Shown here: one piece after another, positions 1-11,352 of the stretch
How the letters are laid out: every line of letters starts with the position of its first letter
How positions within the stretch are numbered: the first letter of the stretch is position 1
Virus record (IMG/VR): IMGVR_UViG_2585427742_000014
Source of the DNA: a virus
Lineage: Duplodnaviria > Heunggongvirae > Uroviricota > Caudoviricetes
Strand: one strand, 5' to 3'
DNA length: 11,352 nucleotides
The notes under the pieces: generated by a model
The model's input: only the letters and a program-made list of their open reading frames with translations
Database searches by the model: none
Told to the model about the DNA's origin: nothing
Made by a program: the position numbers and the translations under genes

Positions 1-147
1 ATGGCAAAGCCGATCATCACGCTCAATGGCCTAAAAATCGTCATTATGTTGGGAATGCTGGTCATTATTCTCTGCGGTATCCGTTTTGCCGCCGAGATCA
101 TCGTGCCGTTTATTCTCGCATTATTTATTGCTGTTATATATAACTAA
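1..147 (+). pseudogene. tqsA: 48-codon ORF at the window start; N-terminal fragment of an inner-membrane protein resembling the AI-2 exporter TqsA/YdgG family, apparently cut short at the island junction
   Basis: Own translation [48 protein letters not shown], hydrophobic and TM-like. From memory the first ~45 residues match E. coli TqsA, after which the frame diverges and stops. Unverified recall. Confidence 0.4.
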
Positions 148-211
148 TTTCACTTAACGCATTGATTTAATTAAATGATTTGCACTACAAAAAGTGCCAT
201 AAATCGCAAAA

Positions 212-233
212 TGACTACACCAGTGACTACACC
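212..233. repeat. Tandem direct repeat TGACTACACC x2 (212-221, 224-233); candidate integrase arm-type binding sites near the island end
   Basis: Exact 10-mer repeated with a 2-bp spacer, seen directly. Placement near the presumed att junction fits arm sites of P4-type integrases; function is inferred. Confidence 0.45.
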
Positions 234-342
234 GTTCGGTGCACTGTATGAAACAACGTGGAACAAATAGACACAAGAAATATACAGGCGGGTCATCTTT
301 CCAGGGGGAAGCGCGCTAATTCATGAGGGGCGTTAATGTTGA

Positions 343-358
343 TATGGGGATCCCCATA
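343..358. promoter_or_regulatory. Perfect 16-bp palindrome TATGGGGATCCCCATA; possible protein-binding site
   Basis: Seen directly; function unknown. Confidence 0.35.
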
Positions 359-552
359 ACGGGGCTACCGGATTTTTTTTCCGGTTAACTGTTAATCAGG
401 CTGGTGGGCTTTACCTGTTTTGTAGGAGTGGTCATTATGACCATTCAGACAATGACCTTAATCAGAACTTTTCGCTAAAAAATGACGTTGGTCACGTCGT
501 CCGGAAAGCACAAAATCCCGTCAATTTTTAATTAACGGTTAAACCGTCTTTT

Positions 553-598
553 GTCACGGCGTGTCACTGGTTGTCACTCTCCGTCACGGTATGTCGCT
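553..598. repeat. Five helically phased direct repeats of TGTCAC-like hexamers at exact 10-bp spacing (553, 563, 573, 583, 593)
   Basis: TGTCAC, TGTCAC, TGTCAC, CGTCAC, TGTCGC read directly from the sequence at a 10-bp period; the pattern suggests a protein binding on one DNA face. Confidence 0.55.
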
Positions 599-603
599 AC
601 TCG

Positions 604-885
604 TTAACGCCGTAACCGCTCCGGCTTCTTCCAGTGGTACGTAATTTTCTCCGTTTCCCGATACAGTGCCACGCGGCGATTGTAGGCCAGCATTTCAAGA
701 ACGCGGATCCGTATGTTGCGCATATCCACATCATTAAGCTGGATACCATCACGGCGCATCACCTCAGCAACCACACGCGCGTAATTTTCGGCGGTCACGC
801 TGTCCGGCTGCGTGGCCTGTTCGTCATGCTGCTGGCTGATTCCGGTAACGCGGCGGATTAATCCCAGTAGTTCGGCTTCTGTCAT
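604..885 (-). CDS. Hypothetical protein (~93 aa); credible distal part of the 159-aa ORF 604..1083
   Basis: Internal ATG at 885 preceded by a G-rich stretch. The upstream part of the long ORF runs across the cos site and is low-complexity (FCACPVHGKH...), so the start was trimmed. No family recognised. Confidence 0.4.
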   Translation of the reverse strand: MTEAELLGLIRRVTGISQQHDEQATQPDSVTAENYARVVAEVMRRDGIQLNDVDMRNIRIRVLEMLAYNRRVALYRETEKITYHWKKPERLRR

Positions 886-920
886 TGTGCCCCCATCGCT
901 CTGATAGTCTGGTGTCGTCG

Positions 921-1100
921 GGTCCTTCCTGGAATTATGGCCCGTTACGGGGCGGCGACCTCGCGCGTTTTCACTATTTATGAAAATTTTTCGGGATCCA
1001 TGTCCGGTTTCTCTGCAAGTTAACCATATGAAAAATATAAAAACATGCTTTCCATGAACCGGACATGCGCAAAAAACAGACACTAAAACCGGACATCGAA
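921..1100 (+). other. cos-1: lambda-type cohesive-end site in plus orientation (cosQ-like flank, cosN 950-961 GGGCGGCGACCT, cosB-like region with three R-like elements and an AT-rich spacer)
   Basis: CGTTACG|GGGCGGCGACCT|CGCGCGTTTTCACTATTTATGAAAATTTTTCGG matches the phage lambda cos junction as I recall it (GGTTACG|GGGCGGCGACCT|CGCGGGTTTTCGCTATTTATGAAAATTTTCCGG). Downstream: ATGTCCGGTT at 1000-1009, AT-rich 1011-1050, AACCGGACAT at 1057-1066 and 1087-1096. Confidence 0.75.
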
Positions 1101-1164
1101 CCAGTTAACCGAAAGTGTGCACAAATCACATGCATTGCTGCGAGTGATTAACAAGTTATCGGCT

Positions 1165-1599
1165 TTACTGTTCTGTATCGGCTGATTGCTCCATGCTGGC
1201 ACGGCGAACGCTTATGGCATGACGCCACCCAGCCAGAAAGCCAGCCATTTTATTTCGTGCCTTGCTCACATCTTCCGGTGAATAGCCGTAAATCTGCAAA
1301 CCTTCATCAAATCGATGTTCTGTTTCTTCACTGGAGTACTCGTCACGCTCAGATGAAAGCAGCCTGGCAAACATAATTTTTTCCAGCGCACTGGTTTCTA
1401 CGTGATATCTGATGGTCTCAAGACGGCTTTTACCTGAAGACCAAAGCAATGTATGCCCGATGTGATAACCGCCAGACTTTCCGCGATCCGCATTAAGATA
1501 CGGCATCCCCTGTTTGGTCCATGCGCGAATAGTGGTTCTGTTAACCTTGAAATGTTCAGCTATTTCCTGCTGACTTACAAAACAAGCTTTATCAATCAT
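1165..1599 (-). CDS. Nu1-like small-terminase DNA-binding protein with a divergent C-terminus; candidate packaging-redirection factor (Rpp-like) or island TerS
   Basis: N-terminus VSQQEIAEHFKVNRTTIRAWTKQGMPYL resembles the winged-HTH of lambda gpNu1 (KKQLADIFGASIRTIQNWQEQGMPVL, from memory). At 144 aa it is shorter than Nu1 and the C-terminal half is unrelated. A cos site lies ~90 bp upstream. Confidence 0.7.
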   Translation of the reverse strand: MIDKACFVSQQEIAEHFKVNRTTIRAWTKQGMPYLNADRGKSGGYHIGHTLLWSSGKSRLETIRYHVETSALEKIMFARLLSSERDEYSSEETEHRFDEGLQIYGYSPEDVSKARNKMAGFLAGWRHAISVRRASMEQSADTEQ

Positions 1600-1733
1600 A
1601 ATGTTACCTTAACTGCATGGTTAAATATTAATCAAGTGGTGGTGGTGTCACCTTCACGGAAAAACGTCATAAATAGCGAAAACCCGCGAGGTCGCCGCCC
1701 CGTAACGGGTCCATAATTCCAGGAAGGACCCGT
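1600..1733 (-). other. cos-2: lambda-type cos site in minus orientation (cosN at 1689-1700 as reverse complement), in the lambda-like position immediately upstream of the Nu1-like gene
   Basis: Minus strand reads ACGGGTCCTTCCTGGAATTATGGACCCGTTACG|GGGCGGCGACCT|CGCGGGTTTTCGCTATTTATGACGTTTTTCCGTGAAGG. The 22 nt after cosN are identical to lambda as recalled, and CGTTTTTCCGTG resembles lambda R3. Confidence 0.75.
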
Positions 1734-1755
1734 AAAAAAGCCGGATTTCTCCGGC
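1734..1755 (-). terminator. Rho-independent terminator for the capsid operon (GCCGGA-TTTC-TCCGGC stem-loop followed by T6 on the minus strand)
   Basis: Hairpin 1740-1755 and A6 at 1734-1739 (T6 on the minus strand), 7 nt past the stop of the 1762..2175 ORF. Confidence 0.6.
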
Positions 1756-1761
1756 CTTGTC

Positions 1762-2175
1762 TCAGATGGTTTTCAGTATGCGATCGATGTCGCCGTCATC
1801 GCCCTGGTTTCTGCCATCGTATGCCATGCCAGCTGATACGGCTTGCGGGCTGTGCATGTCCATAAAGTTTTCAAAGGCTGCGGTAAGTTCCGGCGCAACC
1901 TTCGGACGTTCCTGCTCTATGGTCATGCTAAGGATGCTTTTAGCCGTACCAACATCGATACAAGGCACGTTTGCCATTGCACGCAACAGCGGCTGATAGT
2001 CTTTATGCTCATGAAGCGCCATAATCGCATCAGCGCGCGGCTTGTCCTGCTCTTCCAGTTTGTTTAGTTGATATACGGCCTCATAGGTTGATAAACCTCT
2101 GTCAGCCATTGCCCGCGCTTCGGCTTTAAATTTACTCGCCAGCGGTAGCGTCATGATGCTTTCATTCGTTGCCAT
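1762..2175 (-). CDS. Hypothetical protein (137 aa), last gene of the capsid operon
   Basis: ORF track; sits 12 nt downstream of the gpD-like gene and just before the terminator. No family recognised. Confidence 0.55.
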   Translation of the reverse strand: MATNESIMTLPLASKFKAEARAMADRGLSTYEAVYQLNKLEEQDKPRADAIMALHEHKDYQPLLRAMANVPCIDVGTAKSILSMTIEQERPKVAPELTAAFENFMDMHSPQAVSAGMAYDGRNQGDDGDIDRILKTI

Positions 2176-2187
2176 CGTTCCCCCTGC

Positions 2188-2523
2188 TTATCGGGCCAGC
2201 GGCTGAACGGATACGCCGGAACCCGCAAAGGCGGCGCATTTTTTCGCATCGGTGTCGACGCTCTCAGGCCAGTTAACGGCGGCAATATTGAATATCCCCG
2301 TCTTGTAACACTGTGCTGATTTCTGCTTTGACGTGTCCACAGGGTACGAGGTCAGATAAACAGCCTTGCCAGATTCCTTACCATCCCACGGCTTAAACTC
2401 GCCATTGTCCGCCAGCATCAGCGGGGTAAATTCCTGAATAACGCCAGCATCAGCGGCAAAATGTACCAGCGTCGTGGCGACCTGCTGACTGCCTGCAAAT
2501 AACTCAATGTATGGAGTGTCCAT
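2188..2523 (-). CDS. Head decoration protein, lambda gpD-like
   Basis: 111 aa; TPLMLADNGEFKPWDGKESGKAV...CYKTGIFNIAAVNWPESVDTDAKKCAAFAGSGVSVQ parallels lambda gpD (TPLMLDTSSRKLVAWDG...[36 protein letters not shown], from memory). Lies directly downstream of the capsid gene. Confidence 0.8.
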   Translation of the reverse strand: MDTPYIELFAGSQQVATTLVHFAADAGVIQEFTPLMLADNGEFKPWDGKESGKAVYLTSYPVDTSKQKSAQCYKTGIFNIAAVNWPESVDTDAKKCAAFAGSGVSVQPLAR

Positions 2524-2534
2524 AGAATCCCCCG

Positions 2535-3590
2535 TTAACCAATTTTGACGGTAACAAATTTGCGAATATCTGCCGGAACCGGCTGCGGTGCGCTGTGCGT
2601 CTGCACGTACTCAATCGCCGGATCGCCGTCCTCAATCCAGTTTTTCGGGTAAAACATGTTTTGCGTTGCGCCCGTTCTTACTGCGTCCTGATCCATAATC
2701 GCACCATAGGCCACCAGCCCTTTATTGTTGGTGTTGCCCAGAACCAGCAAATCAGGCTCAAGGAAATATTTTTCTGTGCCGTCGCTGTCAGTGTATTTGC
2801 CGGAATAGACGATAAGGGCAATATCGCCCAGATAGCCTTTAAAGCTCACCACTTCGCCCAGGTTTTTACAGGCCAGCTCTGCGGCGGACTCTGAACCACG
2901 GGAAAGATCGTACAGCTCACGGAATTTTTTAAAGCTGCGTAACGTTCGCCATACCTCAGCGCCCATAATCATGACGTTTGCGGGGCAACCAGCCTGATCA
3001 GCATAAAGCTCGATGTCATAGATTGGGTCGTGCATGTCTTTATCCTGCTCGGACCATTTTTTACCCTTGGCCTGCTCTATGATGCAGTTTTCCGGTATTT
3101 TCCAGTCGATTTCATAGCGTTCTATGCCTTCGCCCTCAATGATGTTTTTTCCGGTCGTTACCGCATTCACCGCCAGCCATTCCACGCGTGCCTTAATGGC
3201 GTTTATCTGGCGGCGCATGTTGCCAGTAATCAGGCGCATACGGCGATAGGTAGGGTCGTTAAGCTGTGCCGGATCTTCTCCAGCCATGCGCATGATGGTT
3301 TTCGTTGGATCGATTTCGTGCTTTGGCTTCATGTAGCCAGGTTTGATTGTGCTGGTTTCGTACCCTTTATCGCGCTGAACCTGGCTACCCACCATAGGCG
3401 AACAAAACGCCGACATGGTGACTTCTTCAATGTCCAGGGTATCCAGCATGATGTTTTGCGTGCTGAATGTCGCCACGTTCGGGAAAAACAGCGTGGTAAA
3501 CAGAGGGCTGAATTTAAAATCCGCAATATCCCCGCGATTCAGGTACATGAAAAGCTGGTTAGTGTTAAGTGCCGTTGCTTTGCCTGCCAT
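2535..3590 (-). CDS. Major capsid protein, lambda gpE family
   Basis: 351 aa; shared motifs with lambda gpE as recalled: DFKFSPLF / KFKFDPLF, PGYMKPKHEI / PGYVKPKHEV, DPTYRRMRLI / DPAYRRRRII, YPKNWIEDGDPAIEY / YPKNWVTTGDPAREF. GGGGG-type RBS 6 nt upstream. Confidence 0.9.
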   Translation of the reverse strand: MAGKATALNTNQLFMYLNRGDIADFKFSPLFTTLFFPNVATFSTQNIMLDTLDIEEVTMSAFCSPMVGSQVQRDKGYETSTIKPGYMKPKHEIDPTKTIMRMAGEDPAQLNDPTYRRMRLITGNMRRQINAIKARVEWLAVNAVTTGKNIIEGEGIERYEIDWKIPENCIIEQAKGKKWSEQDKDMHDPIYDIELYADQAGCPANVMIMGAEVWRTLRSFKKFRELYDLSRGSESAAELACKNLGEVVSFKGYLGDIALIVYSGKYTDSDGTEKYFLEPDLLVLGNTNNKGLVAYGAIMDQDAVRTGATQNMFYPKNWIEDGDPAIEYVQTHSAPQPVPADIRKFVTVKIG

Positions 3591-3796
3591 TATTCACCCC
3601 CATAATTTTTATGCATCCCAAGCGCCGCAAGTAAATAAGAGCGTACAAGTGAACCTATCGACGGCTCCGGCGTCATCAGCGGATCCAGTCCAGCCGCCAC
3701 GCCAGCCTCATAGTTTTTTTTGTGGCGCTGCTTGAGCACCTCCACGATTTCGGGGCTTATGTACACCGAAACACCGCCTTTTTTCTCTTCAGCCAT
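3590..3796 (-). CDS. Hypothetical small protein (68 aa), first gene of the capsid operon, translationally coupled to the capsid gene
   Basis: Stop overlaps the capsid ATG (TAATG); AGAGGAA-type RBS upstream. No family recognised. Confidence 0.5.
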   Translation of the reverse strand: MAEEKKGGVSVYISPEIVEVLKQRHKKNYEAGVAAGLDPLMTPEPSIGSLVRSYLLAALGMHKNYGGE

Positions 3797-3961
3797 AGTA
3801 AGAAATTCCTCTTCGACTTAAAAAATCATAACTGGATGTTCATCCAGCTCTGATTATAATCATGATTGCATTTTGTGCAATGATATTGAGTTGTGTTGCA
3901 AATTATGAAATGATGATCCCGATCATGTGTGTCAGTGCACCAAAAAGCCTCATATGCAAAA

Positions 3962-3998
3962 GCCCGATAAGCCACCTCTGACCTTATCGGGCTTTTTT
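3962..3998 (+). terminator. Terminator-like hairpin (GCCCGATAAG / CTTATCGGGC stem, 11-nt loop, T6 on the plus strand) in the capsid-operon upstream region
   Basis: 10-bp perfect stem at 3962-3971 / 3983-3992 followed by TTTTTT at 3993-3998. No plus-strand ORF lies upstream; only 4 U would follow on the minus strand. Confidence 0.5.
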
Positions 3999-4099
3999 AT
4001 CTGCCTGCAAAGATGTCGAACAAAAATTAACCACAACCATCATCTTTTTTGCATCAAAACAATTAAAAACAATAAATTACGCTCATGATGATGATGACG

Positions 4100-4173
4100 A
4101 TAAAATCACAAAAATGCGCTTTTTTCCGCGCCTCCCGCCCCGTGTTCAGCCCCCCCCCGCCAGGAGGACCCGT
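4100..4173 (-). other. Degenerate cos-like remnant (cosQ-like GGACCCGT flank plus ACGGGGCGG, no intact cosN)
   Basis: Minus strand reads CGGGTCCTCCTGGCGGGGGGGGGCTGAACACGGGGCGGGAGGCGCGGAAAAAAGCGCATTTTTGTGA, versus cos-2 CGGGTCCTTCCTGG...ACGGGGCGGCGACCTCGCGGGTTTTCGCTATTTATGA. Partial similarity only. Confidence 0.3.
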
Positions 4174-4195
4174 AAAAAAGCCGGATTGCTCCGGC
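4174..4195 (-). terminator. Rho-independent terminator for the SSB operon; near-identical copy of the 1734-1755 terminator
   Basis: GCCGGA-TTGC-TCCGGC at 4180-4195 plus A6 at 4174-4179 (T6 on the minus strand), 17 nt past the SSB stop. The flanking ~40 bp is shared with 1719-1760. Confidence 0.6.
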
Positions 4196-4211
4196 TTCTG
4201 TCACTCGTCGC

Positions 4212-4634
4212 TTAAAACGGTATGTTATCCCCGTACGGATCATCATTCCCCGCCTGTTGTTTTGCCCTGTTCAGCGCGTCAGTAGCCTGGCCCTGTTGAC
4301 CTTTTTTGCCGCCCAGTCGCGCCGTTCGCGCACTGATTACACTGTCTGCGATAACCTGCCAGCCCTGCCGCGTTTCTCCGTTCTGCCCAGTCCACTGGCT
4401 GATCTGCATGTTACCCGCCACGCTCAGGAGTTCACCCTTGCGGTGCCTTTCCAGTGCTTCGGCCTGTCTGCCAAATGCCAGGACGGATAACCACATCGTC
4501 GCCGTTCCGTCATCTGCCTGGCTGCACGGAAGGGGGACCGCCATACGCGCCAGCGTCATCGGTGTGCCCTTGCTGGTCTGTTTTACCTGCGGGTCGTCCA
4601 CCAGCCGCCCGTAAGCGGCTATCTGTGCTGTCAT
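4212..4634 (-). CDS. Single-stranded DNA-binding protein (SSB-like)
   Basis: 140 aa; an OB-fold-like pattern (GRLVDDPQ...TMWLSVLAFGRQAE...KGELLSVAGNMQISQWTGQNGETRQ) and an acidic C-terminal tip DDPYGDNIPF resembling the SSB DDDIPF tail. Confidence 0.75.
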   Translation of the reverse strand: MTAQIAAYGRLVDDPQVKQTSKGTPMTLARMAVPLPCSQADDGTATMWLSVLAFGRQAEALERHRKGELLSVAGNMQISQWTGQNGETRQGWQVIADSVISARTARLGGKKGQQGQATDALNRAKQQAGNDDPYGDNIPF

Positions 4635-4909
4635 GATTCCACCTCTCCGGTTTTAACGTTGATGGTTGTTACCTGTTCCGCTTCGGCAATCTCCCGTTCT
4701 GTCAGCGTGGCAAAGTTTGCCGCCGTCGTGGTCATGAATGCGCTTATCAGTTCGGGATGTGCTTTCGCGTATCCTTCCCCCGCGTGGCGGTCTATCGTTC
4801 TGATTGCCACCTTTAAAGCGTGCTCTGTCATGTCTAACGCGCGATATTTCGGTTCTGTTCTGTCTCTGCGTTTTTTGAGTGATTTATTAAATTTCCCTGA
4901 AGTGTGCAT
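4631..4909 (-). CDS. Hypothetical protein (up to 92 aa; start uncertain), translationally coupled to the SSB gene
   Basis: ORF track; ATGA overlap with the SSB start. No convincing RBS at either candidate start (4909 or 4831). Confidence 0.45.
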   Translation of the reverse strand: MHTSGKFNKSLKKRRDRTEPKYRALDMTEHALKVAIRTIDRHAGEGYAKAHPELISAFMTTTAANFATLTEREIAEAEQVTTINVKTGEVES

Positions 4910-4957
4910 ATTTATTTTTACCCCCTCGTTTAAAAAGTTTTGAGTTGTGCCTCCCCT

Positions 4958-5185
4958 TGTCTACCTTATCTACCTTAGTGGCCCTCATGCCAGTAATGGC
5001 GCGGCTTTCAGCGGGGTAGAGTGCTTTTATCCACTATCTACCCCGTGTCTACCTCCCTGTCTGACTCAGGTAAAATCAGGTAGAGAGGGTAGATAGTGGG
5101 TAGACAGTAAAAAAAAGCTATCTACCTAACTTAATGCACTGAATTAAATGTATTTTTCTTTACTCAGGTAGACAGGGTAGACAGC
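4958..5185. repeat. Iteron array with AT-rich segment; putative island replication origin just downstream of the primase gene
   Basis: At least 9 copies of GGTAGA(C/T/G)AG or its complement in both orientations: TCTACCTTA x2 tandem at 4960-4977, CTATCTACC 5035-5043, GTGTCTACC 5045-5053, GGTAGAG 5079-5085, GGGTAGATAG 5088-5097, GGGTAGACAG 5098-5107, GCTATCTACC 5117-5126, GGTAGACAG x2 tandem at 5167-5184. AT-rich stretch at 5107-5160. Confidence 0.7.
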
Positions 5186-5197
5186 AATTACAAAAAA

Positions 5198-6952
5198 TTA
5201 TAAAAACGCGTCGCACTCGTCTGTTGTTATTGCGTTAGTCTGCGTTACTCCCTTAACTTTCCGCGTAATATATTCATGTCCGTAAACTTTCGCGGCTGGC
5301 TTCATAGCCTTGCCAAAGTCATTTACGTTTAGCGGTTTGCTCCTGCCTGCGTACGCCATAAACGCCAGATAGACGCGGTAAAGGCTGTTTCTGGTCGTGT
5401 ACTTCACTGAATCGCCACCGCCGCCCATCATCAGGCCGCGTGCTTCCTCCAGAAAATTCAGGAACTGGCAAAACTCAATAACCGGATCCGTCTGTTGCTT
5501 TATTGCCAGTGCTTCATCACCGTCACGCTGTTCCAGTAGTAAAGCCCGTGCTTTCTCAGAGTCGGTAAAGTTCGCCAGCAATCGGCGGATAATGACAGGG
5601 ATTTCAGCCGCAATCTTTTCCGGTAGCTCCCTGTCTTTTTCGGCCTCACTGACGATATTGTCGAAACGGAAAATCACGCGACGACGTGCCACACCTCCGG
5701 CCCGTTCGGTGAATATCATCGGGTTGTTGTTGGTCGCCAGCACCACCGCCCTGATTACCGCCGTAAAACGCTTTTCATATTTCGGGTTAATTTCCACGGG
5801 GTCACCGCCCGTGATTTTCTTGATGCCCGTTCCTTCGCCTGTATATTTCGGCTGGTCAGCCAGGACGATAAGACGACTCCCGACAACCTGCGCACGTCCA
5901 CCAGCATCATCAAGCGATGTCATTTCAGCGCTTACCGTGTTCTGTTTCCCTGCCAGAAGGCTGGCTATGTGCGTGAATGTACTTTTACCGCTCCCGCCGT
6001 CTCCGGTGGCCTCAATAAACATCTGCCAGTCGTACCGGTTCGCCATAATCATGTACAGCGCGGCACATATACGCATCATCTTGCGCGGGTCTTTTCCGGC
6101 TGCGTGCTTAAGCCATTTATGAAAGTTTGGCGCGTTATCGCGGATGTTCTCCCCTGGTGCTGGTGGCGTGTACTCAATGCCGTTGTTCGTGGTGATCCAG
6201 TTCTCCGGCGTGTGCGGGGAAAATTCCCCCGTTTTCAGGTCAAGCGCACCATTGGCGAACGGCAGCAAATCGCCGGACGGCTCGCCCATTGGTTCGGCAA
6301 TAACTTTTAACGCTTCCACGGCGTTATTGATTACGCGCTTGCTGAAAGTGGCCCTGTGCTCTGAATAGATCGCCACCATTTCGCGGCTAAGTTCCATTGT
6401 GCTGACCGGACACCATACCCCGCCGCGCCATACGTGAACGATTTCACTTTCAGGATGTACGCAAACGCCATCAAAGCGATCGGCAAGCAGCTGCGCGCGC
6501 TCACTGTCCGCCATCTGCGAAAGTTGCGCCTTTTGCTTTACCGGAAGCTCAATGACCAGACCATCAGAAAGATTCTGGCGCTCACGGGCCAGATATTCGC
6601 GCCAGTTCTCCACCTTCTGACCGTGCATACCATCAGGGTAAAAATTTGCGTCCTGAATATCTGCCGCCGCCAGCTTCTGACCAATCTTTTTGGTCTCCAC
6701 TAAATCCAGTTCTCCGGCCTGGTACAGCCTTACGCGCTTTTTCCCATCCGGAACAATTTTCAGCGCATCAAGTTCGGCAAGCTGATTTGGCCCAAGCCAC
6801 ACAGGCGGCACATTATCGCCGGATGCGGGGCCGTCCTGCTCCTGCCACTGTTTTGCATGTGACCACGCATCACTACCCGCGAAAATAATTACCTCTGTGT
6901 CTTTGTGTTTTATTCCGCGTGGTTGTTTTTTTACGTTCGGTGCCAGTTTCAT
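5198..6952 (-). CDS. Primase-helicase (D5_N-like region plus SF3-type P-loop NTPase; phage/plasmid primase, P4 family C-terminal type)
   Basis: 584 aa; Walker A GDGGSGKST, preceded by a D5_N-like segment (FANGALDLKTGEFSPHTPENWITTN). Followed by the iteron origin. Confidence 0.85.
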   Translation of the reverse strand: MKLAPNVKKQPRGIKHKDTEVIIFAGSDAWSHAKQWQEQDGPASGDNVPPVWLGPNQLAELDALKIVPDGKKRVRLYQAGELDLVETKKIGQKLAAADIQDANFYPDGMHGQKVENWREYLARERQNLSDGLVIELPVKQKAQLSQMADSERAQLLADRFDGVCVHPESEIVHVWRGGVWCPVSTMELSREMVAIYSEHRATFSKRVINNAVEALKVIAEPMGEPSGDLLPFANGALDLKTGEFSPHTPENWITTNNGIEYTPPAPGENIRDNAPNFHKWLKHAAGKDPRKMMRICAALYMIMANRYDWQMFIEATGDGGSGKSTFTHIASLLAGKQNTVSAEMTSLDDAGGRAQVVGSRLIVLADQPKYTGEGTGIKKITGGDPVEINPKYEKRFTAVIRAVVLATNNNPMIFTERAGGVARRRVIFRFDNIVSEAEKDRELPEKIAAEIPVIIRRLLANFTDSEKARALLLEQRDGDEALAIKQQTDPVIEFCQFLNFLEEARGLMMGGGGDSVKYTTRNSLYRVYLAFMAYAGRSKPLNVNDFGKAMKPAAKVYGHEYITRKVKGVTQTNAITTDECDAFL

Positions 6953-7248
6953 TTCTTACCCCTGAATACGTTAAGCATCTTTTTTATTTCCTGAATATTG
7001 GCGCGTGCTTTCTCCCTGCTGGTGGGCACGTTACGCGGTACGGCCTGCACCAGAGAAAAATCACGATCGAACTGATAAACAGGCATCACGCAATCATATT
7101 CGTAGCCTTCACGACGGTAGGTTACGCGCCGTTCCTCCACGCCCTTAATCATTACCGTGCCGCCGTACTGGTCGCGGTAAATATCACCGCGCATGAATTT
7201 AGTGCGAGTTTTGCCACTGGCAGTTAAGCCAGAATATTTAAGTTTCAT
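6949..7248 (-). CDS. Hypothetical protein (99 aa), translationally coupled to the primase gene
   Basis: ATGA overlap with the primase start; GGAG upstream. No family recognised. Confidence 0.55.
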   Translation of the reverse strand: MKLKYSGLTASGKTRTKFMRGDIYRDQYGGTVMIKGVEERRVTYRREGYEYDCVMPVYQFDRDFSLVQAVPRNVPTSREKARANIQEIKKMLNVFRGKK

Positions 7249-7253
7249 TATTT

Positions 7254-7484
7254 TTATTCTCCGGTGTGGGGCGCTTTATTATTCTCGTGAATTGCCATAG
7301 CCTTATTGAGTTCATCAATAACAGGTGTCAATAATGTCTGAACAGCGGCAAACATTAATGATGAATGATCTTCGCCACCTTCCGGCACTTCAATTAATTT
7401 AATTAACAACGCATTCATTTCGCGTGCTTTAATTAATGCGTTTTCAGAGTGGATTAATACTTCAAAAGGGATTTTATGCATCAC
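7254..7484 (-). CDS. Hypothetical small protein (76 aa) in the AT-rich cassette
   Basis: ORF track; visibly AT-rich coding region; overlaps the upstream gene by 11 nt. Confidence 0.5.
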   Translation of the reverse strand: MMHKIPFEVLIHSENALIKAREMNALLIKLIEVPEGGEDHSSLMFAAVQTLLTPVIDELNKAMAIHENNKAPHTGE

Positions 7485-7704
7485 AAATTTTCTCCCTTAT
7501 TCTTTTAATGTCCTCATTAAGGATGTCTGTAACTTTTATCAGCGAGTTTTTGGCAATTATTTTTATTGTTTTAAGTTTTCTTTTGTCGTGCTCCGACTGT
7601 GATTTTCTCTCCATAATCTCCACCATGTGGGTAACATCAACGAGCGCACGTATCAGTATTTGCATTGCTTCTTCTGCTGCGTCCGGTGTGGTTTTATTGC
7701 ACAT
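7474..7704 (-). CDS. Hypothetical small protein (76 aa from the ATG at 7704; the ORF extends to 7758) in the AT-rich cassette
   Basis: Internal ATG at 7704 is preceded by GGAGGGG with a 5-nt spacer; the longer ORF start at 7758 would overlap the upstream gene by 65 nt. Confidence 0.5.
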   Translation of the reverse strand: MCNKTTPDAAEEAMQILIRALVDVTHMVEIMERKSQSEHDKRKLKTIKIIAKNSLIKVTDILNEDIKRIREKICDA

Positions 7705-7924
7705 GTACCCCTCCGCATTTTTTTTCGTTAGAAATAAGCGTTCTTCTTTCCTGTTCATCGCTCAGGAATACGCAGACCTCACCGCTAAGGCGTTTAAGTA
7801 AGCCGATGATTGCCCCTGATTCGCTGTCGGTCATCATGCCAGGGTAATCCTCTGCCAGTGCGCAAATAACTTCGATTTGGTGGGCGCGTTCTGCTGCCTG
7901 TTGTAGTGTGATTTCCTGACTCAT
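7694..7924 (-). CDS. Hypothetical small protein (76 aa)
   Basis: ORF track; ATGA overlap with the stop of the upstream 7921..8382 gene. Confidence 0.5.
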   Translation of the reverse strand: MSQEITLQQAAERAHQIEVICALAEDYPGMMTDSESGAIIGLLKRLSGEVCVFLSDEQERRTLISNEKKCGGVHVQ

Positions 7925-8382
7925 AAGCCTACCCCCTGACGAATACGGGCGACAAAAATCAGATGTGCGTGCGGCAGCTGTGCACGTGCTTCGCGCTCAG
8001 TGGCAGCGGTAACGGTGAATATTGCAATGCTGTCTGTCAGGCACTGCATAAAGCGCCAGACAAAATAAGGGCGTGCGGATACAGCCATGTGAAAGGCTCC
8101 CAGATGAATTTTAAGGAGTCTCGCTACTACGCTGTCAAACATGGTGGCGAGACGTAACAGGGTTGACAGACTGGTCATCTGGAAACCAGCGAGCACAAAG
8201 GCTCCCCCGTTACGCCCCGCCATAATGCGGGTATGGGTAGGTTTACGGACACAAAAAAACCGCTTATCGGATGTGGGCGGCTGTCCGCCAGATGTATTCA
8301 GGCTGTCAAACCCGGTCGCCATGTGGGCGACGGGGGAAGCATACAGCCCCGTGATAATTTTTTGCAAGCGGTTTTTACGCAT
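7921..8382 (-). CDS. Small protein, paralog 1, with a C-terminal motif shared with 8375..8578 (Icd-like/Ash-like small-protein type; start uncertain, alternative ATG at 8088)
   Basis: C-terminus YFVWRF...TAATEREARAQLPHAHLIFVARIRQG parallels the downstream paralog. The ATG at 8382 overlaps the upstream stop (ATGCGTAA) with AGGGG 7 nt upstream; the alternative ATG at 8088 has GGAG 8 nt upstream. Confidence 0.45.
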   Translation of the reverse strand: MRKNRLQKIITGLYASPVAHMATGFDSLNTSGGQPPTSDKRFFCVRKPTHTRIMAGRNGGAFVLAGFQMTSLSTLLRLATMFDSVVARLLKIHLGAFHMAVSARPYFVWRFMQCLTDSIAIFTVTAATEREARAQLPHAHLIFVARIRQGVGL

Positions 8383-8578
8383 GATATGACCCCTGGCGAA
8401 TACGGGCAGCGAATACCATCACGCAGCCAGCCGGAGATTGCTGACGCGCTTCCTGTTCGCTGGTGGCCTCGATGGTAATCACGCGCGGTTGTGCCGTGCT
8501 CAGGGCGATAAAACGCCAGATGTATTTATTCAGGTTGTACGAGTCCCGCCCTTGCGGGTGTCTGGTATAATTTCTCAT
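8375..8578 (-). CDS. Small protein, paralog 2 (67 aa), Icd-like/Ash-like type
   Basis: MRNYTRHPQGRDSYNLNKYIWRF...EATSEQEARQQSPAGCVMVFAARIRQG; GAGG 5 nt upstream of the ATG at 8578. This is the 3' end of the otherwise implausible 382-aa ORF. Family assignment is from memory and unverified. Confidence 0.5.
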   Translation of the reverse strand: MRNYTRHPQGRDSYNLNKYIWRFIALSTAQPRVITIEATSEQEARQQSPAGCVMVFAARIRQGSYHA

Positions 8579-8650
8579 AGCTACCTCGATACTTTCGCTA
8601 TCGTTGGTGGTTAGAAGCCCTGCATGTGTTCCAGCACTGCGGGGCTTTGC

Positions 8651-8755
8651 TGTACATACACCACAATCATTGGTGTGTGTACAGATTAAATTTAAGTGCG
8701 CTACAGTGTCAAGTGTTTTATTTACACACCTTTTGGTGTAATGTATGCACACCTC
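8651..8755. promoter_or_regulatory. Divergent promoter/operator region with inverted repeats built on CACACC / GGTGTG
   Basis: GTACATACACCA (8652-8663) and TGGTGTGTGTAC (8671-8682) form a 12-bp inverted repeat with one mismatch and a 7-bp spacer; further ACACACC / GGTGT / CACACC copies at 8724-8753. Lies between divergent genes starting at 8578 (minus) and 8775 (plus). Confidence 0.45.
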
Positions 8756-8774
8756 AAAATAACCGGACATTCTG

Positions 8775-9080
8775 ATGGCAACAGGAAATATCAACAGCAG
8801 ATCGCAAATGAAAAATATCCGCTTCCCCCATGATGTAATCGAGGAAATGGAAAATTCGAAAACGGAAGGGGAAACAATAGCCGCTTTCGTGATTACAGCC
8901 GTTCGCGGTGAGATCGCCCGCCGCCAGGCAGAAGGAAGCGGAGAAAATCCCCTGGTTTCTTCGCTCGATGCACTGGCGCAGGTGGAAAAAATCGGAGTCA
9001 AAGCAGCCGAGGAGATCGGGCAACTCATCACCGTCGCGCGTGAAGAACTCCAGCGTCGCAAGGCCAAAGAGCAGGAGTGA
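8775..9080 (+). CDS. Ribbon-helix-helix-like DNA-binding protein (101 aa; start uncertain)
   Basis: KNIRFPHDVIEEMENSKTEGETIAAFVITAVRGEIARR fits a beta-strand/helix/helix RHH pattern; non-repetitive charged composition. Weak SD at 8775. Confidence 0.55.
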   Translation: MATGNINSRSQMKNIRFPHDVIEEMENSKTEGETIAAFVITAVRGEIARRQAEGSGENPLVSSLDALAQVEKIGVKAAEEIGQLITVAREELQRRKAKEQE

Positions 9081-9137
9081 CCATCACCAGCGCCGTGGTG
9101 TAAGGTATTACGGCGCATTGCTATGCAGGACAACACA

Positions 9138-9311
9138 ATGACCGATAAAGAATTGACCAAAACATTATCACCGGCACGGAAAAGACGGCGCAGAAAGATA
9201 GAGCATGAATCAGAAAGATTCGCGCCATGTGCTTTTGCCCTTGAGCAATTCCTTAAAGAGTACAGGGAAAAGCGCTCATTGCAGGTATGGCAACGAACTG
9301 AACCAGACTGA
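9138..9311 (+). CDS. Small basic protein (57 aa from the ATG at 9138; the ORF starts at 9123)
   Basis: AGGA 7 nt upstream of the ATG at 9138; contains ARKRRRRK; followed by a strong terminator. Confidence 0.4.
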   Translation: MTDKELTKTLSPARKRRRRKIEHESERFAPCAFALEQFLKEYREKRSLQVWQRTEPD

Positions 9312-9406
9312 TTGCATTGCCCACCAGCCTGATAACGGCTATCATCCCCGTGCTTATGTTTGGGATCACACACACAAACGGCGCAGCGGGTTATCTGTTC
9401 AGAAAG

Positions 9407-9434
9407 GCGGCTCCATTTCGGGGCCGCTTTTTTT
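9407..9434 (+). terminator. Rho-independent terminator of the plus-strand RHH operon
   Basis: 8-bp stem GCGGCTCC / GGGGCCGC (one G-U pair), loop ATTTC, followed by T7 at 9428-9434. Confidence 0.7.
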
Positions 9435-9580
9435 ATACCTGAAAAACCCCAATTTTGTTGTTTTTCAGTTTCACCAGGGCGAACGAATCCCCGCCCACGT
9501 TCTGGCGTATATTCAATCTTCATGGTTATAGCTCTGTGTTCAGATGATTGATGTGTGGCGGCTGCGTGCCGCCAGCGTGA

Positions 9581-9850
9581 TTAATGAACTGCCTTGCAGC
9601 TATCCTTCCAGGCCAGAACCTCGGATAAAGACCAGCCAACGGAACGACCGCCAAGTTTACGACGTGATGGGAATTGTCCGGCCTTTTCCAGGCGGTAGCG
9701 ACACGTACGGCTAAGGCCGGTTAGTTTTTCGCATTCTTTTTCACGTATAAACCGATCAGTGCTTAACACTATTGCCCCCCTTTCGTTTCTTAAAGAGTCA
9801 TCAGGTGTCTTATTGTGTCGTATTGTTCCCGCTAGAGTGATGAATGGCAA
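9581..9850 (-). CDS. alpA: AlpA-family phage transcriptional regulator (MerR-like HTH)
   Basis: 89 aa; EKLTGLSRTCRYRLEKAGQFPSRRKLGGRSVGWSLSEVLAW matches the AlpA / CP4-57 regulatory protein signature as recalled; adjacent to the integrase. Confidence 0.85.
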   Translation of the reverse strand: MPFITLAGTIRHNKTPDDSLRNERGAIVLSTDRFIREKECEKLTGLSRTCRYRLEKAGQFPSRRKLGGRSVGWSLSEVLAWKDSCKAVH

Positions 9851-9920
9851 ATACTGAGGATATATGATTTACAGAAAATGAAACAGTAAGAATAAAATCT
9901 TTTAAATTCATGTTAATACA

Positions 9921-9951
9921 AAGGCATAAAATATTGTTCCATGCCTTTTTT
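9921..9951. terminator. Terminator-like hairpin (AAGGCAT / ATGCCTT stem, 13-nt loop, T-tract on the plus side) between int and alpA
   Basis: Seen directly. The T-tract is on the plus strand although the flanking genes are on the minus strand, so it may be a weak or bidirectional terminator for int, or a regulatory hairpin. Confidence 0.35.
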
Positions 9952-10040
9952 CTCGCTCTTTAAAGAGTGATTCGCTAGTGTACAAAAAACCAGTAACACA
10001 TTAAAAATCAGCTACTTATAAATCCGTACGCTTTTTCGCC

Positions 10041-10117
10041 TCTTGTTCGTAGTTGTTCCACATTGTTGCTCATTGTTGCACGTTGTATCTGTTCGCATAT
10101 CCAGTATGCGCATACTG
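10041..10117. promoter_or_regulatory. 10-bp phased TTGTT(G/C) repeats (10044-10097) followed by a perfect 16-bp palindrome CAGTATGCGCATACTG (10102-10117) at the int 3' flank
   Basis: CATTGTTGC repeated exactly at 10062 and 10072, with related copies at a 10-bp period; the palindrome was read directly. Confidence 0.45.
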
Positions 10118-10134
10118 AAAAAACACGAAAAAAA

Positions 10135-11352
10135 TTATTTTCTTCTGGCTACGGGTAGCGTGGTTACGTTTTCATGTGTTCCCGCCAGTATCCCTAACCG
10201 CTCCGTCCACATATCCAGCGCATTGCGTTTCGCATCCAGATAACGGGAATGATTATAAACTCGCTGCATTCCTGGCATCTGGTGGCCTGTAAGCTGCTCC
10301 ACGACATGCGGATCAACGCCTAAATCGTTCAGCATGGTTGTAAAGGTGCGCCGGATGTCATGCAGTGACCAGTGAGGGTGATTAAGCCTCCTGTGCGCTA
10401 ATCTTCCATACTGCGATACGCTGGCCTCCTGTTTCACTTCCCCCAGCAATAAGCCCGTGTGCCTGTTCTGCTCCACCAGCTGCGTGACGAACGGCAGGAT
10501 CGCTTCCGGTATGGGCCGGAATATTGCGACCTTCGTTTTGCTGTGCTCCTTCGGAACGGTCCATAGCATTTCCGTAAAATCCCACTCCCCGATCTCCGAT
10601 AACCTCAGTTCTACCGTTCTGGCTCCGAAGACAATCAGGAGGCGGATTAACGCGACGTAGTAAGGGGAGAATATTTTTTTGTCCAGTGCCTGCAATAATT
10701 CGCCAAGTTCTTTGTTACTTAAGACACGTTCGCTTATATCCGGTTTTTTCCCAACGTCCGCCACGTTCAGATCGTCCAGAACGTTGCTGATTGCATAGCG
10801 CCGCCTACGGCAGAACTTAAGCGCCTGTTTGCACGCCTGTAGCACGAATCCGGCAGTAACAGGCGTTCGCTTTGCCACCTGGTCAAAACAGGCCAGCCAG
10901 TGCCGTAGCTCGCATTTATCCAGCGGCATAGCACCAATCTGCTGTATTACGTGATTATTAAGTCGCCTTTTCAGGGCGATATAATCCACGCGGTTTTCCT
11001 TTACGTAATACTCAAGCCAGTAGGTGAGCGCATCGCCAACCGTTACGGGCTTTAACGCTTCCTGTACGGTGTAATTCATCTCATGACGTGGATTTTTCCC
11101 CTCAGCCAGCCATGTGCGACACTGTGCGGCTTTTTCCCTGGCTGCTTTCAGGCTCAGATCAGGATAACTTCCCAGCTTAATGCGTTCGGGTCGTGTCTCC
11201 CTTCCCGTTCCGGCCCTGTATGTGAAATACCAGGTCAATTTCCCTGATGTTAAATATTTCACGCTCAGGTTTCCGCCATCACTATAAAACGTGTTTTTCT
11301 CCGCTGGCTTACCATGAAGTTTCCTTAGCAAGGTATCGCTCAGTTTGTTCAT
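10135..11352 (-). CDS. int: Tyrosine site-specific integrase, P4 / CP4-57 type
   Basis: 405 aa; N-terminal arm-binding-like region (LSDTLLRKLHGKPAEKNTFYSDGGNLSVKY), catalytic-region motifs HDIRRT and RVYNHS. The start codon sits at the window edge. Confidence 0.9.
   Translation of the reverse strand: MNKLSDTLLRKLHGKPAEKNTFYSDGGNLSVKYLTSGKLTWYFTYRAGTGRETRPERIKLGSYPDLSLKAAREKAAQCRTWLAEGKNPRHEMNYTVQEALKPVTVGDALTYWLEYYVKENRVDYIALKRRLNNHVIQQIGAMPLDKCELRHWLACFDQVAKRTPVTAGFVLQACKQALKFCRRRRYAISNVLDDLNVADVGKKPDISERVLSNKELGELLQALDKKIFSPYYVALIRLLIVFGARTVELRLSEIGEWDFTEMLWTVPKEHSKTKVAIFRPIPEAILPFVTQLVEQNRHTGLLLGEVKQEASVSQYGRLAHRRLNHPHWSLHDIRRTFTTMLNDLGVDPHVVEQLTGHQMPGMQRVYNHSRYLDAKRNALDMWTERLGILAGTHENVTTLPVARRK

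Follow-up and report, generated by a model that had tools for sequence, protein, structure and literature searches.

We found that the first bases of an 11,352-nucleotide stretch of viral DNA (IMGVR_UViG_2585427742_000014; hereafter the window, meaning the whole stretch that was analyzed) very probably represent the attL end of an integrated 11.4-kb phage-inducible chromosomal island (PICI) of the EcCI042/EcCICFT073 type inserted in tqsA, the gene for the E. coli AI-2 exporter, which the island enters 137 bp in. The attachment site as such is a rediscovery. EcCI042 (FN554766.1, 1832521-1843554, 11 kb) has been tabulated with the att core ATAACAGCA and the att gene tqsA, and EcCIK1516 with the same tqsA site (Table S1, PMC6092414, Fillol-Salom et al. 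2018, ISME J); the published EcCI042 core is the reverse complement of the 9-bp core, TGCTGTTAT, recovered here. Likewise, tqsA figures among the conserved genes disrupted by prophage integration (Bobay et al. 2013, PMC3603311) and among new regulated gene integrity candidates in a survey in which the elements concerned are of 11-16 kb (Mageeney et al. 2020, PMC7192596). Our additions are modest: the anatomy of attL and attP, which combines the arm geometry of helper-embedded PICIs with another motif, and a comparison of the tqsA and phoQ attachment cassettes. This attL anatomy, comprising a core, an IHF-consensus site and a doubled arm motif, has apparently not been spelled out before for the tqsA/phoQ islands.

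The junction was located by comparing genomes with and without the island. Positions 1-137 (plus strand) are the native 5' end of E. coli tqsA, that is, chromosomal DNA to the left of the island, and comprise codons 1-45 and two bases of codon 46; practically all of the 5,426 complete E. coli genomes contain them at 99-100% identity. In the great majority of these genomes, which are island-free, the match breaks off at base 137 within an annotated intact tqsA, placing the junction at 137/138; strain 8A, with a tqsA of 345 codons, is an example of such a site. In about 214 of the 5,426 genomes at least 80% of positions 1-400 is covered, which indicates that an island is present at this point. 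The first-pass annotation had proposed a left integration junction about 135 bp into a tqsA-like gene, reading the ORF at 1..147 as the start of a TqsA-like protein, and these proposals are borne out, the insertion point to within 2 bp. The comparison with island-free genomes that it had suggested recovered both the empty site and the shared 9-bp core, with a native gene of 345 rather than 48 codons, and the other junction, together with the remainder of tqsA, was found where it had advised looking, just beyond the window end at 11352.

The 48-codon ORF at 1..147 (plus strand), open from its ATG to its TAA, is hence a truncated tqsA pseudogene, in which residues 1-46 are those of native TqsA and Y47, N48 and the stop are furnished by island DNA. 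In RefSeq it is labeled as a [quoted passage not shown], and both tqsA halves at the island-carrying locus are annotated as pseudogene fragments. The whole window is identical to strain 300033 (NZ_CM128588.1) except at three positions, 6650, 7270 and 8672, at all of which the window has a G and the strain record an A. In this strain the 3' part of tqsA lies beyond the integrase gene, 11.4 kb from the 5' part, and is followed by pntB and pntA; the core-to-core distance is 11,411 bp (locus L003, 3129 to 14540). The 9-bp identity block TGCTGTTAT, at 129..137 (plus strand), is common to attL (…TTATTTAT TGCTGTTAT ATATAACTAA…), attR (…TGATAAAA TGCTGTTAT TCTTAACCCG…) and attB (…TTATTTAT TGCTGTTAT TCTTAACCCG…), and the predicted attP includes …TGATAAAATGCTGTTATATATAAC…. 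When the left part of attL and the right part of attR are joined in silico, the two tqsA halves meet in frame in a 1,035-nt ORF coding for a 345-aa TqsA that is identical to the reference at 344 of 345 residues. We encountered no evidence contradicting the junction.

The arrangement has two hallmarks of regulated gene integrity: the insertion interrupts a conserved coding sequence without a functional replacement, and precise excision brings back the intact tqsA ORF, the latter in silico only. In attR, two in-frame stops, TGA TAA, stand before the core and ahead of the native frame; thus, the island brings no replacement for the TqsA N-terminus. By inspection the first 45 TqsA residues are hydrophobic and thus probably membrane-spanning, and the insertion cuts them off from the rest of the protein. 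Based on this separation, the in-frame stops and the missing 5' replacement, we infer that TqsA is inactivated while the island is resident. As for the kind of target, the 3' end of a tRNA or tmRNA gene, whose end is then replaced by the element, is typical but not obligatory, and here the target is instead tqsA codons 43-46. The first-pass annotation was right in ascribing the island to a P4-type integrase, as an Arm-DNA-bind_3 domain is present, but overstated the case in considering a non-tRNA site unusual for such an enzyme, since PICI integrases routinely use them: the Gram-negative PICIs insert in protein-coding and intergenic sites, tqsA included, and many non-tRNA sites have been tabulated (PMC6092414).

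The integrase itself is a 409-aa tyrosine recombinase encoded on the minus strand at 10135..11364 (within the window up to 11352), with its annotated start 12 nt past the window end. It combines an N-terminal arm-DNA-binding domain (Arm-DNA-bind_3, PF13356, E = 1.4e-18) with a recombinase catalytic domain (Phage_integrase, PF00589, E = 2.9e-16), as is characteristic of heterobivalent tyrosine integrases; a match to PF22022 is weak, and candidate catalytic residues are recognizable by inspection in the motifs GARTVEL, HDIRRT and RVYNHSRY. Among the integrases of the phage collection none exceeds 50% identity to this protein, and those of the Stx phages reach about 30%. In P4 and lambda, attP carries arm repeats on both sides of a short core and is acted on by a heterobivalent tyrosine integrase. 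The tqsA island shares with these systems the pairing of PF13356 with the catalytic domain, an IHF-type site between arm and core, and a gene for an AlpA/Vis-type helix-turn-helix (HTH) protein beside int; it differs from them in having an identity block of 9 bp and in targeting the protein-coding tqsA, as opposed to a tRNA gene (P4) or an intergenic site (lambda).

The P' arm in attL features a doubled arm-type motif, TGACTACACC-AG-TGACTACACC, at 212..233 (plus strand), with exact copies at 212-221 and 224-233. The first-pass annotation had marked it as a tandem repeat and a candidate att arm element; its coordinates stand, and the arm role gains support from a copy in attR and from the spacing, but the AG spacer gives the doublet a period of 12, so that it is not strictly head-to-tail. 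Exact 10-mer pairs at this spacing turn up in about 6% of simulated windows; hence, the doublet is only marginal when taken alone and owes its significance to a second TGACTACACC doublet of the same orientation, which the attR arm carries at L003 14390-14411, 26 bp ahead of the int start. Both doublets fall within a 76-nt direct repeat, D1 (208..283, plus strand, in attL), whose copies in the two att arms are 76% identical. In the reconstructed attP the doublets fall at +79..+100 and -154..-133 from the core centre; arm-type repeats thereby flank the core on both sides, as expected for a heterobivalent integrase, and the doublet is almost certainly an integrase arm-type site, presumably bound by the N-terminal arm domain.

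This geometry closely parallels that of the helper-embedded PICIs, in which a doubled motif, TGTATTGC, lies at 81 +/- 2 and 132 +/- 2 bp about the attP centre and has been proposed to bind either integrase arm domains or AlpA (Mageeney et al. 2023, NAR Genom Bioinform, PMC10111431). The helper-embedded PICIs (11capE) and the tqsA island both have a doubled motif of 8-10 nt in two co-oriented copies, at 81/132 bp there and 79/133 bp here, and in both the target gene is split with no replacement sequence and restored only by excision. They differ in the motif, TGTATTGC as opposed to TGACTACACC, and in the target, a helper late gene as opposed to a chromosomal one. A related island in E. coli E41 (L007 2300-3145) interrupts a prophage portal gene and is hence itself a helper-embedded PICI; it shares with the window the block at 328-444. 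The published GCAATACA doublet is present in it, some 70 bp inward of the point at which the annotation ends the split portal gene, a position that fits the helper-embedded PICI spacing.

Doublets of the broader motif family ACTACACC also occur in islands at the phoQ, smrA and fis sites. When species-representative genomes were scanned for the doubled motif, 39 matches were obtained, mostly chance occurrences in unrelated phyla, the relevant ones being only those in Shigella flexneri (phoQ site, both arms) and Phytobacter (fis site); among 50,697 phage records there was no meaningful match that would point to a phage origin of the P' arm. We also observed that the published “att core” of EcCIDI14, CGGTGTAGTTAATGGTGTAGTTAATT (Table S1, PMC6092414), is the reverse complement of the phoQ-type doubled arm motif ATTAACTACACCATTAACTACACCG (L004 15222-15246), and that the doubled TTTGTAGTTATACG “core” of the yejM-site islands looks alike; these entries may thus be arm repeats rather than crossover cores. 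Within the 76-nt block are further short motifs, GAAACAA (250-256) and GTGGAACAA (258-266), both on the plus strand, which are candidate AlpA/excisionase motifs. GTGGAACAA-like motifs cluster in both att arms (250-266; L003 14436-14454) and in the int-alpA intergenic region, as GAAACAA motifs do, and motifs of the GAAACAA/GTGGAACAA type are possible sites for AlpA or another island regulator. In the interval between the int stop and alpA we noted repeats of about 10 bp ending in AACAA on the minus strand (GTGCAACAA, GAGCAACAA, GTGGAACAA and ACGAACAA), at 10040-10090 and 9934-9942.

Between the core and the arm sites, adjoining an A/T-rich tract, an IHF consensus site, AATCAATGCGTTA (matching WATCAANNNNTTR), is found on the minus strand at 155..167. 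No other exact match occurs in the 17-kb locus, where chance alone would give 0.88; as a single match is at chance level, only position and conservation argue for the site. Four islands of the tqsA and phoQ types retain it, at +26 or +29 bp relative to the core and with differing degenerate bases, and its arrangement suggests that IHF would bind there. Two perfect 12-bp palindromes lie close by, one of them, GTTATATATAAC, created at the junction in attL and attP (133-144), and the other, ATTTAATTAAAT, in the A/T-rich tract beside the IHF site (165-176). With regard to the crossover, a half-site, a 7-bp overlap and a second half-site form the classic arrangement. The phoQ-type attP displays a perfect inverted repeat of this form at the crossover, TGATAAAA-TATGTCC-TTTTATCA, with 8 bp around a 7-bp spacer, and alignment with it yields TGATAAAA-TGCTGTT-ATATATAA(C) for the tqsA type. 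From this alignment the 7-bp strand-exchange overlap is predicted to be TGCTGTT at 129-135; its exact position is a model, because the right half-site of the tqsA type matches the left at only 5/8 positions.

Hence, we propose the following scheme, in which the binding, cleavage and bending steps are read from the sequence. The island's heterobivalent tyrosine integrase recombined attP with the attB in tqsA codons 43-46, and strand exchange would have taken place in TGCTGTT between A/T-rich half-sites, TGATAAAA on the int side and ATATATAAC on the window side. The N-terminal arm domain of the integrase would occupy the TGACTACACC doublets at 212-233 and in the attR arm by the int start, with IHF bending the DNA at 155-167 such that arm meets core, as in the lambda attP. 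AlpA would probably give directionality to excision.

Further insight comes from the relatives of the island. The EcCI042/EcCIK1516 islands have the same tqsA site, 9-bp core, size of about 11 kb and gene order, and the first ~620 bases of the window are 100% identical in strain 042; the 042 island differs in carrying a RepA-type helicase where the window encodes a 584-aa D5-type primase, and in some small genes, which is ordinary mosaic variation. The EcCICFT073 type, by contrast, is a PICI at ycfD(roxA)-phoQ with the core GGACATATTT, and the phoQ/ycfD-type island of strain GN02050 has the core AAATATGTCC. Nevertheless, the integrase of the GN02050 island is 92% identical to that of the window and its att arms are nearly identical, and the EcCICFT073 type shares the ACTACACC doublets, the IHF position, the palindrome block discussed below and the capsid, decoration and cos modules. 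When the attP sequences of the tqsA and phoQ/ycfD types are aligned (loci L003 and L004), only a cassette of about 30 bp differs (130..159, plus strand), comprising the greater part of the overlap together with the right core half-site, ATATATAAC, and flank. This difference at the crossover goes with an intergenic target in the EcCICFT073 type and an intragenic one in the tqsA type; moreover, the phoQ-type attP has the perfect TGATAAAA/TTTTATCA inverted repeat, of which the tqsA type keeps the left half-site only. We tentatively suggest, at less than even confidence, that the two types are a natural retargeting pair, which came to use unrelated sites when an attP cassette of ~30 bp (overlap and right core half-site) was swapped and the left half-site TGATAAAA kept. 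If true, the choice of target in this integrase clade would be set mainly by overlap identity together with a few substitutions in the core-binding domain, and the pair would offer a compact system for mapping the determinants of specificity.

Farther into the island, the first-pass annotation had pointed to a palindrome and a hairpin as candidate att or regulatory elements. Both exist: a perfect 16-bp palindrome, TATGGGGATCCCCATA, which contains GATC, lies at 343..358, and a weak hairpin, ACCGG-ATTTTTTTT-CCGGT with an A(T)8 loop, at 367..385. The roles suggested for them, be it as the operator of an island regulator, as a bidirectional terminator or an insulator that would stop read-through coming from tqsA's promoter, or as a distal Int/AlpA site, are unlikely in our assessment, even though some observations speak in their favor. 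The surrounding non-coding block (~290-415) shows 86-93% conservation among islands that use other att sites, one of them with variable flanks, in the prophage portal gene, and perfect 16-bp palindromes number two in the window against 0.2 expected per window by simulation. However, while the palindrome sequence is conserved in 6/6 related islands, its symmetry is broken in two of these, and in a third, that of PV15, a 7-bp deletion takes its last two bases and the next five. The hairpin is of a kind expected by chance (108 hairpins with 5-bp stems in the window against 83 +/- 11 simulated), and its stem is lost in the GN02050 and E41 relatives, in which the T-run and CCGGTTAA are conserved. 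Furthermore, the two elements are 210-250 bp away from the core and fall outside the span that the arm doublet sets in the published attP geometry. RNA folding of 286-420 on both strands was no better than that of shuffled sequences (z = -0.8 and -0.9), and neither a terminator pattern nor a promoter or Rfam match was found on the palindrome or hairpin. A small ORF of 21 aa (323-388) running across both was also considered and rejected, since 1-nt and 7-nt indels in the relatives shift its frame. Given the broken symmetry, the lost stem, the folding scores and the missing terminator, promoter and Rfam matches, the palindrome is better regarded as conserved sequence than as an att or RNA element, and the hairpin as most likely incidental. 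A second perfect 16-bp palindrome, CAGTATGCGCATACTG, is seen at 10102-10117, just 3' of the integrase stop and ahead of an A-rich run, and may act as a terminator or operator in the int-alpA interval.

The same conserved block contains a Chi octamer, GCTGGTGG, at 400..407 (plus strand), one of nine in the 11.35 kb against 0.33 expected from composition. The others are at 2711(-), 4598(-), 5898(-), 6159(+), 7018(+), 8459(+), 9321(-) and 10473(-). The islands of 042 and GN02050 have 11 and 9, respectively, as compared with two in ~29 kb of flanking chromosome, a local enrichment of roughly ten-fold that involves both orientations. Lambdoid phages are split between those with many Chi sites and those with an anti-RecBCD gene (PMC8791490), and the enrichment in the island fits this split; we found no description of Chi enrichment in PICIs in the literature. 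Separately, a 15-nt inverted repeat, ATCAGGCTGGTGGGC (395-409 and 9319-9333), was considered as an sRNA/target pair and rejected: the similarity does not extend any further, and what the two copies have in common is a Chi site.

Beyond its att sites, the element is recognizable as a PICI by its gene content, which is the EcCICFT073/EcCI042 gene set. It falls in the range of ~8-12 kb, is bounded, at a specific place in the chromosome, by direct repeats of a short att core, and has int and alpA at one end, all but one of the remaining annotated genes being on the minus strand. The alpA gene (9581..9769, minus strand) encodes an AlpA/Vis-type HTH protein (PF05930, E = 5e-17), and AlpA is known as the PICI activator (PMC6092414); here it probably also serves as the excision directionality factor. 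The island has its own replication module, with a D5_N/DUF5906 primase (D5-type, 584 aa) and an SSB, and no full virion or lysis gene set; its sole structural genes code for homologues of the lambda E-like major capsid and D-like decoration proteins, as described for EcCICFT073. Annotation and Pfam matches add Icd-like genes and a small HTH protein. The lambda cohesive-end sequence GGGCGGCGACCT is present at 950-961(+) and 1689-1700(-), as befits a PICI of the cos type (the EcCICFT073 cos sequences are given in the supplement of PMC6092414), and the island is a satellite of lambda-like cos phages. The two GGGCGGCGACCT cohesive ends are inverted, lie in a 78-nt inverted repeat (I1) and flank a 144-aa HTH ORF, 1165-1599(-), which is possibly the packaging-redirection gene of this PICI type.

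At the end next to attL, the last island gene (604-885, minus strand) is followed on its 3' side by two terminator-like hairpins (484..538, up to 547, minus strand), which mark the end of the leftward transcription unit of the island. The scan of 1-1300 gave an additional terminator-like hairpin at 991-1007, and no promoter-like sites were found in this range. Also 3' of this last gene, at 551-597, are five tightly spaced GTCAC/GTCGC repeats (ttGTCACggcgtGTCACtggttGTCACtctccGTCACggtatGTCGC), which occur in the smrA-site relative as well. An Rfam scan of the whole window detected no structured RNA in 1-620, the only real matches being a C4 antisense RNA in the Icd-like region at 8140-8227(-) (72.6 bits, E = 6e-14) and its a1/b1 target element at 8295-8344(-); this pair is a P1/P4-style RNA immunity module.

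One may ask whether the junction, genuine as it is, belongs to a fixed, non-excisable remnant, such that tqsA would be permanently inactive and the att-arm motifs mere relics. Some of the Icd-like genes are indeed annotated as decayed pseudogene fragments, so that this copy may no longer be mobile, and the presence of the island in only ~4% of genomes could partly reflect vertical inheritance. We nonetheless hold this to be improbable: the ORFs for the integrase and AlpA are intact, their products give significant domain matches, and the two cores, the two arm doublets and the IHF site are likewise undamaged. Moreover, island variants that clearly differ from one another share this junction, among them one that carries a terminase in O157:H7 PV15-279, which points to repeated site-specific integration. 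The converse notion that the 48-codon ORF is a genuine small gene, with no insertion at all, has nothing to commend it other than an open frame from ATG to TAA and is already refuted by the island-free genomes, in which the same 137 bases run into the 345-codon tqsA, and by the in-frame joining of the two halves, each a RefSeq pseudogene fragment.

Thus, with the window start read as the attL end of a tqsA-borne PICI, tqsA would be inactivated by this satellite family in ~4% of complete E. coli genomes, and excision would restore it. The split gene is a regulated gene integrity candidate of the kind already flagged in the literature, and the anatomy of attL could help both in correcting att-site assignments and in studying the change of target in this integrase clade. 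Finally, it is conceivable that the tqsA insertion could serve as a helper-phage-triggered switch for AI-2 export.

Follow-up and report, generated by a model that had tools for sequence, protein, structure and literature searches.

Close to one end of a phage-inducible chromosomal island (PICI), we found five GTCAC-type repeats at an exact 10-bp spacing. They form a genuine cis element that is conserved and assorts independently. These repeats agree with those inside phage replication initiator genes in their 5-bp core, their 10-bp period, their copy number and their flank preference (T at −1 and G at +1). We tentatively read the array as a set of orphan origin iterons, possibly bound in trans by an O-like initiator of a phage, that may serve as a decoy, as an auxiliary origin, or as both. 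The whole stretch of DNA analysed, which is 11,352 nucleotides long and is called the window here, is a PICI inserted in tqsA.

The array and its surroundings in the island

The first 1200 bases of the window are identical in E. coli 042, and homology to tqsA and the chromosome stops at base 137. All island genes lie on the minus strand (Table 1). The array itself lies on the plus strand only, with the core GTCAC at 553, 563, 573 and 583 and GTCGC at 593, and positions 552-598 read tGTCACggcg tGTCACtggt tGTCACtctc cGTCACggta tGTCGCt. An earlier reading of the sequence alone had reported five TGTCAC-type hexamers at exact 10-bp phasing, and both the sequence and the motif scan confirmed it: the hexamers are TGTCAC at 552, 562 and 572, CGTCAC at 582 and TGTCGC at 592, so that the base before the core is T in four of the five units. 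The fifth unit is degenerate in the window but is GTCAC in relatives. The whole 11.3-kb window holds 11 copies of GTCAC on the plus strand, 4 of them in the array, and in 2000 mononucleotide shuffles no more than 2 GTC[AG]C units ever followed one another at 10-bp spacing, compared with 5 in the window.

The placement given by the sequence-only reading, just downstream of the ORF at 604..885 and near the left end of the island, also held, as the gap to the stop codon is 5 bp and the island/chromosome junction is ~415 bp away. This ORF is the last gene of the operon, and the array sits between it and two terminator-like hairpins. Because it lies past the last stop codon and ahead of these putative terminators, the array would be part of the operon transcript, at its 3′ end. 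A search for an RNA element at the array gave a minus-strand fold with a z of −2.1 only and no Rfam match, and a promoter scan of the array region found none.

Other features of this end of the island were recorded as well. A 60-nt segment shows ~77% identity to sequence that lies in or beside R, the endolysin gene, in Stx-converting phages and their lambdoid relatives, and may be a remnant of the phage late region ahead of cos. An inverted lambda-type cosQ-cosN pair flanks the Rpp/Nu1-like gene; such a pair is present in 18 of the 21 lambda-cos islands of the set, and the pair in the window matches cos1 and cos2 of EcCICFT073 (PMC6092414).

TABLE 1 Coordinates of the array and of other features in the window
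Feature	Position	Strand	Basis or remark
GACTACACC, two copies	213 and 225 (213-233)		Near att junction
10-bp-phased triplet	252-276		AACAA at 252 and 262; CACAA at 272
Segment resembling phage endolysin (R) region	459-518		60 nt
Two terminator-like hairpins with T-runs	538->518, 498->484	−	For minus-strand transcripts; consensus scan only; putative
A/T-rich flank AATTTTTAATTAACGGTTAAACCGTCTTTT	523..552	.	Abuts array; least stable 30-mer in 300-800
GTCAC-type array (five 5-bp cores)	553..597	+	Exact 10-bp spacing; motif scan
Last operon gene, 93 aa	604-885	−	phrog_1561
cosQ-cosN pair, inverted	919-1000 and 1651-1740		Lambda-type
cosN (GGGCGGCGACCT)	950-961	+	Reverse complement copy at 1689-1700
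Rpp/Nu1-like HTH protein	1165-1599	−	Pfam/PHROGs
Canonical PICI origin, TRTCTACC iterons	4950-5190		Two opposed sets around an A-rich core, immediately 3′ of pri-rep; repeats TGTCTACC/TATCTACC at 4958, 4967, 5034 and 5046 (+) and at 5078-5106 and 5166-5183 (−)
D5-type primase-helicase (pri-rep)	5198-6952	−	Pfam/PHROGs
AlpA	9581-9850	−	Pfam/PHROGs
Integrase with arm-binding domain	10135-11352	−	Pfam/PHROGs
SSB gene		−	Pfam/PHROGs
Lambda E-like and D-like capsid genes		−	Pfam/PHROGs

Conservation and assortment among islands

The array belongs to a variable segment (~438-603) that is bounded by two blocks found in related elements too, one att-proximal (156-438) and the other the 93-aa gene. A full or partial match to window positions 439-602 was found in 449 E. 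coli genomes, and in 169 of these it covered at least 80% of the segment. Array-bearing islands were found at six chromosomal sites (tqsA, clpS, allC, phoQ, yejO and smrA), and they include lambda-cos/Rpp PICIs as well as capsid-forming PICIs that encode TerS and TerL themselves. A species-level genome scan added one locus only, in Shigella. The sequence-only reading had looked to conservation of the motif in related islands, and this was borne out at the six sites, but not among sister islands at the same sites: the array is absent from L002 and L009 at tqsA and from L003 and L004 at phoQ, all of which have the 93-aa gene, and at phoQ these two stand in contrast to L007, which has the array.

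The 31 array-bearing loci carry 12 distinct array sequences. Among these, the first four units are invariant at all 20 core positions but differ at ~12 of their 20 spacer positions, and one lineage lacks exactly one 10-bp unit with the phase kept. Two different left flanks accompany the array, both of which retain the proximal flank TTAAAyaCCGTCTTTT in relatives; in L009, the flank is retained and the divergence falls exactly at the first base of the would-be first core. Judged by its invariant cores, variable spacers and in-phase loss of a unit across the 12 distinct copies, the array has the character of a selected cassette for cooperative protein binding, which supports the cooperative binding that had been suggested from the phasing.

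For association with other island features, we used 41 informative islands, 17 array-positive and 24 array-negative, with proteins clustered at 35, 80 and 95% identity. No protein cluster tracked the array in these islands, the best being present in 8 to 11 of the 17 array-positive ones. The earlier remark that no gene in the window is an obvious partner can thus be extended to all 41 related islands. Nor did the array co-vary with the att site, the packaging system, the replication module or any island gene.

Sister islands contain other repeats in this neighborhood. Downstream of the 93-aa gene, L004 (1900-2335), L006 (2650-3065) and L002 (2180-2410) have 2 to 6 copies of a ~48-nt unit, consisting of a hairpin, whose stem varies with compensatory changes (e.g. 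CCTCAAATTGAGG, GCGCAATTTTGCGC, TTCGCCGCTGGCGAA), and then GAAAATATCAnCnnGTTACCGCGCC, which is conserved; in the last unit there is an overlap with the stop codon. Such a pattern suggests that these units may form a structured RNA or single-stranded DNA repeat. Three ACCCaAAnnnnGGGT-type palindromes at ~27-bp spacing, iteron-like in appearance, occupy the same intergenic slot in L002 (1995-2075) and also occur in L006 (2700-2770), and a blastn search found no phage match for them.

GTCAC repeats in phage initiator genes

An exact scan of viral contigs for the pattern GTCAC(N5)x4 returned at least 120 loci, with GC contents ranging from 34 to 73%. In 81 of these loci, the array lies within a same-strand ORF of at least 190 aa. 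There are 75 distinct array-holding ORFs, with a median of 9 GTCAC per ORF, and the spacings between the copies are 10 bp (n = 359) or 11 bp (n = 81). The ORFs belong to PHROGs of replication initiation proteins and of O-like, primosomal or replisome-organizer proteins; a DnaT domain was found in 5 of 25 of them, and the N-terminal domain of the class is not recognized by Pfam. Downstream of them come lambda-P-like or DnaB-type genes. T is the commonest base at −1 in both the island and the phage units (81% and 41%, respectively), and G at +1 occurs in 50% of the island units and 68% of the phage units. These gene contexts indicate that GTCAC at 10-bp phasing is a predicted iteron signature of a large initiator class.

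This initiator module is common. It was found in prophages of 2186 of the 5426 complete E. coli genomes (40%) and in isolated temperate coliphages such as Evi, Tritos and vB_EcoS-689R5, with relatives in phages of Aeromonas, Pseudomonas and Ralstonia. A few phased GTCAC loci lie beside integrase or terminase genes, two of them being phage loci beside an integrase gene. There is also a second recurrent context, so that the motif is not uniquely indicative of an initiator: on the high-GC viral contigs L014, L025, L046, L048, L082, L104, L108, L126 and L129, a perfect 10-bp tandem of TGTCACCGTT or TGTCACTGAA, with 4 to 7 copies and a T-run, lies exactly between the stop codon of terL and the start codon of the portal gene.

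After the phage GTCAC arrays comes an A/T- or purine-rich tract, an arrangement also seen in the lambda origin. The initiator gene of the E. coli phage locus L013 has two GTCAC clusters, the second of which consists of four GTCAC units directly followed by gacagataaagatacagataaag, the least stable stretch of the region. In the island, the least stable stretch (positions 523-552) likewise adjoins the repeats, with a ΔG z of 2.0, compared with 2.6 for L013 and 3.5 for the lambda origin. However, it lies on the other side relative to the polarity of the GTCAC units than in these two origins, so the array is not a faithful copy of a phage origin. An extra cluster of six GTCAC units is present in L013 at 3044-3100, within the region that codes for the N-terminal DNA-binding domain. 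Such a six-unit cluster lies ~290 bp upstream of the A/T-tract cluster in the E. coli phage initiator genes of the GTCAC class, and it has the 16-mer GTCACGGCGTGTCACT in common with the island array, which may be due to chance.

The ydaU gene of the K-12 Rac prophage has its C-terminal half and its A/T tract in common with the GTCAC initiators, but differs from them in both the N-domain (DUF1376) and the repeats (TGTTCAAACA). Since both differ, the DNA-binding domain and the repeats would appear to swap together, as expected of an initiator and its iterons. In K-12 ydaU (L213, 2990-3120), the TGTTCAAACA-type repeats are followed by aataaagatacagataaagat, and it is plausible that oriJ, the Rac origin, is located inside ydaU at these repeats.

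Candidate functions of the array and known systems

The island has no initiator of its own for these repeats, as no initiator homolog was found in the window or in 98 islands (tblastn and two N-domain profile HMMs, E ≤ 10). Because it lacks such a gene and has its own, different origin, a binder of the array would come in trans. We propose that the binder could be the initiator of an infecting or induced lambdoid phage of the GTCAC replication type, which would bind the four to five head-to-tail GTCAC sites cooperatively on one face of the helix. Upon excision, the island would amplify from its own origin and thereby present many copies of the array, and these might sequester or handcuff the phage initiator, resulting in interference with phage theta replication of the PER (phage-encoded resistance) or inc kind. 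Alternatively or additionally, the phage replisome might be recruited to the easily melted stretch at 523-552, which would boost the replication of the island. We favor interference as the primary effect, since the A/T stretch is on the wrong side of the repeats and the island has a complete replicon of its own. Titration by one chromosomal copy would be slight, and any effect would hence depend on the amplification of the island.

In a rough probe of co-occurrence with resident prophages of the GTCAC replication type, a second match was present in 9 of the 22 array genomes, showing no enrichment over the 40% baseline in a sample that is small, clonal and ambiguous. This result is neutral to the proposal, because the phage that is targeted or acts as helper does not have to be a resident one. 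We also considered whether, in sister islands, this slot is occupied by iterons of other phage types, but this idea was unsupported: no lambda- or Rac-type iterons were found there, and the L002 palindromes are without a phage match. In the literature searched, whose coverage is incomplete, we found no description of phage-type iterons borne by a satellite. The fuller proposal, that E. coli satellites have a natural, non-coding origin decoy that captures a common lambdoid initiator, throttles the phage and/or fires the island, and moves as a cassette among PICIs and capsid-forming PICIs, is one that we regard as doubtful.

To our knowledge, the satellite-phage conflicts described so far are all protein-mediated, through capsid remodeling, redirection of packaging by Rpp or Ppi, tail interference, or carried immune systems. 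If the decoy proposal is true, a conserved cis-acting DNA array directed at a phage initiator would add a new layer to this conflict, in the form of a protein-free device for interference or hijacking. It would also account for some of the variable non-coding sequence at the end of these islands, and it would be a natural counterpart of engineered PER decoy resistance. The 10-bp GTCAC iteron signature is useful for the prediction of phage origins whatever the island array does.

We also considered a function of the array in the replication, integration or packaging of the island itself. That it is the island's own origin or an auxiliary, crr-like site for Pri-Rep is suggested by the A/T-rich stretch it abuts and by P4, in which a distant cis-acting replication region repeats the iterons of the origin (mentioned in PMC6092414). 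We rejected this explanation, which now seems very improbable, because the real origin is at 4950-5190 and uses a different motif, TRTCTACC; a motif scan found no GTCAC cluster in that interval, and the array is common to islands with a D5-type primase, a RepA-type helicase, or neither within 10 kb. The origin in the window has the published PICI layout, in which two opposed iteron sets flank an A/T-rich core immediately 3′ of pri-rep (PMC6092414). The array has short iterons and the same type of island in common with this canonical origin, but differs from it in motif and in its single direction, lies 4.6 kb away, and sorts independently of the replication module. A packaging site (cosB, cosQ, a pac-like site, or a binding site of TerS or Rpp) is likewise highly unlikely. 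The array is ~350 bp upstream of cosN (950-961), it lies just past terL and the 93-aa gene in capsid-forming islands, and a GTCAC tandem separates terL from the portal gene in one group of high-GC phages. Its presence is nevertheless independent of the packaging type, as lambda cosN is found in 7 of the 17 array-positive and 14 of the 24 array-negative islands, and an own TerL in 8 of the 17 and 10 of the 24, respectively; in addition, published PICI cos elements lie within ~70 bp of cosN (PMC9026076). The packaging site was therefore rejected. There is somewhat more in favor of arm-type sites, for the island integrase or one of a lambda-family phage, or of sites for the excisionase AlpA. The integrase of the island has an arm-binding domain, the array is found at the end of the island far from int, which is where the Xis sites of lambda are, the lambda-family arm-type consensus C/AAGTCACTAT contains GTCAC, the fifth unit of the relatives is GTCACTAC, and the two phage loci noted above have a GTCAC array beside an integrase gene. 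Arrays of arm-type and excisionase (Xis, Cox) sites, such as lambda P′1-P′3, are similarly direct repeats at ~10-bp spacing that contain GTCAC at the int-distal end of the prophage, but they have 2 to 3 units compared with the 4 to 5 here, and the island array has a variable distance from the core and no co-variation with att. It occurs at six att sites and is missing from islands at two of them, its distance from the junction ranges from ~415 to 780 bp, and separate, site-specific repeats lie nearer to the junction, at 213-276. For these reasons, integrase arm or RDF sites were rejected as improbable, and the recombination enhancer suggested by the sequence-only reading also found no support, because the array is independent of the att site and better candidates exist at 213-276. 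The latter repeats are likely to be the integrase arm sites and the excisionase (AlpA) sites. Their junction equivalents in the islands at clpS are two copies of AACTACACC and three of CGAACA at 10 bp.

Another explanation is that the array serves to bind a protein of the island or of the host that has nothing to do with phage initiators (for example AlpA, the 93-aa protein, a nucleoid protein, or one of the response-regulator type) and that would organize the end of the island into a nucleoprotein structure, be it a roadblock at the end of transcription, an insulator, or a partition-like scaffold. We consider this rather unlikely. Phased direct repeats suit many winged-helix and RHH binders, the array lies in the transcribed 3′ end beside terminator-like hairpins, and the 93-aa gene always adjoins the array-holding region. 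However, universal island proteins fail to explain the presence or absence of the array, nearly identical copies of the 93-aa gene (85-96% identity) being found in array-less islands, and no variable island protein co-varies with it. The 93-aa neighbor was rejected as a binder: it has no Pfam match and no PDB sequence match, and its AF2 model, of three helices and low confidence (pLDDT 68), shows no recognizable DNA-binding fold and gave no fold match at E < 1. A partition function fared no better. Centromeres of the R1 parC/ParR type consist of phased direct repeats, and the array resembles them in its tandem direct repeats on one helical face and, as predicted, in cooperative binding. In contrast to R1, the island has no genes for a partition ATPase or adaptor, and it is integrated and spreads by packaging. 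As no partition genes (ParA/ParB, ParM/ParR or similar) were found among the ORFs of the window with Pfam and PHROGs, the array is not a centromere, and the partitioning-type site proposed earlier falls with it. Finally, the array might have no function at all and be a neutral leftover, either from a tandem duplication or from recombination with a phage origin. The intergenic segment is mosaic and repeat-rich, and many sister islands lack the array, both of which would fit a relic. Yet invariant cores with variable spacers across diverged copies, two left flanks, and the loss of a unit in phase all argue against it, leaving it little probability. A relic of a phage initiator gene, in particular, was rejected because the array has no flanking homology to such genes.

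What stood of the earlier proposal of a protein-binding array is, accordingly, its binding-site character, whereas its specific suggestions did not stand; the closest match to the array, which it did not mention, is to the origin iterons in phage O-like initiator genes. Among known systems, the lambda-type origins (the lambda origin in gene O, Rac ydaU-type genes and other O-like or replisome-organizer genes) have clusters of 4 to 6 short, cooperatively bound repeats in transcribed DNA with an easily melted A/T-rich stretch abutting them, a layout that the array resembles, except that its A/T-rich stretch is on the opposite side relative to the polarity of the repeats. In the lambda origin, the linker of gene O carries four iterons and then an A/T-rich tract. 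These origins differ from the array in that their iterons lie inside the initiator gene, while the array is neither in nor beside one and is located on a satellite with an unrelated replicon.

The reading of the array as orphan iterons has its nearest precedents in iterons that act apart from an origin. The incA locus of P1 and the incC locus of F are plasmid iteron control loci. Plasmid-borne lambda iterons block the theta replication of rep-lambda phages, for which the iterons are required but the A/T-rich part is not (PMC3349717), and an ectopic lambda origin arrests lambda (PMC4488673); inhibition by the lambda iterons also needed oop transcription (PMC3349717, PMC4488673). PER, as cited in PMC6356513, is an origin decoy described for phage Sfi21. 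In PER, the ectopic lambda origin, incA and incC, the iterons are detached from a functional initiator gene and titrate or handcuff the initiator. The island, too, has iteron-type repeats with no cognate initiator gene on the same element. While the PER and lambda-origin decoys are laboratory constructs or, as with the inc loci, the replicon's own copy control, the array would be a natural, conserved feature of a satellite that is putatively aimed at the initiator of another element.

Follow-up and report, generated by a model that had tools for sequence, protein, structure and literature searches.

The inverted cos pair around rppA in an EcCICFT073-family island of Escherichia coli and a phage-type source for its second cosB

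Introduction

Why would a small stretch of DNA carry two lambda-type cos sites that face in opposite directions across a single gene? The question was raised by a preliminary description of a sequence of 11,352 nucleotides, the whole of which is here called the window. Packaging of the lambda type runs from one cos to the next cos in the same orientation, and the inverted pair was accordingly described as unexpected. It was suggested that it could reflect two packaging specificities for different helpers, a scar left by recombination or a decoy.

EcCICFT073 is the model Gram-negative phage-inducible chromosomal island (PICI). Two cosN sequences have been described in this island, and a plasmid into which either site has been cloned can be transferred by lambda and phi80 (Fillol-Salom et al., 2018, ISME J, PMC6092414). 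In deletion experiments with these two phages as helpers, transfer of the island went down without cos1, went up without cos2 and was abolished without both, and the island with cos2 alone left was still transferred at a reduced frequency (PMC6092414). The RppA protein heterodimerises with the phage TerS protein and blocks packaging from the phage cos, and experiments with cosB swaps and a phi80 chimera showed that it stimulates only sites or plasmids bearing the cosB of cos1 (Fillol-Salom et al., 2019, Mol Cell, PMC6739421). The published comparison of cos2 with lambda, phi80 and CFT073 phage 4 did not identify a phage cosB (PMC6092414, PMC6739421). In a later analysis, the PICI cos was treated as one N15-like site without repeated R sequences, with no mention of a second cos, and an element called R3-PICI was proposed at bp 48-65, of which bp 55-63 are identical in four islands (PICI-A, -B, -C and -G), with the rpp start at bp 102 (Murialdo and Feiss, 2022, Viruses, PMC9026076). 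Neither “inverted” nor “orientation” is used in the main texts of PMC6092414 and PMC6739421, and PMC9026076 does not contain “inverted”. The loose end addressed in this article is why EcCICFT073 keeps cos2 even though its deletion improves transfer by lambda and phi80.

Results

According to the RefSeq annotation of the locus, the window is a complete island of about 11.3 kb, inserted in tqsA of E. coli strain 300033. It has an integrase at one end, a primase-family gene, SSB and Icd-like genes, followed by genes for an E-like capsid protein and a D-like decoration protein, and the cos region is located at the far end. The integrase, the primase/replication module, the length of about 11 kb and the chromosomal attachment site place it in the context of a PICI. 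The gene order is shared with the CFT073 chromosome, where the island adjoins phoQ, whereas the island in the window is located in tqsA. The region 604-1650 is 98.4% identical to CFT073, and the same two cos sites are present, with cores that are identical at 79/79 positions for cos2 (CFT073 site L003:8309, minus strand) and at 74/80 positions for cos1. We consider it practically certain that the window is a PICI of the EcCICFT073 family and that positions 919-1732 correspond to its published module, cos2-rppA-cos1, in which the second cos lies across rpp from the first. The inverted cos pair itself is already known, and the finding as originally given is a rediscovery.

The window has exactly two copies of the 12-mer GGGCGGCGACCT, on the plus strand at 950-961 and on the minus strand at 1689-1700, in agreement with the preliminary description; the chance expectation is 0.07, and two matches were obtained in none of 200 shuffled sequences. 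Both cosN are enclosed in inverted arms, 919-996 and 1654-1732, within which a segment of 25 nt (919-943/1708-1732) is 96% complementary and a segment of 56 nt (941-996/1654-1709) is 88% complementary. In an alignment from cosQ to I2, the arms are alike at 71/80 positions, and the same alignment gives 63/79 matches to lambda for the 950 site and 65/81 for the 1700 site, which bears out the likeness to the lambda cos noted previously. The two sites had also been described as near-identical over cosQ, cosN and cosB. This is correct for cosQ-cosN-I2 and incorrect for cosB, since the two sites are unrelated from about 35 nt past cosN onward.

The module has a conserved flank on each side. The left flank contains an ORF for a hypothetical protein of 93 aa (604-885, minus strand; WP_000133427.1), which starts 35 nt outside the left cosQ and is identical in a sister island, L017; the gene order is the same in CFT073 and in another island, L002. 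The right flank contains an ORF for a hypothetical protein of 137 aa (1762-2175, minus strand), which is the last gene of the operon for the E-like capsid and D-like decoration proteins. A terminator-like hairpin, GCCGGAGAAAUCCGGC followed by U6 (1734-1755, minus strand), ends this upstream operon directly before the right cosQ and is also kept in CFT073 and L002. The hairpin was missed in a scan for consensus terminators, and is supported by folding, with an energy of -16.6 kcal/mol (z=-3.9).

The right arm (1654-1732, minus strand) consists of a cosQ core at 1731-1722, the cosN at 1700-1689 and an I2-like segment that extends to about 1654. Its sequence is that of “EcCICFT073 cos1” in Fig S1A of PMC6739421, so that the sites first labeled cos-2 (right) and cos-1 (left) are the published cos1 and cos2, respectively. 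Packaging from the 1700 site would head towards rppA. The start codon is 89 nt away from cosN, as expected from the lambda-like spacing of about 90 bp noted previously, and in the numbering from the cohesive end the ATG of rppA is at bp 102, which is the value published for PICI-C (Murialdo and Feiss, 2022). The flank of the right cos is without lambda R sites. It had been taken for a lambda-like R3-type flank, but its sequence AGGTGACACCACCACCAC at bp 48-65 (1636-1653, minus strand) is that of the proposed R3-PICI, a candidate binding element for Rpp-TerS, and is not similar to lambda R3. The core of this element, ACCACCACC, is found at bp 55-63 (window 1646-1638). With a lambda-type cosQ and cosN upstream of rpp, this box and the ATG at bp 102, the site fits the R3-PICI proposal exactly. 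The box is also present in the RppB island L015 and in the Klebsiella island L011, and this conserved CACCACCAC box is the element of the earlier R3-PICI proposal and hence already known. That proposal covers a single cos, whereas the second cos of the island studied here bears three repeats.

The cos1 arm of the window differs from that of EcCICFT073 in that its cosQ-cosN spacer carries cos2-type sequence. The arms in CFT073 share only 66/80 positions compared to 71/80 here, and together these two observations show that the arms exchange sequence, with the cos1 spacer of the window looking as if it has been converted to the cos2 version.

The gene between the two sites (1165-1599, minus strand; 144 aa), which had been described as Nu1-like, is rppA, for redirecting phage packaging protein A. 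The encoded protein is related to RppC, as judged by a match to the crystal structure 6hlk over residues 2-125 (E=4.5e-31; PDB 6hlk/6hn7), and it is identical at 142/144 positions to RppA of CFT073, the N-terminus of which is the RppA sequence given in the supplement of the 2019 study (PMC6739421). It has the features of an Rpp protein, namely dimerisation helices and a DNA-binding domain of the winged-helix type, which mimics lambda TerS. A Pfam search with the protein from the window yielded weak, generic HTH matches and no match to Phage_Nu1, a family that is matched by lambda Nu1, the TerS of CFT073 phage 4, the TerS of PhiR12 and the corresponding protein of island L002.

The left arm (919-996, plus strand) has a cosQ core, GGGTCCTTCC, at 920-929, the cosN at 950-961 and an I2-like segment from 962 to about 996, in the order and with the spacing of lambda. 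It is the sequence shown as “EcCICFT073 cos2” in Fig S1A of PMC6739421, and the downstream sequence is also the same apart from reading errors in the copy of the supplement. The full but different R array that had been noted here, facing the 3' end of the gene, is indeed present. A phage-type cosB (1000-1096, plus strand) comprises an R3-like element at 1000-1009 (+), an A/T-rich spacer, an R2-like element at 1057-1066 (-) and an R1-like element at 1087-1096 (-). All three elements are exact copies of ATGTCCGGTT and, counted from the cohesive end, lie at bp 51-60, 108-117 and 138-147, whereas 0.69 matches to ATGTCCGGTT are expected in the whole window with one mismatch allowed.

The left cos thus shares with lambda a cosQ core, an exact cosN, a lambda-like I2 and three R-like elements at lambda-like positions, but not the R sequence, which is CGTTTCCTTTCT in lambda and ATGTCCGGTT here. 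R3 is located at bp 50-65 in lambda and at bp 51-60 at the left cos, and the orientation of the R elements is + - + in lambda and + - - at the left cos, where R1 points the same way as R2. A search of the R3-R2 spacer (1010-1056) for the IHF site I1 gave no match to WATCAANNNNTTR with at most one mismatch. Unlike in lambdoid phages, there is no terminase gene behind the left cos, and the array instead faces the 3' end of rppA.

A search of a phage collection revealed that positions 962-1096 of the window are 97% identical over 135 nt to the phages PhiR12_1, PhiR12_2, PhiR12_2_star, PhiR12_4 and PhiR12_5. In these five phages, the matching segment is located between Rz and Nu1 and represents their own cos, with R3, spacer, R2 and R1, directly upstream of a TerS of 169 aa. 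As judged from these sequences, cos2 reproduces almost exactly the whole cosN-I2-R3-spacer-R2-R1 region of PhiR12-type lambdoid phages. This PhiR12-type identity, which assigns cos2 to a class predicted to have a non-lambda packaging specificity, is new here, as is the match of a sister-island array to another prophage class described below. An alternative assignment of the array to a phage-21-type cosB, as in CFT073 phage 4, is a loose likeness only (ATGTCGG versus ATGTCCGG) and is superseded by the near-exact match to PhiR12.

The cos2 array is present in 226 of the 5426 complete E. coli genomes. Four non-island hits of lower identity or coverage (L007-L010) were inspected, and all were lambdoid prophages in which the array lies between the lysis genes and the 169-aa TerS WP_000235436.1 or a close relative. 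The 169-aa TerS matches the Pfam family Phage_Nu1 over its C-terminal part only (residues 49-150), and its N-terminal DNA-binding domain resembles neither that of lambda Nu1 nor RppA. DNA for this N-terminal region was identified in 1166/5426 E. coli genomes (21%), and among the 60 matches listed for it one was from an island-bearing genome, strain 401656. In CFT073, which has the island, the array occurs in one place only, with no second copy elsewhere, which counts against a role of cos2 in the helper range.

The second cosB also differs between related islands. The sister island L017, from strain elppa4, occupies the same site in tqsA, and its 93-aa ORF, left cosQ-cosN, rppA and cos1 are essentially identical to those of the window. 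The cosB behind its left cosN, by contrast, is an unrelated segment with GGTTGTTGT elements arranged + - +. The whole of this array, with all three elements, can be aligned to the cosB of the O111 prophage L018, where it is located directly upstream of a TerS of 168 aa; the TerS of the O111-type prophage is WP_001426432.1. The C-terminal halves of the L018 and PhiR12 TerS proteins are identical, whereas their N-terminal DNA-binding domains differ. The swap in L017 has one breakpoint, which falls inside the segment and not at the arms. The match came from prophages in E. coli genomes; in the phage collection, the arrays of L002, L015 and L017 had weak matches or none.

Island L002, which adjoins phoQ in strain 2013C-4465, has retained the flanks as well as the two inverted arms, while a Nu1-family gene of 180 aa replaces rppA and the second site has its own, different R3-R2-R1 array. 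Likewise, the inverted architecture is found in the RppB island L015, where both arms carry another type of cosN; the CACCACCAC box follows the rpp-proximal cosN, and an R-like array follows the distal one. The cosQ is kept in every second site among the islands compared. The Klebsiella Rpp island L011 has the rpp-proximal cos only, and the second cos is therefore dispensable for the Rpp-island family. At the Salmonella locus L014, we found no lambda-type cosN and no inverted repeats. When an alignment of 11 Rpp proteins was used to scan one genome per species, 85 pattern stretches were matched, none of which was confirmed by tblastn, and further Rpp islands were sought with individual homologues as queries. 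On these sequence comparisons, the family has the rpp-proximal site as its core, and the second, inverted site is an elaboration in E. coli, the cosB of which tracks the TerS classes of phages independently of Rpp.

Discussion

The explanation that we favor combines the published module with two additions, a role for cos2 as an Rpp-independent site and an argument about its orientation, and taken as a whole we judge it to be moderately probable. In the published part, the heterodimer of RppA and the TerS of lambda-type helpers blocks the phage cosB and redirects the terminase to cos1, where the ACCACCACC box at bp 55-63 would be the recognition element, as proposed by Murialdo and Feiss. These activities, stimulation by RppA and interference with the phage, are known from experiments on the CFT073 module, which is 98.4% identical to the window, and the plasmid transfer and deletion data support a function of the CFT073 site that is equivalent to the 950 cos (PMC6092414). 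We hypothesize that cos2 could be a site that does not depend on Rpp, from which helpers of a second TerS class would package the island directly. The DNA-binding domain of the PhiR12-type TerS differs from the lambda-type domain that is mimicked by Rpp, and Rpp may be unable to hijack such phages.

We would put the chance that cos2 has such a function in the helper range at about even. The single cos of the Klebsiella island L011 counts against it, as do the + - - orientation of the R elements and the spacer without an IHF consensus. Of the three ideas listed at the outset, the array comparisons favor that of two packaging specificities for different helpers, although part of it we infer. A fuller version of the hypothesis holds that cos2 is a swappable adaptor of the helper range, that the island has two independent routes, via cos1 redirected by Rpp and via cos2 by direct mimicry, and that the inversion has been selected since a direct pair would collapse. 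This version is more tentative, and we hold it at slightly less than an even chance.

In lambda, initiation of packaging needs both cosN and cosB. Lambda biology suggests that termination, on the other hand, would need cosQ-cosN-I2 in the right orientation. Termination is independent of the specificity of cosB, for which the classes lambda, 21 and N15 are distinguished (Feiss et al., 2015, PMC4669245). Two cos sites in direct orientation would then be expected to serve as terminators for one another, and circularisation would leave out the 0.74-kb rppA segment. In an inverted pair, each site would pair only with its own copies, and at the other site an arriving terminase would find cosQ on the wrong side. 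Packaging would proceed from 950 towards higher coordinates and from 1700 towards lower coordinates, so that cos2 packaging would run the opposite way round the replicating concatemer, and either route would give whole units on the concatemer. If this argument from lambda genetics is correct, the inverted pair is not the paradox that it seemed to be, since termination is not specific to cosB and inversion would let two sites coexist. With lambda or phi80 as the helper, cos2 would be a weak, non-cognate competitor located 0.74 kb into the DNA packaged from cos1, and cutting at this site would abort packaging. Such competition would explain the gain in transfer when cos2 is deleted.

We also considered the possibility that cos2 is a vestigial or neutral by-product, that is, a piece of a phage cos that was captured with the rppA cassette and is either harmless or homogenised against cos1 by gene conversion. 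The observations that its deletion raises rather than lowers transfer by lambda and phi80, that the Klebsiella Rpp island does without a second cos and that the arms show signs of conversion (71/80 here versus 66/80 in CFT073) are all consistent with this possibility. However, at least two RppA lineages have an intact cosQ-cosN-I2 with a complete R3-R2-R1 array behind it, which differs between the lineages and each time matches a prophage cosB, and arrays of the same layout are found in L002 and in the RppB islands. Furthermore, the array in the window has kept 97% identity over 135 nt with all three repeats exact, and cos2 alone gives residual transfer. We therefore regard a vestigial cos2 as unlikely, and the related idea of a recombination scar agrees poorly with the finding that several diverged islands have kept both cosQ-cosN-I2 and complete R arrays. 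Another hypothesis is that cos2 serves mainly to interfere with the helper and to reduce its yield, either because the R array on amplified island DNA titrates the helper TerS or because it draws the terminase into unproductive cuts. The blocking of helper packaging is a known theme of the module, and the array faithfully copies the binding sites for the phage TerS. Yet a sponge of this kind needs neither cosQ nor a precise cosN, both of which are conserved in every variant, and the island still transfers via cos2 when cos1 has been deleted, which makes interference as the main role improbable. A site that is only a decoy, as had also been suggested, clashes with the published finding of reduced transfer when cos2 alone is left.

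The inverted arms could also be thought of chiefly as handles for recombination, by which the rppA segment is flipped or specificity cassettes are exchanged. Between the window and L002, the inner segment is wholly different and the flanks are near-identical, and both the exchange of the cosB sub-segment alone in L017 and the conversion between the arms show that recombination takes place in this region. Among the best 60 genomes listed for a query covering the left flank and the rppA cassette, however, no inverted isomer was found, and the cassette is collinear with the flank; the number of genomes dropped from 53 to 42 with a longer left flank, which probably reflects differing integration sites. 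The breakpoint in L017 is also inside the segment rather than at the arms. Exchange at a conserved cos is moreover an expected side effect, and it leaves the existence of two sites unexplained. We give this reading little credence, and favor an Rpp-independent cos2 that coexists with cos1 due to its orientation.

Partial parallels are known from other islands. SaPIbov5 is packaged from a cos site, and SaPIbov4 and SaPIbov5 are Gram-positive islands that rely on HNH-dependent cos phages and do not have Rpp. The two putative cos sites of SaPIbov4 were cited as a parallel to EcCICFT073 by Fillol-Salom et al. (2018, PMC6092414). Closer in kind is 11capE, a helper-embedded PICI in which a stretch of 258 bp is 90% identical to the helper's cos region (Mageeney et al., 2023, PMC10111431). 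Like the island studied here, 11capE is a Gram-negative PICI with a copy of a lambdoid helper cos at the position of the PICI cos, but a single shared site was reported, and neither an Rpp-dependent second site nor an inverted pair was discussed.

The comparison of island transfer after deletion of each single site, which had been suggested as a check, has already been published with lambda and phi80 as helpers, and both sites were found to affect transfer (PMC6092414). The rediscovered pair adds nothing alone, and the value added by our analysis lies in the source of cos2 and in the rationale for its orientation. The cosB of cos2 is 97% identical to that of a class of prophages, and DNA for the N-terminal region of their TerS is present in roughly one in five complete E. 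coli genomes. Furthermore, the second cosB has been swapped among sister islands independently of rppA. The helper-range hypothesis is testable with existing strains. If it is true, sequence-based predictions of host and helper range would change, both for virulence-associated satellites and for delivery vehicles based on PICIs.

Cargo, terminator-like hairpin and cos arms of the island

Two genes for lambda-like head proteins lie on the minus strand of the island. The one at 2188-2523 encodes a D-like head decoration protein (Pfam HDPD, E=2.5e-17) and the one at 2535-3590 an E-like major capsid protein (Pfam Phage_cap_E, E=2.6e-50); EcCICFT073 encodes both proteins as well. A YlcI/YnfO gene and three genes, or gene fragments, for Icd-like cell division inhibitors are found on the same island, the insertion of which has cut the AI-2 transporter gene tqsA into two pseudogene fragments (positions 1-144 of the window and the surrounding source locus L001). 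A fourth exact copy of ATGTCCGGTT was identified on the minus strand at 8761-8770, within an ORF at 8375-9523, where it probably occurs by chance.

On the minus strand at 1734-1755, a strong terminator-like hairpin ending in a U6 tail lies immediately next to cosQ of the rppA-proximal cos; the hairpin is kept in CFT073 and in the related island L002. The rppA gene therefore probably has its own promoter, located in the ~90 nt that separate cosN from the ATG, where two weak sigma-70-like matches were observed. In this arm (compared over 1708-1732 with L003:7527-7558 of CFT073), the spacer between cosQ and cosN reads TTCCTGGAATTATGGA, as it does in the other arm of the window, whereas the corresponding rppA-proximal spacer in CFT073 and in the related E. 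coli elppa4 island L017 reads TTTCCGGCATATGGA. This difference looks like the result of gene conversion between the two arms or, alternatively, of an exchange with an island of the L002 type.

Related islands and prophages

Inverted sites are also found around another member of the Rpp family. In the RppB island L015, rppB is flanked by an inverted pair (2862-2933 and 3591-3662) in which the cosQ core is present and the cosN region is different; the arms are 78% complementary overall and unlike each other within the presumed cohesive end (ACGTGT versus AGCCAT). No phage counterpart was found in the phage collection. A Klebsiella Rpp island (L011) has just one lambda-type cos (2898-2909), which lies upstream of rpp, carries a CACCACCAC box and lacks an inverted partner, and no lambda-type cosN at all was found in the Salmonella locus L014.

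Among the sister islands, the one in E. coli elppa4 shares the tqsA insertion site, rppA and cos1 with the window, but differs in the array behind the left cosN, which consists of three GGTTGTTGT elements in the order + - + (L017:659-880). Over 20 of the genomes listed have this array variant, and it is matched by the cosB located upstream of a 168-aa TerS in O111 prophages and others. The island adjoining phoQ in E. coli 2013C-4465 (L002:4040-4980) has its flanks and inverted cos arms in common with the window; here, the position of RppA is taken by a 180-aa protein of the Phage_Nu1 family, the DNA-binding domain of which is similar to that of TerS in the O111 prophage (L018), and the island possesses a lambda-like R3-R2-R1 array of its own (CAGATCC...TTCT).

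The small terminases of lambdoid prophages encoded at L006:2684-3193 and L018:2400-2906 (169 and 168 aa, respectively) are identical in their C-terminal halves, while their N-terminal DNA-binding domains are unrelated and each is paired with a different cosB array. DNA encoding the N-terminal region of the PhiR12-type TerS is present in 1166 of 5426 E. coli genomes. The two prophage terminases represent a natural swap of a DNA-binding domain together with its cosB, inside a single phage lineage.

Follow-up and report, generated by a model that had tools for sequence, protein, structure and literature searches.

The second cos of an EcCICFT073-like satellite very probably carries the cosB of a common E. 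coli prophage class

The cos sites of EcCICFT073 and of the analysed island

Lambda-like complex cosB sites are a well-known kind of element. The cosB of lambda has the order R3-I1-R2-R1 and is read by gpNu1, and that of phage 21, with the core CATGTCGG, is read by gp1; for both phages a mechanism with a TerS dimer on R3 and R2 and an IHF bend is established (de Beer 2002, Sippy 2015). N15 and Monarch follow the principle that cosQ and cosN are held in common and the cosB-TerS specificity modules are distinct (Feiss et al. 2015), a principle shared by the site described below.

In the E. coli satellite EcCICFT073, a phage-inducible chromosomal island, either of the two cos sites supports transfer and deletion of both abolishes it. 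Transfer by lambda and phage 80 needs cos1, and deletion of cos2 raises island transfer (PMC6092414), so the second site can be neutral or costly with these helpers. RppA raises the transfer of a cos1 plasmid (PMC6739421), cosB swaps give RppA-stimulated transfer only with the cosB of cos1 (PMC6739421 Fig. 6B), and phage 80 carrying the cosB of cos1 becomes RppA-dependent (chimera primers begin CCGTGAAGGTGACACCACCACC; PMC6739421). A single element, 'R3-PICI', has been proposed at bp 48-65 of the rpp-upstream cos (Murialdo and Feiss 2022, PMC9026076). The cosB of cos2 was called 'completely divergent' and no phage cosB was identified for it (Fillol-Salom et al. 2018, 2019); repeats in cos2 drew no comment from either the Fillol-Salom or the Murialdo and Feiss groups (PMC6739421, PMC9026076). 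The helpers used in the published assays were lambda, phage 80 and phage 4, and the TerS of none of them matches the repeat array that is found in cos2 (see below).

The DNA analysed here, referred to as the window, is the whole 11,352 nt stretch of IMG/VR record IMGVR_UViG_2585427742_000014. It matches the CFT073 island at 95.8% identity over 603-3998 and at 85-99% in other modules, and does not differ from CFT073 over the 203 bp of 962-1164 (100% identity). The features of the EcCICFT073 family, namely rpp between two inverted cos, a primase-type replication gene and an integrase, are all present, in part as judged through the annotation of the CFT073 counterpart. The rppA product matches RppC (PDB 6HLK) with E=4.5e-31, and its first 50 residues are the same as those of the RppA printed in PMC6739421 Fig. 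S1. By these similarities the window is a close relative of EcCICFT073, apparently integrated elsewhere.

The motif GGGTCCTYYC occurs only twice in the window, in the cosQ-like element of the array-bearing cos (Table 1) and inverted at 1722-1731. A second cosQ-cosN is inverted at 1731-1689, and rppA is therefore bracketed by inverted cos repeats. The cos at 1700 on the minus strand, immediately upstream of rppA, is the published cos1 ('...CGCTATTTATGACGTTTTTCCGTGAAGGTGACACCACCACCACTTGATTAATA...ATGATTGATAAAGC', PMC6739421 Fig. S1A), and its geometry (bp 1 at 1700, rppA ATG at 1599) fits an rpp start at ~bp 102 from the cohesive end. As judged from the primers, the CACCACCACCAC motif of this site was part of the DNA that went into the phage-80 cosB chimera. 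Window 915-1133, which bears the array, is the published cos2 ('...TCGGGATCCATGTCCGGTTTCTCTGCAAGTTAACC...AACCGGACATGCGC...AACCGGACATCGAAC...', PMC6739421 Fig. S1A). It is the same element as the EcCICFT073 cos2 of Fillol-Salom et al. (2018, 2019) and is likewise inverted downstream of rppA; an earlier preliminary description of this DNA had labelled it 'cos-1', the reverse of the published numbering, which is followed here. The array-bearing cos is convergent with rppA, and does not lie directly upstream of rpp as the Rpp-dependent PICI cosB does.

Table 1. Features of the two cos sites and of rppA in the window
Feature	Position	Strand	Remarks
cosQ-like CGGGTCCTTCC of the array-bearing cos (published cos2)	918..929	+	aligns with cosQ of lambda, 21 and PhiR12_1
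cosN cohesive end GGGCGGCGACCT	950..961	+	same as that of lambda; matches EcCICFT073 cos2 printed in PMC6739421 Fig. S1A
R3-equivalent CATGTCCGGTT	999..1009	+	core at bp 52-58, counted from the cohesive end; aligns with R3 of lambda and phage 21
Candidate IHF (I1-like) site TAACCATATGAAA	1021..1033	+	inside the 47-bp spacer; tentative assignment
R2-equivalent, CATGTCCGGTT on the minus strand	1057..1067	-	inverted relative to R3
Third repeat, GATGTCCGGTT on the minus strand	1087..1097	-	R2 orientation, 30 nt from R2
Degenerate remnant CATCGAACCAGTT of a plus-oriented R1 half	1094..1106	+	recognised against PhiR12_1 and the potB prophage of CFT073
rppA (redirecting phage packaging protein)	1165..1599	-	convergent with the array
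CACCACCACCAC motif, Rpp-associated cosB element ('R3-PICI')	1636..1647	-	in published cos1
cosN of published cos1	1689..1700	-	cosQ at 1722-1731; inverted relative to the cos at 950

Structure of the repeat array

The lambda-type cohesive end at 950-961 lies 50 bp to the left of the array, which had been described correctly as a cosB-like array beside a real cosN. It contains three exact copies of a 10-mer, ATGTCCGGTT at 1000-1009 (minus sense) and its complement AACCGGACAT at 1057-1066 and 1087-1096 (plus sense), with the two direct copies 30 nt apart from start to start; all of these values agree with the preliminary description. The AT-rich spacer that it gave as ~40 bp is indeed AT-rich (70% A+T) but is 47 bp long (1010-1056). 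Each copy can be extended to 11 nt as (C/G)ATGTCCGGTT, and the inverted pair has 11-nt arms, CATGTCCGGTT / AACCGGACATG, that are 100% complementary and separated by 47 nt. Among 300 first-order Markov simulations of the window, none had a 10-mer present three times within 100 nt (0/300), and in the whole window the 10-mer with at most one mismatch was observed 5 times versus 0.71 expected. The three-repeat array is excluded as a product of chance. A fourth exact copy at 8761-8770 lies within a repressor-like ORF and has flanks without similarity; it was judged to be a chance occurrence and not a fourth array element.

The candidate IHF site within the spacer was assigned by reading of the sequence and has two mismatches to WATCAANNNNTTR; a search of the 1010-1056 spacer for the IHF consensus with at most one mismatch found none. 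When both island cos sites are aligned with lambda, 21 and PhiR12_1, the TAAC columns are invariant, and the annotated I1 of phage 21 covers them. For positions 880-1200, regulatory-RNA, promoter and terminator readings were rejected: there was no Rfam match and no promoter-like site, and the one weak terminator-like hairpin of this region is no more than shuffled sequence gives.

When both island cos sites were aligned with those of PhiR12_1, 21 and lambda, they proved to be colinear through cosQ, cosN, R3, the TAAC of I1, and R2. Counted from bp 1, the R3 core is at 54-59 (+) in lambda, 55-60 (+) in 21 and 52-58 (+) in both the window and PhiR12_1, and the R2 core is at 114-119 (-), 112-117 (-) and 110-116 (-), respectively. 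The window therefore agrees with lambda-like complex cosB sites in having a 12-nt lambda-type cohesive end with R3 ~50-65 bp to its right, and R2 inverted to R3 and ~55-60 bp from it. It departs from them at R1, which is expected in R3 orientation near bp 155-160 and has its core at 155-160 (+) in lambda and 21; the third repeat of the window and PhiR12_1 has its core at 140-146 (-). It also departs from them in having no terS gene after the array, which faces the 3' end of rppA.

Compared with the cosB of lambda, the array shares the cohesive end, nearly the same distances of R3 and inverted R2, the AT-rich spacer and TAAC, but the R sequences differ (CGTTTCC in lambda, CATGTCCGGTT in the array) and the third repeat is 15 bp closer and in the opposite orientation. 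Since the third repeat is displaced and the plus-oriented R1 half is degenerate, the geometry is lambda-like for R3, the candidate I1 and R2 only and not for the third element. Of the lambda R3/IHF/R2/R1 layout proposed in the preliminary description, R3, the AT-rich spacer and the inverted R2 were borne out and the third repeat (bp 140-146, R2 orientation) was not, and the recognition sequence is, as it proposed, other than lambda's CGTTTCC.

The R core most similar to that of the array is found in phage 21 (CATGTC-GG vs. CATGTCCGG), the annotated R boxes of which have the core C(A/G)TGTCGG, one base from CATGTCCGG. The cosN and the R3/I1/R2 spacing are shared as well, but the core differs by that one base, the flanks differ, and the DNA-binding domains of the cognate TerS proteins are unrelated in sequence (MKVNKKRLAEIF... 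vs. VATQTEVARHLSL...). A cos of the 21 type is also found in 'phage 4', the natural helper of CFT073. With the Rpp-dependent PICI cosB (R3-PICI) the array has in common the island, the kind of cosQ-cosN and the distance from the cohesive end. The PICI cosB differs in being a single element, ACACCACCACCAC, upstream of rpp and without repeated R sequences, in being kept across genera together with Rpp, and in responding to RppA in the published genetics.

Phage counterparts of the array and their TerS

Window 942-1096 is 97.4% identical to the cosN-cosB region of the lambdoid phages PhiR12_1, _2, _4 and _5. There, in PhiR12_1, cosN is followed by the array and then, 48 bp past the third repeat, by the start of the phage's 'terminase subunit Nu1' gene; the phage homology of the island copy stops at 1096. 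In the phages, the third repeat forms the left half of a near-palindrome, AAACCGGACATGACCGGTTT, and the right half (CATGACCGGTT, plus orientation) is a 1-mismatch element at the place of lambda R1; in the island copy this plus-oriented right half is degenerate.

An exact-pattern scan of IMG/VR, with the third repeat left out of the pattern, found the array in at least 120 contigs. Among the matches listed, all have the 47-nt R3-R2 spacing, and 92/104 arrays (oriented by a lambda-type cosN) precede a PhiR12-type TerS gene while 4/104 face rppA. The third repeat is kept in nearly all phage and island copies, and variation falls in the R2-R1 spacer and in parts of the I1 region. The array was found after at least four different cosN types and therefore tracks the TerS DNA-binding domain, not cosN. 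A scan of species-representative genomes returned just 39 chance matches with variable spacing in unrelated taxa, so that in this collection the array is not visible beyond E. coli-type phages and islands. Among complete E. coli genomes, the cos+terS unit is present in 1141/5426 (~21%). The repeats had been thought to be island-specific, a view contradicted by the 97% identical array that precedes TerS in PhiR12-type phages and in >90 IMG/VR phage contigs.

The PhiR12-type TerS has 169 residues, with a Nu1-like C-terminal half (Pfam PF07471) and a full-length match to PHROG 57. Its N-terminal DNA-binding region, VATQTEVARHLSLTDRQLRRLQKLPGAP, is unlike those of lambda, 21, N15 and RppA, and TerS variants with just 61% overall identity keep T(D/E)RQLRRLQKLPGAP. 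No structural homologue was found by sequence, and a literature search on PhiR12 found nothing relevant. The linkage in IMG/VR, the conservation of the third repeat, the independence from cosN and the retained TerS helix together link the array, as a specificity module, with the TerS DNA-binding domain. The TerS of PhiR12-type prophages, a Nu1-family protein of 169 residues, is probably the cognate reader of the array, with T(D/E)RQLRRLQK as the candidate recognition helix. Placing the array in the N15/Monarch class was considered and rejected, as both the TerS DNA-binding domain and the R3 sequence differ: N15 TerS aligns with the PhiR12-type TerS in the C-terminal half only, and the N15 R3 is unrelated in sequence to that of the array. 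On sequence grounds, the packaging-specificity class of the array is different from those of lambda (CGTTTCC), 21 (CATGTCGG) and N15. The array at 997-1098 is very probably a phage-type cosB, that is, a lambda-type 'complex' cosB of the PhiR12-type TerS class.

Rpp islands, rpp-less relatives and the role of the second cos

Rpp homologues were collected, and loci were taken from contigs encoding RppB and the Klebsiella and Salmonella homologues; an Rpp alignment against species-representative genomes gave no usable related loci. The motif CACCACCACCAC is present at ~bp 53-66 of the rpp-upstream cos in the RppA island (E. coli, the window), the RppB island (E. coli) and the Rpp islands of Klebsiella and Salmonella. 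The array does not contain it, and among the islands compared those of Klebsiella, Salmonella and the RppB type have no such array. As all four Rpp lineages have CACCACCACCAC upstream of rpp, this motif, and not the array, is what travels with Rpp. The second, inverted cos carries the CATGTCCGGTT array in the RppA island, and in the RppB island has a different cosN and an inverted pair, TTCCGGTTTTTT / AAAAAACCGGAA, that surrounds a perfect IHF consensus. The Klebsiella and Salmonella islands have no second inverted cos within 2.5 kb, and the second cos is therefore dispensable for the family. A search for a phage counterpart of the second cos of the RppB island gave one weak cosN-region match in phages, and the TTCCGGTTTTTT pair was found only in island contexts in E. 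coli genomes, with no IMG/VR match. At the level of sequence, only the RppA type has been shown to have a second cos that corresponds to a phage cosB.

These comparisons bear on the proposal of the preliminary description that the array consists of R elements through which RppA, the island's Nu1-like protein, would bind and direct packaging of the island, either alone or as a heterodimer with TerS. RppA does have a TerS-like winged helix-turn-helix, and the second cos sites of the RppA and RppB islands have a common TCCGGTTT core. Against this, the published cosB-swap, plasmid and phage-80-chimera data (PMC6739421) place recognition by RppA-TerS in the cosB of cos1, the only site whose cosB gives RppA-stimulated transfer. 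The putative DNA-contacting residues of Rpp are kept across islands together with CACCACCACCAC, including in those islands where the array is missing. Most arrays belong to phages without rpp, and others are found in rpp-less islands. The comparative data, like the published swaps, contradict the proposal. For lambda-helped packaging the proposal is largely refuted, and in general it is most improbable.

Two kinds of relatives without rpp retain the array. In one, the partner of the array-bearing cos is inverted and has a cosB like the R3 of N15 (GGTTGTTGTTTAAT). In the other, the genes p137 and p94 flank the array-bearing cos, a cos-like site of a different kind is found 2.4 kb upstream in direct orientation, and of the phage terS the first 22 codons are left as a recombination scar. 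Seven island copies, fetched by similarity and not by pattern (91-100% identity), were compared over 997-1098, and 0/30 repeat positions vary versus 12/72 of the others (Fisher one-sided p=0.011, calculated on sequences that are not independent). The island copy of strain Ch1 has a mutated cosN and an intact array.

A second cos and cosB that reached the island from a co-resident PhiR12-type prophage, through the common cosQ-cosN, could be a non-functional relic without any role in transfer. The 97% identity to phage over non-coding DNA suggests recent exchange, and the abrupt end of homology at 1096 and the 5' terS scar in a relative would also fit. The cosQ side resembles that of the island's other cos, from which it follows that the array-bearing site is a mosaic. 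The raised transfer by lambda and phage 80 after deletion of cos2, and the Klebsiella and Salmonella Rpp islands without a second cos, likewise favour a relic. A relic, however, does not readily account for three repeats that are invariant in diverged island copies while their neighbours vary, for rpp-less variants that retain the array, or for island repeats that are all perfect when two of those in the prophage of the same CFT073 genome are degenerate. That prophage, at potB and ~27 kb from the island, encodes a TerS 100% identical to that of PhiR12_1, and in its cosB R3 is exact and the other two repeats have a single mismatch each. A relic is considered unlikely on balance.

PhiR12-type prophages appear often to share a genome with the island. 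A query that was a chimera of the rppA region and the 5' part of terS detected a second matching locus in 40/53 genome records with rppA islands (baseline ~21%), a count uncorrected for clonality, several records being of the same strain or clone and the identity of the second locus being confirmed for CFT073 and one other genome only; a direct cosB query undercounts prophages at megablast sensitivity. A genome identical to the window had no second matching locus. Co-residence above the baseline is suggestive only.

Such co-residence would also suit an array that acts as a decoy, titrating the PhiR12-type TerS or provoking unproductive cutting and so lowering the packaging of the resident prophage. 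The inversion of the array-bearing cos relative to the Rpp-dependent cos, the gain in transfer by non-cognate helpers when the former is deleted, and the cost of shared specificity among co-resident lambda-like elements discussed by Feiss and colleagues (PMC4669245) are in line with this. A complete cosQ-cosN-cosB on a replicating concatemer, though, should be packaged and not just bound, the few sites per island copy would make a weak sink for TerS, and there is no sign of interference with PhiR12-type phages. A decoy role appears improbable.

The reading that we lean towards, with some reserve, is that a phage-type cosB was captured by the island and is a working, helper-specific signal there. 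The island would have gained the array-type cosB by recombination with a PhiR12-type phage and kept it as a second cos. A PhiR12-type TerS dimer may bind the inverted R3 and R2, joined by an IHF bend of the AT-rich spacer, with the third repeat giving extra affinity for TerS. TerS would then place TerL for a nick at cosN (950-961), and packaging would proceed rightward from 950, away from cosQ, and on a concatemer would end at the next cos of the same orientation. The array-bearing cos would in this way offer helpers of the PhiR12 class an Rpp-independent route of initiation, and the other cos (cos1, with CACCACCACCAC) would serve the hijack of lambda, 80 and 21-type helpers by RppA-TerS.

More tentatively, and on balance with rather less confidence, satellites of the EcCICFT073 family may have two-key packaging, with one cos for the Rpp hijack and an exchangeable cos that copies the cosB of another prophage class. 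The second cosB would be taken verbatim from the PhiR12 or CFT073-potB type here, and in relatives would be N15-like or something else. Helpers that may lie beyond the reach of the Rpp hijack could then package the island directly. With the two cos in inverted orientation, the segment between them would be invertible, and both isomers are seen in nature; cosB cassettes could be swapped between islands and phages by recombination at the common cosQ-cosN. In the literature searched there was no description of repeated R elements in cos2, of cos2 as the cosB of prophages that form a widespread class, have a TerS domain of their own and include one in CFT073, or of cassette swapping among the relatives of the island.

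The purpose of cos2 in the model Gram-negative satellite has so far been unexplained and its cosB described as unrecognisable; the comparisons presented here point to a standard tripartite phage cosB, belonging to a very common and uncharacterised class of E. coli prophages. The Rpp-specific signal is that of the other cos, which corrects the earlier assignment. A further lambda-like packaging specificity, with R = CATGTCCGGTT and the TerS helix DRQLRRLQK, would stand beside those of lambda, 21 and N15, which serve in studies of how terminases recognise DNA, and a PhiR12-class cosB in cos2 would bear on the helper range of EcCICFT073-type islands.

Capsid genes and further cos-like sequences in the island

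The satellite EcCICFT073 has been described as being without capsid morphogenesis genes (Fillol-Salom et al. 2018); the related island of the window encodes capsid-type genes, at 1762-3590 (Table). The same trio, a gpE-like, a gpD-like and a 137-aa protein, is also found in RppB, Klebsiella and Salmonella islands. The module is bracketed by a third, degenerate cos-like site, which lies 2.4 kb upstream of published cos1 (the inverted cos next to rppA) and in direct orientation with it, and in which CATCATCATCAT occupies the place of CACCACCACCAC, the Rpp-associated cosB element of cos1. A comparable site is present in relatives without rpp (e.g., L024 11130-11230). The IHF-like sequence that follows CACCACCACCAC in cos1 is conserved as TTGATTAAT in RppB islands, as TTGATTGAA in those of Klebsiella and as ATGATTAAA in those of Salmonella.

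Besides the three 10-mer repeats that form the cosB of published cos2, the window holds a fourth exact copy of AACCGGACAT, within a 382-aa ORF that resembles phage transcriptional repressors at its C-terminus. The chance expectation is about 0.02 exact matches, and a comparison of the flanks of this copy with those of the cos repeats revealed no similarity.

Features of the island in the window and of a related RppB island (L004)
Feature	Location	Strand	Details
137-aa protein	1762..2175	minus	match to the C-terminal Nu3/scaffold-like end of head maturation proteases (phrog_53)
gpD-like decoration protein	2188..2523	minus	PF02924
lambda gpE-like major capsid protein	2535..3590	minus	PF03864
IHF-like TTGATTAAT	1626-1642		directly after CACCACCACCAC in published cos1; one mismatch to consensus (1630-1642)
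Third, degenerate cos-like site	4090-4171	minus	cosQ-like ACGGGTCCTCC, then ACGGGGCGGGAGGCGCGG, then CATCATCATCAT
Fourth exact AACCGGACAT	8761-8770		inside 382-aa ORF (8375..9523, minus)
Second, inverted cos of RppB island	L004 3003-3079		cosN differs; inverted pair CTTCCGGTTTTTT / AAAAAACCGGAAAT

Partner cos sites in related islands

In the second cos of the RppB island, a perfect IHF consensus (TAACAAATTGATT) lies between the two inverted arms, and the core TCCGGTTT is common to this site and the repeats of the window; a phage counterpart of the site was sought and none was found. In the rpp-less islands, where rpp is reduced to a short inverted remnant of its 3' end, the cosB of the partner cos resembles R3 of N15 (GAGGGGGTGGTTGTTGTTTAATTG versus GAGGTTGTTGTTTAATCATTG in N15; L136 1340-1424, minus), and each of these islands therefore has two different phage-type cosBs.

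The segment of about 535 bp between the inverted cos pair occurs in both orientations among the rpp-less relatives, relative to the flanking island genes for p137 and p94, as seen when L136, L028, L053, L103, L134 and L137 are compared with L138, L013, L020 and L039. The breakpoints fall within inverted cosQ-cosN repeats of about 72 bp, and the inversion could be the product of homologous recombination, or of cleavage of both cos sites by terminase and subsequent rejoining. All rppA-bearing copies examined (10/10) have a single orientation.

Repeat variation and recombination with phages

The potB prophage of CFT073 (L140 21520-22238) encodes a TerS identical to that of PhiR12_1, and two of the three repeats in its cosB are mutated (AACCGGGCAT, AGCCGGACAT), while all three are perfect in the island that shares its genome. 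In the rppA island of strain Ch1, the cohesive-end sequence is mutated (GGGAGTCGAACC, L135 889-900), and the adjoining array is intact.

The first 22 codons (VATQTEVARHLSLTDRQLRRLQKL) of terS from PhiR12-type phages, in which this gene follows the same array, survive directly after the array in the island relative L024 (13830-13910), joined to the upstream region of the gene for p94, and are clearly a scar of recombination with a phage. An RppB-type island (L011 347-1300) adjoins a 5'-truncated gpA terminase gene, a head-tail joining gene and a portal gene, neighbors that suggest recombination between island and prophage at cos.

Follow-up and report, generated by a model that had tools for sequence, protein, structure and literature searches.

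An rppA allele in an EcCICFT073-type PICI inserted in tqsA of Escherichia coli strain 300033

The window analyzed here, a stretch of 11,352 nucleotides, is an entire EcCICFT073-type PICI that lies within tqsA of Escherichia coli strain 300033. With a probability that we put at about 96%, one of its genes encodes RppA of this island type, with a packaging-redirection mechanism as for the 99%-identical prototype. RppA of EcCICFT073 is the prototype "redirecting phage packaging" protein, which binds the helper TerS and sends packaging to the island (PMC6739421). The window gene is thus already known: because its product is identical to RppA at 142 of 144 positions and matches the RppA sequence published in Figure S1 of PMC6739421, it is an allele of the characterised prototype rppA, beyond an Rpp-like candidate. 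An earlier note on this DNA had proposed that the gene fits the role of a PICI-encoded Rpp protein that pairs with the helper TerS in a heterocomplex and directs it to the cos of the island. That proposal is upheld by the near-identity to RppA, by the homology to RppC, and by the context, in which a cos1-rppA-cos2 arrangement is accompanied by int, alpA, and primase genes. The function of RppA in this particular island is predicted from its near-identity to the prototype.

The rppA gene and its product

The ORF lies exactly at the coordinates of the earlier note (1165-1599), on the minus strand, which the note does not give. The product of the window gene begins with MIDKACFVSQQEIAEHFKVNRTTIRAWTKQGMPYLNADRGK and also contains the C-terminal string quoted in the earlier note. 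Its counterpart in CFT073 is C_RS07025 (c1503, WP_000565609.1), which likewise encodes 144 aa. The two proteins align without gaps (99% identity) and differ only at position 62, which is T in the window and A in CFT073, and at position 129, which is I and V, respectively; residues 1-50 are identical to the sequence in Figure S1. When the Protein Data Bank was searched with phmmer, window residues 2-125 matched RppC (6HLK, 6HN7) with E = 4.5e-31 and 111 bits, a span that covers the DNA-binding domain together with most of the C-terminal one. Homology to a characterised Rpp (RppA/RppB/RppC) is full-length. The EcCICFT073 protein, encoded by c1503, has 144 residues and shares about 44% identity with RppC (Fillol-Salom et al. 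2019, Mol Cell 75:1020; PMC6739421).

The positions that have been mutated in RppA, namely R21, T22, L51, and F121, are all kept in the window protein. Mutating R21/T22, L51 or F121 abolished cos1 targeting, TerS binding or dimerisation: the R21A/T22A protein retained interference and lost cos1-dependent transfer, L51D lost TerS binding, and F121R lost dimerisation (PMC6739421). The window protein reads N20, R21, T22, T23, I24, R25, A26, W27, T28, and K29 and, further on, D38, R39, G40, and K41; its N-terminal TerS-like winged HTH (wHTH) thus has the conserved DNA-reading residues listed in PMC6739421, namely R21, T22, R25, and K29 and a basic wing at 39/41. The C-terminal domain is recognised at the level of sequence, by the presence of L51 and F121 and by alignment with alpha4-alpha6 of RppC. 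The single-sequence AlphaFold2 model of the window protein has a mean pLDDT of 44 and a pTM of 0.32, too low for a fold search; the arrangement of its helices would suit an Rpp and was given no evidential weight.

The relation to lambda gpNu1 is confined to the N-terminus. In a BLASTP comparison with lambda Nu1 (NP_040580), residues 8-71 aligned with Nu1 residues 3-55 (19/64 identical, 30%; pairwise E = 2e-6), and 11 of the first 30 ungapped columns are identical, the QGMPxL motif among them. Positions 12-51 of the PHROG 57 profile (terminase small subunit; 199 positions) matched residues 7-46 (E = 4e-8), and phmmer matches to lambda TerS fragments were weak (E = 0.06-0.2), with E = 0.06-0.1 for the Nu1 DNA-binding-domain structures 1J9I and 6HN7_B. 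The window protein carries a wHTH of the gpNu1 N-terminal type; the earlier note had described its first ~30 residues as closely resembling that of Nu1, of which the homology stands, by PHROG 57 and BLASTP, whereas "closely" overstates 30% identity. The note was right that the protein is shorter than Nu1 (144 vs 181 aa, a difference of 37) and that its C-terminal half lacks a Nu1 counterpart: past residue 71, nothing meaningful aligned with Nu1 in BLASTP, and the C-terminal oligomerisation and TerL-binding region of Nu1 (residues ~100-181) was not found in the window protein. The reason is that this half constitutes the domain through which Rpp dimerises and docks on TerS.

For the window protein, the only Pfam and NCBIfam matches were generic HTH ones below threshold; for instance, the MerR HTH profile PF13411 scored 16.9 bits where the cut-off is 21.6 (E = 0.0068). 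A MerR/BldC/excisionase reading of the protein was rejected on the grounds of these sub-threshold matches and of the identity to RppA.

The cos sites and the surrounding island

The 12-nt lambda cohesive end GGGCGGCGACCT was found twice in the window, once per strand, with its first base at 950 (+) and at 1700 (-). Aligned with lambda cos, cos1 matches at 12/12 positions of the cohesive end, at 29/33 positions of bp 13-45, and at 14/65 positions of bp 46-110; since only 14/65 match in the last segment, the cosB of cos1 is non-lambda. The cosB of cos2 is its own and unrelated. Thus, rppA immediately follows a cos site whose cosQ-cosN is lambda-like and whose cosB is specific to the island, and its ATG is at bp 102 from the cohesive-end cut of cos1; Murialdo and Feiss described the start codon of PICI-C at an equal distance (bp 102) from the cos cut (PMC9026076). 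In Figure S1A of PMC6739421, the upstream site running into ATGATTGATAAAGC is labelled "EcCICFT073 cos1", and the plus-strand site, at 950 in the window, is labelled "cos2". In EcCICFT073, deletion of cos1 lowers transfer, deletion of cos2 does not, and the double deletion abolishes it (PMC6092414); cos2 is functional, is not stimulated by RppA, and is dispensable (PMC6092414; PMC6739421). Transfer of cos plasmids and swaps of cosB showed that RppA-stimulated transfer is conferred by the cosB of cos1 only (PMC6739421).

The window agrees essentially completely with CFT073 (98% overall) from cosN through rppA and cos2, two rppA codons excepted: cos1 is base-for-base that of EcCICFT073 from cosN to the rppA ATG (alignment columns 87-203), and cos2 is identical to its EcCICFT073 counterpart (alignment columns 700-900). 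The cosQ-side arm of cos1 differs from CFT073 at several bases (alignment columns 68-86) and matches instead the arm of the island's own cos2, with 25 nt that are 96% complementary. The two cos sites form an inverted repeat that brackets rppA, with arms at 919-996 (+) and 1654-1732 (-), and comparison of the arms suggests that sequence conversion between cos1 and cos2 may have taken place in this island. Four places in the strain 300033 chromosome match the cos-containing query, which hints at putative further lambda-type cos sites there.

A GC-rich, terminator-like hairpin occupies the stretch between the scaffold-like gene and cosQ of cos1 (Table 1). It folds as RNA with -18.3 kcal/mol (z = -2.4) and is kept in CFT073 (alignment columns 40-67). 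The hairpin was read by eye and folded separately; the pattern-based terminator scan missed it. Its location just upstream of cos1 raises the question of the route by which rppA is transcribed. Promoter-like pattern matches in the region numbered 4, vs 2.2 +/- 1.4 expected, no excess over chance. Because the proposed RppA site (cos1 bp 48-65) overlaps one of these promoter-like pairs, situated between the hairpin and the rppA start, RppA or RppA-TerS might autoregulate rppA, and the cosQ arm of cos1, if homogenised with cos2, might alter packaging termination; we consider this extension of the RppA reading improbable. Neither autoregulation of rppA nor homogenisation of the cosQ arm is described for EcCICFT073 in the published work on the island that we consulted.

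The window is 100% identical to a stretch of NZ_CM128588.1 (E. coli strain 300033). The AI-2 transporter gene tqsA is split by the island, with its N-terminal fragment at about window positions 1-147 and the rest just beyond the integrase (L001 15541-16446). A 23-bp direct repeat, TGACTACACCAGTGACTACACCG, occurs at window positions 212-234, with a second copy 38 bp past the right window end (L001 15390). On the minus strand, from the right end, the gene order is integrase, AlpA-type regulator, Icd-like and small ORFs, D5_N/DUF5906 primase, SSB, a 68-aa protein, gpE-like capsid, gpD-like decoration, a 137-aa protein, cos1, rppA, cos2, and a 93-aa protein. The island has a complete PICI backbone of int, alpA, primase, SSB, and capsid-like genes and no terminase. 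In agreement with the earlier note, which had seen no terminase large subunit in the window, none is listed by the Pfam/PHROG scans of the large ORFs or by the RefSeq annotation of the identical stretch; adjacent to rppA, the downstream sequence holds cos2 and then the hypothetical 93-aa protein in place of a large subunit gene.

The 137-aa protein upstream of cos1 matches phrog_1999, and also phrog_53 at profile positions 495-567. Deletion of the capsid or decoration gene of EcCICFT073 does not relieve interference, and the packaged DNA is phage-sized (PMC6092414). In the program-made ORF list, the 93-aa ORF is extended to 159 aa across cos2, an extension that is unlikely to be real. A 382-aa ORF of the same list, at 8375-9523, is not a RefSeq gene; Icd-like fragments are annotated there instead.

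Table 1. Features of the window and of the rppA product; nucleotide positions are those of the window
Feature	Position	Strand	Evidence or remark
93-aa protein, phrog_1561 (unknown function)	604-885	-	conserved; just beyond cos2
cos2, inverted vs cos1, downstream of rppA	917..1135	+	cosQ-like GGGTCCT 920-926, cohesive end 950-961
rppA allele, 144-aa redirecting-phage-packaging protein	1165..1599	-	intact ORF, ATG to stop
Winged-HTH DNA-binding domain, N-terminal	RppA residues ~1-64		limits carried over from RppC structure (PMC6739421)
C-terminal helical dimerisation and TerS-docking domain	RppA residues ~65-144		limits carried over from RppC structure (PMC6739421)
cos1, RppA-dependent packaging site of the island	1600..1733	-	lambda cos alignment; identity to EcCICFT073; label in Fig. 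S1A of PMC6739421
Sigma-70-like hexamers GTGACA-16-AATATT, 9/12 consensus	1651-1624	-	overlaps proposed R3-PICI (cos1 bp 48-65)
cos1 putative R3-PICI (bp 48-65), AGGTGACACCACCACCAC	1653->1636	-	proposal of PMC9026076
cos1 cohesive end GGGCGGCGACCT	1700->1689	-	
cos1 cosQ-like GGGTCCT	1731->1725	-	
GC-rich hairpin (GCCGGA-GAAA-TCCGGC) and T6, terminator-like	1734..1758	-	sequence reading; RNA fold
Island morphogenesis-like genes upstream of cos1	1762..3590	-	correspond to EcCICFT073 c1499/c1500 (PMC6092414)
137-aa protein	1762-2175	-	resembles only C-terminal (Nu3/scaffold-like) part of head-maturation protease profiles
Lambda gpD-like head decoration protein	2188-2523	-	Pfam HDPD E = 2.5e-17
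Lambda gpE-like major capsid protein	2535-3590	-	Phage_cap_E E = 2.6e-50
PICI primase/replicase (D5_N / DUF5906 / Pox_D5)	5198..6952	-	Pfam/PHROG, RefSeq annotation
AlpA-type small HTH regulator	9581..9769	-	RefSeq annotation of identical sequence (L001 13581-13769); position as in EcCICFT073
Tyrosine integrase	10135..11352	-	first 4 codons past window edge

Proposed packaging redirection and alternative readings

The mechanism has been established for the 99%-identical RppA and would presumably operate for the window allele in the following way. Upon induction of a lambda/phi80-type helper phage, the island would excise and replicate, and RppA would be made. The protein would dimerise via its C-terminal helices, and its N-terminal wHTH would stand in for the second Nu1 DNA-binding domain, so that a TerS-Rpp2-TerS heterocomplex forms. 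Such a hybrid would no longer recognise the R sites of the phage cosB, and packaging of phage DNA would therefore be blocked. Through the recognition helix of RppA (R21, T22), the complex would instead bind the island-specific cosB beside the lambda-like cosN of cos1. The TerL-binding tail, which RppA lacks, would be supplied by the TerS partner (hypothesis of PMC9026076), so that the phage TerL could nick the island cosN and island concatemers could enter the phage-made heads.

Published work on the prototype and its homologue bears on several of these steps. Expressed alone, c1503 blocks lambda and phi80 but not HK97; phage mutants that escape RppA map to TerS (E65K and others); and deletion of rppA lowers island transfer (PMC6739421). 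Two-hybrid and pull-down assays showed that RppA and RppC dimerise and interact with lambda TerS, and the structure of RppC has been solved alone and with lambda TerS 1-98 (6HLK, 6HN7; PMC6739421). In the RppC-TerS(1-98) crystal, the DNA-binding domain of Rpp sits where the second TerS DNA-binding domain would be, with helix alpha6 packed on the extended alpha3 of TerS (PMC6739421). From its near-identity to the prototype, we infer that the window allele would likewise bind TerS, block phage packaging, and promote packaging of the island; no feature of the sequence speaks against this.

Among the alternatives, a truncated, decaying Nu1 pseudogene left by a lambdoid prophage was the outcome of a homology search that the earlier note had named as speaking against its proposal. 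Such an origin might be read from the Nu1-homologous N-terminal wHTH, from the location of the gene after a lambda-like cosQ-cosN, as for nu1, and from the 37 missing residues. However, a recent truncation would be near-identical to Nu1, while the identity found is just 30% and ends at residue 71. Moreover, the C-terminal half, which does not align to frame-shifted Nu1, has its homologue in the folded domain by which RppC dimerises, with the alignment running from residue 2 through residue 125; the cosB is non-lambda and no terL remnant follows the gene; and the length of 144 aa is kept in CFT073, with full-length rppA copies in 97 complete E. coli genomes. The search thus excluded the simple pseudogene that the note had in mind, and the chance that the gene arose in this way is virtually nil.

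It is extremely improbable that the gene serves above all as a MerR/excisionase-type transcription factor of the island, such as an autoregulator or a late-gene regulator, instead of a packaging-redirection gene: all HTH matches fall under the curated cut-offs and cover only ~25 residues, the promoter match reaches 9/12 in a region where the number of such sites is within chance expectation, and the packaging role of a 99%-identical protein has been shown by genetics and structure, which makes any other primary role very unlikely. The two substitutions, A62T and V129I, together with the altered cosQ arm of cos1, could also mark an RppA allele with a shifted helper range or a weaker function, acting on another set of TerS proteins than the prototype does. 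Residue 129 is part of helix alpha6, which in RppC forms the homodimer and a four-helix bundle with alpha3 of TerS, and Rpp proteins vary in TerS affinity via partly conserved interface residues (PMC6739421); the identical allele also occurs in E. coli 042. Both substitutions are conservative, however, the mutationally defined positions are unchanged, and the cosN-cosB part of cos1 equals that of CFT073, and we therefore regard a shifted allele as very improbable and retain RppA with the function of its prototype as the preferred reading.

Distribution and comparison with known systems

With the gene alone as query, blastn gave matches in 110 of the 5,426 complete E. coli genomes searched (~2%), always on the chromosome. 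Among these 110 carriers, 39 have the gene at an identity of at least 99%, including the identical allele in 042 and a 99.5% identical one in CFT073; another 27 have it at 80-90% identity, and these rppA-like genes could be of the RppB type. The window RppA matched none of 50,697 phage records in tblastn at E <= 1e-3. The presence of rppA in E. coli chromosomes but in no phage record is as expected for a satellite-specific gene. In RefSeq, rppA is named "hypothetical protein" in all of the matches listed that overlap most of the gene, CFT073 included, and Pfam and NCBIfam contain no model naming Rpp proteins, despite the crystal structures published in 2019. An unlabelled gene for phage interference and island transfer is thus present in about 2% of complete E. 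coli genomes. The analysis adds little new biology, as publications from 2018-2022 already cover the mechanism, the structure of a homologue, both cos sites, and the island type; its practical value is the annotation of rppA. As the call made in the earlier note shows, an Rpp can be recognised from sequence alone.

Compared with lambda gpNu1 (DNA-binding-domain structure 1J9I), RppA shares the N-terminal winged HTH, the location of its gene directly after cosQ-cosN-cosB, and a role in choosing the DNA that is packaged. The two proteins differ in that RppA is 30% identical over ~64 residues only, recognises another cosB, and, in the model of Murialdo and Feiss, cannot recruit TerL alone (PMC9026076).

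EcCICFT073 is located at about 1,377,930-1,388,654 of NC_004431.1, and its gene order is that of the window read in reverse. Both islands carry rppA between cos1 and cos2, an identical cosN-cosB-ATG segment, flanking capsid-like, decoration-like, and 93-aa genes, and a common island backbone. Across the packaging and morphogenesis module (603-3998) the two islands agree at 95.8%, whereas the integrase region has only ~85% nucleotide identity. EcCICFT073 lies between roxA and phoQ, whereas the window island lies in tqsA, and the diverged integrase region is consistent with this different attachment site. The window is furthermore mosaic relative to EcCICFT073 (3999-4305, 7280-9475): the segment with the CFT073 PerC-family regulator is replaced by unrelated sequence, and the icd-like/ylcI region matches only in patches.

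RppC of EcCIEC2733.1 (6HLK; 6HN7 with lambda TerS 1-98) has R21, T22, R25, K29, and L51 in common with the window RppA, and a basic wing of K39/K41 where the window protein has R39/K41. It differs in its length of 153 aa, in position 30, which is R in RppC and Q in the window RppA, and in the residues of the alpha6 dimer interface, which are poorly conserved between the two. RppA and RppC do not heterodimerise, and lambda TerS is bound more tightly by RppC (PMC6739421).

Follow-up and report, generated by a model that had tools for sequence, protein, structure and literature searches.

A head-shell operon encoding capsid, decoration and scaffold-like proteins in a PICI of the EcCICFT073 type

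The window, by which we mean the whole 11,352-nucleotide stretch of DNA that was analysed, contains nearly all of an island of about 11.2 kb, whose 27-nt direct (att) repeats lie 11,178 bp apart and split tqsA; the flanking sequences are tqsA, ydgV and pntB. A tyrosine-type integrase gene marks one end of the island, and an AlpA-like protein and replication genes recognised through Pfam (DUF4222, a D5_N/DUF5906 primase and an SSB) are also encoded. Between positions 1762 and 3796 lie four minus-strand open reading frames, which encode a 68-aa protein, a major capsid protein (MCP), a head decoration protein and a 137-aa protein (Table 1). The stop codon of the 68-aa gene shares 1 nt with the start codon of the MCP gene, and the gaps that follow are 11 nt and 12 nt, as expected for the compact operon of gpE-like and gpD-like genes with two small companions that a preliminary description had proposed. 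Searches with Pfam and PHROGs found no portal, protease, head-tail connector, TerL or tail genes in any island open reading frame and no matches to lysis gene families, and neither the open reading frame list nor PHROGs revealed remnants of other late genes in the island. The island is essentially complete inside the window, and there are no further head genes outside it.

Table 1. Positions of the shell operon, its control elements and the other island features discussed in the text
Feature	Position	Strand	Details
cosN, second exact site	950..961	+	Inverted relative to the first site; the two sites converge on rpp
RppA, 144 aa, c1503 orthologue	1165..1599	-	2/144 differences from CFT073 RppA; PDB 6HLK (RppC), 4.5e-31
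cosN, exact lambda site	1689..1700	-	GGGCGGCGACCT; same orientation as cos-Nu1 in lambda, rpp taking the place of Nu1; same arrangement in CFT073
Intrinsic terminator of shell operon	1725..1757	-	GCCGGAGAAATCCGGC + U6, -16.6 kcal/mol, just past the 137-aa stop; fused to cosQ-like ACGGGTCCT
137-aa protein, scaffold-like, c1501 orthologue	1762..2175	-	phrog_53 (positions 495-567 of 583), 5e-9
Head decoration protein, lambda gpD family, c1500 orthologue	2188..2523	-	Pfam HDPD PF02924, 2.5e-17
MCP, lambda gpE family, HK97 fold, c1499 orthologue	2535..3590	-	Pfam Phage_cap_E PF03864, 2.6e-50
68-aa protein, predicted strand-helix-helix, RHH-like	3590..3796	-	phrog_3255, 8.5e-46; family alignments A1, A2
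Predicted promoter/operator region of shell operon	3815..3915	-	TTGCAC-16 nt-TATAAT; palindrome ATTGCA-N5-TGCAAT over -35; hairpin CTGGATGAACATCCAG just 3' of -10
Hairpin + U-run ending the upstream replication module (primase, 92-aa, SSB)	3940..4000 (hairpin ~3953-3996)	-	-23.4 kcal/mol
AlpA-like protein	9581-9850		phrog_2790, 8e-18
Integrase (tyrosine type)	10135-11352	+	phrog_1, 9.4e-71

Two products of the operon are homologues of lambda head proteins. The match of the MCP to PF03864 is full-length and exceeds the gathering score (171.8 bits; cut-off, 22.9), and the protein is 43% identical to lambda gpE over 327 aa. It differs at 14 of 351 residues (96% identity) from c1499, whose crystal structure is PDB 3BQW (769 bits); the MCP is a properly folded protein, as crystallised in 3BQW. 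The decoration protein likewise exceeds the gathering score of its family (63.5 bits; cut-off, 29.1), is 36% identical to lambda gpD, matches PDB 1TD0 (5.6e-13) and is the same protein as c1500, with no differences, both being WP_000380877.1. In EcCICFT073-type PICIs, both of these head genes have already been published, crystallised and knocked out, and so their presence here adds nothing new in itself.

The preliminary description had left both flanking proteins as candidate size-determination or scaffold-like factors. The 68-aa protein occupies the position of CFT073 c1498 (a number assigned from position alone) and is 68% identical to the CFT073 copy. Its AF2 model (pLDDT 73) has helices at residues 15-34 and 47-58, and a fold search with this model returned nothing significant; on its sequence pattern and secondary structure, the protein is predicted to be RHH-like. 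A relationship to lambda gpW was considered, and the comparison revealed no similarity. The 137-aa protein contains two copies of a repeat of about 40 aa followed by an FxxFMxxHSPxAV tail, an arrangement that is found in the Nu3/scaffold C-terminal part of the 21-type S49 prohead proteases; the protease domain itself is absent. The protein is 37% identical to 21-type gpC (BLASTP, 4e-10) and matches the Nu3 region of PhiR12-type phages (tblastn, 5e-5), and the HMM of its family scored 43-51 bits against four 21-type gpC proteins. An exhaustive HMMER search gave only eight matches, which form a narrow family, the protease-fused relatives being missed at library-wide E-values. The AF2 model is all helical, at low confidence (pLDDT 49), and comparison with lambda Nu3 itself revealed no similarity. 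The resemblance of the 137-aa protein (c1501) to the C-terminal scaffold region (Nu3/gpC) in lambdoid heads of the 21 type is new here, and it marks c1501 as a stand-alone Nu3-type scaffold domain with a putative role as an internal scaffold for the MCP. Because of this resemblance, the earlier statement that the island lacks a scaffold gene is doubtful, while the absence of portal, protease, TerL and tail genes stands. NCBIfam returned no matches for the four operon proteins.

The region upstream of the operon is almost invariant across seven islands, some of which have an MCP that is only 63-68% identical (alignment A3), and it is more conserved than the coding sequence. The hairpin CTGGATGAACATCCAG (-13.4 kcal/mol, z -3.7) lies within it, and we predict that this region is the promoter of the shell operon. 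The idea that the promoter and hairpin represent a Q-antitermination element (pR'-qut-tR') found no evidence and is speculation only, and in the CTG-N10-CAG hairpin just 12 of 20 positions of the LexA consensus match by hand count. The hairpin that ends the replication module is conserved in CFT073 and in two further islands (L011 and L012), and none of 200 shuffles folded as well. Together with the terminator past the 137-aa gene, it provides the bounding terminators that had been proposed for the operon.

Downstream of the shell operon, the rppA gene lies between two exact lambda cosN sites. The flank of the site nearer the operon is CGCGGGTTTTCGCTATTTATGA, which we take to match the left end of lambda. 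Two functional cos sites have been described for EcCICFT073 (PMC6092414), and RppA is known to redirect the helper TerS to the island cos (PMC6739421). The head-shell operon lies in the late zone of the island, and after it come the terminator, cos and rppA. The island combines an integrase and att repeats, alpA with a unidirectional primase/replication module, and helper-type cos with Rpp and no TerL, in a size of 11.18 kb (expected, about 10-15 kb); it is a phage satellite of E. coli, a classical Gram-negative phage-inducible chromosomal island (PICI) of the EcCICFT073 type, and the satellite with its own gpE-like and gpD-like genes that had been postulated is borne out by this backbone and by near-identity to EcCICFT073.

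All four operon genes are under purifying selection, which is reported here for the first time: dN/dS was 0.06-0.19 for the MCP, 0.06-0.29 for the decoration protein, 0.19-0.39 for the 68-aa protein and 0.21-0.47 for the 137-aa protein, and hence ranged from 0.06 to 0.47, below 0.5 throughout. The PHROG families of the two small open reading frames, their conservation in relatives and these ratios identify them as real genes. The shell genes were intact and full length in every island examined, and the capsid gene preceded the decoration gene, the reverse of the lambda order, in 11 of 11 related islands, as the preliminary description had noted for this locus. We also found that the MCPs of PICIs form one clade, apart from the gpE proteins of lambdoid phages and spanning several genera, within which this gene order is constant across differing integrases, replicases and TerS/Rpp types; the MCP, decoration and scaffold-like proteins diverge jointly across islands. 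Another new result concerns frequency: of 5426 complete E. coli genomes, 617 (~11%) carry the capsid-decoration pair. Gene contexts of relatives were taken from the contigs that encode the proteins; a related-locus search of genome contigs with the MCP gave no matches. One related island lies inside gene E of a prophage (L010). Others with the same pair have inserted into a portal gene (L016), a terminase region (L013) or a group of P2-like tail genes (L014), and the chromosomal sites of related islands include tqsA, the roxA-phoQ interval and a position next to fis.

Experimental work on this type of island comes from the prototype. EcCICFT073 is the only such island for which experiments have demonstrated helper-driven induction, replication and transfer at high frequency (PMC6092414). 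When c1499 or c1500 was deleted from it, transfer titres stayed within about two-fold and interference with lambda was unchanged, an island carrying c1499::cat was transferred at high frequency, and the DNA packaged with lambda was phage-sized (PMC6092414). When the post-ori genes were expressed singly, lambda was inhibited only by c1503/RppA, and deletion of rppA fully restored lambda plaques (PMC6739421). We considered whether all of the published marked islands (c1501::tetA and c1499::cat) might have had a broken shell module; however, the primer arms for tetA exclude this, because they place the marker immediately downstream of the c1501 stop codon, at the terminator site (Table S6, PMC6092414), and the shell module of the tetA island is therefore intact.

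We consider the chances about even that the whole of the following explanation is correct, namely, that the locus is the head-shell operon of a PICI that is packaged in the published manner and that its shell proteins are a supplementary or back-up supply of subunits. If the island behaves like the prototype, a lambdoid helper would induce it via AlpA, the island would replicate, and RppA would pair with the helper TerS, so that the helper terminase is retargeted to the island cos. The DNA would be packaged as multimers in full-size heads, four copies of 11.18 kb giving 44.7 kb, or about 92% of lambda. The three shell proteins would act as a working, coevolving set, able either to form proheads for which the helper portal is the nucleus or to enter such proheads. 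In this supplementary or back-up role, they would be redundant with lambda, phi80 and CFT073 phage 4, and the pay-off may come with other helpers or under other conditions, such as helper-embedded islands that interrupt gene E, or helper capsid genes that are defective or limiting. The idea of a back-up function has been raised previously (PMC10111431). Since identity between the island MCP and any helper-type gpE is no more than 43-48%, coassembly of the island MCP with helper subunits is uncertain. The lack of a knock-out phenotype, and the lack of an effect on lambda when single genes were expressed, count against the explanation, and so does the location of this island in tqsA rather than within a helper.

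With c1501 recognised as a scaffold domain of the Nu3 type, the set can plausibly be viewed as a minimal kit for building a shell. It can be envisioned, although we regard this as improbable, that the MCP, the decoration protein and the free scaffold domain would enable the satellite to make its own heads around a portal taken from the helper, irrespective of the condition or kind of the helper capsid genes, for example, in islands that interrupt gene E or reside in P2-like prophages such as L014. The published knock-outs would then have missed this role because the three tested helpers supply compatible capsids. If this were true, such islands would stand, in function, midway between the classical PICIs and those that form capsids, and if the kit complements helpers defective in E, D or Nu3, the boundary between these two classes of satellite would blur. 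What calls for explanation is the strong purifying selection on a gene set that lacks a laboratory phenotype; about 11% of the complete E. coli genomes carry this set, which occurs in several enterobacterial genera.

Other explanations must be weighed against the same data. The preliminary description had argued that the products of an island supplying only shell and decoration proteins would have to coassemble with the helper portal and scaffold, and it had suggested that the capsid is remodelled in size or composition or that the capsid protein of the helper is excluded. In such a scheme, the MCP, decoration protein and scaffold of the island would form small capsids of island size around the portal of the helper, or would take the place of its MCP, to the benefit of the island and the detriment of the helper. 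There are precedents in SaPIbov5, whose MCP homologue Ccm redirects the size of the capsid, and in PmCI172, which encodes an MCP homologue and has small capsids; a shell protein and a scaffold-like protein are both encoded in the island, and only three helpers have been tested. However, the unchanged transfer and interference of the c1499 and c1500 deletions and the phage-sized packaged DNA leave remodelling unsupported. In addition, deletion of rppA alone fully restores lambda, and the island is one quarter of a lambdoid genome, with the addition of ~1-2 kb (tetA) lowering its transfer, which fits multimers in full-size heads; we therefore regard remodelling as quite unlikely. An assembly decoy or defence, in which the shell proteins poison the capsid assembly of competing non-helper lambdoid phages, would be in keeping with the interference functions that are common in this zone of satellites, and a stand-alone Nu3-type domain could conceivably compete with the phage protease/scaffold for the interior of the shell. 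This possibility is remoter still, given that genes other than rppA, when expressed singly, left lambda plaques unreduced, that deletion of rppA restores plaques fully and that none of the four shell-operon proteins had a PADLOC match.

The genes might instead serve helper-embedded life, replacing the helper gene E (and D or Nu3) where an island has integrated within the late operon of the helper, and simply be carried along in chromosomal islands such as this one. The island within a prophage gene E, together with 201 such cases and the accompanying back-up proposal (PMC10111431), is in agreement with this suggestion; however, the pair is equally intact and constrained in L016, L013, L014 and the chromosomal sites, and the MCP is less than 48% identical to helper gpE, so that we judge it unlikely. 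Finally, the absence of a knock-out phenotype and the proposal that PICIs capture late genes from helpers would be compatible with a lambdoid head operon that was captured or has degraded and no longer functions; the preliminary description had allowed for remnants of a degraded lambdoid prophage. The selection analysis largely refutes this view, the ratios for the MCP and decoration protein being low; in addition, every copy is full length, the clade spans several genera with its own gene order and the pair is widespread among the genomes; there is very little chance that it is correct.

Of the known systems, EcCICFT073 (Fillol-Salom 2018 and 2019) is the closest to this island. Gene order and content are the same from the primase to the 93-aa gene, the two convergent exact cosN sites are shared, and the shell module is 95.8% identical at the nucleotide level, with an identical decoration protein and 96%, 98% and 99% identity for the MCP, the 137-aa protein and RppA, respectively. 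The int region is only about 86% identical in nucleotide sequence, EcCICFT073 is located in the roxA-phoQ interval instead of tqsA, and the island studied here is without perC, which EcCICFT073 has between SSB and the shell operon. With P4-like satellites, the sole shared feature is a C4/CI-type immunity RNA; there were no PHROG or Pfam matches to Psu or Sid homologues, delta or the P4 alpha primase, and the island does not belong to that group. SaPIbov5 Ccm and P4 Psu/Sid are further cases in which a satellite encodes a homologue or analogue of a shell, decoration or scaffold protein; however, Ccm and Sid demonstrably redirect capsid size, whereas the EcCICFT073 orthologues have no such effect, at least with lambda.

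Capsid-forming PICIs (EcCIEDL933; Alqurainy 2023) have the same type of int-alpA-primase backbone and also encode a capsid protein. Unlike the present island, which has just a shell protein, a decoration protein and a scaffold-like domain and hence falls outside that class, they carry all the genes for a head and its packaging (portal, protease, connectors, HNH, TerS and TerL) and form their own small capsids. The heads of lambda (C/Nu3-D-E) and of phage 21 and PhiR12-type phages have homologous MCPs (43-47% identity) and decoration proteins (36%), and the 21-type heads share Nu3-region repeats with the 137-aa protein. The order is Nu3-D-E in lambda-type heads but E-D-Nu3' in the island, and the scaffold domain, which is nested in the protease gene in lambda-type heads, is free-standing here.

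The window holds a near-complete Escherichia coli chromosomal island inserted in the AI-2 transporter gene tqsA, which it splits; missing from it are just the final 12 nt of int and the right-hand repeat. In flanks taken from E. coli strain 300033, a 100% match to the window, the rest of tqsA lies directly past the integrase, a 27-nt direct repeat marks both island ends (spacing, 11,178 bp), and the neighbors are ordinary chromosome, with ydgV and mdtJ on one side and pntB on the other. Further head genes beyond the window, a possibility raised in the preliminary description, are not found there. Read on the minus strand, the island begins with an integrase, an AlpA-like regulator, a block of small "Icd-like" open reading frames (ORFs), and a DUF4222 protein and continues with a D5-type primase, a 92-aa protein, SSB, the four shell-operon genes, a 144-aa HTH protein, and a 93-aa protein. 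No island ORF matched portal, prohead protease, large terminase, connector, tail, or lysis families. The antisense RNA and its target within the "Icd-like" block constitute P4/P1-style RNA immunity inside a phage-inducible chromosomal island (PICI); C4/CI-type RNA matches have been mentioned for some Gram-negative PICIs (PMC10111431).

Features of the island by position in the window
Feature	Position	Strand	Remarks
tqsA 5' fragment	1-147		
93-aa gene	604-885	-	conserved; phrog_1561; past second cos site; no Pfam, NCBIfam, or PADLOC match
lambda cosN GGGCGGCGACCT	950-961	+	exact copy
lambda cosN GGGCGGCGACCT	1689-1700	-	exact copy, directly past operon terminator
Shell operon	1762-3796	-	68-aa, capsid, decoration, and 137-aa genes
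68-aa gene	3590-3796	-	first gene of shell operon
perC-family regulator gene	3797-4211		missing here; present at same position in EcCICFT073 and RM13516 island
Region 5' of 68-aa gene	3815-3915	-	promoter-like
Terminator/cosQ-like copy	4127-4195	-	3' of SSB gene
C4/CI-type antisense immunity RNA	8140-8227	-	RF01695, 72.6 bits; in "Icd-like" block
a1/b1 target of immunity RNA	8295-8344	-	RF03163; in "Icd-like" block

All four shell-operon ORFs were correctly placed in the preliminary description, as were the capsid-then-decoration order and the gpE-like and gpD-like identities. The 351-aa product belongs, over its full length, to the lambda gpE family of capsid proteins (Pfam PF03864, 2.6e-50), with 43% identity to lambda gpE across 327 residues, and the 111-aa product is a gpD-family decoration protein (PF02924, 2.5e-17), 36% identical to lambda gpD. 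Plus-strand ORFs within the operon are mere shadows; the HMM matches and the codon-level constraint fall on the minus-strand frames. As stated, the capsid/decoration finding is already known: in EcCICFT073, the prototype Gram-negative PICI, Fillol-Salom et al. (2018, PMC6092414) designated the product of c1499 a putative capsid protein and that of c1500 a head decoration protein. The crystal structure in PDB entry 3BQW ("putative capsid protein of prophage") has the sequence of c1499.

The 137-aa protein aligns with the very C terminus of the PHROG head maturation protease family (positions 495 to 567 of 583, 5e-9). Among 50,697 phage records, its sole match was the Nu3 region of PhiR12-type lambdoid phages, with 37% identity to residues 416 to 493 of the 501-aa gpC/Nu3 protein; its family HMM scored 43 to 51 bits against four gpC/Nu3-type proteins, one of them from a CFT073 prophage. 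It consists of two copies of an approximately 40-aa repeat followed by an FxxFMxxHSPxAV tail, and gpC-type proteases bear the same repeat and tail after the catalytic domain. Lambda Nu3 itself is too diverged to match. At the corresponding position, a more distant island encodes a 141-aa homologue (28% identical) that also aligns with this C-terminal region of a gpC-type S49 protease; the protease belongs to a prophage in which a related island is embedded. In lambdoid phages, the scaffolding and delivery functions of gpC/Nu3 reside in this C-terminal region, and we infer that the 137-aa protein would function as a Nu3-type scaffold. The earlier suggestion of a scaffold-like flanking gene is thereby upheld, and the accompanying claim that the island lacks a scaffold becomes doubtful. 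We found no mention of a Nu3-type assignment for c1501, the EcCICFT073 counterpart, in the searchable literature.

Spacing within the operon is tight, with the stop codon of the 68-aa gene overlapping the capsid start by 1 base and the next two intergenic intervals measuring 11 and 12 nt. A hairpin of -16.6 kcal/mol with a U6 tail lies 3' of the 137-aa stop codon, and the replication module upstream ends in another hairpin (-23.4 kcal/mol). The region 5' of the 68-aa gene is nearly invariant even where island capsid proteins are only 63 to 68% identical and, across distant islands, is conserved above the level of coding sequence. It carries a promoter-like TTGCAC-16-TATAAT, an ATTGCA-N5-TGCAAT palindrome over the -35 element, and, immediately 3' of the -10 element, a CTG-N10-CAG hairpin; such conservation and motifs suggest that the shell operon is under its own conserved regulation. 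The hairpin weakly resembles a LexA box, matching it at 12 of 20 positions. In the 68-aa protein, an extended strand precedes two helices, an RHH-like pattern (AF2 pLDDT, 73); a fold search with this model gave no match. The protein is also a divergence hot spot, with 68% identity to the CFT073 copy, compared with 96% for the capsid protein and 100% for the decoration protein. Its dN/dS is still 0.39, which suggests replacement by recombination and not a relaxation of selection.

All four genes are intact in every copy compared (up to nine islands), and pairwise Nei-Gojobori dN/dS values were 0.06 to 0.19 for the capsid, 0.06 to 0.29 for the decoration, 0.21 to 0.47 for the 137-aa, and 0.19 to 0.39 for the 68-aa protein. 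By these ratios the genes are evidently not decaying, and a dead remnant is highly improbable. Seven capsid homologues (51% to 87% identity) inspected in E. coli, Salmonella, Serratia, and Edwardsiella all lie in PICI-like elements, always as capsid and then decoration, with no portal or protease beside any of them; the backbones vary in integrase, replicase (D5 primase, AAA_25 helicase, or DUF927), and packaging gene (Rpp or Nu1-type TerS). A neighbor-joining tree groups the PICI capsid proteins in a single clade whose sister is the gpE clade of lambdoid phages; they share at least 49% identity with one another and no more than 48% with any phage. In the phage collection, identity does not go above 47%. 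The pair is an old, satellite-specific lineage, which argues against recent capture of this core pair from a helper. It occurs in 617 of 5,426 complete E. coli genomes, nearly always at 90% nucleotide identity or more.

The preliminary description's interpretation is only partly supported. Its proposal of remodeled capsid size or composition is contradicted by published knockouts in the orthologous EcCICFT073 system, where deletion of c1499 or c1500 neither changed transfer by the resident helper nor relieved interference with lambda, and where DNA packaged with lambda as the helper was all phage-sized (PMC6092414); size redirection restricted to helpers other than the three tested (lambda, phi80, and CFT073 phage 4) is distinctly unlikely. 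When the genes downstream of ori were expressed one by one, only c1503/RppA inhibited lambda, and its deletion fully restored plaques (Fillol-Salom et al. 2019, PMC6739421); that the shell proteins act as an assembly decoy against other phages is very unlikely. The c1501::tetA marker was considered as a broken module and rejected, as the primer arms put tetA just past the c1501 stop codon and the module is intact there.

A 2023 paper on helper-embedded PICIs stated that 21 of 29 reference Gram-negative PICIs carry a capsid gene and that it is dispensable for transfer, and proposed possible capture of late genes from helpers and a possible function for them as back-up copies (PMC10111431). Three related islands are of the kind described there, lying inside prophage capsid gene E (L010, 1511-13073), a prophage portal gene (L016, 1-11681), and a prophage terminase region (L013, 236-13543). 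A Salmonella PICI (L014, 3292-12978; GCA_005980655.1) carries gpE-type capsid and decoration genes between the tail-fiber and tail-tube genes of a P2-like prophage, whose own capsid would be from another family, an odd setting for a back-up copy. It is unlikely that the genes serve specifically as a back-up for helper-embedded islands.

On shown or published grounds, the element is a helper-dependent satellite in which Rpp would pair with helper TerS, redirecting the terminase to the island cos, with island DNA packaged into full-size heads. Four island copies amount to 44.7 kb, about 92% of the lambda genome, which fits the lower transfer reported for a tetA-enlarged island. It can be envisaged that the capsid protein, decoration protein, and Nu3-type domain form a coevolving functional shell set that assembles on the helper portal or joins helper proheads and so supplements or backs up the shell proteins available to the island; with the three helpers tested, this supply would be redundant. 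Satellite identity is close to certain and the shell-supply function much less so; the reading as a whole has an even chance of being right. What retains interest is the selective upkeep of the module, together with the Nu3-type assignment of c1501.

The cosN directly past the operon terminator is flanked by cosQ-like and left-end-like sequences, as judged against the lambda sequence, and the adjacent rpp occupies the position of lambda Nu1. At the site 3' of the SSB gene, the operon terminator and cosQ-like ACGGGTCCT recur over 31 nt with 97% identity, next to a degenerate cosN-like GGGCGGGAGGCG; this may be a decayed third cos site. The 144-aa protein matches the solved RppC structure 6HLK (4.5e-31). 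The island is almost certainly a close relative of EcCICFT073: positions 603 to 3998 have 95.8% nucleotide identity to the CFT073 island (NC_004431.1, 1377930-1388700), the decoration protein is identical to c1500, the capsid protein differs from c1499 at 14 of 351 residues, the 137-aa protein differs from c1501 at 3 and the 144-aa protein from c1503 (RppA) at 2, and in both islands two cosN sites converge on rpp.

Follow-up and report, generated by a model that had tools for sequence, protein, structure and literature searches.

The window, a stretch of 11,352 nt, is in its entirety a complete EcCICFT073-type, Rpp-encoding cos PICI satellite of E. coli, inserted in tqsA; the tqsA island of E. 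coli strain 300033 is 100% identical to it. EcCICFT073 is the prototype Gram-negative Rpp/cos PICI (Fillol-Salom et al. 2018, PMC6092414; 2019, PMC6739421; PMC9026076), and its gene order agrees with that of the window; over the part that begins with the capsid gene and ends with the 93-aa gene, the window and CFT073 are 95–100% identical. The island encodes an integrase, an AlpA-like HTH protein, a D5-type primase (with ori), SSB, Rpp and homologues of the lambda capsid proteins E and D, and displays the two lambda-type cos sites flanking rpp, the size of about 11 kb and the chromosomal att site of this type. The SSB gene (4212–4634, minus strand; from the ORF list, Pfam SSB with E 4.9e-15 and RefSeq annotation) is the last gene of the replication (primase-SSB) operon. 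The rpp gene (redirecting phage packaging protein; 1165–1599, minus strand) codes for 144 aa matching RppC (PDB 6HLK) with E 4.5e-31. Rpp shares 30% identity with the DNA-binding domain of lambda Nu1 (E 2e-6), and no similarity was found between Rpp and DUF1441 TerS.

Downstream of the SSB gene and of a 137-aa ORF that ends at 1762 (minus strand), the same 31-nt block, GCCGGAG(A/C)AATCCGGC-T6-ACGGGTCCT, is found at 4165–4195 and 1725–1755, with 0 matches expected by chance. The letters of 1720–1755 are CAGGAAGGACCCGTAAAAAAGCCGGATTTCTCCGGC, those of 4161–4195 are CAGGAGGACCCGTAAAAAAGCCGGATTGCTCCGGC. Strict local alignment extends the block to 44 columns (1718–1761 against 4159–4202) with 2 mismatches and 2 one-base gaps, a repeat finder reports 31 nt at 97%, and the pattern GCCGGAGMAATCCGGCTTTTTTACGGGTCCT matches twice in the window and never in 200 dinucleotide-preserving shuffles, even with 3 mismatches allowed. 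Both copies lie just 3' of minus-strand genes, starting 6–16 nt past the stop codon (137-aa gene and SSB). The first-pass annotation had described a duplicated module of terminator and cos flank, placed behind the SSB and capsid operons on the minus strand; the sequences are exactly where it had located them, hairpins follow the ends of the SSB and 137-aa ORFs, and the flank is cosQ. The shared block combines an intrinsic terminator hairpin with cosQ (GGGTCCT), the packaging-termination element of lambda. The likeness of 4161–4195 to 1720–1755 has two causes: the operon terminators are paralogous hairpins, and the T6-ACGGGTCCT after each hairpin is the cosQ element common to every lambda-family cos. 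Patterns for hairpin plus cosQ and for T6-cosQ-N-cosN gave 0 matches in species-representative genomes, a collection that says nothing on other species.

On the SSB side, the intrinsic terminator T1 (4174–4195, minus strand) comprises the hairpin GCCGGAGCAATCCGGC at 4195–4180 and U6 at 4179–4174. It begins 16 nt past the end of the SSB ORF, and extra flanking pairs lengthen its stem; the RNA folds with -23.3 kcal/mol (z -3.6), a stability reached by 0 of 200 shuffles. The capsid operon terminator T2 (1734–1755, minus strand), with the hairpin GCCGGAGAAATCCGGC at 1755–1740 and U6 at 1739–1734, lies 6 nt past the end of the 137-aa ORF and folds with -18.3 kcal/mol (z -2.4). Only one loop base distinguishes the two hairpins (GCAA in T1, GAAA in T2), and this loop variant is position-specific across islands: GCAA-loop hairpins are also found at the T1 junction in L005, EcCICFT073, L058 and IMG/VR islands, and the GAAA loop is kept at the T2 position in L005 and EcCICFT073. 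A GC-rich stem-loop, a directly attached U6 and a co-oriented stop codon just upstream characterize T1 and T2 as predicted intrinsic (Rho-independent) terminators; neither hairpin was listed by a consensus terminator scan of the window, and the calls rest on folding. Further downstream, a second hairpin (3951–4003, minus strand; inverted repeat finder) has a 13-bp stem with A6 on the 5' side and U4 on the 3' side and folds with -25.6 kcal/mol (z -4.2). It forms the capsid-side border of a cos cassette and stands directly after T1 in EcCICFT073. An Rfam search of 3700–4300 returned nothing near the gathering score and no sign of a known RNA gene.

As the first-pass annotation had recognized, the copy at 1720–1755 runs on into an intact lambda cosN, AGGTCGCCGCCC, at 1689–1700. 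It belongs to a lambda-type cos upstream of rpp (1600–1731, minus strand), which is composed of cosQ (1731–1725), the cosN 12-mer GGGCGGCGACCT (1700–1689) and cosB (about 1688–1600) and is taken to be the published functional 'cos1'. Its cosB is of an island-specific (Rpp-type) kind with at most 61% identity to any phage cosB, and similarity to phages is confined to the stretch between cosQ and about +35 to +45. Counted from the first cohesive-end base, the ATG of rpp (1599) is at bp 102, the position given for the rpp start of PICI-C (Murialdo & Feiss, PMC9026076). At the published 'cos2' position downstream of rpp, an inverted lambda-type cos (918–1096, plus strand; cosQ 920–926, cosN 12-mer 950–961) forms a 79-bp inverted repeat with 1654–1732. 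Here a phage-type cosB with CCGGACAT repeats follows cosN, and the site shares 93% identity, over 179 bp, with the cos that lies between Rz and Nu1 in phages PhiR12_1..5 (98% within cosB). The window sites at 1600–1731 and 918–1096 are 95–100% identical to the two cos sites of CFT073. Two cos sites are published for EcCICFT073, and no mention of a third was found in the literature searched.

The segment 4100–4200 is the upstream part of such a third site, designated cos3, which is complete and spans about 4178–4009 on the minus strand. Its place is between the two hairpins, immediately behind T1 of the primase-SSB operon. Along the minus strand, cosQ GGGTCCT comes first, then 21 nt of spacer, the cosN-equivalent ACG/GGGCGGGAGG.., a segment with A/T tracts and finally some 115 bp of cosB. 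The cosQ heptamer (4165–4171, minus strand) is identical to lambda cosQ (bp 48473–48479, NC_001416), and its first G is 31 nt away from ACG/GGG, compared with 30 nt in lambda. The window holds only three GGGTCCT heptamers, each upstream of an ACGGGGCG. The spacer CCTGGCGGGGGGGGGCTGAAC (4144–4164, minus strand) has the length found in phages; its G9 run is specific to the island lineage of the window, where other islands and phages have GGGGTGGGCC.

The cosN-equivalent ACG/GGGCGGGAGG(CG)/CGG (4126–4143, minus strand) was delineated by alignment of 13–17 sites, with slashes marking the putative nicks; the minus strand of 4129–4143 reads ACGGGGCGGGAGGCG, as given in the first-pass annotation. To the left, flank and half-site match lambda exactly (ACGGGGCGG), and CGCGG is retained as the right flank. 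However, the lambda-type cohesive-end 12-mer GGGCGGCGACCT is missing from cos3, which reads GGGCGGGAGGCG and is therefore not of the lambda cosN type. Its centre is of a kind here called type-2, represented by GGGCGGGCGGCG in Stx2 phages and by GGGCGGGAGCG.. in mEp460 and PhiR40_1. The break in the linearised phage record LR595868 is 2 nt upstream of the corresponding ACG, a hint at cleavage there. The exact cosN 23-mer of cos3 occurs in 17 IMG/VR contigs, all satellite-like in gene content (16 of 5.8–14.6 kb and one 2.3-kb piece of a 9.3-kb contig), and its C-variant in 48 phage Rz/cos/terS contexts. Exact matches to the centre with A at position 8 come from satellite-like contigs only; in the closest phages this position is C, although in mEp460 and PhiR40_1 it is A. 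Beyond cosN, phage cosB alignment and BLAST delimit an I2-like A/T-tract segment followed by cosB (4009–4125, minus strand); TCATCATCATCAT occupies the position equivalent to R3 (about +45..+60), and GTTCGACATC is close to the distal end.

BLAST aligns cos3 to nine Stx-phage records with 87–90% identity over 169–170 bp (E 2e-56), and to mEp460 with about 76%. Rz and terS flank the match in phage Stx2_112808, and among IMG/VR contigs the type-2 core is located between Rz and a DUF1441 terS in 42 with both flanks identified, or 48 if those with one visible flank are included. The TerL of the type-2 phages carries GpA_ATPase and GpA_nuclease domains, and their TerS is a DUF1441 protein, not Nu1. 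In Stx2_112808 (LC567830), VT1-Sakai (AP000400), 1720a-02 (KF030445) and mEp460 (JQ182728) alike, cos is the Rz-terS intergenic region, combined with a DUF1441 TerS and a gpA-type TerL. Homology of cos3 to these regions covers cosQ, cosN and the whole TerS-binding region, with the sub-elements in identical order; the identity is 87–92% over a stretch that opens with the T-run ahead of cosQ and closes about 60 nt short of terS in the phages. Judged by sequence comparison, cos3 is a near-copy of the Rz-terS intergenic cos of a second lambdoid lineage, which comprises Stx1/Stx2-converting phages, 1720a-02 and, more distantly, mEp460. No documentation of the cohesive ends of type-2 phages was found in the literature.

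Unlike its phage counterparts, the island site is followed by a hairpin and the capsid operon instead of terS/terL, and upstream of cosQ a GC-rich operon terminator takes the place of the AT-rich palindrome GATAACCATTATC of the phages. Internally, cos3 deviates from the closest phage cos by one base in the cosN centre and by the G9 run in the spacer. With lambda cos it shares the cosQ heptamer, located about 30 nt (30–31 nt) upstream of the nick region, the left half-site ACG/GGGCGG, the right flank CGCGG, A/T tracts past cosN and a repeat element at the R3 position (PMC9026076, PMC4856287). Unlike lambda cos, it differs at 5 of the 12 cohesive-end positions, with maybe only 10 nt between the conserved flanks, and its cosB is unrelated to R3-I1-R2-R1, the cognate TerS being of another family. 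Compared with cos1 and cos2 of EcCICFT073, the lambda-like cosQ and the cosQ-cosN spacing are common to all three sites, whereas cos3 has a non-lambda cosN centre and the cosB of a DUF1441-TerS phage itself, not an Rpp-specific one.

Two readings would deny cos3 this phage origin. A decayed duplicate of the island's own lambda-type cos would account for the terminator and cosQ block shared with 1720–1755 and for ACGGGGCGG, which is common in register, and the first-pass annotation had accordingly seen a degenerate third remnant in 4100–4173. However, the cosQ-cosN core is 91% identical to Stx2_112808 and 1720a-02 and only 63–70% to lambda-type phage cores (comparators that include the cos of the CFT073 icd prophage). 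Likewise, cosB is 92% identical to Stx2_112808, but reaches at most 73% with other phage cosB types and at most 61% with the island's other cosB sequences, the value for the cos upstream of rpp being 61%. The supposedly degenerate bases are those of another phage cos type, and homology extends over about 170 bp through the whole cosB, which refutes decay as an explanation and leaves it scarcely credible. Even less credible is that only the terminators are alike and the cos-like part is coincidental. In favor of coincidence, unanchored alignment of the cos-like part to the lambda-type cos sites of the island is not significant: the scores are reached by 292/2000 and 865/2000 shuffles, the former for 4080–4158 with a score of 10. 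The pairwise alignment that had been suggested as a check confirmed the terminator/cosQ block, but for the cos part it would, taken alone, have refuted the reading by the standard of the first-pass annotation; comparison with phages reversed this conclusion. Chance is refuted by the matches to phage cos regions at E 2e-56 and by the composite GGGTCCT-N20-26-ACGGGGCG, which occurs exactly three times in the window (at 920, 1731 and 4171), once in each of the three cos sites, and in 0 of 200 shuffles; the cos relationship originally proposed for 4100–4173 is thereby upheld. We are highly confident in assigning cos3 to the phage-type cos sites, as a homologue of these rather than a lambda cos in decay.

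The cos3 cassette of about 165 bp is a variable component of the islands. With the identity threshold set to ≥95%, about 156 of 5426 complete E. coli genomes carry it (about 3%), including Nissle 1917 and ATCC 25922, and about 433 genomes have the junction without the cassette. The cos3 islands listed are mostly from human clinical/extraintestinal and commensal strains, whereas among phages the best matches come from Stx-converting ones and from prophage-type sequences of O157/O111 strains. In EcCICFT073 the cassette is missing and the two conserved hairpins abut, so that cos3 is not needed for capsid-operon expression; a function as necessary control element of this operon was also rejected because EcCICFT073 keeps the downstream promoter-like region at 95% identity. 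The prototype EcCICFT073 was transferred without cos3. A microhomology, TTTGC, at the cassette boundaries is too weak to separate deletion from insertion. Related mosaic islands have different cos sites at this junction, likewise copied from phages, and a cos between replication and capsid modules recurs with different versions of these modules and with different phage cosB types. Island L006 possesses type-2 cos sites only, with two phage cosB types (89% to 1720a-02 and 83% to Stx2_112808), and in island L007 a type-2 cos is paired with its own DUF1441 TerS. Shuffling of cos types between islands is seen in an architecture census of IMG/VR; given the bias introduced by its search patterns, the census shows only that both states exist.

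The explanation we consider best overall, and hold to be somewhat more probable than all others combined, is that cos3, derived from a type-2 phage, serves as an Rpp-independent packaging site for a second helper lineage. The DUF1441 TerS of such a helper would bind its own cosB sequence within cos3 on replicating island concatemers, and the gpA-type TerL of the helper would nick the cosN-equivalent, package toward the capsid genes and stop at a later cosQ/cosN. In this way, cos3 would add a second class of helpers to the Nu1-type helpers exploited via Rpp at lambda-type cos. TerL nucleases discriminate little by sequence and depend on being anchored through TerS and cosB (PMC9026076), and a cloned cos site is enough for lambda and phi80 to transfer a plasmid (PMC6092414, PMC6739421). 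The plasmid-transfer assay has been applied to cos1 and cos2 cloned in pET28a. Rpp resembles the Nu1 DNA-binding domain and not DUF1441 TerS, which makes redirection of type-2 helpers by Rpp unlikely, so that a native cosB would be needed; a candidate role of Rpp in redirecting DUF1441-TerS helpers as well was dropped on the same grounds. Four island units amount to 45.4 kb, and the genomes of type-2 phages range from 42.9 to 47.3 kb (stand-alone records). A parallel is provided by satellites of the SaPIbov5 type, which carry the cos of their helper phage and need no TerS of their own (PMC6092414, PMC5052747). Like these, cos3 is proposed to mimic the packaging site of the helper directly; unlike these, it is found in another bacterial phylum with an unrelated cos, and the island would have an Rpp-redirected cos for a different class of helpers beside the mimic. 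Counted against a packaging role are the host strains of the cos3 islands, the A in the cosN centre, transfer of EcCICFT073 without the site, the background-level co-residence with type-2 prophages and the cosQ and spacer substitutions described below. As far as sequence features allow a judgement, the chances that cos3 is currently used for packaging are about even.

Alternatively, cos3 could be a genuine phage-derived cos acquired from a type-2 phage or satellite that is unused here and persists as a neutral passenger or recombination scar because it is recent. The presence/absence polymorphism and the evident shuffling of cos cassette types among islands agree with this view, as does the lack of co-residence with type-2 prophages: a second type-2 cos is found in 6 of the best 60 cos3 genomes, which is about background and confounded by clonality. 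The cosQ heptamer of cos3 is substituted in 3 of 16 related islands, and two spacer substitutions mark the lineage of the window, both compatible with relaxed constraint; the cos3-bearing islands are too alike for a test of purifying selection. However, a passenger would hardly be expected to have cosQ, spacing, cosN flanks and 115-bp cosB all intact and 90–92% phage-like, nor would it explain the recurrence of cos at this junction in islands with different modules and phage cosB types. Moreover, L006 has type-2 cos sites only, and satellites of this family must therefore be able to use a type-2 cos. An unused passenger thus appears rather unlikely. More doubtful still is that terminator and cosQ/cosN core act as portable homology, a conserved junction where satellites recombine with phages and modules for replication, capsid and packaging are exchanged. 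Hairpin, T6 and cosQ do recur at the replication/capsid and capsid/packaging boundaries of mosaic islands, each position with its own loop variant, and variability is highest in the rpp/terS cassette, which the two inverted lambda-type cos cores bracket. In the close relatives compared, however, breakpoints were mapped to the 68-aa gene, to SSB or the region upstream of it, and to the surroundings of the rpp/terS cassette, with none inside cos3. The junction sequence proposed in the first-pass annotation to mark recombination is plausible and partly borne out: the module boundary recurs in many mosaic islands, with the cassette present or absent, but the element itself holds none of the breakpoints of the close relatives. 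Furthermore, module exchange accounts for movement of cos3 but not for retention of a full 115-bp phage cosB, and it is compatible with packaging function rather than an alternative to it.

Use of cos3 as an Rpp-independent packaging site may be part of a more general arrangement. Tentatively, and with somewhat less than even confidence, we suggest that the family carries a cos array, in which one cosQ-cosN core cut by gpA-type TerL is combined with cosB sequences that each have a different terminase specificity, such that at least three helper lineages could package a single 11-kb island. The array of the window would have three members: an Rpp-redirected site serving Nu1 helpers (lambda, phi80), a Nu1 site of PhiR12 type in native form and a site, likewise native, for the DUF1441 TerS of Stx-converting phages. 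The published model rests on two lambda-type cos sites and one trick, the redirection of Nu1-type TerS by Rpp. If packaging at cos3 takes place, Rpp-independent piracy would operate alongside Rpp, interchangeable cos cassettes would also set helper range, and Stx-converting and related phages would be candidate helpers for islands in about 3% of complete E. coli genomes. The site also deserves attention when PICI or cosmid delivery vehicles are engineered. Should the array reading hold, cos cassettes would be shuffled determinants of helper range, and Stx phages could mobilise islands residing in extraintestinal and probiotic strains such as Nissle 1917.

The segment 4178-4009 (minus strand), consisting of cosQ, a spacer, a cosN-equivalent and cosB and here termed cos3, is very probably a homologue of a phage cos, as judged by alignment. 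Compared with the island's own lambda-type cos alone, the similarity of 4080-4158 is not significant, whereas a phage genome search aligned 4178-4009 with nine Stx1/Stx2-converting phage records at 87-90% identity over 169-170 bp. The cos-likeness described in the first-pass annotation therefore holds in the comparison with the phages, and the bases GGGCGGGAGGCG, previously read as degenerate, are those of a second cos type (GGGCGGGCGGCG in Stx2 phages, GGGCGGGAGCG in mEp460/PhiR40_1) and not decay. Identity amounts to 83-84% with 1720a-02 and CP-1639 and to about 76% with mEp460. In Stx2_112808 the match is flanked by the gene for the Rz endopeptidase and by terS; the same core lies between Rz and terS in 42 IMG/VR contigs, with one flank visible in six more, and one mEp460-like record has its linear end 2 nt upstream of ACG. 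These type-2 phages encode a TerL of the lambda gpA type (GpA_ATPase and GpA_nuclease) and a TerS of Pfam DUF1441, not Phage_Nu1. Over the stretch from cosQ to cosN, the identity of cos3 reaches 91% with both Stx2_112808 and 1720a-02, versus 63-70% with lambda-type cores. For its cosB the figure is 92% with Stx2_112808, but it does not exceed 73% with any other type-2 phage or 61% with the other cosB sequences of the island.

The cosQ-cosN spacer of cos3 contains a G9/C9 homopolymer (4150-4158). Two substitutions create this run, which is confined to this island lineage (3/17 related contigs); the other contigs and the phages carry GGGGTGGGCC of equal length. The tract is possibly slippage-prone and could alter the cosQ-cosN spacing.

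A chromosome segment of E. coli strain 300033 is 100% identical to the 11,352-bp window. The island occupies tqsA, has a tyrosine integrase at one end, and carries all listed genes on the minus strand (ORF list, domain search). The integrase is followed by a small HTH regulator, Icd-like genes, DUF4222, a D5-type primase (5198-6952), a 92-aa gene, SSB (4212-4634), a 68-aa gene, a lambda-E-type major capsid protein (2535-3590), a lambda-D-type decoration protein (2188-2523), a 137-aa gene, a 144-aa HTH protein (1165-1599) and a 93-aa gene. The 144-aa protein is Rpp (E 4.5e-31 against RppC, PDB 6HLK). This gene order is that of EcCICFT073 (NC_004431 1377930-1388654), the prototype phage-inducible chromosomal island (PICI) of Gram-negative bacteria, with 94-100% identity from the capsid gene through the 93-aa gene. 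In EcCICFT073, c1499 is the capsid homologue and c1500 the decoration homologue, and the island has two lambda-like cos sites as well as Rpp; by forming a heterodimer with the Nu1-type TerS of the helper, Rpp diverts packaging to the cosB of the island itself (PMC6092414, PMC6739421, PMC9026076). Neither the island type nor Rpp nor the pair of lambda-type cos sites is new. The regulatory region looks rearranged relative to EcCICFT073; in the 8375-9523 region (12375-13523 in record L001) three Icd-like fragments, one a pseudogene by RefSeq annotation, overlap an opposite-strand YlcI/YnfO gene. The stretch 5028-5184, which directly follows the 3' end of the primase gene, contains direct repeats (TCAGGTAGAGAGGGTAGATAG, starting at 5076 and 5164) together with an inverted repeat of 16 nt (5028-5043/5087-5102); its position matches the one to which PICI replication origins have been mapped (PMC6092414).

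The repetition of a block downstream of two operons is borne out. GCCGGAG(A/C)AATCCGGC-TTTTTT-ACGGGTCCT occurs at 1755-1725 and 4195-4165 (minus strand), with two matches in the window versus none in 200 shuffles, and local alignment lengthens it to 44 columns. Each copy starts 6-16 nt past the end of a minus-strand ORF and, when folded, gives a GC-rich hairpin with U6 behind it (-18.3 kcal/mol, z -2.4, for the copy at 1755-1725; -23.3 kcal/mol, z -3.6, for that at 4195-4165); both hairpins look like intrinsic terminators. In type-2 phages, by contrast, an AT-rich palindrome with a T-run stands at this place. Across islands the loop reads GCAA where the hairpin follows the replication module and GAAA where it follows the E-type capsid module, and since the variant is position-specific, island divergence postdates the hairpin duplication. 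The 3' portion of the block is cosQ, which is required for packaging termination (PMC4856287). Read across its ends, the lambda record gives CACTTTAC-GGGTCCT-TTCCGGTGATCCGACAGGTTACG followed, beyond the junction, by GGGCGGCGACCT, with GGGTCCT at bp 48473-48479. This heptamer occurs exactly three times in the window (920, 1731, 4171), each 30-31 nt ahead of ACG-GGGCG, against a chance expectation of none.

The site upstream of rpp (1600-1731, minus strand) has cosQ and cosN as in lambda (cosN 12-mer 1700-1689), and the rpp ATG lies at bp 102, the position also stated for PICI-C. The cosB of this site found no match in the phage search (at most 61% in the site-by-site comparison), as would be expected of the published Rpp-specific cos. 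In this cosB (1600-1660, minus strand), CACCACCACCAC at the R3 position (about +50 to +65, counted from the cohesive end) resembles CACCATCACCACCA and CATCACCAC at the same position in 1720a-02 and mEp460; despite this resemblance, Rpp has no sequence similarity to DUF1441 TerS of the 1720a-02/mEp460 type. The inverted second lambda-type site (918-1096, plus strand), at the published 'cos2' position, aligns with the Rz-Nu1 intergenic cos of PhiR12_1..5 at 93% identity over 179 bp (cosB 98%) and, by this alignment, is a full phage cos copy extending beyond cosQ plus cosN; CCGGACAT repeats are found at about 1000, 1059 and 1088. Site-by-site comparison therefore yields three cos sites with one common core and three different cosB, two of them near-copies of phage cosB.

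In EcCICFT073 the same hairpin follows the SSB-PerC genes, succeeded by GCGCCC and directly by a second hairpin (window 4003-3951). The cos cassette of about 165 bp is absent there, which explains the published count of two cos sites. At least 95% identical copies of cos3 are present in about 156 complete E. coli genomes, including Nissle 1917, ATCC 25922, IHE3034, UM146 and NCTC86, and the CFT073-kind junction in about 433. The exact cosN 23-mer was found in 17 IMG/VR contigs, all satellite-like with cos3 at the SSB/68-aa gene junction. These contigs are mosaics that differ in the integrase, in the replication gene, which is either a primase or RepA, and in the packaging gene (Rpp, a Nu1-type TerS or none). 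The hairpin 3951-4003 (13-bp stem, A6 and U4 flanks, -25.6 kcal/mol, z -4.2) is bidirectional-terminator-like and, together with the SSB terminator, may enclose cos3 in a non-transcribed pocket. The 68-aa gene heads the capsid operon, and just ahead of its ribosome-binding site are a near-consensus promoter (TTGCAC-N16-TATAAT, 3880-3853, minus strand), absent from the sites listed by a consensus promoter scan, and directly after it a hairpin (3849-3830, -13.4 kcal/mol) with U6. The arrangement is 95% conserved in EcCICFT073 and looks like a promoter-plus-terminator through which a helper antiterminator could read.

At the same junction, three related islands (L005, L006, L007) carry cos of other sub-types, L005 with a variant cosN. 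L006, which has a ClpP-capsid fusion gene and no lambda-type cos, contains two sites (2466-2560, 5000-5190), with one cosB region 89% identical to 1720a-02 and the other 83% identical to Stx2_112808. L007 has two mEp460-like sites (5045-5200, 8395-8600), the second beside its own DUF1441 TerS. In both ClpP-protease/capsid-fusion islands the two type-2 sites are direct and lambda-type cos is lacking. On two single IMG/VR contigs (L120, L145), island RepA, SSB, capsid and 93-aa genes directly adjoin phage Rz-cos-terS, an arrangement suggestive of satellites that sit inside a type-2 prophage, or next to one, close to the prophage's cos.

The anatomy, homology and distribution of cos3 are directly observed; that the site is currently in use is an even bet. 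Its most likely role, an inferred one, is to let helpers of the DUF1441-TerS lineage package the island: on island concatemers, TerS of the phage would bind the cosB that is native to it, and the gpA-type TerL would then nick the cosN-equivalent, with packaging proceeding toward the capsid genes. TerL by itself is not very sequence-specific and relies on TerS-cosB anchoring (PMC9026076). The similarity of Rpp is to the DNA-binding domain of Nu1 (E 2e-6), with none found to DUF1441 TerS, so that redirection by Rpp is unlikely for such helpers and a native cosB would be the obvious other route. At 45.4 kb, four island units fall within the 42.9-47.3 kb genome sizes of the stand-alone phage records, and EcCICFT073 is packaged in phage-sized heads (PMC6092414). 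Counting against use, co-resident type-2 prophages are not enriched (6/60, the best 60 of about 156 cos3-bearing genomes); the restriction of the exact cosN variant to satellites in the IMG/VR search, cosQ substitutions in 3/16 relatives and the G9 spacer likewise count against a packaging role. The main rival, a recently acquired neutral passenger, is the less probable reading, though a serious one; the cos3-bearing islands compared diverge too little for a selection test. That such elements mark recombination junctions between modules, as first proposed, is complementary to the packaging role and rather improbable: cos cores do bracket the most variable cassette (rpp/terS), but breakpoints among close relatives lie outside cos3 and none inside it.

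In the literature searched on EcCICFT073 and on PICI cos sites and cosQ, covered incompletely, no mention was found of a third cos from another phage lineage, or of multiple cos sites whose differing cosB sequences were copied from phages. The proposed packaging role of cos3 is directly testable by the plasmid-transfer assay used for cos1 and cos2.

Follow-up and report, generated by a model that had tools for sequence, protein, structure and literature searches.

The 288-bp gap (4910-5197) that follows the replication initiator gene in the window, by which we mean the whole 11,352-bp stretch of DNA analyzed here, is very probably the vegetative replication origin of a Gram-negative phage-inducible chromosomal island (PICI) of the EcCICFT073 type. 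A satellite-type iteron origin with a cognate initiator had been proposed at this place by an earlier, sequence-only reading, and the proposal is borne out by the identity of the gap to the EcCICFT073 ori (96% at the DNA level over 352 aligned columns), by a repeat geometry conserved across related loci, and by the covariation of the repeated word with the winged helix of the initiator. Origin function was demonstrated for the 96%-identical EcCICFT073 copy in 2018. The finding is therefore correct but not new: the origin is real, the interpretation given to it was right, and both are known.

The experimental evidence comes from Fillol-Salom et al. (2018, ISME J; PMC6092414), who place the origin directly 3' of the gene for the replication initiator and draw it, for EcCICFT073, as an AT-rich region with a set of iterons on either side (legend to Fig. 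2a). In their work, thermosensitive plasmids were constructed in pri-ori, pri-delta-ori, and delta-pri-ori versions; at the restrictive temperature, EcCICFT073 rep together with the putative ori gave colonies and the delta-rep version gave none, while delta-ori gave significantly fewer colonies, a reduction that is not reported there as abolition. For the EcCICFT073 copy it has thus been shown by experiment that the plasmid depends on both the initiator gene and the DNA behind it. One of the published deletion primers in this source, EcoCFT073-pri-4c, contains GGTAGACAGGGTAGACAG as well as GTATTTTTCTTTACTCAGGTAGACAGGGTAGACAG, which equals 5141-5175 of the window plus the start of the last iteron. 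Later papers also place the PICI ori downstream of pri.

Genomic setting of the island

The whole window is a complete PICI of ca. 11.4 kb, of the EcCICFT073 type, inserted in tqsA of E. coli. It begins inside a 5' fragment of tqsA, its att core (ATAACAGCA, at 129-137) matches the published core, and an identical copy of the island is found in tqsA of E. coli strain 300033 (RefSeq record). Table S1 of PMC6092414 lists E. coli PICIs with the same gene set and att site. All sizeable genes of the window lie on the minus strand, and int, alpA, and pri-rep run in one direction; Icd-like ORFs and genes for a DUF4222 protein, a lambda-E-type major capsid protein, and a decoration protein are also on this strand. 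Both CDSs that flank the gap are annotated in the identical RefSeq record, and the gap begins directly after the Pri-Rep stop codon at 5198. The island-encoded SSB, whose gene follows that of the 92-aa protein (Table 1), probably belongs to the replication module.

EcCICFT073 (NC_004431.1) and the window share the gene order int, alpA-type HTH, Icd-like, DUF4222, pri-rep, ori, ssb, capsid E, and decoration. In both, a gap of 288 bp lies directly 3' of pri-rep, with all 11 GGTAGA hexamers at identical offsets, and the two gaps differ at about a dozen single positions, most of which fall in spacers or on the Y of the iteron. Their Pri-Rep proteins are 94% identical, with nearly all differences in the first 100 residues. 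The islands differ in their integration site, which is tqsA for the window (as for EcCI042 and EcCIK1516) and ycfD-phoQ for EcCICFT073, and the annotated copy of the window island is without perC, unlike EcCICFT073.

The gap was present in 313 of 5,426 complete E. coli genomes at 91.7 to 100% identity, among them Nissle 1917, CFT073, and the ATCC 25922 lineage, and it is annotated in none of these 313 carriers. As a discovery the result is of little weight, given that the origin is known, and part of its practical value lies in this missing annotation. A comparison of the gap DNA with the phage collection gave no match. The origin is essentially absent from plasmids, with three matches of which one is a 98% copy. 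That copy (98.4% identity, CP088587.1, 17532-17784) sits in a 32.6-kb E. coli record typed as a non-mobilizable plasmid, which could represent a PICI in excised or concatemeric form, or else an error of contig assembly.

Elsewhere in the island, Rfam placed a C4 antisense RNA and its a1/b1 target within or beside an Icd-like ORF (Table 1); together they are an RNA immunity module of the P1/P7/P4-CI type belonging to this PICI. Over a 382-aa ORF of the window (8375-9523, minus strand), the identical RefSeq copy has a short Icd-like protein and a pseudogene fragment instead, and the same annotation carries a YlcI/YnfO gene on the opposite strand. This stretch, which separates alpA from pri-rep, is variable and has a decayed or mosaic look.

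Architecture of the iteron array

With up to one mismatch allowed, the 9-mer GGTAGAYAG matched 14 times in the window; the expected number was 2.15, and none of 200 shuffles gave more than 6. Of the 14 matches, 10 fell in 4957-5184. The hexamer GGTAGA occurred 12 times (2.6 expected), with 11 copies inside 4960-5181 and the remaining one by itself at 10610; nowhere else in the island do the copies cluster. The count of at least nine copies made from the letters alone was thus sound, and its coordinates were accurate. So was the description of the repeats as lying in both orientations, with two tandem pairs, and as flanking an AT-rich segment: the 9-bp-spaced pairs are at opposite ends of the array (4957-4974, minus strand; 5167-5184, plus strand), and the 78%-AT segment has the latter pair on one side and the sites at 5079-5126 on the other.

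Table 1. Features of the origin and of the surrounding island. The iteron is TGTCTACC or TATCTACC when read on the gene strand; offsets are nucleotides downstream of the Pri-Rep stop codon, toward lower coordinates.
Feature	Position	Strand	Remarks
Tyrosine integrase	10135-11352	-	
a1/b1 target of C4 RNA	8295-8344	-	Rfam, 46.8 bits; within or beside Icd-like ORF 7921-8382
C4 antisense RNA	8140-8227	-	Rfam, 72.6 bits vs gathering score 45; within or beside Icd-like ORF 7921-8382
Pri-Rep initiator, 584 aa	5198-6952	-	Pfam D5_N, DUF5906 (SF3 helicase), Pox_D5; domains: orphan N-terminal 1-130, D5_N, SF3 helicase, C-terminal winged-helix origin-binding domain 488-579
Tandem pair, GGTAGACAG twice, 9-bp spacing ("2" of unit I)	5167-5184	+	Offsets 14, 23; direct on gene strand
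AT-rich spacer, 40 bp, candidate DNA-unwinding element	5127-5166		78% AT
Single inverted iteron GGTAGATAG ("1" of unit I)	5118-5126	-	Offset 71
A8 tract between single and triple iteron	5108-5117		T8 on gene strand; read from sequence
Triple iteron GGTAGAGAG, GGTAGATAG, GGTAGACAG, spacings 9 and 11 ("3" of unit I)	5079-5107	+	Offsets 91, 102, 111
Possible degenerate twelfth iteron GTCAGACAG	5057-5065	-	Near dyad center; read from sequence
Iteron pair GGTAGATAG and GGTAGACAC, 11-bp spacing (mirrored unit II)	5034-5053	-	Offsets 144, 155
Weak single iteron GGTAGAGTG, eleventh copy ("1" of unit II)	5015-5023	+	Hexamer match; offset about 177
GC-rich spacer of unit II, 40 bp	4975-5014		42% AT; conserved motif
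Tandem pair GGTAGACAA and GGTAGATAA, 9-bp spacing ("2" of unit II)	4957-4974	-	Offsets 223, 232; inverted on gene strand
Shine-Dalgarno GAGGGGG of the 92-aa ORF	within 4915-4930		
92-aa protein, first gene past the origin	4631-4909	-	Function unassigned (phrog_1231); CDS in RefSeq
Island-encoded SSB	4212-4634	-	Pfam SSB, E 4.9e-15; RefSeq annotation

The array consists of a 2-1-3 unit (unit I) followed by its mirror image, 3(2)/1/spacer/2 (unit II). This arrangement produces long imperfect inverted repeats and a low single-strand folding energy; the z score of -4.1 is explained by the inverted iterons and is thus no evidence for an RNA. An Rfam scan of the gap returned no RNA family. The two halves are not equivalent, because the spacer of unit II is GC-rich. 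As for the AT-rich spacer of unit I, a segment that overlaps it (5123-5162) ranks in the least stable 0.8% of all 40-bp segments of the island by nearest-neighbor energy, and six other island segments are as unstable.

Unit II has one weak member and one possible degenerate member. The weak single iteron GGTAGAGTG differs from the 9-mer at two positions, and a solitary iteron is found at the corresponding offset in related loci. The still more tentative GTCAGACAG could complete the mirrored triple; at this place RM13514 has a third copy that is intact. Among nine E. coli/Shigella copies of the origin, variable columns were fewer in the GGTAGA hexamers (4 of 66) than in the spacers (22 of 129; Fisher P = 0.04), which amounts to weak constraint, and a more distant E. 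coli copy with 71% identity (L093) has kept all the iteron sites.

The initiator protein

A search of the PDB matched residues 188 to 432 of Pri-Rep to the SaPI5 PriRep helicase (7OLA, E = 9e-15) and residues 488 to 579 to the C-terminal domain of P4 alpha (1KA8, E = 7e-7). The latter structure we take to be the origin-binding winged helix of P4 alpha (Yeo et al. 2002). Over residues 141 to 579, Pri-Rep and P4 alpha are 40% identical.

The label "primase-helicase," which the sequence-only reading had given to this product, has to be corrected. The P4-type SF3 helicase and origin-binding domains are there, and the zinc-ribbon and Toprim primase module is absent: P4 alpha carries Zn_Ribbon_Prim and Toprim_3, whereas Pri-Rep gave no Pfam match to Zn_Ribbon_Prim or Toprim, and its first 140 residues gave no Pfam match at all even at E values of up to 10. 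Homology of this N terminus to the primase module of P4 alpha was rejected at the sequence level by an hhalign comparison with the N-terminal 400 residues of long alpha-type proteins (probability of 0.1%). The "primase" in the name derives from TIGR01613 ("primase_Cterm"), a model that covers the helicase part. No primase catalytic domain is recognizable in Pri-Rep and, given the lack of the zinc-ribbon and Toprim module, "initiator-helicase" is the safer term.

The AlphaFold model of residues 1 to 150 has a four-strand alpha/beta fold (pLDDT 87, pTM 0.80). The positions at which Toprim acidic residues would be expected are not conserved among Pri-Rep homologues, and the same domain, 61% identical, also heads the unrelated AAA_25 helicase of EcCI042. 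The predicted fold faintly suggests a degenerate Toprim-like adaptor module.

Conservation of the layout and of the iteron word

One genome per species was searched with an alignment of five family members, which gave 80 loci; at each, the 320 nt past the stop codon were taken and the most repeated 8-mer was found. Such an 8-mer was present in at least six copies in 57 of 83 sequences, and 37 of these 57 had the 2-1-(2/3) pattern, in most cases with its first copy no more than about 40 nt past the stop codon. Loci with the 2-1-3 pattern are drawn from many Enterobacterales and from Aeromonas, and at least 36 of them belong to elements and species other than that of the window. With few exceptions among the 37, the pair has its second copy 43 to 48 nt from the single iteron, the single iteron is 17 to 24 nt from the first copy of the triple, and the spacer measures 35 to 40 nt. 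The mean AT content of this spacer is 75%, versus 63% over the whole 320 nt, and the spacer sequences are unrelated between loci. The words themselves vary by locus (GGTAGA, GGTGAA, ATGAACAC, GGTATACA, GGTGCACAG, and others), and related loci with other words have a tandem pair at the offset found in the window; those with CGGACAGTT or GGTGGACAG repeats have a variant order. A geometry that is conserved while the sequence is free is what would be expected of a protein-assembly site.

When loci were ranked by identity to residues 486 to 580 of the window Pri-Rep, that is, to its winged helix, all those at 45% or above, whose helicases were only 52 to 73% identical, had GGTAGA or GGTAGG as their word, except two from Aeromonas (L075 and L081). 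Loci with 64 to 70% helicase identity and a winged-helix identity of 26 to 33% carried other words. At matched helicase identity, pairs of loci with the same word had the higher winged-helix identity in every bin, in counts that are not phylogenetically independent. From these alignments, the iteron word appears to track the C-terminal winged helix of the initiator.

Several loci depart from this picture. Those of Escherichia ruysiae (L024) and Kluyvera georgiana (L065) combine a GGTGAA-type winged helix that has a PDKGR insertion with CTGTCTAC-type repeats in a different order, and Serratia loci with CGGACAGTT repeats share the insertion. In Xenorhabdus and Photorhabdus (L031 to L049 and others), many of the genes are of the long alpha type (about 805 aa, with a zinc ribbon) and are followed by three to five copies of GATGTATAG in a reduced >&lt;&lt; pattern, at offsets of about 70, 91, and 102. 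Here the flanking pairs may have diverged beyond the reach of a search that allows one mismatch; alternatively, these loci may have a reduced origin.

EcCI042 (L003; E. coli 042, NC_017626.1) has the tqsA att site and flanking genes of the window, with a RepA-family AAA_25 helicase in place of Pri-Rep. Its 200-bp gap (5725-5924) has six AAGTGAG (AAGTGAGG) repeats around an A-rich center and is without GGTAGA. The two islands, otherwise syntenic, thus differ by a swap of the whole replicon module.

Origins of this kind can be annotated by a simple rule, namely by looking for the fixed 2-1-3 layout directly behind a helicase gene of the P4 family. The rule also predicts which initiator pairs with which origin, a help in engineering delivery vectors from PICIs and in predicting whether satellite replicons are compatible. 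Three observations may be incremental additions to what has been published: the P4 ori has the same layout, iteron word and winged helix are linked across the family, and the GC-rich motif described below is conserved.

The GC-rich spacer of unit II

The motif in this spacer reads GCTGAAAGCCGCGCCATTACTGGC on the gene strand, with the pattern CTSAAAGCC..GCCAnnnnTGG. Origins of the GGTAGA class in Xenorhabdus, Rosenbergiella, Symbiopectobacterium, and Raoultella have kept it, as has the 71%-identical E. coli copy. Origins of the GGTGAA class have an AT-rich spacer at the corresponding place, and conservation of the motif across genera was seen only in the GGTAGA class. A conserved hairpin in this spacer was considered and rejected, as RNAalifold gave no consensus structure and the folds of single sequences were mutually inconsistent. 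Taken together, the motif and an N-terminal domain held in common with an unrelated AAA_25 helicase raise the possibility of a primase-recruiting site and its adaptor. That the GC-rich motif and the degenerate Toprim-like domain would form a separate cis site and adaptor, bringing a host or helper primase to PICI origins, is an idea that we put forward as doubtful; the compound origin would then be more than a P4-type unit present twice.

Proposed mechanism and alternative explanations

As an origin, the gap could work as follows. After induction by a helper phage and excision, Pri-Rep would be made from the gene immediately upstream, to judge from the family. Its winged helix would bind the 8- to 9-bp iterons (TGTCTACC), as the homology to P4 alpha and the covariation suggest. 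These sites would be met in the order 2/AT-rich spacer/1/3 and then mirrored, 3(2)/1/spacer/2, with a phasing of 9 to 11 bp that puts adjacent sites on nearly the same face of the helix. By analogy with SaPI Rep and P4 alpha, Pri-Rep, as a self-loading SF3 helicase, would assemble on the phased sites of units I and II and open the 40-bp AT-rich spacer (5127-5166), no separate loader being needed. From there on, replication would rely on the island SSB and on the polymerase of the host.

The repeats might instead be mainly a transcriptional operator or autoregulatory array, through which Pri-Rep or another island regulator controls the 92-aa ORF, ssb, the capsid genes, or copy number. Plasmid iterons often serve in autoregulation and copy control as well. 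The array does lie directly upstream of the 92-aa ORF, its last pair ending 48 nt before the start codon, and no terminator is predicted after Pri-Rep, so that transcription would cross it. However, there is no sigma-70-like promoter on the gene strand, the sole promoter-like site being on the opposite strand and at chance level, and the 2-1-3 geometry with an AT-rich spacer of 35 to 40 nt equals what has been mapped for P4 ori, an element with no gene cluster downstream of it. In addition, plasmid maintenance required the homologous EcCICFT073 fragment (PMC6092414). We consider a mainly regulatory array very unlikely; a regulatory role besides origin function may exist.

It is highly improbable that the array is an auxiliary enhancer like P4 crr, with initiation at a separate origin in the island. 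The position would fit, since in P4 it is crr, rather than ori, that directly follows the alpha stop codon. However, the EcCICFT073 pri-ori fragment alone supported replication (PMC6092414). The layout is the 2-1-3 of P4 ori, unlike the 120-bp repeat of crr, and the island offers no other GGTAGA cluster at which such an origin could lie, only the single distant copy.

Integrase arm sites and terminase-binding sites can also carry short repeats in both orientations, yet the chance that the array serves packaging or recombination, as cos, pac, or att arm sites do, is negligible, the att core being far from it and the repeat word covarying with the winged helix of the helicase and not with the integrase (EcCI042 shares the att site and differs in its repeats). 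The legend to Fig. S5 of PMC6092414 likewise gives the cos sites as separate sequences. A replication origin thus remains the reading that we prefer for the gap.

Comparison with known systems

A classical iteron plasmid origin, of the pSC101, R6K, F, or P1 type, was rejected as a model. Such origins have tandem iterons of 17 to 22 bp, DnaA boxes, and a WH1-WH2 Rep initiator, whereas the repeats of the window are 8 to 9 bp long and in both orientations, and its initiator is an SF3 helicase. A candidate DnaA box (TTATCCACT, at 5027-5035) was also rejected, because DnaA-box-like matches were at chance level (4, versus 2.5 expected).

SaPI Reps are self-loading SF3 helicases whose C-terminal winged helix recognizes short iterons, and these iterons lie immediately downstream of rep, around an AT-rich center (PMC9371898). 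The SaPI origin is thus like that of the window in its place right after the rep ORF, its 6 to 12 short iterons, its AT-rich center, and its SF3 initiator with a winged helix. It differs in the length of the iterons, 5 to 6 nt versus 8 to 9 nt. The similarity of the proteins is limited to the helicase core, and the mirrored 2-1-3 geometry of the window is of the P4 type.

EcCIRM13514 and the phage-like element vB_KppS-Ant are a further comparison. Both have the short Pri-Rep architecture of the window, at 42 to 48% identity (48% for EcCIRM13514), and both have its layout and offsets after the stop codon, but with the P4 word TGTTCACC; their winged helix is only 33% identical to that of the window.

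For P4 itself we relied on the annotated record NC_001609.1. The P4 ori has six type-1 repeats arranged 2-1-3, as in unit I of the window. The distances from start to start are 10, 43, 22, 11, and 10 in P4 ori, 9, 48, 20, 11, and 9 in unit I, and 10, 43, 20, 12, and 8 in EcCIRM13514, so that the triple has spacings of 10 and 11 in P4 and of 9 and 11 in the window. P4 and the window also share a homologous helicase with a C-terminal winged helix, 8-mer iterons of the form TGTnnnCC, and an iteron-bearing element directly after the initiator gene. The iteron word differs (TGTCTACC or TATCTACC in the window and TGTTCACC in P4, the latter absent from the gap), and the window has no terminator between the initiator gene and the repeats, unlike P4. 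The sites are also distributed differently: P4 has crr directly after the alpha stop codon and ori ca. 4.7 kb away, whereas the window has a single compound origin in which the 2-1-3 unit is joined by a mirrored second unit.

Follow-up and report, generated by a model that had tools for sequence, protein, structure and literature searches.

Three small genes of the P4-like early operon in an Escherichia coli PICI: a coupled operon with an embedded antisense RNA and a swappable AT-rich cassette of possibly helper-directed function

The closest described relatives of the locus analysed here are satellite P4, the immI regions of P1 and P7, and other PICIs. P4 provides the precedents of epsilon, which derepresses the helper, and cnr, a copy-number regulator kept in the stretch equivalent to ours (PMC8628076); its eta/kil/CI region is described in the accessible text of PMC10111431. 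In 61% of P4-like satellites, an uncharacterised 75-aa protein is encoded between epsilon and alpha (PMC8628076). Induction of PICIs requires AlpA; no E. coli PICI is known to derepress its helper, and helper titres are not reduced by EcCIEDL933, a related cf-PICI (10.1101/2022.09.08.507074). The accessible text of PMC10111431 describes 11-kb PICIs that carry a capsid E gene of their own, as well as a "Bro zone" of Gram-negative PICIs and HE-PICIs, a dynamic zone between the int/alpA and replication modules with genes of Icd/Eta type and, in some islands, immunity RNAs of C4/isrK type; that text treats Bro-network domain proteins and RNAs, and gives neither function nor family for small hairpin ORFs. 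The immI region of P1/P7 (c4-icd-ant) combines a C4 RNA with complementary sites a1 and b1 upstream and a2 and b2 downstream, b2 being located on the ribosome-binding site of icd. In P1, the genes behind icd are expressed only if the short icd ORF is translated.

We studied a stretch of 11,352 nucleotides (the window) from IMG/VR record IMGVR_UViG_2585427742_000014. The host element is an E. coli P4-related PICI, inserted in tqsA and equipped with its own E-type capsid gene; the genes studied here lie in the zone of this element that corresponds to the Bro zone. Its early operon, encoded on the minus strand, is headed by an activator, the AlpA/Vis-type regulator (9581..9850; PF05930, E 1.5e-16; the PGAP form is shorter, 9581-9769), which is 45% identical to P4 ORF88/Vis. 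There follow an Icd-like ORF (8375..8578; 67 aa; NF033153, E 1.5e-19) and an Eta-like ORF (7921-8382; 153 aa, PGAP annotation) with an embedded C4/CI RNA, then ORF3, ORF2 and ORF1, the DUF4222/RgdR gene (6949..7248; 99 aa, pI 10; PF13973, E 5e-24), and an alpha-like primase/helicase (5198..6952; D5_N, DUF5906 and Pox_D5 domains), which is 40% identical to P4 alpha across 440 aa. The DUF4222 protein is an orthologue of RgdR/ECs1581 (92.9% identity) with the RGD motif kept; a scan of genome contigs with DUF4222 returned 2 loci only.

Three features support a P4-like order: the AlpA-Vis identity of 45%, the primase-alpha identity of 40%, and the C4/CI RNA inside an Eta/Icd-like ORF; the P4 eta ORF is given the same PGAP name as the Eta-like ORF here. 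The initial annotation had placed the three genes at a position where satellites commonly keep antirepressor, derepression or phage-interference functions, and this placement holds: the order is that of the P4 left operon, and the slot is that of epsilon/orf151/cnr, which likewise come after Vis/AlpA and the ORF with the Eta/Icd-CI RNA, and before the alpha-type primase. The junctions are alike, with overlaps of 8-11 nt (ATGNNNTAA type), and the proteins are similarly small, although P4 epsilon, orf151 and cnr products measure 95, 151 and 106 aa against 75-76 aa here. The gene right after the Icd/Eta ORF is ORF3 in the window, and ORF2 or ORF1 in islands that lack ORF3, joined by overlaps of 4-11 nt; the eta/epsilon junction of P4 is GTGCGTAATAA. 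The two systems differ in that the primase is abutted by cnr in P4 and by DUF4222/RgdR here, and in that the helpers are P2 for P4 and lambdoid phages here. The likeness of ORF1-3 to epsilon/orf151/cnr is a positional analogy only.

The slot holds three overlapping minus-strand ORFs of about 76 aa, as first described: ORF3 (7694..7924; 76 aa, acidic, pI 4.8; family G3), ORF2 (7474..7704; 76 aa, a basic allele, pI 8.6; family G2) and ORF1 (7254..7481; 75 aa, or 76 aa from a GTG at 7484; acidic, pI 5.4; family G1). All three are genuine genes. PGAP calls them in a 99.9% identical E. coli chromosome (WP_000076671 for ORF3, WP_000336144 for ORF2), and a dN/dS of 0.15-0.4 between alleles (0.15-0.40 for ORF1, 0.33-0.40 for ORF2) shows purifying selection on protein-coding sequence. 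The mechanical frame of ORF2 reaches 7758 (94 aa); the internal ATG that yields 76 aa has a GGAGG Shine-Dalgarno 5 nt upstream, coincides with the start of the PHROG alignment at residue 19 of the long form, matches the lengths of homologues, and is the codon used directly after icd in islands with an icd-ORF2 junction.

Translational coupling, also proposed by the initial annotation, is borne out by overlaps of 11 nt between ORF3 and ORF2 and 8 nt between ORF2 and ORF1, and the chain continues from icd to the primase. The icd and ORF3 frames overlap by 4 nt (ATGA); ORF1 is followed after a 5-nt gap by the DUF4222 gene, whose Shine-Dalgarno (GGAG) lies within the final codons of ORF1; and DUF4222 and the primase overlap by 4 nt (ATGA). 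DUF4222/RgdR is thus coupled on both sides, to ORF1 upstream and to the primase downstream. The three genes do lie upstream of the primase, though the DUF4222/RgdR gene (6949-7248) intervenes. Promoter-like sites inside the cassette occur at chance level, and a convincing terminator was not found there. Since the coupling runs beyond ORF1-3, the three genes are a stretch within a long coupled operon, not an autonomous cassette.

The C-terminal part of the 153-aa Eta-like ORF, where NF033153 matches residues 107-149, is a short Icd/Kil-like ORF (7921..8088; 55 aa, ATG 8088, Shine-Dalgarno GGGAG at 8097-8101), whose product has a pI of 10.6 and whose stop overlaps the ORF3 start. Upstream of it on the same strand, we find a C4/CI-type antisense immunity RNA at 8140..8227 (RF01695, 72.6 bits, gathering score 45, E 5.7e-13); the CI RNA of P4 scores 74.9 bits with the same model. 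An upstream target element occupies 8288..8344 (RF03163 c4-a1b1 at 8295-8344, 46.8 bits vs a gathering score of 46.7), with a1 TTGACAG at 8303-8309 and b1 CATCTGG at 8288-8294. The downstream targets span 8100..8138, with a2 TTGACAG at 8132-8138 and b2 TCATCTGG at 8100-8107. Each of the loops a' and b' is complementary to two sites at fixed distances, one of them upstream and the other downstream, and the same geometry, with compensatory changes in loops and targets, recurs in L003, L015, L024, L074 and P4. Loop variation gives differing specificities here as in P1/P7. What lies behind icd differs: Ant antirepressor in P1/P7, and here three ORFs of about 75 aa with predicted hairpin folds, RgdR and the primase. 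Ant, Bro-N, KilA-N and other antirepressor domains were not detected in the downstream ORFs by Pfam or PHROG.

The b2 site abuts or overlaps the Shine-Dalgarno (GGGAG) of the short icd ORF, and we infer from the sequence that translation of the entire operon behind it is probably repressed here. By the precedent of P1 and P4, the C4 RNA would pair with b2 on the icd ribosome-binding site; via coupling and polarity, this pairing would silence the downstream operon, including ORF1-3, when the island is integrated. ORF1-3 would then be expressed only in the early phase after entry, or following read-through that the helper triggers and that depends on AlpA. C4 was found upstream of the slot in at least 23 of 64 related islands, a lower bound as some loci end early upstream, and is absent from Sakai Sp7; therefore, gating appears not to be general to the family.

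The initial annotation could name no family for the three proteins, and our searches agree: ORF1-3 are without any fitting family in Pfam or NCBIfam, PADLOC-DB holds 0 families for ORF1-3, RgdR and the Icd-like ORF, and the PHROGs matched are of unknown function. Profile matches cover most of the protein for ORF1 (phrog_2196, E 3.7e-10) and ORF3 (phrog_1478, E 2.9e-28), and run from residue 19 of the long form for ORF2 (phrog_5146, E 9.1e-8). The ORF1 family comprises 696 clusters, and all 120 among the matches listed are from Escherichia/Shigella. One half of ORF1, TLLxPVIxEL...H, is conserved between types that lack similarity at the DNA level. In ORF2, the N-terminal 24 aa are conserved and the C-terminal 50 aa come in at least three divergent types. 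By tblastn, ORF1 and ORF2 were not found in 50,697 phage records, nor was ORF1, as sole query, found in 72,556 plasmids.

ORF3 has a different distribution. It is nearly invariant in the sampled PICI loci, and has a 52.5% identical homologue in Sakai Sp7 (ECs1579) as well as homologues of 38-41% identity that closely follow the repressor gene in Fels-1 and in prophages of Klebsiella; distant homologues sit in early-left operons of lambdoid prophages. An exhaustive HMMER search of the ORF3 family worldwide gave 34 small single-domain representatives of 60-115 aa and no informative fusion, and an 815-aa match was rejected as a repetitive artefact.

AlphaFold (AF2) models show two-helix hairpins for ORF1 (H6-31 and H38-68, pLDDT 79.2) and ORF2 (H9-34 and H38-75, pLDDT 85.9); for ORF3, a hairpin is read from the alignment only. 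The ORF1 and ORF2 models against the PDB, and the ORF1 model against BFVD, returned generic hairpins and no match at E <= 1e-3, and PDB sequence searches with the ORFs gave nothing meaningful. A fold as generic as the two-helix hairpin implies no function. As predicted hairpins without catalytic motifs, ORF1-3 most likely act by binding other macromolecules. Size, the 220-nt spacing and the predicted hairpin fold are all that the three have in common. Tandem triplication, as suggested by the equal 76-aa length and exact 220-nt spacing, was rejected (Smith-Waterman z of -0.8 to 0.95; hhalign at most 3.5% even with deep profiles). A HEPN/HepT toxin assignment for ORF2 was also rejected: the hit (E 0.027; 14.6 bits vs a cut-off of 23.5) concerns the 94-aa long form only, the R-x5-H stretch is missing from other ORF2 types, and the model is a plain hairpin.

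Searches against the proteins of P4 were negative. The Pfam scan (E<=1) gave no match of ORF1-3 to PF25738, for which P4 epsilon scores 170 bits, and the family profiles of ORF1-3 reached an hhalign probability of at most 3.1% against a 15-sequence epsilon alignment. What hhalign signal there is to P4 proteins (probability at most 3%) comes from residues 1-12, in which N-K is imposed by the stop codon of the overlapping gene. A remote homology of ORF2 to epsilon was considered on the basis of a common MxNKxTP (residues 1-7) and LNEDI (62-66), with an ungapped zero-offset z of 4.1, and is unproven; the N-terminal likeness is attributable to the common overlapping-stop junction, in which AATAA forces N-K, and the hhalign probability is just 3%. 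For Cnr/DUF5375 there was no Pfam match, and blastp and HMM comparisons with P4 Cnr were not significant. The 75-aa protein of P4-like satellites shares size class and operon interval with ORF1-3, but the candidates for it, proteins of 73 and 86 aa encoded immediately before cnr, show no relation to ORF1-3 or the other slot families by HMM and hhalign. More widely, ORF1-3 have no sequence, profile or fold similarity to characterised antirepressor, interference and anti-defence proteins, including epsilon, Cnr and Ant. The P4 position is therefore the sole link to helper manipulation.

The initial annotation had also described the three genes as one AT-rich module, acquired separately. Positions 7254-7924 have a GC content of 41.4%, where the window as a whole has 49.2% (z = -2.1; values this low occur in 0.2% of non-overlapping windows), and this stems entirely from ORF1+ORF2 (37.7%); ORF3, at 48-49%, is average for the window. 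The AT-rich description therefore applies to ORF1+ORF2 and fails for ORF3. The alpA-int intergenic region (about 9720-10100) is just as AT-rich. A replication origin or iterons in the AT-rich stretch was rejected, as repeat families are absent there; iteron-like repeats occur at 4955-5206, downstream of the primase.

A replaceable, allelic segment at about 7280..7673 (GC 35.8%) coincides with the AT-rich stretch. Down to about 7675, other islands match the window at 98-99.9% identity, and from about 7279 on the identity is about 85%; between these conserved flanks they hold unrelated DNA of roughly 600-1000 bp. The breakpoints fall 10 codons into ORF2 and 8 codons ahead of the ORF1 stop. ORF2 and ORF1 thus form a swappable AT-rich cassette. 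The window haplotype of the segment occurs in 125 of 5426 complete E. coli genomes, and part of the region in 1131 of the 5426. Separate acquisition stands insofar as the AT-rich stretch is the segment exchanged for unrelated DNA in other islands. It does not extend to ORF3, which is outside that segment, and the near-universal ORF1 family has low GC throughout (36-41.5% across 51 alleles), which therefore gives no sign of recent import into the island.

Nor are the three genes one module. Across 64 related islands, which were retrieved with ORF1 and ORF2 as queries and whose presence statistics are biased accordingly, slot content is mosaic while gene order stays fixed, and the combinations are largely nested: ORF1 alone (14), ORF2+ORF1 (11), all three (7), and others too. 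The ORF1 family is present in 63 of the 64, always immediately upstream of DUF4222/RgdR whatever replicase follows, and ORF2 and ORF3 are optional. The gene after icd varies by island and may be ORF3, ORF2, ORF1, G7 or G10. Alleles of ORF1 and of ORF2 share 30-40% identity between types, and the types of the two genes co-vary. Among the 64 islands, no association was found between slot allele or content and replicase, integrase, capsid type or C4 presence; this independence points to a target beyond the island itself. In four islands, G2 and G4 are naturally fused into one gene, which suggests joint action of slot proteins.

Sp7/OI-51/CP-933C of O157:H7, an element of the cf-PICI EcCIEDL933 type, retains the same order with fewer parts. 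In Sp7, ECs1579 belongs to the ORF3 family, and the ORF1 family is represented by a third type, ECs1580 (E 1.7e-8); RgdR (ECs1581) and the primase follow directly. Sp7 lacks ORF2 and the C4 RNA, carries an additional 61-aa gene (ECs1578), and has a full HK97-type capsid/packaging module in contrast to the E-type capsid gene here.

We tentatively favour, as a possible overall explanation, that ORF1-3 are genes of a P4-like, C4-gated early operon in which ORF1 and ORF2 make up a helper-binding specificity cassette and ORF3 is host-directed. The satellite-specific, hot-swappable ORF1 and ORF2 would most likely bind helper-phage proteins, as counterparts of the P4 epsilon/orf151 slot in manipulation or interference, with ORF1 as the putative core factor and ORF2 as an optional partner. 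ORF3 would more likely be a generic host-directed early accessory protein, its family being common to early-left operons of lambdoid prophages. A more specific version, in which mid-ORF2 to mid-ORF1 is a helper-specificity cassette whose helper-matched alleles form a hetero-oligomeric bundle that binds a variable early protein of lambdoid helpers, is decidedly unlikely. Such a bundle would consist of the ORF2 and ORF1 hairpins, plus G4 in haplotypes with G2-G4 fusions, and its targets would be the repressor, antiterminator or replication protein of the helper. Against a helper-directed role stand the near-universal presence of ORF1 and its coupling to RgdR, both of which suit internal housekeeping at least as well. 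The lack of any known helper derepression by E. coli PICIs, and the unreduced helper titres with EcCIEDL933, also count against it.

The proteins could instead serve the satellite itself: ORF1, with or without ORF2, would bind or modulate RgdR/DUF4222 or the primase and tune replication or early expression, in the manner of P4 Cnr control of alpha or of an anti-activator. We regard this as somewhat unlikely. It draws on the position of ORF1 directly upstream of RgdR in 63 of 64 islands with any replicase, on the RgdR Shine-Dalgarno in the last codons of ORF1, which suggests stoichiometric co-translation, on the complementary charges of the ORF1 family (pI 4.5-5.9) and RgdR (pI 10), on the maintenance of the TLLxPVIxEL...H half without DNA similarity between types, and on the equivalent location of cnr in P4 (PMC8628076). 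Yet ORF1 type does not co-vary with RgdR identity or replicase (in L060, ORF1 is 41% and RgdR 93% identical), ORF1-3 bear no similarity to Cnr/DUF5375, a housekeeping interaction would not be expected to show alleles so deeply divergent next to conserved partners, and the EHEC type III secretion phenotype was mapped to rgdR alone, which complemented by itself. The host could also be the target of all three. Host-directed and anti-defence functions cluster in the lambdoid early-left accessory region, where ORF3 homologues are found; small, mostly acidic early proteins with presence/absence and allelic variation typical of anti-defence loci might neutralise restriction/immunity, proteases, RecBCD or division while the satellite establishes itself or replicates, and their neighbours, Icd-like division inhibitors and RgdR acting on host LEE, are host-directed as well. 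This explanation is unlikely: Pfam and PHROGs hold no known anti-restriction or anti-defence family that matches, ORF1 is core rather than accessory, and ORF1/ORF2 are confined to these satellites, whereas host-directed functions tend to occur in phages and plasmids.

The constant coupling of the first slot gene to an Icd/Kil-like ORF (ATGA or an overlap of 8-11 nt), and the acidic hairpin beside a small basic icd product (pI 10.6), reminiscent of antitoxin-toxin charge pairing, would suit an antidote to the upstream inhibitor or a toxin-antitoxin pair made of two of the ORFs. We consider this very improbable, as Pfam and NCBIfam give no toxin-antitoxin match and PADLOC no match, the post-icd gene differs between islands such that no pair is fixed, ORF1 occurs alone in 14 architectures, and an autonomous promoter, operator or convincing terminator was not detected in the cassette. 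Nor is an Icd/Kil antidote known in P1 or P4. ORF1-3 do not make up a toxin-antitoxin pair, and they do not belong to any known defence system. A two-helix hairpin of about 65-75 aa is also the architecture of Rop, which the predicted ORF1 and ORF2 hairpins fit, and ORF1-3 lie directly downstream of an antisense-RNA switch; they might thus be RNA-binding proteins that aid the kissing of C4 and its targets, or, since coupled ORFs run without a break from icd to the primase, mere relays of coupling. These last two ideas have the smallest chance of being correct. An RNA-binding role fits poorly with the 41 of 64 islands that have slot genes and no detectable C4 (though some loci are truncated upstream), with the lack of C4 in Sakai Sp7, with the acidity of ORF1 and ORF3, and with the absence of Rop among the fold matches listed; as for a relay, purifying selection, together with motifs that persist where DNA similarity is absent, shows that the products are important, and ORF1-only islands show that ORF2 and ORF3 are not needed.

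E. coli PICIs and capsid-forming PICIs are common and carry virulence regulators such as RgdR and PerC/Pch, and almost nothing is known about the interval between alpA and the replication genes. Our analysis corrects the annotation of a neighbouring "Icd-like" ORF, which hides a C4/CI immunity RNA, and indicates that some PICIs use antisense immunity of the P4/P1 type with several interchangeable specificities. Should ORF1-3 prove to be ordinary accessory proteins, the outcome would be a tidy annotation and nothing more. If the ORF2 and ORF1 hairpins do form a helper-binding bundle, they would be a new functional analogue of P4 epsilon, unrelated to it in sequence, in both PICIs and cf-PICIs of E. 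coli. The ORF1 family is present in the experimentally tractable EcCIEDL933/Sp7 island, and a function for ORF1 would fill a gap in the PICI life cycle, be it in helper manipulation, replication control or establishment.

ORF3, ORF2, and ORF1 are accessory genes in the early operon of a P4-related PICI (a phage satellite island). Gene order runs from a tyrosine integrase and the AlpA regulator through two Icd-like ORFs, ORF3-ORF2-ORF1, and a DUF4222 protein to a D5_N/DUF5906 primase, an SSB, and a lambda-E-type major capsid protein with a decoration protein. The minus strand carries all genes of the window, save a 101-aa YlcI/YnfO-family gene (phrog_6522; 8775-9080, plus strand) between alpA and the Icd genes. 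A 99.9% identical stretch is found in an E. coli chromosome as an island of ~11 kb inserted in tqsA (L001), where PGAP annotates exactly ORF1, ORF2, and ORF3 as hypothetical proteins. A 382-aa minus-strand ORF at 8375-9523 proved an artefact; PGAP keeps only its 3' end, called as a 67-aa Icd-like gene (8375-8578, minus strand), besides a truncated Icd-like pseudogene.

The late region (1165-3796, minus strand) holds the capsid gene (2535-3590), the decoration protein gene (2188-2523), and a few uncharacterised ORFs, but lacks portal, protease, and terminase genes. In this it is similar to the '11capE' PICI type (PMC10111431), whereas in capsid-forming PICIs (cf-PICIs) such as L002 and Sakai Sp7 the same early operon is followed by a complete HK97-type module. 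The intergenic region directly downstream of the primase holds a cluster of short direct repeats (GGTAGACAG(T), CCTTATCTA, and TCTACCTCCCTG; 4955-5206), a likely origin of replication.

The 3 genes span 7694-7924 (ORF3, 76 aa), 7474-7704 (ORF2, 76 aa), and 7254-7481 (ORF1, 75 aa, or 76 aa from the GTG at 7484), all on the minus strand. From sequence, the real start of ORF2 is that of the 76-aa form and not of the mechanical 94-aa ORF, because a GGAGG Shine-Dalgarno precedes it by 5 nt, alignment to the PHROG profile begins at residue 19 of the long form, all homologues are 76 aa long, and in islands without ORF3 the gene begins at this codon directly after the upstream gene. In alleles with 10-20% nucleotide difference, dN/dS is 0.15-0.40 for ORF1 and ORF2, which are therefore proteins under purifying selection; ORF3 is near-invariant, and its coding status rests on its protein family. 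The overlapping, coupled ORFs of the initial annotation are thus real and called by PGAP, with overlaps of 11 nt (ORF3/ORF2) and 8 nt (ORF2/ORF1), but translational coupling is wider than that trio and continues past both edges of 7254-7924: on one side, the start of ORF3 and the stop of the Icd-like ORF before it share an ATGA; on the other, the DUF4222 gene (6949-7248, minus strand) has its ribosome-binding site within the last codons of ORF1 and itself shares an ATGA with the start of the primase. The junctions between 8088 and 6949 (minus strand) are uniform, with a purine-rich Shine-Dalgarno inside the upstream gene, then ATG, and the upstream stop 4-11 nt inside the next gene (ATGA, ATGCATAA, ATGTGCAATAA, ATGCGTGA). 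This pattern is common to satellite P4 (L086 7888-8175) and constrains the first (M-H/C-N-K) and last (…HA, …HTGE) residues of each protein, an effect that mimics protein homology.

The stretch had also been described as more AT-rich than the rest of the island. A windowed calculation gives 41.4% GC for 7254-7924 versus 49.2% for the window, and places the deficit wholly within ORF1 and ORF2 (37.7% each) but not ORF3 (48%); the alpA-int intergenic region is equally AT-rich. Low GC is constant in the ORF1 family (36-41.5%, 51 distinct alleles) and, for ORF2, limited to the allele type of the window (38% versus 49% in other types). With islands of the other haplotype, the window shares 98-99.9% identity as far as ~7675 and ~85% identity from ~7279 onward; between these points no DNA similarity to them is detectable, and ~600-1000 bp of different genes replace the window's 394 bp. 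The replaceable segment hence starts 10 codons into ORF2, ends 8 codons before the ORF1 stop, and coincides with the AT-rich stretch (35.8% GC). Of 5426 complete E. coli genomes, 125 have the haplotype of the window and 1131 have some part of the 6900-8400 region.

To describe the slot, the interval between the Icd-like and DUF4222 genes, we compared 79 loci from IMG/VR and E. coli genomes with both anchors, representing 64 distinct slot sequences. The order is fixed: G3 (ORF3 family, phrog_1478), G2 (ORF2, phrog_5146), optional G5 and G4, G1 (ORF1, phrog_2196), DUF4222. The commonest architectures are G1 alone (14 distinct slots), G2-G1 (11), G3-G2-G1 (7), G3-G2-G4-G1 (7), and G3-G2-G5-G4-G1 (5). 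G1 is present in 63/64 slots, a frequency inflated by the use of ORF1 and ORF2 as queries; all loci retrieved via ORF2 or DNA similarity carry it. Four islands encode natural in-frame G2-G4 fusions of 144-170 aa (G4 being MRDDRF...; L060 5947-6435, L063 436-870, L066 5654-6157, L085 5947-6459), which hints that slot proteins may work together.

The absence of any nameable family resemblance in the initial annotation stands. The exact sequences, each on ~1000 contigs or more, are never named there, and none of the 3 matches PF25738 or DUF5375. Among 1.84 billion proteins, the ORF3 family has just 34 representatives, each 60-115 aa long, with members just downstream of the repressor in Fels-1 and Klebsiella temperate phages. 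The ORF1 family comprises 696 clusters at 90% identity, Escherichia or Shigella for all among the 120 listed. ORF2 is narrow in a word-based search (Escherichia only, at least 76% identity), and alleles of 31-47% identity are present among the loci. ORF1 and ORF2 are absent from phage records, and ORF1 also from plasmid records. AlphaFold2 predicts a two-helix antiparallel hairpin for ORF1 (pLDDT 79.2) and ORF2 (pLDDT 85.9); for ORF3, we read helix, YP loop, helix from the family alignment. Foldseek searches of both models against PDB, and of ORF1 against BFVD, gave no match at E <= 1e-3, only generic hairpins, and paralogy between G1, G2, and G3 is not detectable. ORF1 and ORF3 are acidic, the window's ORF2 allele is basic, and the DUF4222 protein is strongly basic.

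The DUF4222 protein is the orthologue of RgdR (ECs1581) of O157 Sakai Sp7 (92.9% identity, RGD motif kept), an EcCIEDL933-type cf-PICI also known as OI-51/CP-933C. RgdR is an EHEC regulator that activates LEE type III secretion (PMC3378721; PMC10877973). In Sp7, rgdR is directly preceded by ECs1579, homologous to ORF3 (52.5% identity), and ECs1580, which is of a third ORF1-family type (E 1.7e-8), as in the window but without ORF2. The RgdR phenotype was mapped to rgdR itself, which alone complemented (PMC3378721). The DUF4222 gene is always coupled to the following replicase, whichever its type (alpha-like primase, RepA helicase, or DUF927), and this constancy suggests a native role in satellite replication or early control.

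Upstream of the slot lies a C4 antisense RNA (8140-8227, minus strand; Rfam, 72.6 bits versus a gathering score of 45) with its a1/b1 target element (8295-8344, minus strand; Rfam), both inside the 153-aa ORF named 'Icd-like' by PGAP; annotation pipelines miss the RNA. The same model detects P4's own CI RNA (74.9 bits) within the P4 eta ORF, likewise named 'Icd-like'. PGAP calls the 153-aa ORF (7921-8382, minus strand) a 'host cell division inhibitor Icd-like protein', and the Icd model matches residues 107-149 only. A 55-aa Icd/Kil-like ORF with its own Shine-Dalgarno (ATG 8088) is the likely Kil/Icd product, which would make the long ORF the counterpart of P4 eta. Two single-stranded C4 segments are complementary to an upstream site pair (TTGACAG, CATCTGG) and to a downstream pair, TTGACAG (8132-8138) and TCATCTGG (8100-8107), the last adjoining the GGGAG Shine-Dalgarno of the 55-aa ORF. 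Four other islands (L003, L015, L024, L074) and P4 have different loops, each with matching changes in all four target sites at the same offsets (a1 -82, b1 -67, a2 +2, b2 +33). Co-variation is perfect between islands, including L015, whose b loop and a segment come from two different types; besides this mixed combination there are at least five specificities. Such co-variation argues strongly, on comparative grounds, that an antisense switch of the P1 immI/P4 immunity type is at work, and implies hetero-immunity classes among E. coli PICIs. P1 and P7 are hetero-immune in like manner, and P1 is a precedent for antisense control via the icd ribosome-binding site. By analogy with P1 and P4, C4 should occlude this site and shut off the whole coupled operon, ORF1-3 included, until AlpA-dependent read-through. 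The P4 precedent for operon control is given in PMC10111431, and alpA is required for PICI induction (10.1101/2022.09.08.507074). Our covariance model detects C4 ahead of the slot in 23/64 islands, a lower bound as some loci are truncated, and none in Sp7; the switch is not universal. One island (L026) carries two C4-type RNAs of different subtypes in tandem (2785-2873, 3263-3351), each before an Icd-like ORF.

P4 shares this framework: its Vis (ORF88) and the window's AlpA are 45% identical, and over 440 residues the primase has 40% identity to P4 alpha. The order in the P4 left operon is Vis, eta (with the CI RNA), epsilon (95 aa), orf151, cnr (106 aa), alpha, and both eta/epsilon and epsilon/orf151 overlap by 8-11 nt; ORF1-3 therefore sit where P4 has epsilon, orf151, and cnr. 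In P4, epsilon inactivates the P2 repressor, and copy number is controlled by cnr (PMC8628076). ORF1-3 do not resemble these proteins in blastp, HMM, or hhalign comparisons. ORF2 and epsilon share an N-terminal MxNKxTP and LNEDI at residues 62-66; we do not claim homology, since profile comparison gives 3% probability and the N-terminal match is explained by the shared junction, with the upstream stop (AATAA) within codons 3-4. Immediately before cnr, P4-like satellites have a gene of 73-86 aa (L088 2902-3162, L089 3828-4049, minus strand), probably the '75 aa, in 61% of elements' family of PMC8628076 and unrelated to the slot families.

We are highly confident in the anatomy, coding status, operon context, and antisense switch, which are shown outright or can be read from the sequence itself. 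Hairpins this small that lack catalytic motifs most likely work by binding. Between types, ORF1 and ORF2 share only 30-40% identity; the types co-vary and are independent of replicase type (the same three), integrase type, capsid type, and C4 presence. We favor an external target for both, most likely a helper protein, given this deep allelic divergence inside highly conserved flanks, the independence of allele type from every other island module, and the restriction of both families to PICI satellites. ORF3 has homologues in early operons of lambdoid prophages, so its early role is more likely generic and directed at the host. The main rival reading makes ORF1 an internal partner of RgdR or the primase, in keeping with invariant adjacency, coupling, and complementary charge, but co-variation does not favor it. 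A toxin-antitoxin pair, a defence system, a Rop-like RNA chaperone role, and a mere coupling relay are poorly supported. The initial proposal of an AT-rich helper-interaction or interference cassette upstream of the primase thus holds in part, both as observation and as interpretation. Three outcomes are of most use: the operon and regulatory context of ORF1-3, a delimited swappable ORF2/ORF1 cassette, and the ORF1 family as a near-core PICI gene found in a tractable model island of the Sp7/EcCIEDL933 type.

Follow-up and report, generated by a model that had tools for sequence, protein, structure and literature searches.

What keeps a Gram-negative phage-inducible chromosomal island (PICI) silent in its host? 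The activator, AlpA, is induced by the helper phage, and the repressor has been reported as unclear (PMC6092414). The question is raised by a viral sequence of 11,352 nucleotides (IMGVR_UViG_2585427742_000014; the whole stretch is called the window below), in which a short rightward unit opposes the rest of an island. The original prediction described this unit as a divergent mini-operon of a ribbon-helix-helix (RHH)-like protein and a small basic protein, which might act as an autoregulated switch of the adjacent leftward operon. Here we propose, with a probability of roughly 0.6, that the region serves a Gram-negative PICI as its switch for immunity and commitment, and that the two rightward genes would be its repressor side. 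For the mechanism of PICI silence, the region offers a candidate repressor, putative operators and specificity types.

The island and the comparative set

Its sequence identifies the window as a Gram-negative satellite of PICI type, integrated in the tqsA gene of E. coli. It is a 99.9% match to an island that lies between split tqsA fragments. The annotation of this locus lists int, alpA, Icd-like genes, DUF4222, primase, ssb, capsid and decoration genes. The island thus has the composition that identifies a Gram-negative PICI, namely some 10-15 kb with int, alpA, a replication module and co-oriented phage-derived late genes. The alpA gene lies at 9581-9850 on the minus strand (PF05930, E 1.5e-16). 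A PADLOC search gave no defence-system match except a weak, spurious Csy2, which was also seen in Pfam and NCBIfam. The analyses below compare the window with a set of 21 related loci from several genera.

A conserved YlcI-type gene on the plus strand

Both predicted plus-strand ORFs were recovered. The first, at 8775-9080, encodes 101 amino acids and is a real, conserved gene of the YlcI/YnfO family: NCBIfam model NF041551 scores 64.2 bits (cutoff 30), with residues 9-50 aligned to profile positions 1-42 of 42, PGAP gives it the same family name, and phrog_6522 matches it over its full length (E 1e-48). We refer to it as ylcI, the proposed island repressor. Its product has 137 homologue clusters, and full-length homologues with 43-98% identity occur in E. 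coli, Salmonella, Citrobacter, Yersinia, Erwinia, Klebsiella, Serratia, Xenorhabdus, Photorhabdus and Pantoea. The Pasteurella satellite Pmp7 encodes a shorter and more distant relative (37% identity over residues 1-53), which was the sole match at the protein level in a phage collection. The gene is always opposed to the rest of the island and divergent from an Icd-like gene.

The ORF lies opposite a long open frame on the minus strand, described below, and we considered whether it might be a shadow ORF. This was rejected, as the family model, the ribosome-binding sites and the substitution pattern all favour the plus frame. A strong Shine-Dalgarno sequence precedes ylcI in most relatives, substitutions in the overlap are conservative in the plus frame (BLOSUM +0.12, compared with -1.00 antisense), and 93% of isolated wobble changes are synonymous in the plus frame, compared with 80% antisense.

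The N-terminal YlcI/YnfO domain (residues 9-50) is followed by a long C-terminal helix (residues 59-100). YlcI, whose AF2 model has a pLDDT of 81.5, is plausibly a small DNA-binding protein of the ribbon-helix-helix type, and its C-terminal helix would serve oligomerisation. In a Foldseek search the best small matches were Arc, CopG, AmrZ, CdbA and NikA, which superpose at 1.8-2.1 A over 35-41 residues, all with E > 1. Among the RHH family models the best match, the VapB-type PF07704, stayed below its cutoff (18.5 bits against 28.3, E 0.004), and a sequence-profile search of the PDB with YlcI returned no RHH protein below E 1. The library of papers that we searched had nothing on the function of YlcI/YnfO or on RHH proteins in PICIs. 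Later work on these islands assigned immunity RNAs to the Bro zone and does not describe the ylcI gene (PMC10111431). The "repressor" of EcCIMP1 is an unrelated PerC/ANR-like gene. On a broader reading that we offer tentatively below, YlcI-type proteins would be the master repressors left open when PICIs were described.

Repeats over two putative divergent promoters

The region between 8600 and 8770 had been described as intergenic. It is not a plain spacer: the minus strand is open throughout, and the left part, to about 8655, lies in a conserved plus-strand RNA. The repeats predicted there are present. The inverted repeat, given as 12 bp, is slightly longer, with 14-nt arms at 8650-8663 and 8671-8684 that are 93% complementary across a 7-nt gap; it would hold two GGTGTGT-type operator half-sites. 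Exact copies of CACACC/GGTGTG are unremarkable in number over the whole window (7, with 4.7 expected). Three of these lie within 82 nt (8672-8753), accompanied by imperfect copies at 8659-8663 and 8735-8739. A direct repeat at 8713-8754 consists of two 19-nt copies, 8713-8731 and 8736-8754, at a spacing of 23 nt, and contains the motif copies CACACC (8725-8730), GGTGT (8735-8739) and CACACC (8748-8753).

The two repeats overlie two putative divergent promoters. Both were read by eye, with conservation as support, as the strict rules of the promoter scan missed them. The leftward early promoter (8683-8712, minus strand) has its -35 element TTGACA at 8712-8707 and a -10 element that may be either TTAATC (8689-8684, 17-nt spacer) or TAATCT (8688-8683, 18-nt spacer); the inverted repeat covers the -10 and start. 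Other loci that we inspected carry TTGAC[A/G/C] or TTGCAA at the same -35 position. The direct repeat covers the putative ylcI promoter, for which we infer a -10 of TAATGT at 8739-8744 on the plus strand, a weak match in the window that stands at the same distance from the ATG as the clear TATAAT/TATACT -10 and motif of type-B loci.

Across the 21 loci the repeats are found near positions -100, -75, -52 and -28 relative to the start codon of ylcI, on either side of the conserved leftward -35. There are three to five motif copies per locus, and their sequence tracks the N-terminal type of YlcI. Proteins of the N-terminal type QLTTVRVP (E. coli, Xenorhabdus, Photorhabdus) go with the motif GGTGTGTTTCA, those with QSLTARIP (E. 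coli, Enterobacter) with GGTGTAAG, KK[NG]IRFPHELI (E. coli, Pasteurella) with GTGTGCG, QQINARFP (Phytobacter) with GATTCAC and QTVAARVPHEV (E. coli) with GTGTTGAACAC. At the position of the 8650-8684 repeat, other loci have a different motif, in inverted or direct orientation, that matches their own YlcI type. The motif does not track AlpA, the integrase or the Icd-like protein. Loci L013 and L017 have a common motif and YlcI type, while their AlpA proteins are 77% and 53% and their integrases 99% and 67% identical to those of the window; conversely, the Icd-like proteins of the window and L013 are 91% identical and the motifs differ.

A motif that follows the N-terminal type of YlcI and lies over two divergent promoters supports the repressor/operator idea: this covariation and placement are what a repressor/operator pair with immunity types would be expected to look like. 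The operators adjoin the N-terminal coding region, so the covariation could in part be linkage, although linkage would not account for the concerted change of all motif copies within one locus.

Could the inverted repeat work at the RNA level, as a terminator or stabiliser hairpin, instead of serving as a protein operator? Its plus strand folds well (-21.8 kcal/mol, z -5.6) and was listed by the terminator scan, and between the window and L015, which has the same YlcI type, a C-G pair has become T-A in both arms. Yet in Pantoea and Lelliottia (L009, L010) the two copies at this position point the same way, at a distance of 23 bp, and are unable to pair, more motif copies sit at the ylcI promoter, and the tail, AUUAAAUUUA, makes a poor U run. 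We consider it very unlikely that the repeat acts as a hairpin instead of an operator.

A different target for YlcI is also conceivable. The protein may autoregulate without being the island's repressor and act mainly on the helper phage, for example by interfering with or sensing its DNA near cos, the location of the prophage paralogues ylcI and ynfO, leaving the leftward operon under the control of RNA and AlpA only. PICIs are known to redirect helper packaging. The E. coli K-12 relatives YlcI and YnfO, from the cryptic prophages DLP12 and Qin, have the same N-terminal domain (NF041551), and there too a small gene opposes a long one-directional operon; they differ in that the proteins are short (YlcI has 64 amino acids), that ylcI adjoins the DLP12 cos, opposed to the late operon, and that the antisense frame has only 90 codons. 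AlpA has been reported as sufficient to induce EcCICFT073 (PMC6092414). What makes a helper target unlikely is that in all types the motif copies reach beyond the ylcI promoter to overlap the spacer and start of the leftward promoter, and that the specificity types are many and island-specific, a pattern more in keeping with self-immunity than with one target common to phages.

The small basic ORF and the terminator

The second gene of the plus-strand unit, orf62, runs from 9123 to 9311 (62 amino acids) or, from its second ATG, from 9138 to 9311 (57 amino acids). Its homologues and the match to phrog_21027 (E 1.6e-15, from residue 6) begin at the second ATG, and an AGGA lies 7 nt upstream of the orf62 ATG. 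The N-terminus is arginine-rich (ARKRRRRK). The AF2 model is a single helix (29-59) and gives no functional lead, and nor does an exhaustive HMM search, which found only 9 clusters among 1.84 billion representatives. Among the homologues the start is conserved and indels are in-frame. The coding-strand tests disagree for this ORF, BLOSUM scores pointing to the plus frame and wobble synonymy slightly to the minus frame, and orf62 might still be a shadow ORF.

The pairing of the RHH-like gene with a small basic protein did not hold up beyond Escherichia and Shigella, to which all 36 homologue clusters of orf62 belong. In the 11 loci from other genera ylcI stands alone before the terminator, L016 has orf62 without ylcI, and in L014 and L021 an orf62-like ORF is preceded by a different RHH-like ORF.

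These distributions bear on whether ylcI and orf62 might be a toxin-antitoxin or addiction pair, an autoregulating RHH antitoxin and a small toxin that would stabilise the island and not control its induction. An RHH gene followed by a small ORF, with repeats at the promoter, is a typical type II layout, the weak match of YlcI to PF07704 is to a VapB-type family, and in L014 and L021 the small ORF likewise follows an RHH-like ORF. However, orf62 is absent from the 11 loci of other genera, the gene content of L016 would be lethal if orf62 were a toxin, and the repeats extend over the leftward promoter as well. The conserved toxin-family partner that marks type II systems is missing, orf62 having no toxin-family match in Pfam, NCBIfam or PADLOC. 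We therefore hold an addiction pair to be highly improbable. There is no indication that either plus-strand protein is an antirepressor.

The strong intrinsic terminator that had been predicted lies at about 9403-9435, a hairpin at approximately 9403-9431 followed by seven U. The plus strand folds with -22.4 kcal/mol (z -4.3, a value that none of 200 shuffles matched), whereas the minus strand reaches -14.6 kcal/mol and has no U run, which suggests that the terminator acts in one direction only. It was not listed by the consensus terminator scan. A plus-strand terminator closes the ylcI unit in most relatives.

A long open frame opposite the plus-strand genes

On the minus strand, a frame is open from 9580 to 8375, beginning directly after the alpA stop and in the alpA frame. 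From its first ATG it comprises 382 codons (9523-8375), antisense to the terminator, orf62, ylcI, the putative operators and the RNA element; we call it eta-like. Its 3' end is an Icd/Kil-like domain, which PGAP annotates as a nested ORF of 67 amino acids (8375-8578), the first gene of the leftward early operon. This ORF matches NF033153 with 69.7 bits and phrog_6196 with E 4e-43. The scored interval was 8375-8581; the ATG is at 8578-8576, and the one additional Ala codon has no bearing on the results. Annotations of the region vary between an Icd-like pseudogene, a "transcriptional repressor" and a hypothetical protein, and in Pmp7 ylcI is unannotated.

The equivalent phase is open in 19 of the 21 loci, where it spans 216-608 codons; the remaining two have much shorter frames, of 150 and 90 codons. 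L002, L010 and L019 have an interrupted or short frame, and in L013 and L017 the frame stops about 17 nt before the Icd-like start. Antisense openness within ylcI itself is unremarkable: resampling of synonymous codons gave probabilities of 0.04-0.96 per gene, mostly 0.15-0.6. As this is not significant per gene it was not used, and the evidence comes from the flanks, where the frame is free of stops (per-locus shuffle probability 0.000-0.06) and the other phases have 1-14. Except where it overlaps ylcI and at its Icd-like end, the frame encodes a sequence that is unconserved between genera and rich in serine, arginine and cysteine, and Pfam has no domain in four long frames from different loci. 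From these patterns, this appears to be a clear case of a frame that is conserved for openness and not for the sequence it encodes.

The frame could still encode a fast-evolving functional protein, Eta- or Bro-like with an Icd-like C-terminus, on which the plus-strand ORFs have been overprinted. In favour of this, the frame is open in nearly all loci, parts of it have been called as CDS by PGAP and by the Pmp7 annotators, and P4 Eta has a Pfam Ash domain. The lack of conservation and of domains described above argues against it, as do the substitutions in the overlap, which fit selection on the plus frame and not on the minus frame, and the stops in L013 and L017. A functional protein is, in our estimation, distinctly unlikely.

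In L006, L007, L009, L015 and L022 the first start of the frame overlaps or abuts the stop of the upstream gene; in the window 57 nt separate the first ATG from the end of alpA and its ribosome site is poor, which makes coupling less evident here than elsewhere. A frame apparently kept open whatever it encodes, with a real gene opposite sharing its wobble positions, is treated inconsistently by annotation pipelines. The placement of presumed repressor-side genes antisense inside a conserved open frame seems to be undescribed. The divergent mini-operon of the original prediction thus stands in part, in that ylcI is divergent and in most loci followed by a terminator; the unit is not free-standing, since it is antisense inside an open frame.

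RNA elements and a second Icd-like unit

The plus strand also carries a conserved predicted RNA structure (8577-8662), which spans the ribosome site of the Icd-like gene and consists of a first stem-loop with an anti-Shine-Dalgarno sequence, a hairpin of about 12 bp and a T-rich tail. The RNAalifold consensus for this strand has -24.96 kcal/mol and 22 pairs, 10 with compensatory changes and many G.U, compared with -5.8 kcal/mol and 8 pairs for the minus strand. The single-sequence z-scores are -4.6 and -1.4, respectively. A search with our model R1 found a single plus-strand match at the start of the Icd-like gene in each locus, L009 and L016 among them, which were not used for training. Just upstream lies an extended -10 element (TGgTATAAT, 8563-8571), with a conserved TAnnnT hexamer upstream of the RNA; this -10 falls inside codons of the Icd-like gene, so its conservation could come from coding. 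The element is a candidate cis-antisense RNA to the Icd-like ribosome site.

In Rfam, no family fits this RNA. The SymR model gives 25.4 bits, below its gathering score of 61, and the RNA is thus not a member of that family. It resembles the SymR/SymE type I system in that a short structured RNA faces the ribosome site of a small protein that may be toxic, and differs in being a predicted transcript. The P1 protein Icd blocks cell division.

Further along the leftward operon a 153-aa ORF (7921-8382, minus strand) forms a second eta/kil-like unit. It holds a C4/CI-type immunity RNA at 8140-8227 (RF01695, 72.6 bits, gathering score 45; P4 CI scores 74.9 bits with the same model) and its a1/b1 target, which is P4 seqA-like, at 8295-8344 (RF03163, 46.8 bits, gathering score 46.7), both on the minus strand. 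Residues 107-149 match NF033153 with 49.9 bits, and the true icd start of this unit is likely the ATG at 8088 (55 amino acids). The geometry of the unit matches P4 eta/kil. In most relatives the ylcI unit is present and C4 is absent.

The predicted autoregulated switch over the leftward operon therefore fares well in one respect, namely that the repeats lie on both promoters and track the YlcI type, and has to be extended in another, as the structured RNA and C4 with a1/b1 would add further layers of control.

A model for silence and induction

We suggest the following model. In the quiescent state the plus-strand unit of ylcI, orf62 and terminator would be expressed. YlcI would bind the GGTGTGT/ACACACC-type repeats over its own promoter and over the leftward early promoter, which is expected to drive the Icd/Kil-like gene, the C4 RNA module and the replication genes; occupancy of both would repress the island and autoregulate ylcI. 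As a second brake, the RNA at 8577-8662, complementary to the Icd-like Shine-Dalgarno sequence and start, would probably block Icd-like translation. On induction, by analogy with P4 eta/kil, the helper phage would turn on alpA and the transcript would read leftward into 9523-8375, where ribosomes on the long frame may keep Rho off, as in P4 eta. Transcription would thereby enter from outside, across orf62, ylcI and the operators, bypassing the repressed promoter, and the convergent transcription from alpA would simultaneously oppose ylcI expression.

A more general claim is that PICIs carry an unrecognised three-part device of multi-specificity YlcI master repressors, an antisense-embedded repressor gene and a new family of cis-antisense RNAs. 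This we offer tentatively, with somewhat more doubt than belief. If it is true, a spacer ORF is selected only for translatability, AlpA read-through bypasses and silences the repressor at once, and the new RNA family guards the Icd/Kil-like gene.

The closest parallel is the P4 immunity region (PLL, vis, PLE and eta/kil). As described in PMC10111431, P4 Eta has the upstream late promoter as the only source of its translation, which is coupled to the alpA homologue and keeps transcription from terminating, and Kil functions in cell killing. Both systems have the order alpA/vis, a long ORF ending in a small Icd/Kil-like ORF, and replication genes. The small ORF is nested within the long one (65 in 214 amino acids in P4, 67 in 382 and about 55 in 153 in the window), a promoter is internal to the long ORF (in the window, the conserved -35 at 8712-8707), and the C4/CI RNA and a1b1/seqA are present with similar Rfam scores. 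The window differs in having two eta/kil-like units in tandem, of which the 153-aa unit has both C4 and seqA and the 382-aa unit neither (apart from the sub-threshold SymR, Rfam has no match in 8375-9523). The latter instead holds the counter-oriented ylcI and orf62, the terminator and the plus-strand RNA, whereas P4 has no ylcI and no match to model R1. Nor does the long frame of the window have the Ash domain of P4 Eta.

In immI of P1 and P7 (c4 RNA, icd and ant), as in the window, a C4 RNA and a1/b1 lie upstream of an Icd-like ORF, with the window's elements above their Rfam gathering scores. The window's module differs in lying at 7921-8382, outside the plus-strand unit, and in having no ant gene after it.

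In immI of P22, the ribbon-helix-helix repressors Mnt and Arc act at the divergent promoters Pmnt and Pant. The window resembles it in its small, plausibly RHH protein, whose C-terminal helix possibly oligomerises as in Mnt, and in repeats lying across divergent promoters, of which one would drive an operon that has Ant/Bro genes in related islands. The differences are that YlcI has no detectable sequence similarity to Arc or Mnt and its fold match is not significant, that the leftward operon of the window has no second repressor gene, and that ylcI is antisense within a putatively translated frame.

Finally, 1814 of 5426 complete E. coli genomes, about a third, have a region resembling this one.

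The island and its plus-strand genes

The window is 99.9% identical to an E. coli chromosome, where it forms an island of about 11.3 kb that separates the two halves of tqsA. Its genes (integrase, alpA, two Icd-like ORFs, several small ORFs, DUF4222, primase, ssb, major capsid and head decoration) are laid out as in the Gram-negative phage-inducible chromosomal islands (PMC6092414, PMC10111431). The minus strand encodes all but the two ORFs picked out by the original prediction, ylcI (8775-9080, 101 aa) and the small basic orf62 (9123-9311, 62 aa). The strong terminator proposed to end this unit was also recovered, on the plus strand only (-22.4 kcal/mol, z -4.3, seven U). With the repeats described below, this confirms the original description. 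Among 5426 complete E. coli genomes, 1814 contain something similar to this region.

Elsewhere in the island, the interval from the primase gene to the following ORF holds a very long hairpin made of GGTAGA/TCTACC repeats (5015-5125, -56.6 kcal/mol, z -9.2). Possible roles are a replication origin, an iteron cluster or a terminator, and both strands give weak matches to microRNA precursors in Rfam. The int-alpA RNA (RF02996) was not detected by an Rfam search of the window; it scores above threshold between int and alpA in four related loci from other genera (L005, L006, L007 and L009).

YlcI and its putative operators

On the NF041551 model the RHH-like protein scores 64.2 bits over residues 9-50 (cutoff 30), which places it in the YlcI/YnfO family, and phrog_6522 matches all 101 residues. 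Full-length homologues of 53-98% identity occur across the Enterobacterales, with loci recovered from Enterobacter, Xenorhabdus, Photorhabdus, Pantoea, Lelliottia, Phytobacter and a contig labelled Martelella. A Pasteurella satellite encodes a shorter relative, 37% identical over residues 1-53. The AlphaFold model (pLDDT 81.5) consists of an extended N-terminal segment, helices at 19-28 and 35-54, and a long helix at 59-100. Among 17 homologues, replaced residues score +0.12 by BLOSUM62 in the plus frame versus -1.00 in the antisense frame, and isolated wobble changes are synonymous in 93% versus 80% of cases, a pattern that fits protein selection on the plus frame. In K-12, ylcI (DLP12 prophage, locus L024, 4752-4946) adjoins the prophage cos site and points against the late operon.

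The idea that YlcI is a repressor acting at operator-like repeats draws its main support from the ylcI upstream regions of 21 loci, where a repeat motif varies with the YlcI N-terminal type and its positions stay fixed. These regions share one plan, a leftward -35 (TTGACA in the window, 8712-8707, minus strand) together with motif copies at constant positions. The copies at about -100 and -75 from the ylcI ATG fall within the spacer and start region of the leftward promoter, and those at about -52 and -28 over the ylcI -10 and start region. The QMKNIRFP type of the window (E. coli) goes with CTGTACA[TC]ACACC, QLTTVRVP (E. coli, Xenorhabdus, Photorhabdus) with GGTGTGTTTCA, QSLTARIP (E. coli, Enterobacter) with GGTGTAAG/CTTACAC, QIKNVR[VI]P (Pantoea, Lelliottia) with GGTGTG[CT]AT, KK[NG]IRFPHELI (E. 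coli, Pasteurella) with GTGTGCG, QQINARFP (Phytobacter) with GATTCAC and QTVAARVPHEV (E. coli) with GTGTTGAACAC. The concerted change of all copies inside one locus goes beyond what linkage alone can account for; across the loci, the motif does not co-vary with AlpA, the integrase or the Icd-like protein.

In the window, three CACACC/GGTGTG copies lie within 82 nt upstream of ylcI (8672-8753), with imperfect copies at 8659-8663 and 8735-8739 and a 19-nt direct repeat at 23-nt spacing. Over the whole window CACACC is not enriched (7 copies, 4.7 expected). The inverted repeat, originally put at 12 bp, has arms of 14 nt (8650-8663 and 8671-8684, 93% complementary, 7 nt apart). A general hairpin role for the leftward repeat was ruled out, because Pantoea and Lelliottia carry the two copies at this promoter as direct repeats 23 bp apart.

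A long open frame antisense to ylcI

An open frame of 402 codons (9580-8375, minus strand; 382 aa from the first ATG at 9523) begins at the alpA stop codon, in alpA's own frame, runs antisense to ylcI and orf62, and has an Icd-like domain at its end. In this phase relative to ylcI the two strands share their wobble positions, and 19 of 21 loci keep it open over 216-608 codons, among them those with short YlcI variants and the AT-rich Pasteurella satellite; it reaches 608 codons in the E. coli island L014. It is shorter in L002 (150 codons) and in the prophage copy of K-12 (90 codons). In the flanks of ylcI (190 nt upstream, 300 nt downstream) this phase is usually stop-free, whereas the other two minus phases hold 1-14 stops; dinucleotide shuffles gave per-locus probabilities of 0.000-0.06 for this openness. 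The protein sequence is unconserved except at the ylcI overlap and the Icd-like end, a Pfam search of four long frames from different loci found no domain, and the predicted product looks unlike a natural protein. In several loci the first start codon of the frame lies against, or overlaps, the stop codon of the gene before it.

The same nesting is seen in P4, where Eta ends in Kil (65 aa, Icd-like). Eta is translated solely from an upstream late promoter, in coupling with the alpA homologue, and this translation keeps termination from occurring (PMC10111431). Because of this nesting and the published role of Eta translation, we propose that the 382-aa frame is an eta-like translated spacer. 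Forti et al. (1999) reportedly agree with the account of Eta translation and termination.

A GC-rich hairpin without a U run (GGCGGC...GCCGCC, 9555-9583, minus strand) lies directly 3' of the alpA stop. In Pasteurella phage Pmp7, the deposited annotation names the long minus frame a 224-aa 'transcriptional repressor' (4435-5109) and leaves the ylcI-like gene on the opposite strand (4853-5032) without annotation. The P4 cI was once annotated as a protein and is now known as an RNA, and the Pmp7 label seems to be inherited from that old annotation.

Structured RNAs at the Icd-like genes

A direct counterpart of P4 eta/kil is a 153-aa ORF (7921-8382) that contains the C4/CI RNA (8140-8227, minus strand, 72.6 bits in Rfam) and the a1/b1 target of C4 RNA (8295-8344, minus strand, 46.8 bits) and ends in an Icd-like domain. 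This RNA module is missing in most relatives. The ORF is annotated merely as 'Icd-like protein', despite its P4/P1-type RNA immunity module, and also holds a sub-threshold isrK-like match (8253-8331, minus strand). A PLE-like promoter can be read just 5' of the module (TTGCAA 8367-8362, TATGCT 8343-8338).

A second element lies on the plus strand at the start of the other Icd-like gene (8577-8662). Its consensus folds at -24.96 kcal/mol with 22 pairs, 10 of them with compensatory changes and many G.U, versus -5.8 kcal/mol on the minus strand; the structure is conserved on the plus strand only. A covariance model of the element found one match at the Icd-like start in every locus, even in L016, which lacks ylcI, and no match in P4. 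An extended -10 (TGgTATAAT, 8563-8571) precedes it, and its 3' end is a hairpin with a T-rich tail. Its complementarity to the Shine-Dalgarno and start region of the Icd-like gene makes a cis-antisense RNA the most likely interpretation. Rfam offered no fitting family (SymR reached 25.4 bits, below its gathering score of 61).

A model for the proposed switch

In the silent island, YlcI would occupy the leftward promoter and its own, while the structured plus-strand RNA and C4 would block both Icd-like genes. Once a helper phage infects, transcription driven by AlpA would enter from outside and cross the unit, sustained by translation of the long frame, possibly with the involvement of Rho. This would overcome the repressor and also hamper transcription of the repressor gene itself. 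The sequence comparison shows the gene identities, the layout, the covariation, the preserved openness of the long frame and the strand-specific RNA structure; DNA binding, regulatory direction, frame translation, a part for Rho and the RNA itself are inferred.

The component parts are of known kinds: P4 eta/kil with CI RNA, P22-like small repressors at divergent promoters, and antisense RNAs over toxic small genes. Our literature search found neither their combination nor a repressor gene antisense within a frame conserved just for its openness.

The small basic ORF

Both genes of the proposed mini-operon are present here, but orf62 is missing outside Escherichia and Shigella; the two-gene arrangement is a local elaboration. 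The orf62 homologues begin at the second ATG (9138, 57 aa), with AGGA 7 nt upstream. The family is tiny, with 36 clusters at 90% identity and, in a set of 1.84 billion representatives, 9 clusters. ylcI is followed by orf62 in eight E. coli loci, mostly in frame with it and one stop apart; L016 has orf62 without ylcI, and in the E. coli islands L014 and L021 it lies 3' of a different RHH-like ORF. Coding tests of orf62 conflict with each other, and its structure model shows a disordered basic N-terminus and then one helix; it is probably a real small protein.

In the window the two genes share one reading frame, separated at 9078-9140 by a single TGA and 14 sense codons, and the same arrangement is seen in L013, L015, L017, L018, L020 and L022. 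Sharing of wobble positions with the long minus frame could have produced it as a side effect; alternatively, it could allow read-through. L014 (3079-3960) and L021 (2598-3486) carry a second plus-strand unit, in which a 75-aa ORF is accompanied by another copy of the structured RNA element, the different RHH-like ORF (57 aa) and an orf62-like ORF.

Follow-up and report, generated by a model that had tools for sequence, protein, structure and literature searches.

AlpA is the master switch of Gram-negative phage-inducible islands. In EcCICFT073, the reference phage-inducible chromosomal island (PICI) of Gram-negative bacteria, a reporter fragment begins about 30 nt ahead of the int stop and reaches into alpA; AlpA switches it on, as do helper phages once induced, and the SOS response alone does not (PMC6092414). 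Overexpression of AlpA in the same island leads to int-dependent excision and replication without raised int expression (PMC6092414), excision of EcCIMP1 requires alpA (PMC11773190), and in the PICMI satellites AlpA is needed for excision and has been proposed to be an excisionase (PMC10803314). The cis-elements of EcCICFT073 were not dissected in Fillol-Salom et al. 2018 (PMC6092414). A description of the DNA targets or binding sites of AlpA in these islands was absent from the open literature that we searched.

Excision factors bind head-to-tail, with weak affinity for single sites and strong cooperativity. Lambda Xis forms such a filament on X1-X1.5-X2, head-to-tail with 10-bp phasing and next to an Int arm-type site. 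We know of no transcriptional array for lambda Xis, whose sites to our knowledge lie in one arm only. Several other excision factors also regulate transcription and recognize direct repeats one helical turn apart, at att and in regulatory regions (PMC7498355, PMC3936717, PMC11963761): of the sites of 186 Apl, five are at att and seven in the pR-pL interval (PMC7498355); cox-boxes for P2 Cox occur at Pe-Pc and attP and also in front of P_LL in the satellite P4 (PMC3936717); and RdfS binds attP and its own promoter (PMC11963761).

The window, by which we mean the whole 11,352-nt stretch of DNA analyzed here, is an 11.4-kb phage satellite (PICI) of Escherichia coli inserted in tqsA. All of its long open reading frames (ORFs) lie on the minus strand, and their products include a P4-type tyrosine integrase, an AlpA-family protein, a D5-type primase, SSB, a lambda-E-type major capsid protein, and a decoration protein. 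The genes int and alpA (PF05930) are co-oriented at one end of the island, which also has the D5-type primase, an ori, and captured capsid genes, and the gene order is that of EcCICFT073; PGAP places the int start 12 nt past the window end. An identical copy of positions 9560 to 10200 exists in E. coli CFSAN067215, in whose annotated genome the whole 11.4-kb element splits tqsA. Homologues of the spacer between int and alpA, at 67 to 100% identity, occur in 872 of 5,426 complete E. coli genomes, this family alone being present in about one-sixth of them.

Compared directly with EcCICFT073, the spacer is 67.6% identical and AlpA is identical at 58 of 62 residues, and the two elements share the same three positions for repeat arrays, the hairpin, and a TTGCCA promoter-like site. 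EcCICFT073 differs in being inserted in roxA (ycfD) rather than tqsA, in having six distal repeat units where the window element has five, and in lacking a 16-bp palindrome, whereas the window element has the other type of integrase N-terminal domain together with the matching arm motif. The primers of the EcCICFT073 reporter map to the int 3' end and to alpA, and the fragment covers the whole spacer. We consider the chances slightly better than even that the spacer of the window is the alpA control region of an EcCICFT073-type PICI and that its phased repeats are a cooperative AlpA array. The features discussed below are listed in Table 1.

Table 1. Features of the int-alpA spacer and of the att arms. 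Positions are those of the window unless another coordinate system is given.
Feature	Position	Strand	Sequence or identification	Remark
int	10135..11352	-	P4-type tyrosine integrase; Pfam Arm-DNA-bind_3 and Phage_integrase	Annotation of matching genome
T-rich tract	10118..10134	-	TTTTTTTCGTGTTTTTT	Directly past int stop; near-invariant in 15 homologues
Palindrome	10102..10117		CAGTATGCGCATACTG	Perfect, 16 bp; one clade only
CTG-N10-CAG element	10087..10106		TACTGGATATGCGAACAGAT	LexA-box-like; overlaps right half of palindrome
Distal array	10039..10088	-	ATACAACGTG, CAACAATGAG, CAACAATGTG, GAACAACTAC, GAACAAGAGG	Five head-to-tail 10-bp units; candidate cooperative AlpA boxes
P_dist block	9977..10005	-	-35 TTTAAT (10005-10000), -10 TACACT (9982-9977)	Most conserved block of spacer; weak, candidate promoter
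RNA hairpin	9920..9948	- (int/alpA sense)	Tail UUUGUAUU in most variants	12-bp stem, 5-nt loop
P_prox	9822..9850	-	TTGCCA, 17 bp, AACAAT	Best sigma-70-like site of spacer; candidate
Proximal repeats	9799..9828	-	GAACAATACG, ACACAATAAG, degenerate ACACCTGATG	Overlap P_prox -10 and start of leader
alpA	9581..9769	-	62 aa, GTG start	Pfam PF05930; PGAP
attL-arm array	251..280	+	AAACAACGTG, GAACAAATAG, ACACAAGAAA	Same type as spacer array
Doubled 12-bp motif	211..233	+	ATGACTACACC-A-GTGACTACACC	Putative Int arm-type sites
att identity block	129..137		TGCTGTTAT	At tqsA-fragment junction; repeated at both element ends
attR-arm array	L001 15862-15895		CTACAACGTG, AAACAAGCTG, GAACAAGGAA	About 70-100 nt past window end; same type as spacer array

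The limits of the spacer had to be redrawn at one end. A preliminary description of this DNA had correctly ended int at 10135, the stop codon occupying 10137 to 10135, and had started alpA at 9850, which misplaces the gene by 81 nt: in 15 genomes PGAP begins it at the GTG at 9769, which gives a 62-aa product. A GGGGGG Shine-Dalgarno sequence lies at 9775 to 9780, the Pfam AlpA domain begins only at residue 32 of the longer ORF, and the alignment of homologues contains 10-bp indels inside 9770 to 9850, which makes that segment incompatible with coding. The true spacer therefore spans 9770 to 10134, or 365 bp, and the misplaced start had caused a promoter-like site and a second, short set of repeats (9799 to 9850) to be taken for coding sequence. 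The hairpin, the repeats, and the palindrome that had been described between the two genes all exist, at or within a few bases of where they were placed, and are nonrandom. We aligned 15 homologous spacers (67 to 100% identity) on the transcribed strand and compared 43 distinct spacers from E. coli and IMG/VR. Reading 5' to 3' past the int stop, the order is the T-rich tract, the palindrome (in one clade), the distal array, a block containing the hexamer TACAYT, the hairpin, the TTGCCA promoter-like site, ACAAT-type repeats, the Shine-Dalgarno sequence, and the GTG.

In the distal array, TTGTT[CG] recurs at 10043, 10053, 10063, and 10073 and is followed by TTGTA at 10083, all spaced by exactly 10 bp, and a TGTTCG at 10091 is out of phase; of the five or six units originally counted, five hold their phase and the sixth does not. 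On the transcribed strand the unit reads nAACAAnnnG. Four exact TTGTT at 10 bp appeared in none of 1,000 dinucleotide shuffles (maximum run, 2), 5-mers at periods of 9 to 12 never ran beyond three in 300 shuffles, and the window holds 8 ACAA-N6-ACAA pairs against 0.59 expected. Variation falls between the ACAA cores, which are themselves invariant, both among the 15 homologues, down to 67% identity, and across the 43 spacers. Five or six units stand in phase in 39 of the 43, with fewer in the rest, where units have diverged. Copy number shifts in 10-bp steps, one six-unit variant being an exact 10-bp duplication, and the distance from the array to the TACAYT hexamer is fixed at 64 bp in 39 of the 43 distinct spacers.

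Arrays of this kind are also restricted in where they lie. Chains of at least three ACAA at exactly 10 bp occur at only three places in the 28.6-kb locus, namely, the attL arm, the attR arm, and the int-alpA spacer, and any such chain arose in only 3 of 500 shuffles. All three arrays start with ACAACGTG.AACAA, and each consists of direct repeats one helical turn apart, five units in the spacer and three to four per att arm. Single boxes, by comparison, are common (31 matrix matches of at least 7 bits in the window), and the information lies in the phased arrays only.

In each att arm, the array sits about 20 bp from a doubled 12-bp motif, and the two differ in how they vary. The doubled motif is GTGACTACACC in elements with one type of Int N-terminal domain and TTAACTACACC in those with the other; this holds at each of the chromosomal targets (tqsA, roxA, or allE) and in 13 of 13 loci, a count drawn from related sequences in which the events are not independent. 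Differences between the two integrase types are concentrated in residues 1 to 95, and the AACAA arm arrays are unchanged between the two groups. Because the doubled motif covaries with the Int N-terminal domain, we conclude from these comparisons that it represents the integrase arm-type site, and the placement of the arrays next to arm-type sites rests on the same covariation. Since the arrays stay constant between Int types and AlpA is near-invariant, the AACAA boxes would belong to a second, constant factor, most simply AlpA. Arrays of the same type in both att arms suggest that AlpA is an excision factor with further binding sites in front of its own gene. It is this link between the alpA control region and both att arms that makes the repeats probable operator boxes of an excisionase-type AlpA.

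Among the 15 homologues AlpA keeps 90 to 100% identity; its recognition helix is near-invariant, and its wing is invariant apart from one substitution in one homologue. The AlphaFold2 model (pLDDT, 86) has a strand, a helix-turn-helix, a wing, and a helix, and its best structural matches in Foldseek are the GIsul2 excisionase 8c3t (TM, 0.83; 38% identity), RdfS (8dgl), and TorI (1z4h), followed by Pukovnik Xis and then by MerR-type winged helices and BldC. By sequence, the 73-aa GIsul2 excisionase 8c3t was the only one of the solved structures to be matched. The model thus makes AlpA a 62-aa winged-helix protein with an excisionase fold, a result established in this analysis along with the sequence features, their conservation, and their distribution.

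Similarities to excision factors with a second role extend from the protein to the arrangement of its candidate sites. Like AlpA as modeled here, 186 Apl, P2 Cox, P4 Vis, KplE1 TorI, and RdfS are small winged-helix proteins, and they too have sets of direct repeats about one turn apart at att and at promoters; the site numbers for Apl (five at att and seven at pR-pL) resemble the three to four per arm and the five to six in the spacer. The box nAACAAnnnG is unlike theirs, however, and the window element has arrays in both att arms. The promoter arrays of Apl and Cox serve repression; PICI AlpA, in contrast, is reported to activate its own expression. Lambda Xis shares the 10-bp phasing beside an Int arm-type site and, on the AlpA model, the fold class, but lambda attP gives isolated matches only to the PICI box matrix. 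As the best reading, we infer that the nAACAAnnnG arrays are cooperative AlpA boxes tying excision to alpA autoregulation, in the manner of 186 Apl and P2 Cox. The assignment to AlpA is made by exclusion and by analogy, and another small conserved protein of the island could be the binder.

These observations are consistent with a model in which infection by a helper phage, or its induction, sets off the first transcription of alpA. AlpA would then cooperatively fill the long array upstream of its gene, which stands at a constant 64 bp from a conserved weak promoter block, and so would regulate its own gene positively. It would also fill the shorter arrays of the att arms, steering Int toward excision, with the hairpin holding back from alpA both transcription that reads through from int and basal transcription from further upstream. 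In this model, auto-activation, induction by helpers, and excision driven by AlpA are taken from published work on sibling elements. Should the AACAA arrays be AlpA boxes, AlpA would be both the excision factor and its own regulator, which would reconcile the view of it as a transcription activator (PMC6092414) with the view of it as an excisionase (PMC10803314) and would offer defined, mutable sites for dissecting how helper phages trigger the island. Such an arrangement would be the usual layout for an excision protein that regulates its own gene, a principle already known. Since excision factors ordinarily work by this mechanism, the result brings a modest conceptual advance and is not surprising; its use to work on phage satellites is that the sites can be tested directly.

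Which promoter the array would serve is an inferred choice between two candidates. The -10 of P_dist falls in the same alignment column in 15 of 15 sequences when scored with a sigma-70 matrix, and its -35 is poor. P_prox is the top-scoring site in all 15 homologues, with an invariant TTGCCA, a 17-bp spacing, and [A/C]ACAAT, and a 10-bp indel leaves that spacing unchanged on either side. Among homologues, P_prox has its -35 at distances of 71, 80 to 82, 89 to 91, or 101 from the alpA GTG, roughly 10-bp steps in which the number of proximal repeats also varies. The poor P_dist -35 sits awkwardly with the model, and so do two features of P_prox: the distal array lies about 230 to 270 bp upstream of it, and its -10 is overlapped by the proximal repeats, which would suggest repression there, not activation. 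On the antisense strand, a promoter scan gave AT-rich matches only, with 19-bp spacers.

The hairpin between the two candidate promoters has arms AAAGGCAT and ATGCCTTT at 9920 to 9927 and 9941 to 9948 and folds at -12.5 kcal/mol as sense-strand RNA. When each sequence was folded separately (five are shifted by one column in the alignment), the sense-strand hairpin formed in 15 of 15 homologues, at -9.8 to -13.8 kcal/mol. Through four A-to-G changes, the sense strand gains G.U pairs and only the antisense version is weakened, and one pair runs through A-U, G.U, and G-C across the homologues. The tail, UUUGUAUU in most variants, is ACUGCAUC, which is not U-rich, in two homologues. A consensus scan did not list the hairpin, and an Rfam scan of 9500 to 10300 at E of ≤1 returned no match. 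In fis-integrated PICIs of other genera, a stronger hairpin with a U-run abuts the alpA ATG, and the Shine-Dalgarno sequence lies inside its 3' arm. The hairpin is probably a leaky intrinsic terminator or insulator; an insulating role, which the earlier description had suggested for the layout as a whole, is plausible for the hairpin, given its retention in every homologue folded and the hairpin and U-run of the related PICIs.

The palindrome is located exactly as first described. It is perfect and rare, some 0.04 matches being expected per window when up to 3 mismatches are allowed, and exact matches in IMG/VR lie in the same PICI context in 40 of 42 cases and in unrelated sequence in the other 2. 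It is present in 10 of the 15 aligned homologues and absent from the EcCICFT073 clade, in which further ACAAC units occupy the place where it would lie. Because that clade has no palindrome, the palindrome cannot be needed for the basic circuit of auto-activation and helper induction, and its distribution marks it as an accessory element of one clade. The proposal that the spacer forms a regulatory layout setting alpA expression fits the sibling EcCICFT073 reporter insofar as this is the alpA control region; the palindrome, which had been counted as part of the induction layout, does not belong to the core circuit. We rejected the palindrome as a terminator, there being no U-run after either strand, and as a helper-phage operator, there being no phage operator context among the 42 exact IMG/VR matches.

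Several other explanations for these elements were considered. The repeats could be integrase arm-type sites, used for int autoregulation or as an extra synaptic contact, and they do lie in both att arms of an element whose Int has an arm-binding domain. We find this quite improbable: in 13 of 13 loci the Int N-terminal type goes with a change in the doubled motif and not in the AACAA array, some 1.4 kb separates the spacer array from the att core, and int expression is unaffected by AlpA in EcCICFT073 (PMC6092414). Intrinsic DNA curvature or binding of a host nucleoid protein (IHF, Fis, or H-NS), with no binder specific to the island, is similarly improbable as an account of the phased A-rich repeats. 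The AA-rich cores are phased at exactly 10 bp, and att arms need bending, but conservation of two bases, the C of ACAA and the G at unit position 10, implies base-specific reading, the units do not in our own reading match the IHF consensus WATCAANNNNTTR, and such arrays lie at three places only in 28.6 kb. A regulatory reading of another kind makes the array the point of entry of the helper-phage signal, with a helper winged-helix protein such as an excisionase seeding the boxes with or instead of AlpA. In EcCIMP1, the alpA reporter is still induced by the helper, at a lower level, without alpA, and AlpA-family proteins and helper Xis cross-complement (PMC11773190); P2 Cox activates P4 from cox-boxes near P_LL (PMC3936717), and the operon that P_LL drives includes vis, a homologue of alpA (PMC10111431). 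No helper inducer was found in the literature searched. We nevertheless regard helper entry through the array as unlikely, since a box-matrix scan of lambda attP yields isolated single-box matches and no phased array, the known helpers (lambda, phi80, and Kapi1) have dissimilar excisionases, and boxes in the att arms better fit a factor encoded by the island. A fuller version for Gram-negative PICIs, in which an excisionase-type protein of the helper seeds a filament on the AlpA boxes, as P2 Cox does at P4 P_LL, and so starts the positive AlpA feedback loop, we would put at an outside chance. Were such seeding to occur, one class of cis-element would explain induction that is helper specific and for which SOS is insufficient, the att-arm boxes would couple induction to excision, and LexA-like elements could add an SOS condition.

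The palindrome and the CTG-N10-CAG element raise the question of SOS control, in which LexA or a LexA-like protein would place alpA of one clade under DNA damage. Matches to a LexA matrix lie at 10087 (14.1 bits) and at 9976 (14.2 bits), where matches as good as the former are expected 0.07 times per window, and a much better box, at 19.2 bits and conserved in EcCICFT073, lies upstream of the capsid operon. The matrix was, however, built from an informally assembled set of SOS boxes; known boxes score 14.5 to 26 bits on it (with one outlier at 7.0), and the spacer matches fall at the bottom of that range. The palindrome, with CAG...CTG, runs opposite to the orientation that LexA needs (0.4 bits); the match at 9976, which is the P_dist block and reaches 17.3 bits in EcCICFT073, has CAC where LexA needs CAG; and the CTG-N10-CAG element is absent from EcCICFT073, its CTG and CAG being confined to the palindrome clade. 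In siblings, alpA reporters need a helper to be induced by mitomycin C (PMC6092414, PMC11773190). As a LexA box the CTG-N10-CAG element is thus a weak lead, and we see only a slim prospect that an SOS operator governs alpA here. Scarcely credible, finally, is the idea that island AlpA is a processive antiterminator like that of Pseudomonas aeruginosa, loading at a site embedded in a promoter and reading through the hairpin. The two share a name and, in outline, positive regulation and a promoter-like block with a hairpin beyond it, and -10-like ACAAT repeats do continue past the P_prox -10. The P. aeruginosa protein, however, has eight helices and an N-terminal ring in the RNA exit channel (PMC9371919), while island AlpA has 62 aa and matches only the excisionase 8c3t by sequence and excisionases by fold, and the GGGACG element that P. 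aeruginosa AlpA uses between -35 and -10 is absent here. Size, fold, and sequence, which gives no match to the P. aeruginosa AlpA structures, largely refute this reading, and the two proteins are not of the same family in any useful sense.

More distant relatives extend the comparison beyond the cooperative AlpA array proposed for this family. Among alpA loci of 20 species, in other genera, whose AlpA is 54 to 69% identical, the int-alpA interval holds an extra ORF, and exact phased arrays are absent from that interval, a point against the array reading. Under looser inspection, which is suggestive and is not a clean covariation test, the att arm of these loci shows related GTTYR arrays, and a hairpin directly adjoins alpA.

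A near-perfect CTG-N10-CAG palindrome is located ahead of the capsid operon. It sits just downstream of a perfect TATAAT, and the small ORF at the head of the operon follows about 35 nt later. Scored with a LexA matrix built from SOS boxes, on which known boxes reach 14.5 to 26 bits with one outlier at 7.0, the palindrome gives 19.2 bits, and its counterpart in EcCICFT073, the sibling reference Gram-negative PICI, gives 20.6 bits. It is also kept in 16 loci examined, where the inner 4 nt vary. A conserved LexA-like sequence in this position suggests that the late operon of the island is under SOS control, an arrangement already described for operon I of the SaPIs. No mention of such a box ahead of the capsid operon was found in the E. 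coli PICI papers examined.

Sequence features of the island
Feature	Window	EcCICFT073 locus (L036)	Strand	Location	Scored with
GTCAC x4 (+ GTCGC), exact 10-bp period	552-590		+	between last ORF and attL	
CTG-N10-CAG palindrome, near-perfect; core CTGGATGTTCATCCAG	3830-3849; core 3832-3847			downstream of minus-strand TATAAT	LexA matrix
Several short tandem repeats, periods 9-12	4955-5206			directly downstream of primase gene	
CTGnnTTTTTnTACA	9976-9995	2289-2308		most conserved spacer block	LexA matrix

With the same matrix, the block that is best conserved within the spacer scores 14.2 bits in the window and 17.3 bits in EcCICFT073. The block overlaps a candidate -10 element and resembles the uvrB SOS box, but it carries CAC at the position where LexA needs CAG.

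Other repeats lie elsewhere in the island. The tandem repeats that follow the primase gene are at the position expected for a replication origin. Read on the minus strand, the phased repeat near attL is GTGAC, which is also the 5' half of the island's own proposed Int arm motif, the one that is doubled in the att arms; these units could serve in packaging, as cosB-type sites, or as additional Int sites.

PICIs inserted at fis in Kosakonia, Raoultella, Serratia, Yersinia, and others (L017-L034) have an extra ORF separating int from alpA. A strong hairpin with a U-run abuts their alpA start codon; the Shine-Dalgarno sequence falls within the hairpin's 3' arm, and many of these hairpins contain CGAAC-N5-CGAAC. 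Upstream of int, a doubled GTGTAGTC-type motif was present in all 14 loci examined, and in 13 of these the att arm carried three to four GTTYR units in phase.

The gene after alpA differs between the window (8375-9523) and its best genomic match, E. coli CFSAN067215 (L001, 12816-13964). The window encodes a single 382-aa ORF with an Icd-like C terminus, whereas PGAP split the CFSAN067215 copy into pseudogene fragments. The window proteins match those of IMG/VR contig L069 at 99-100%.
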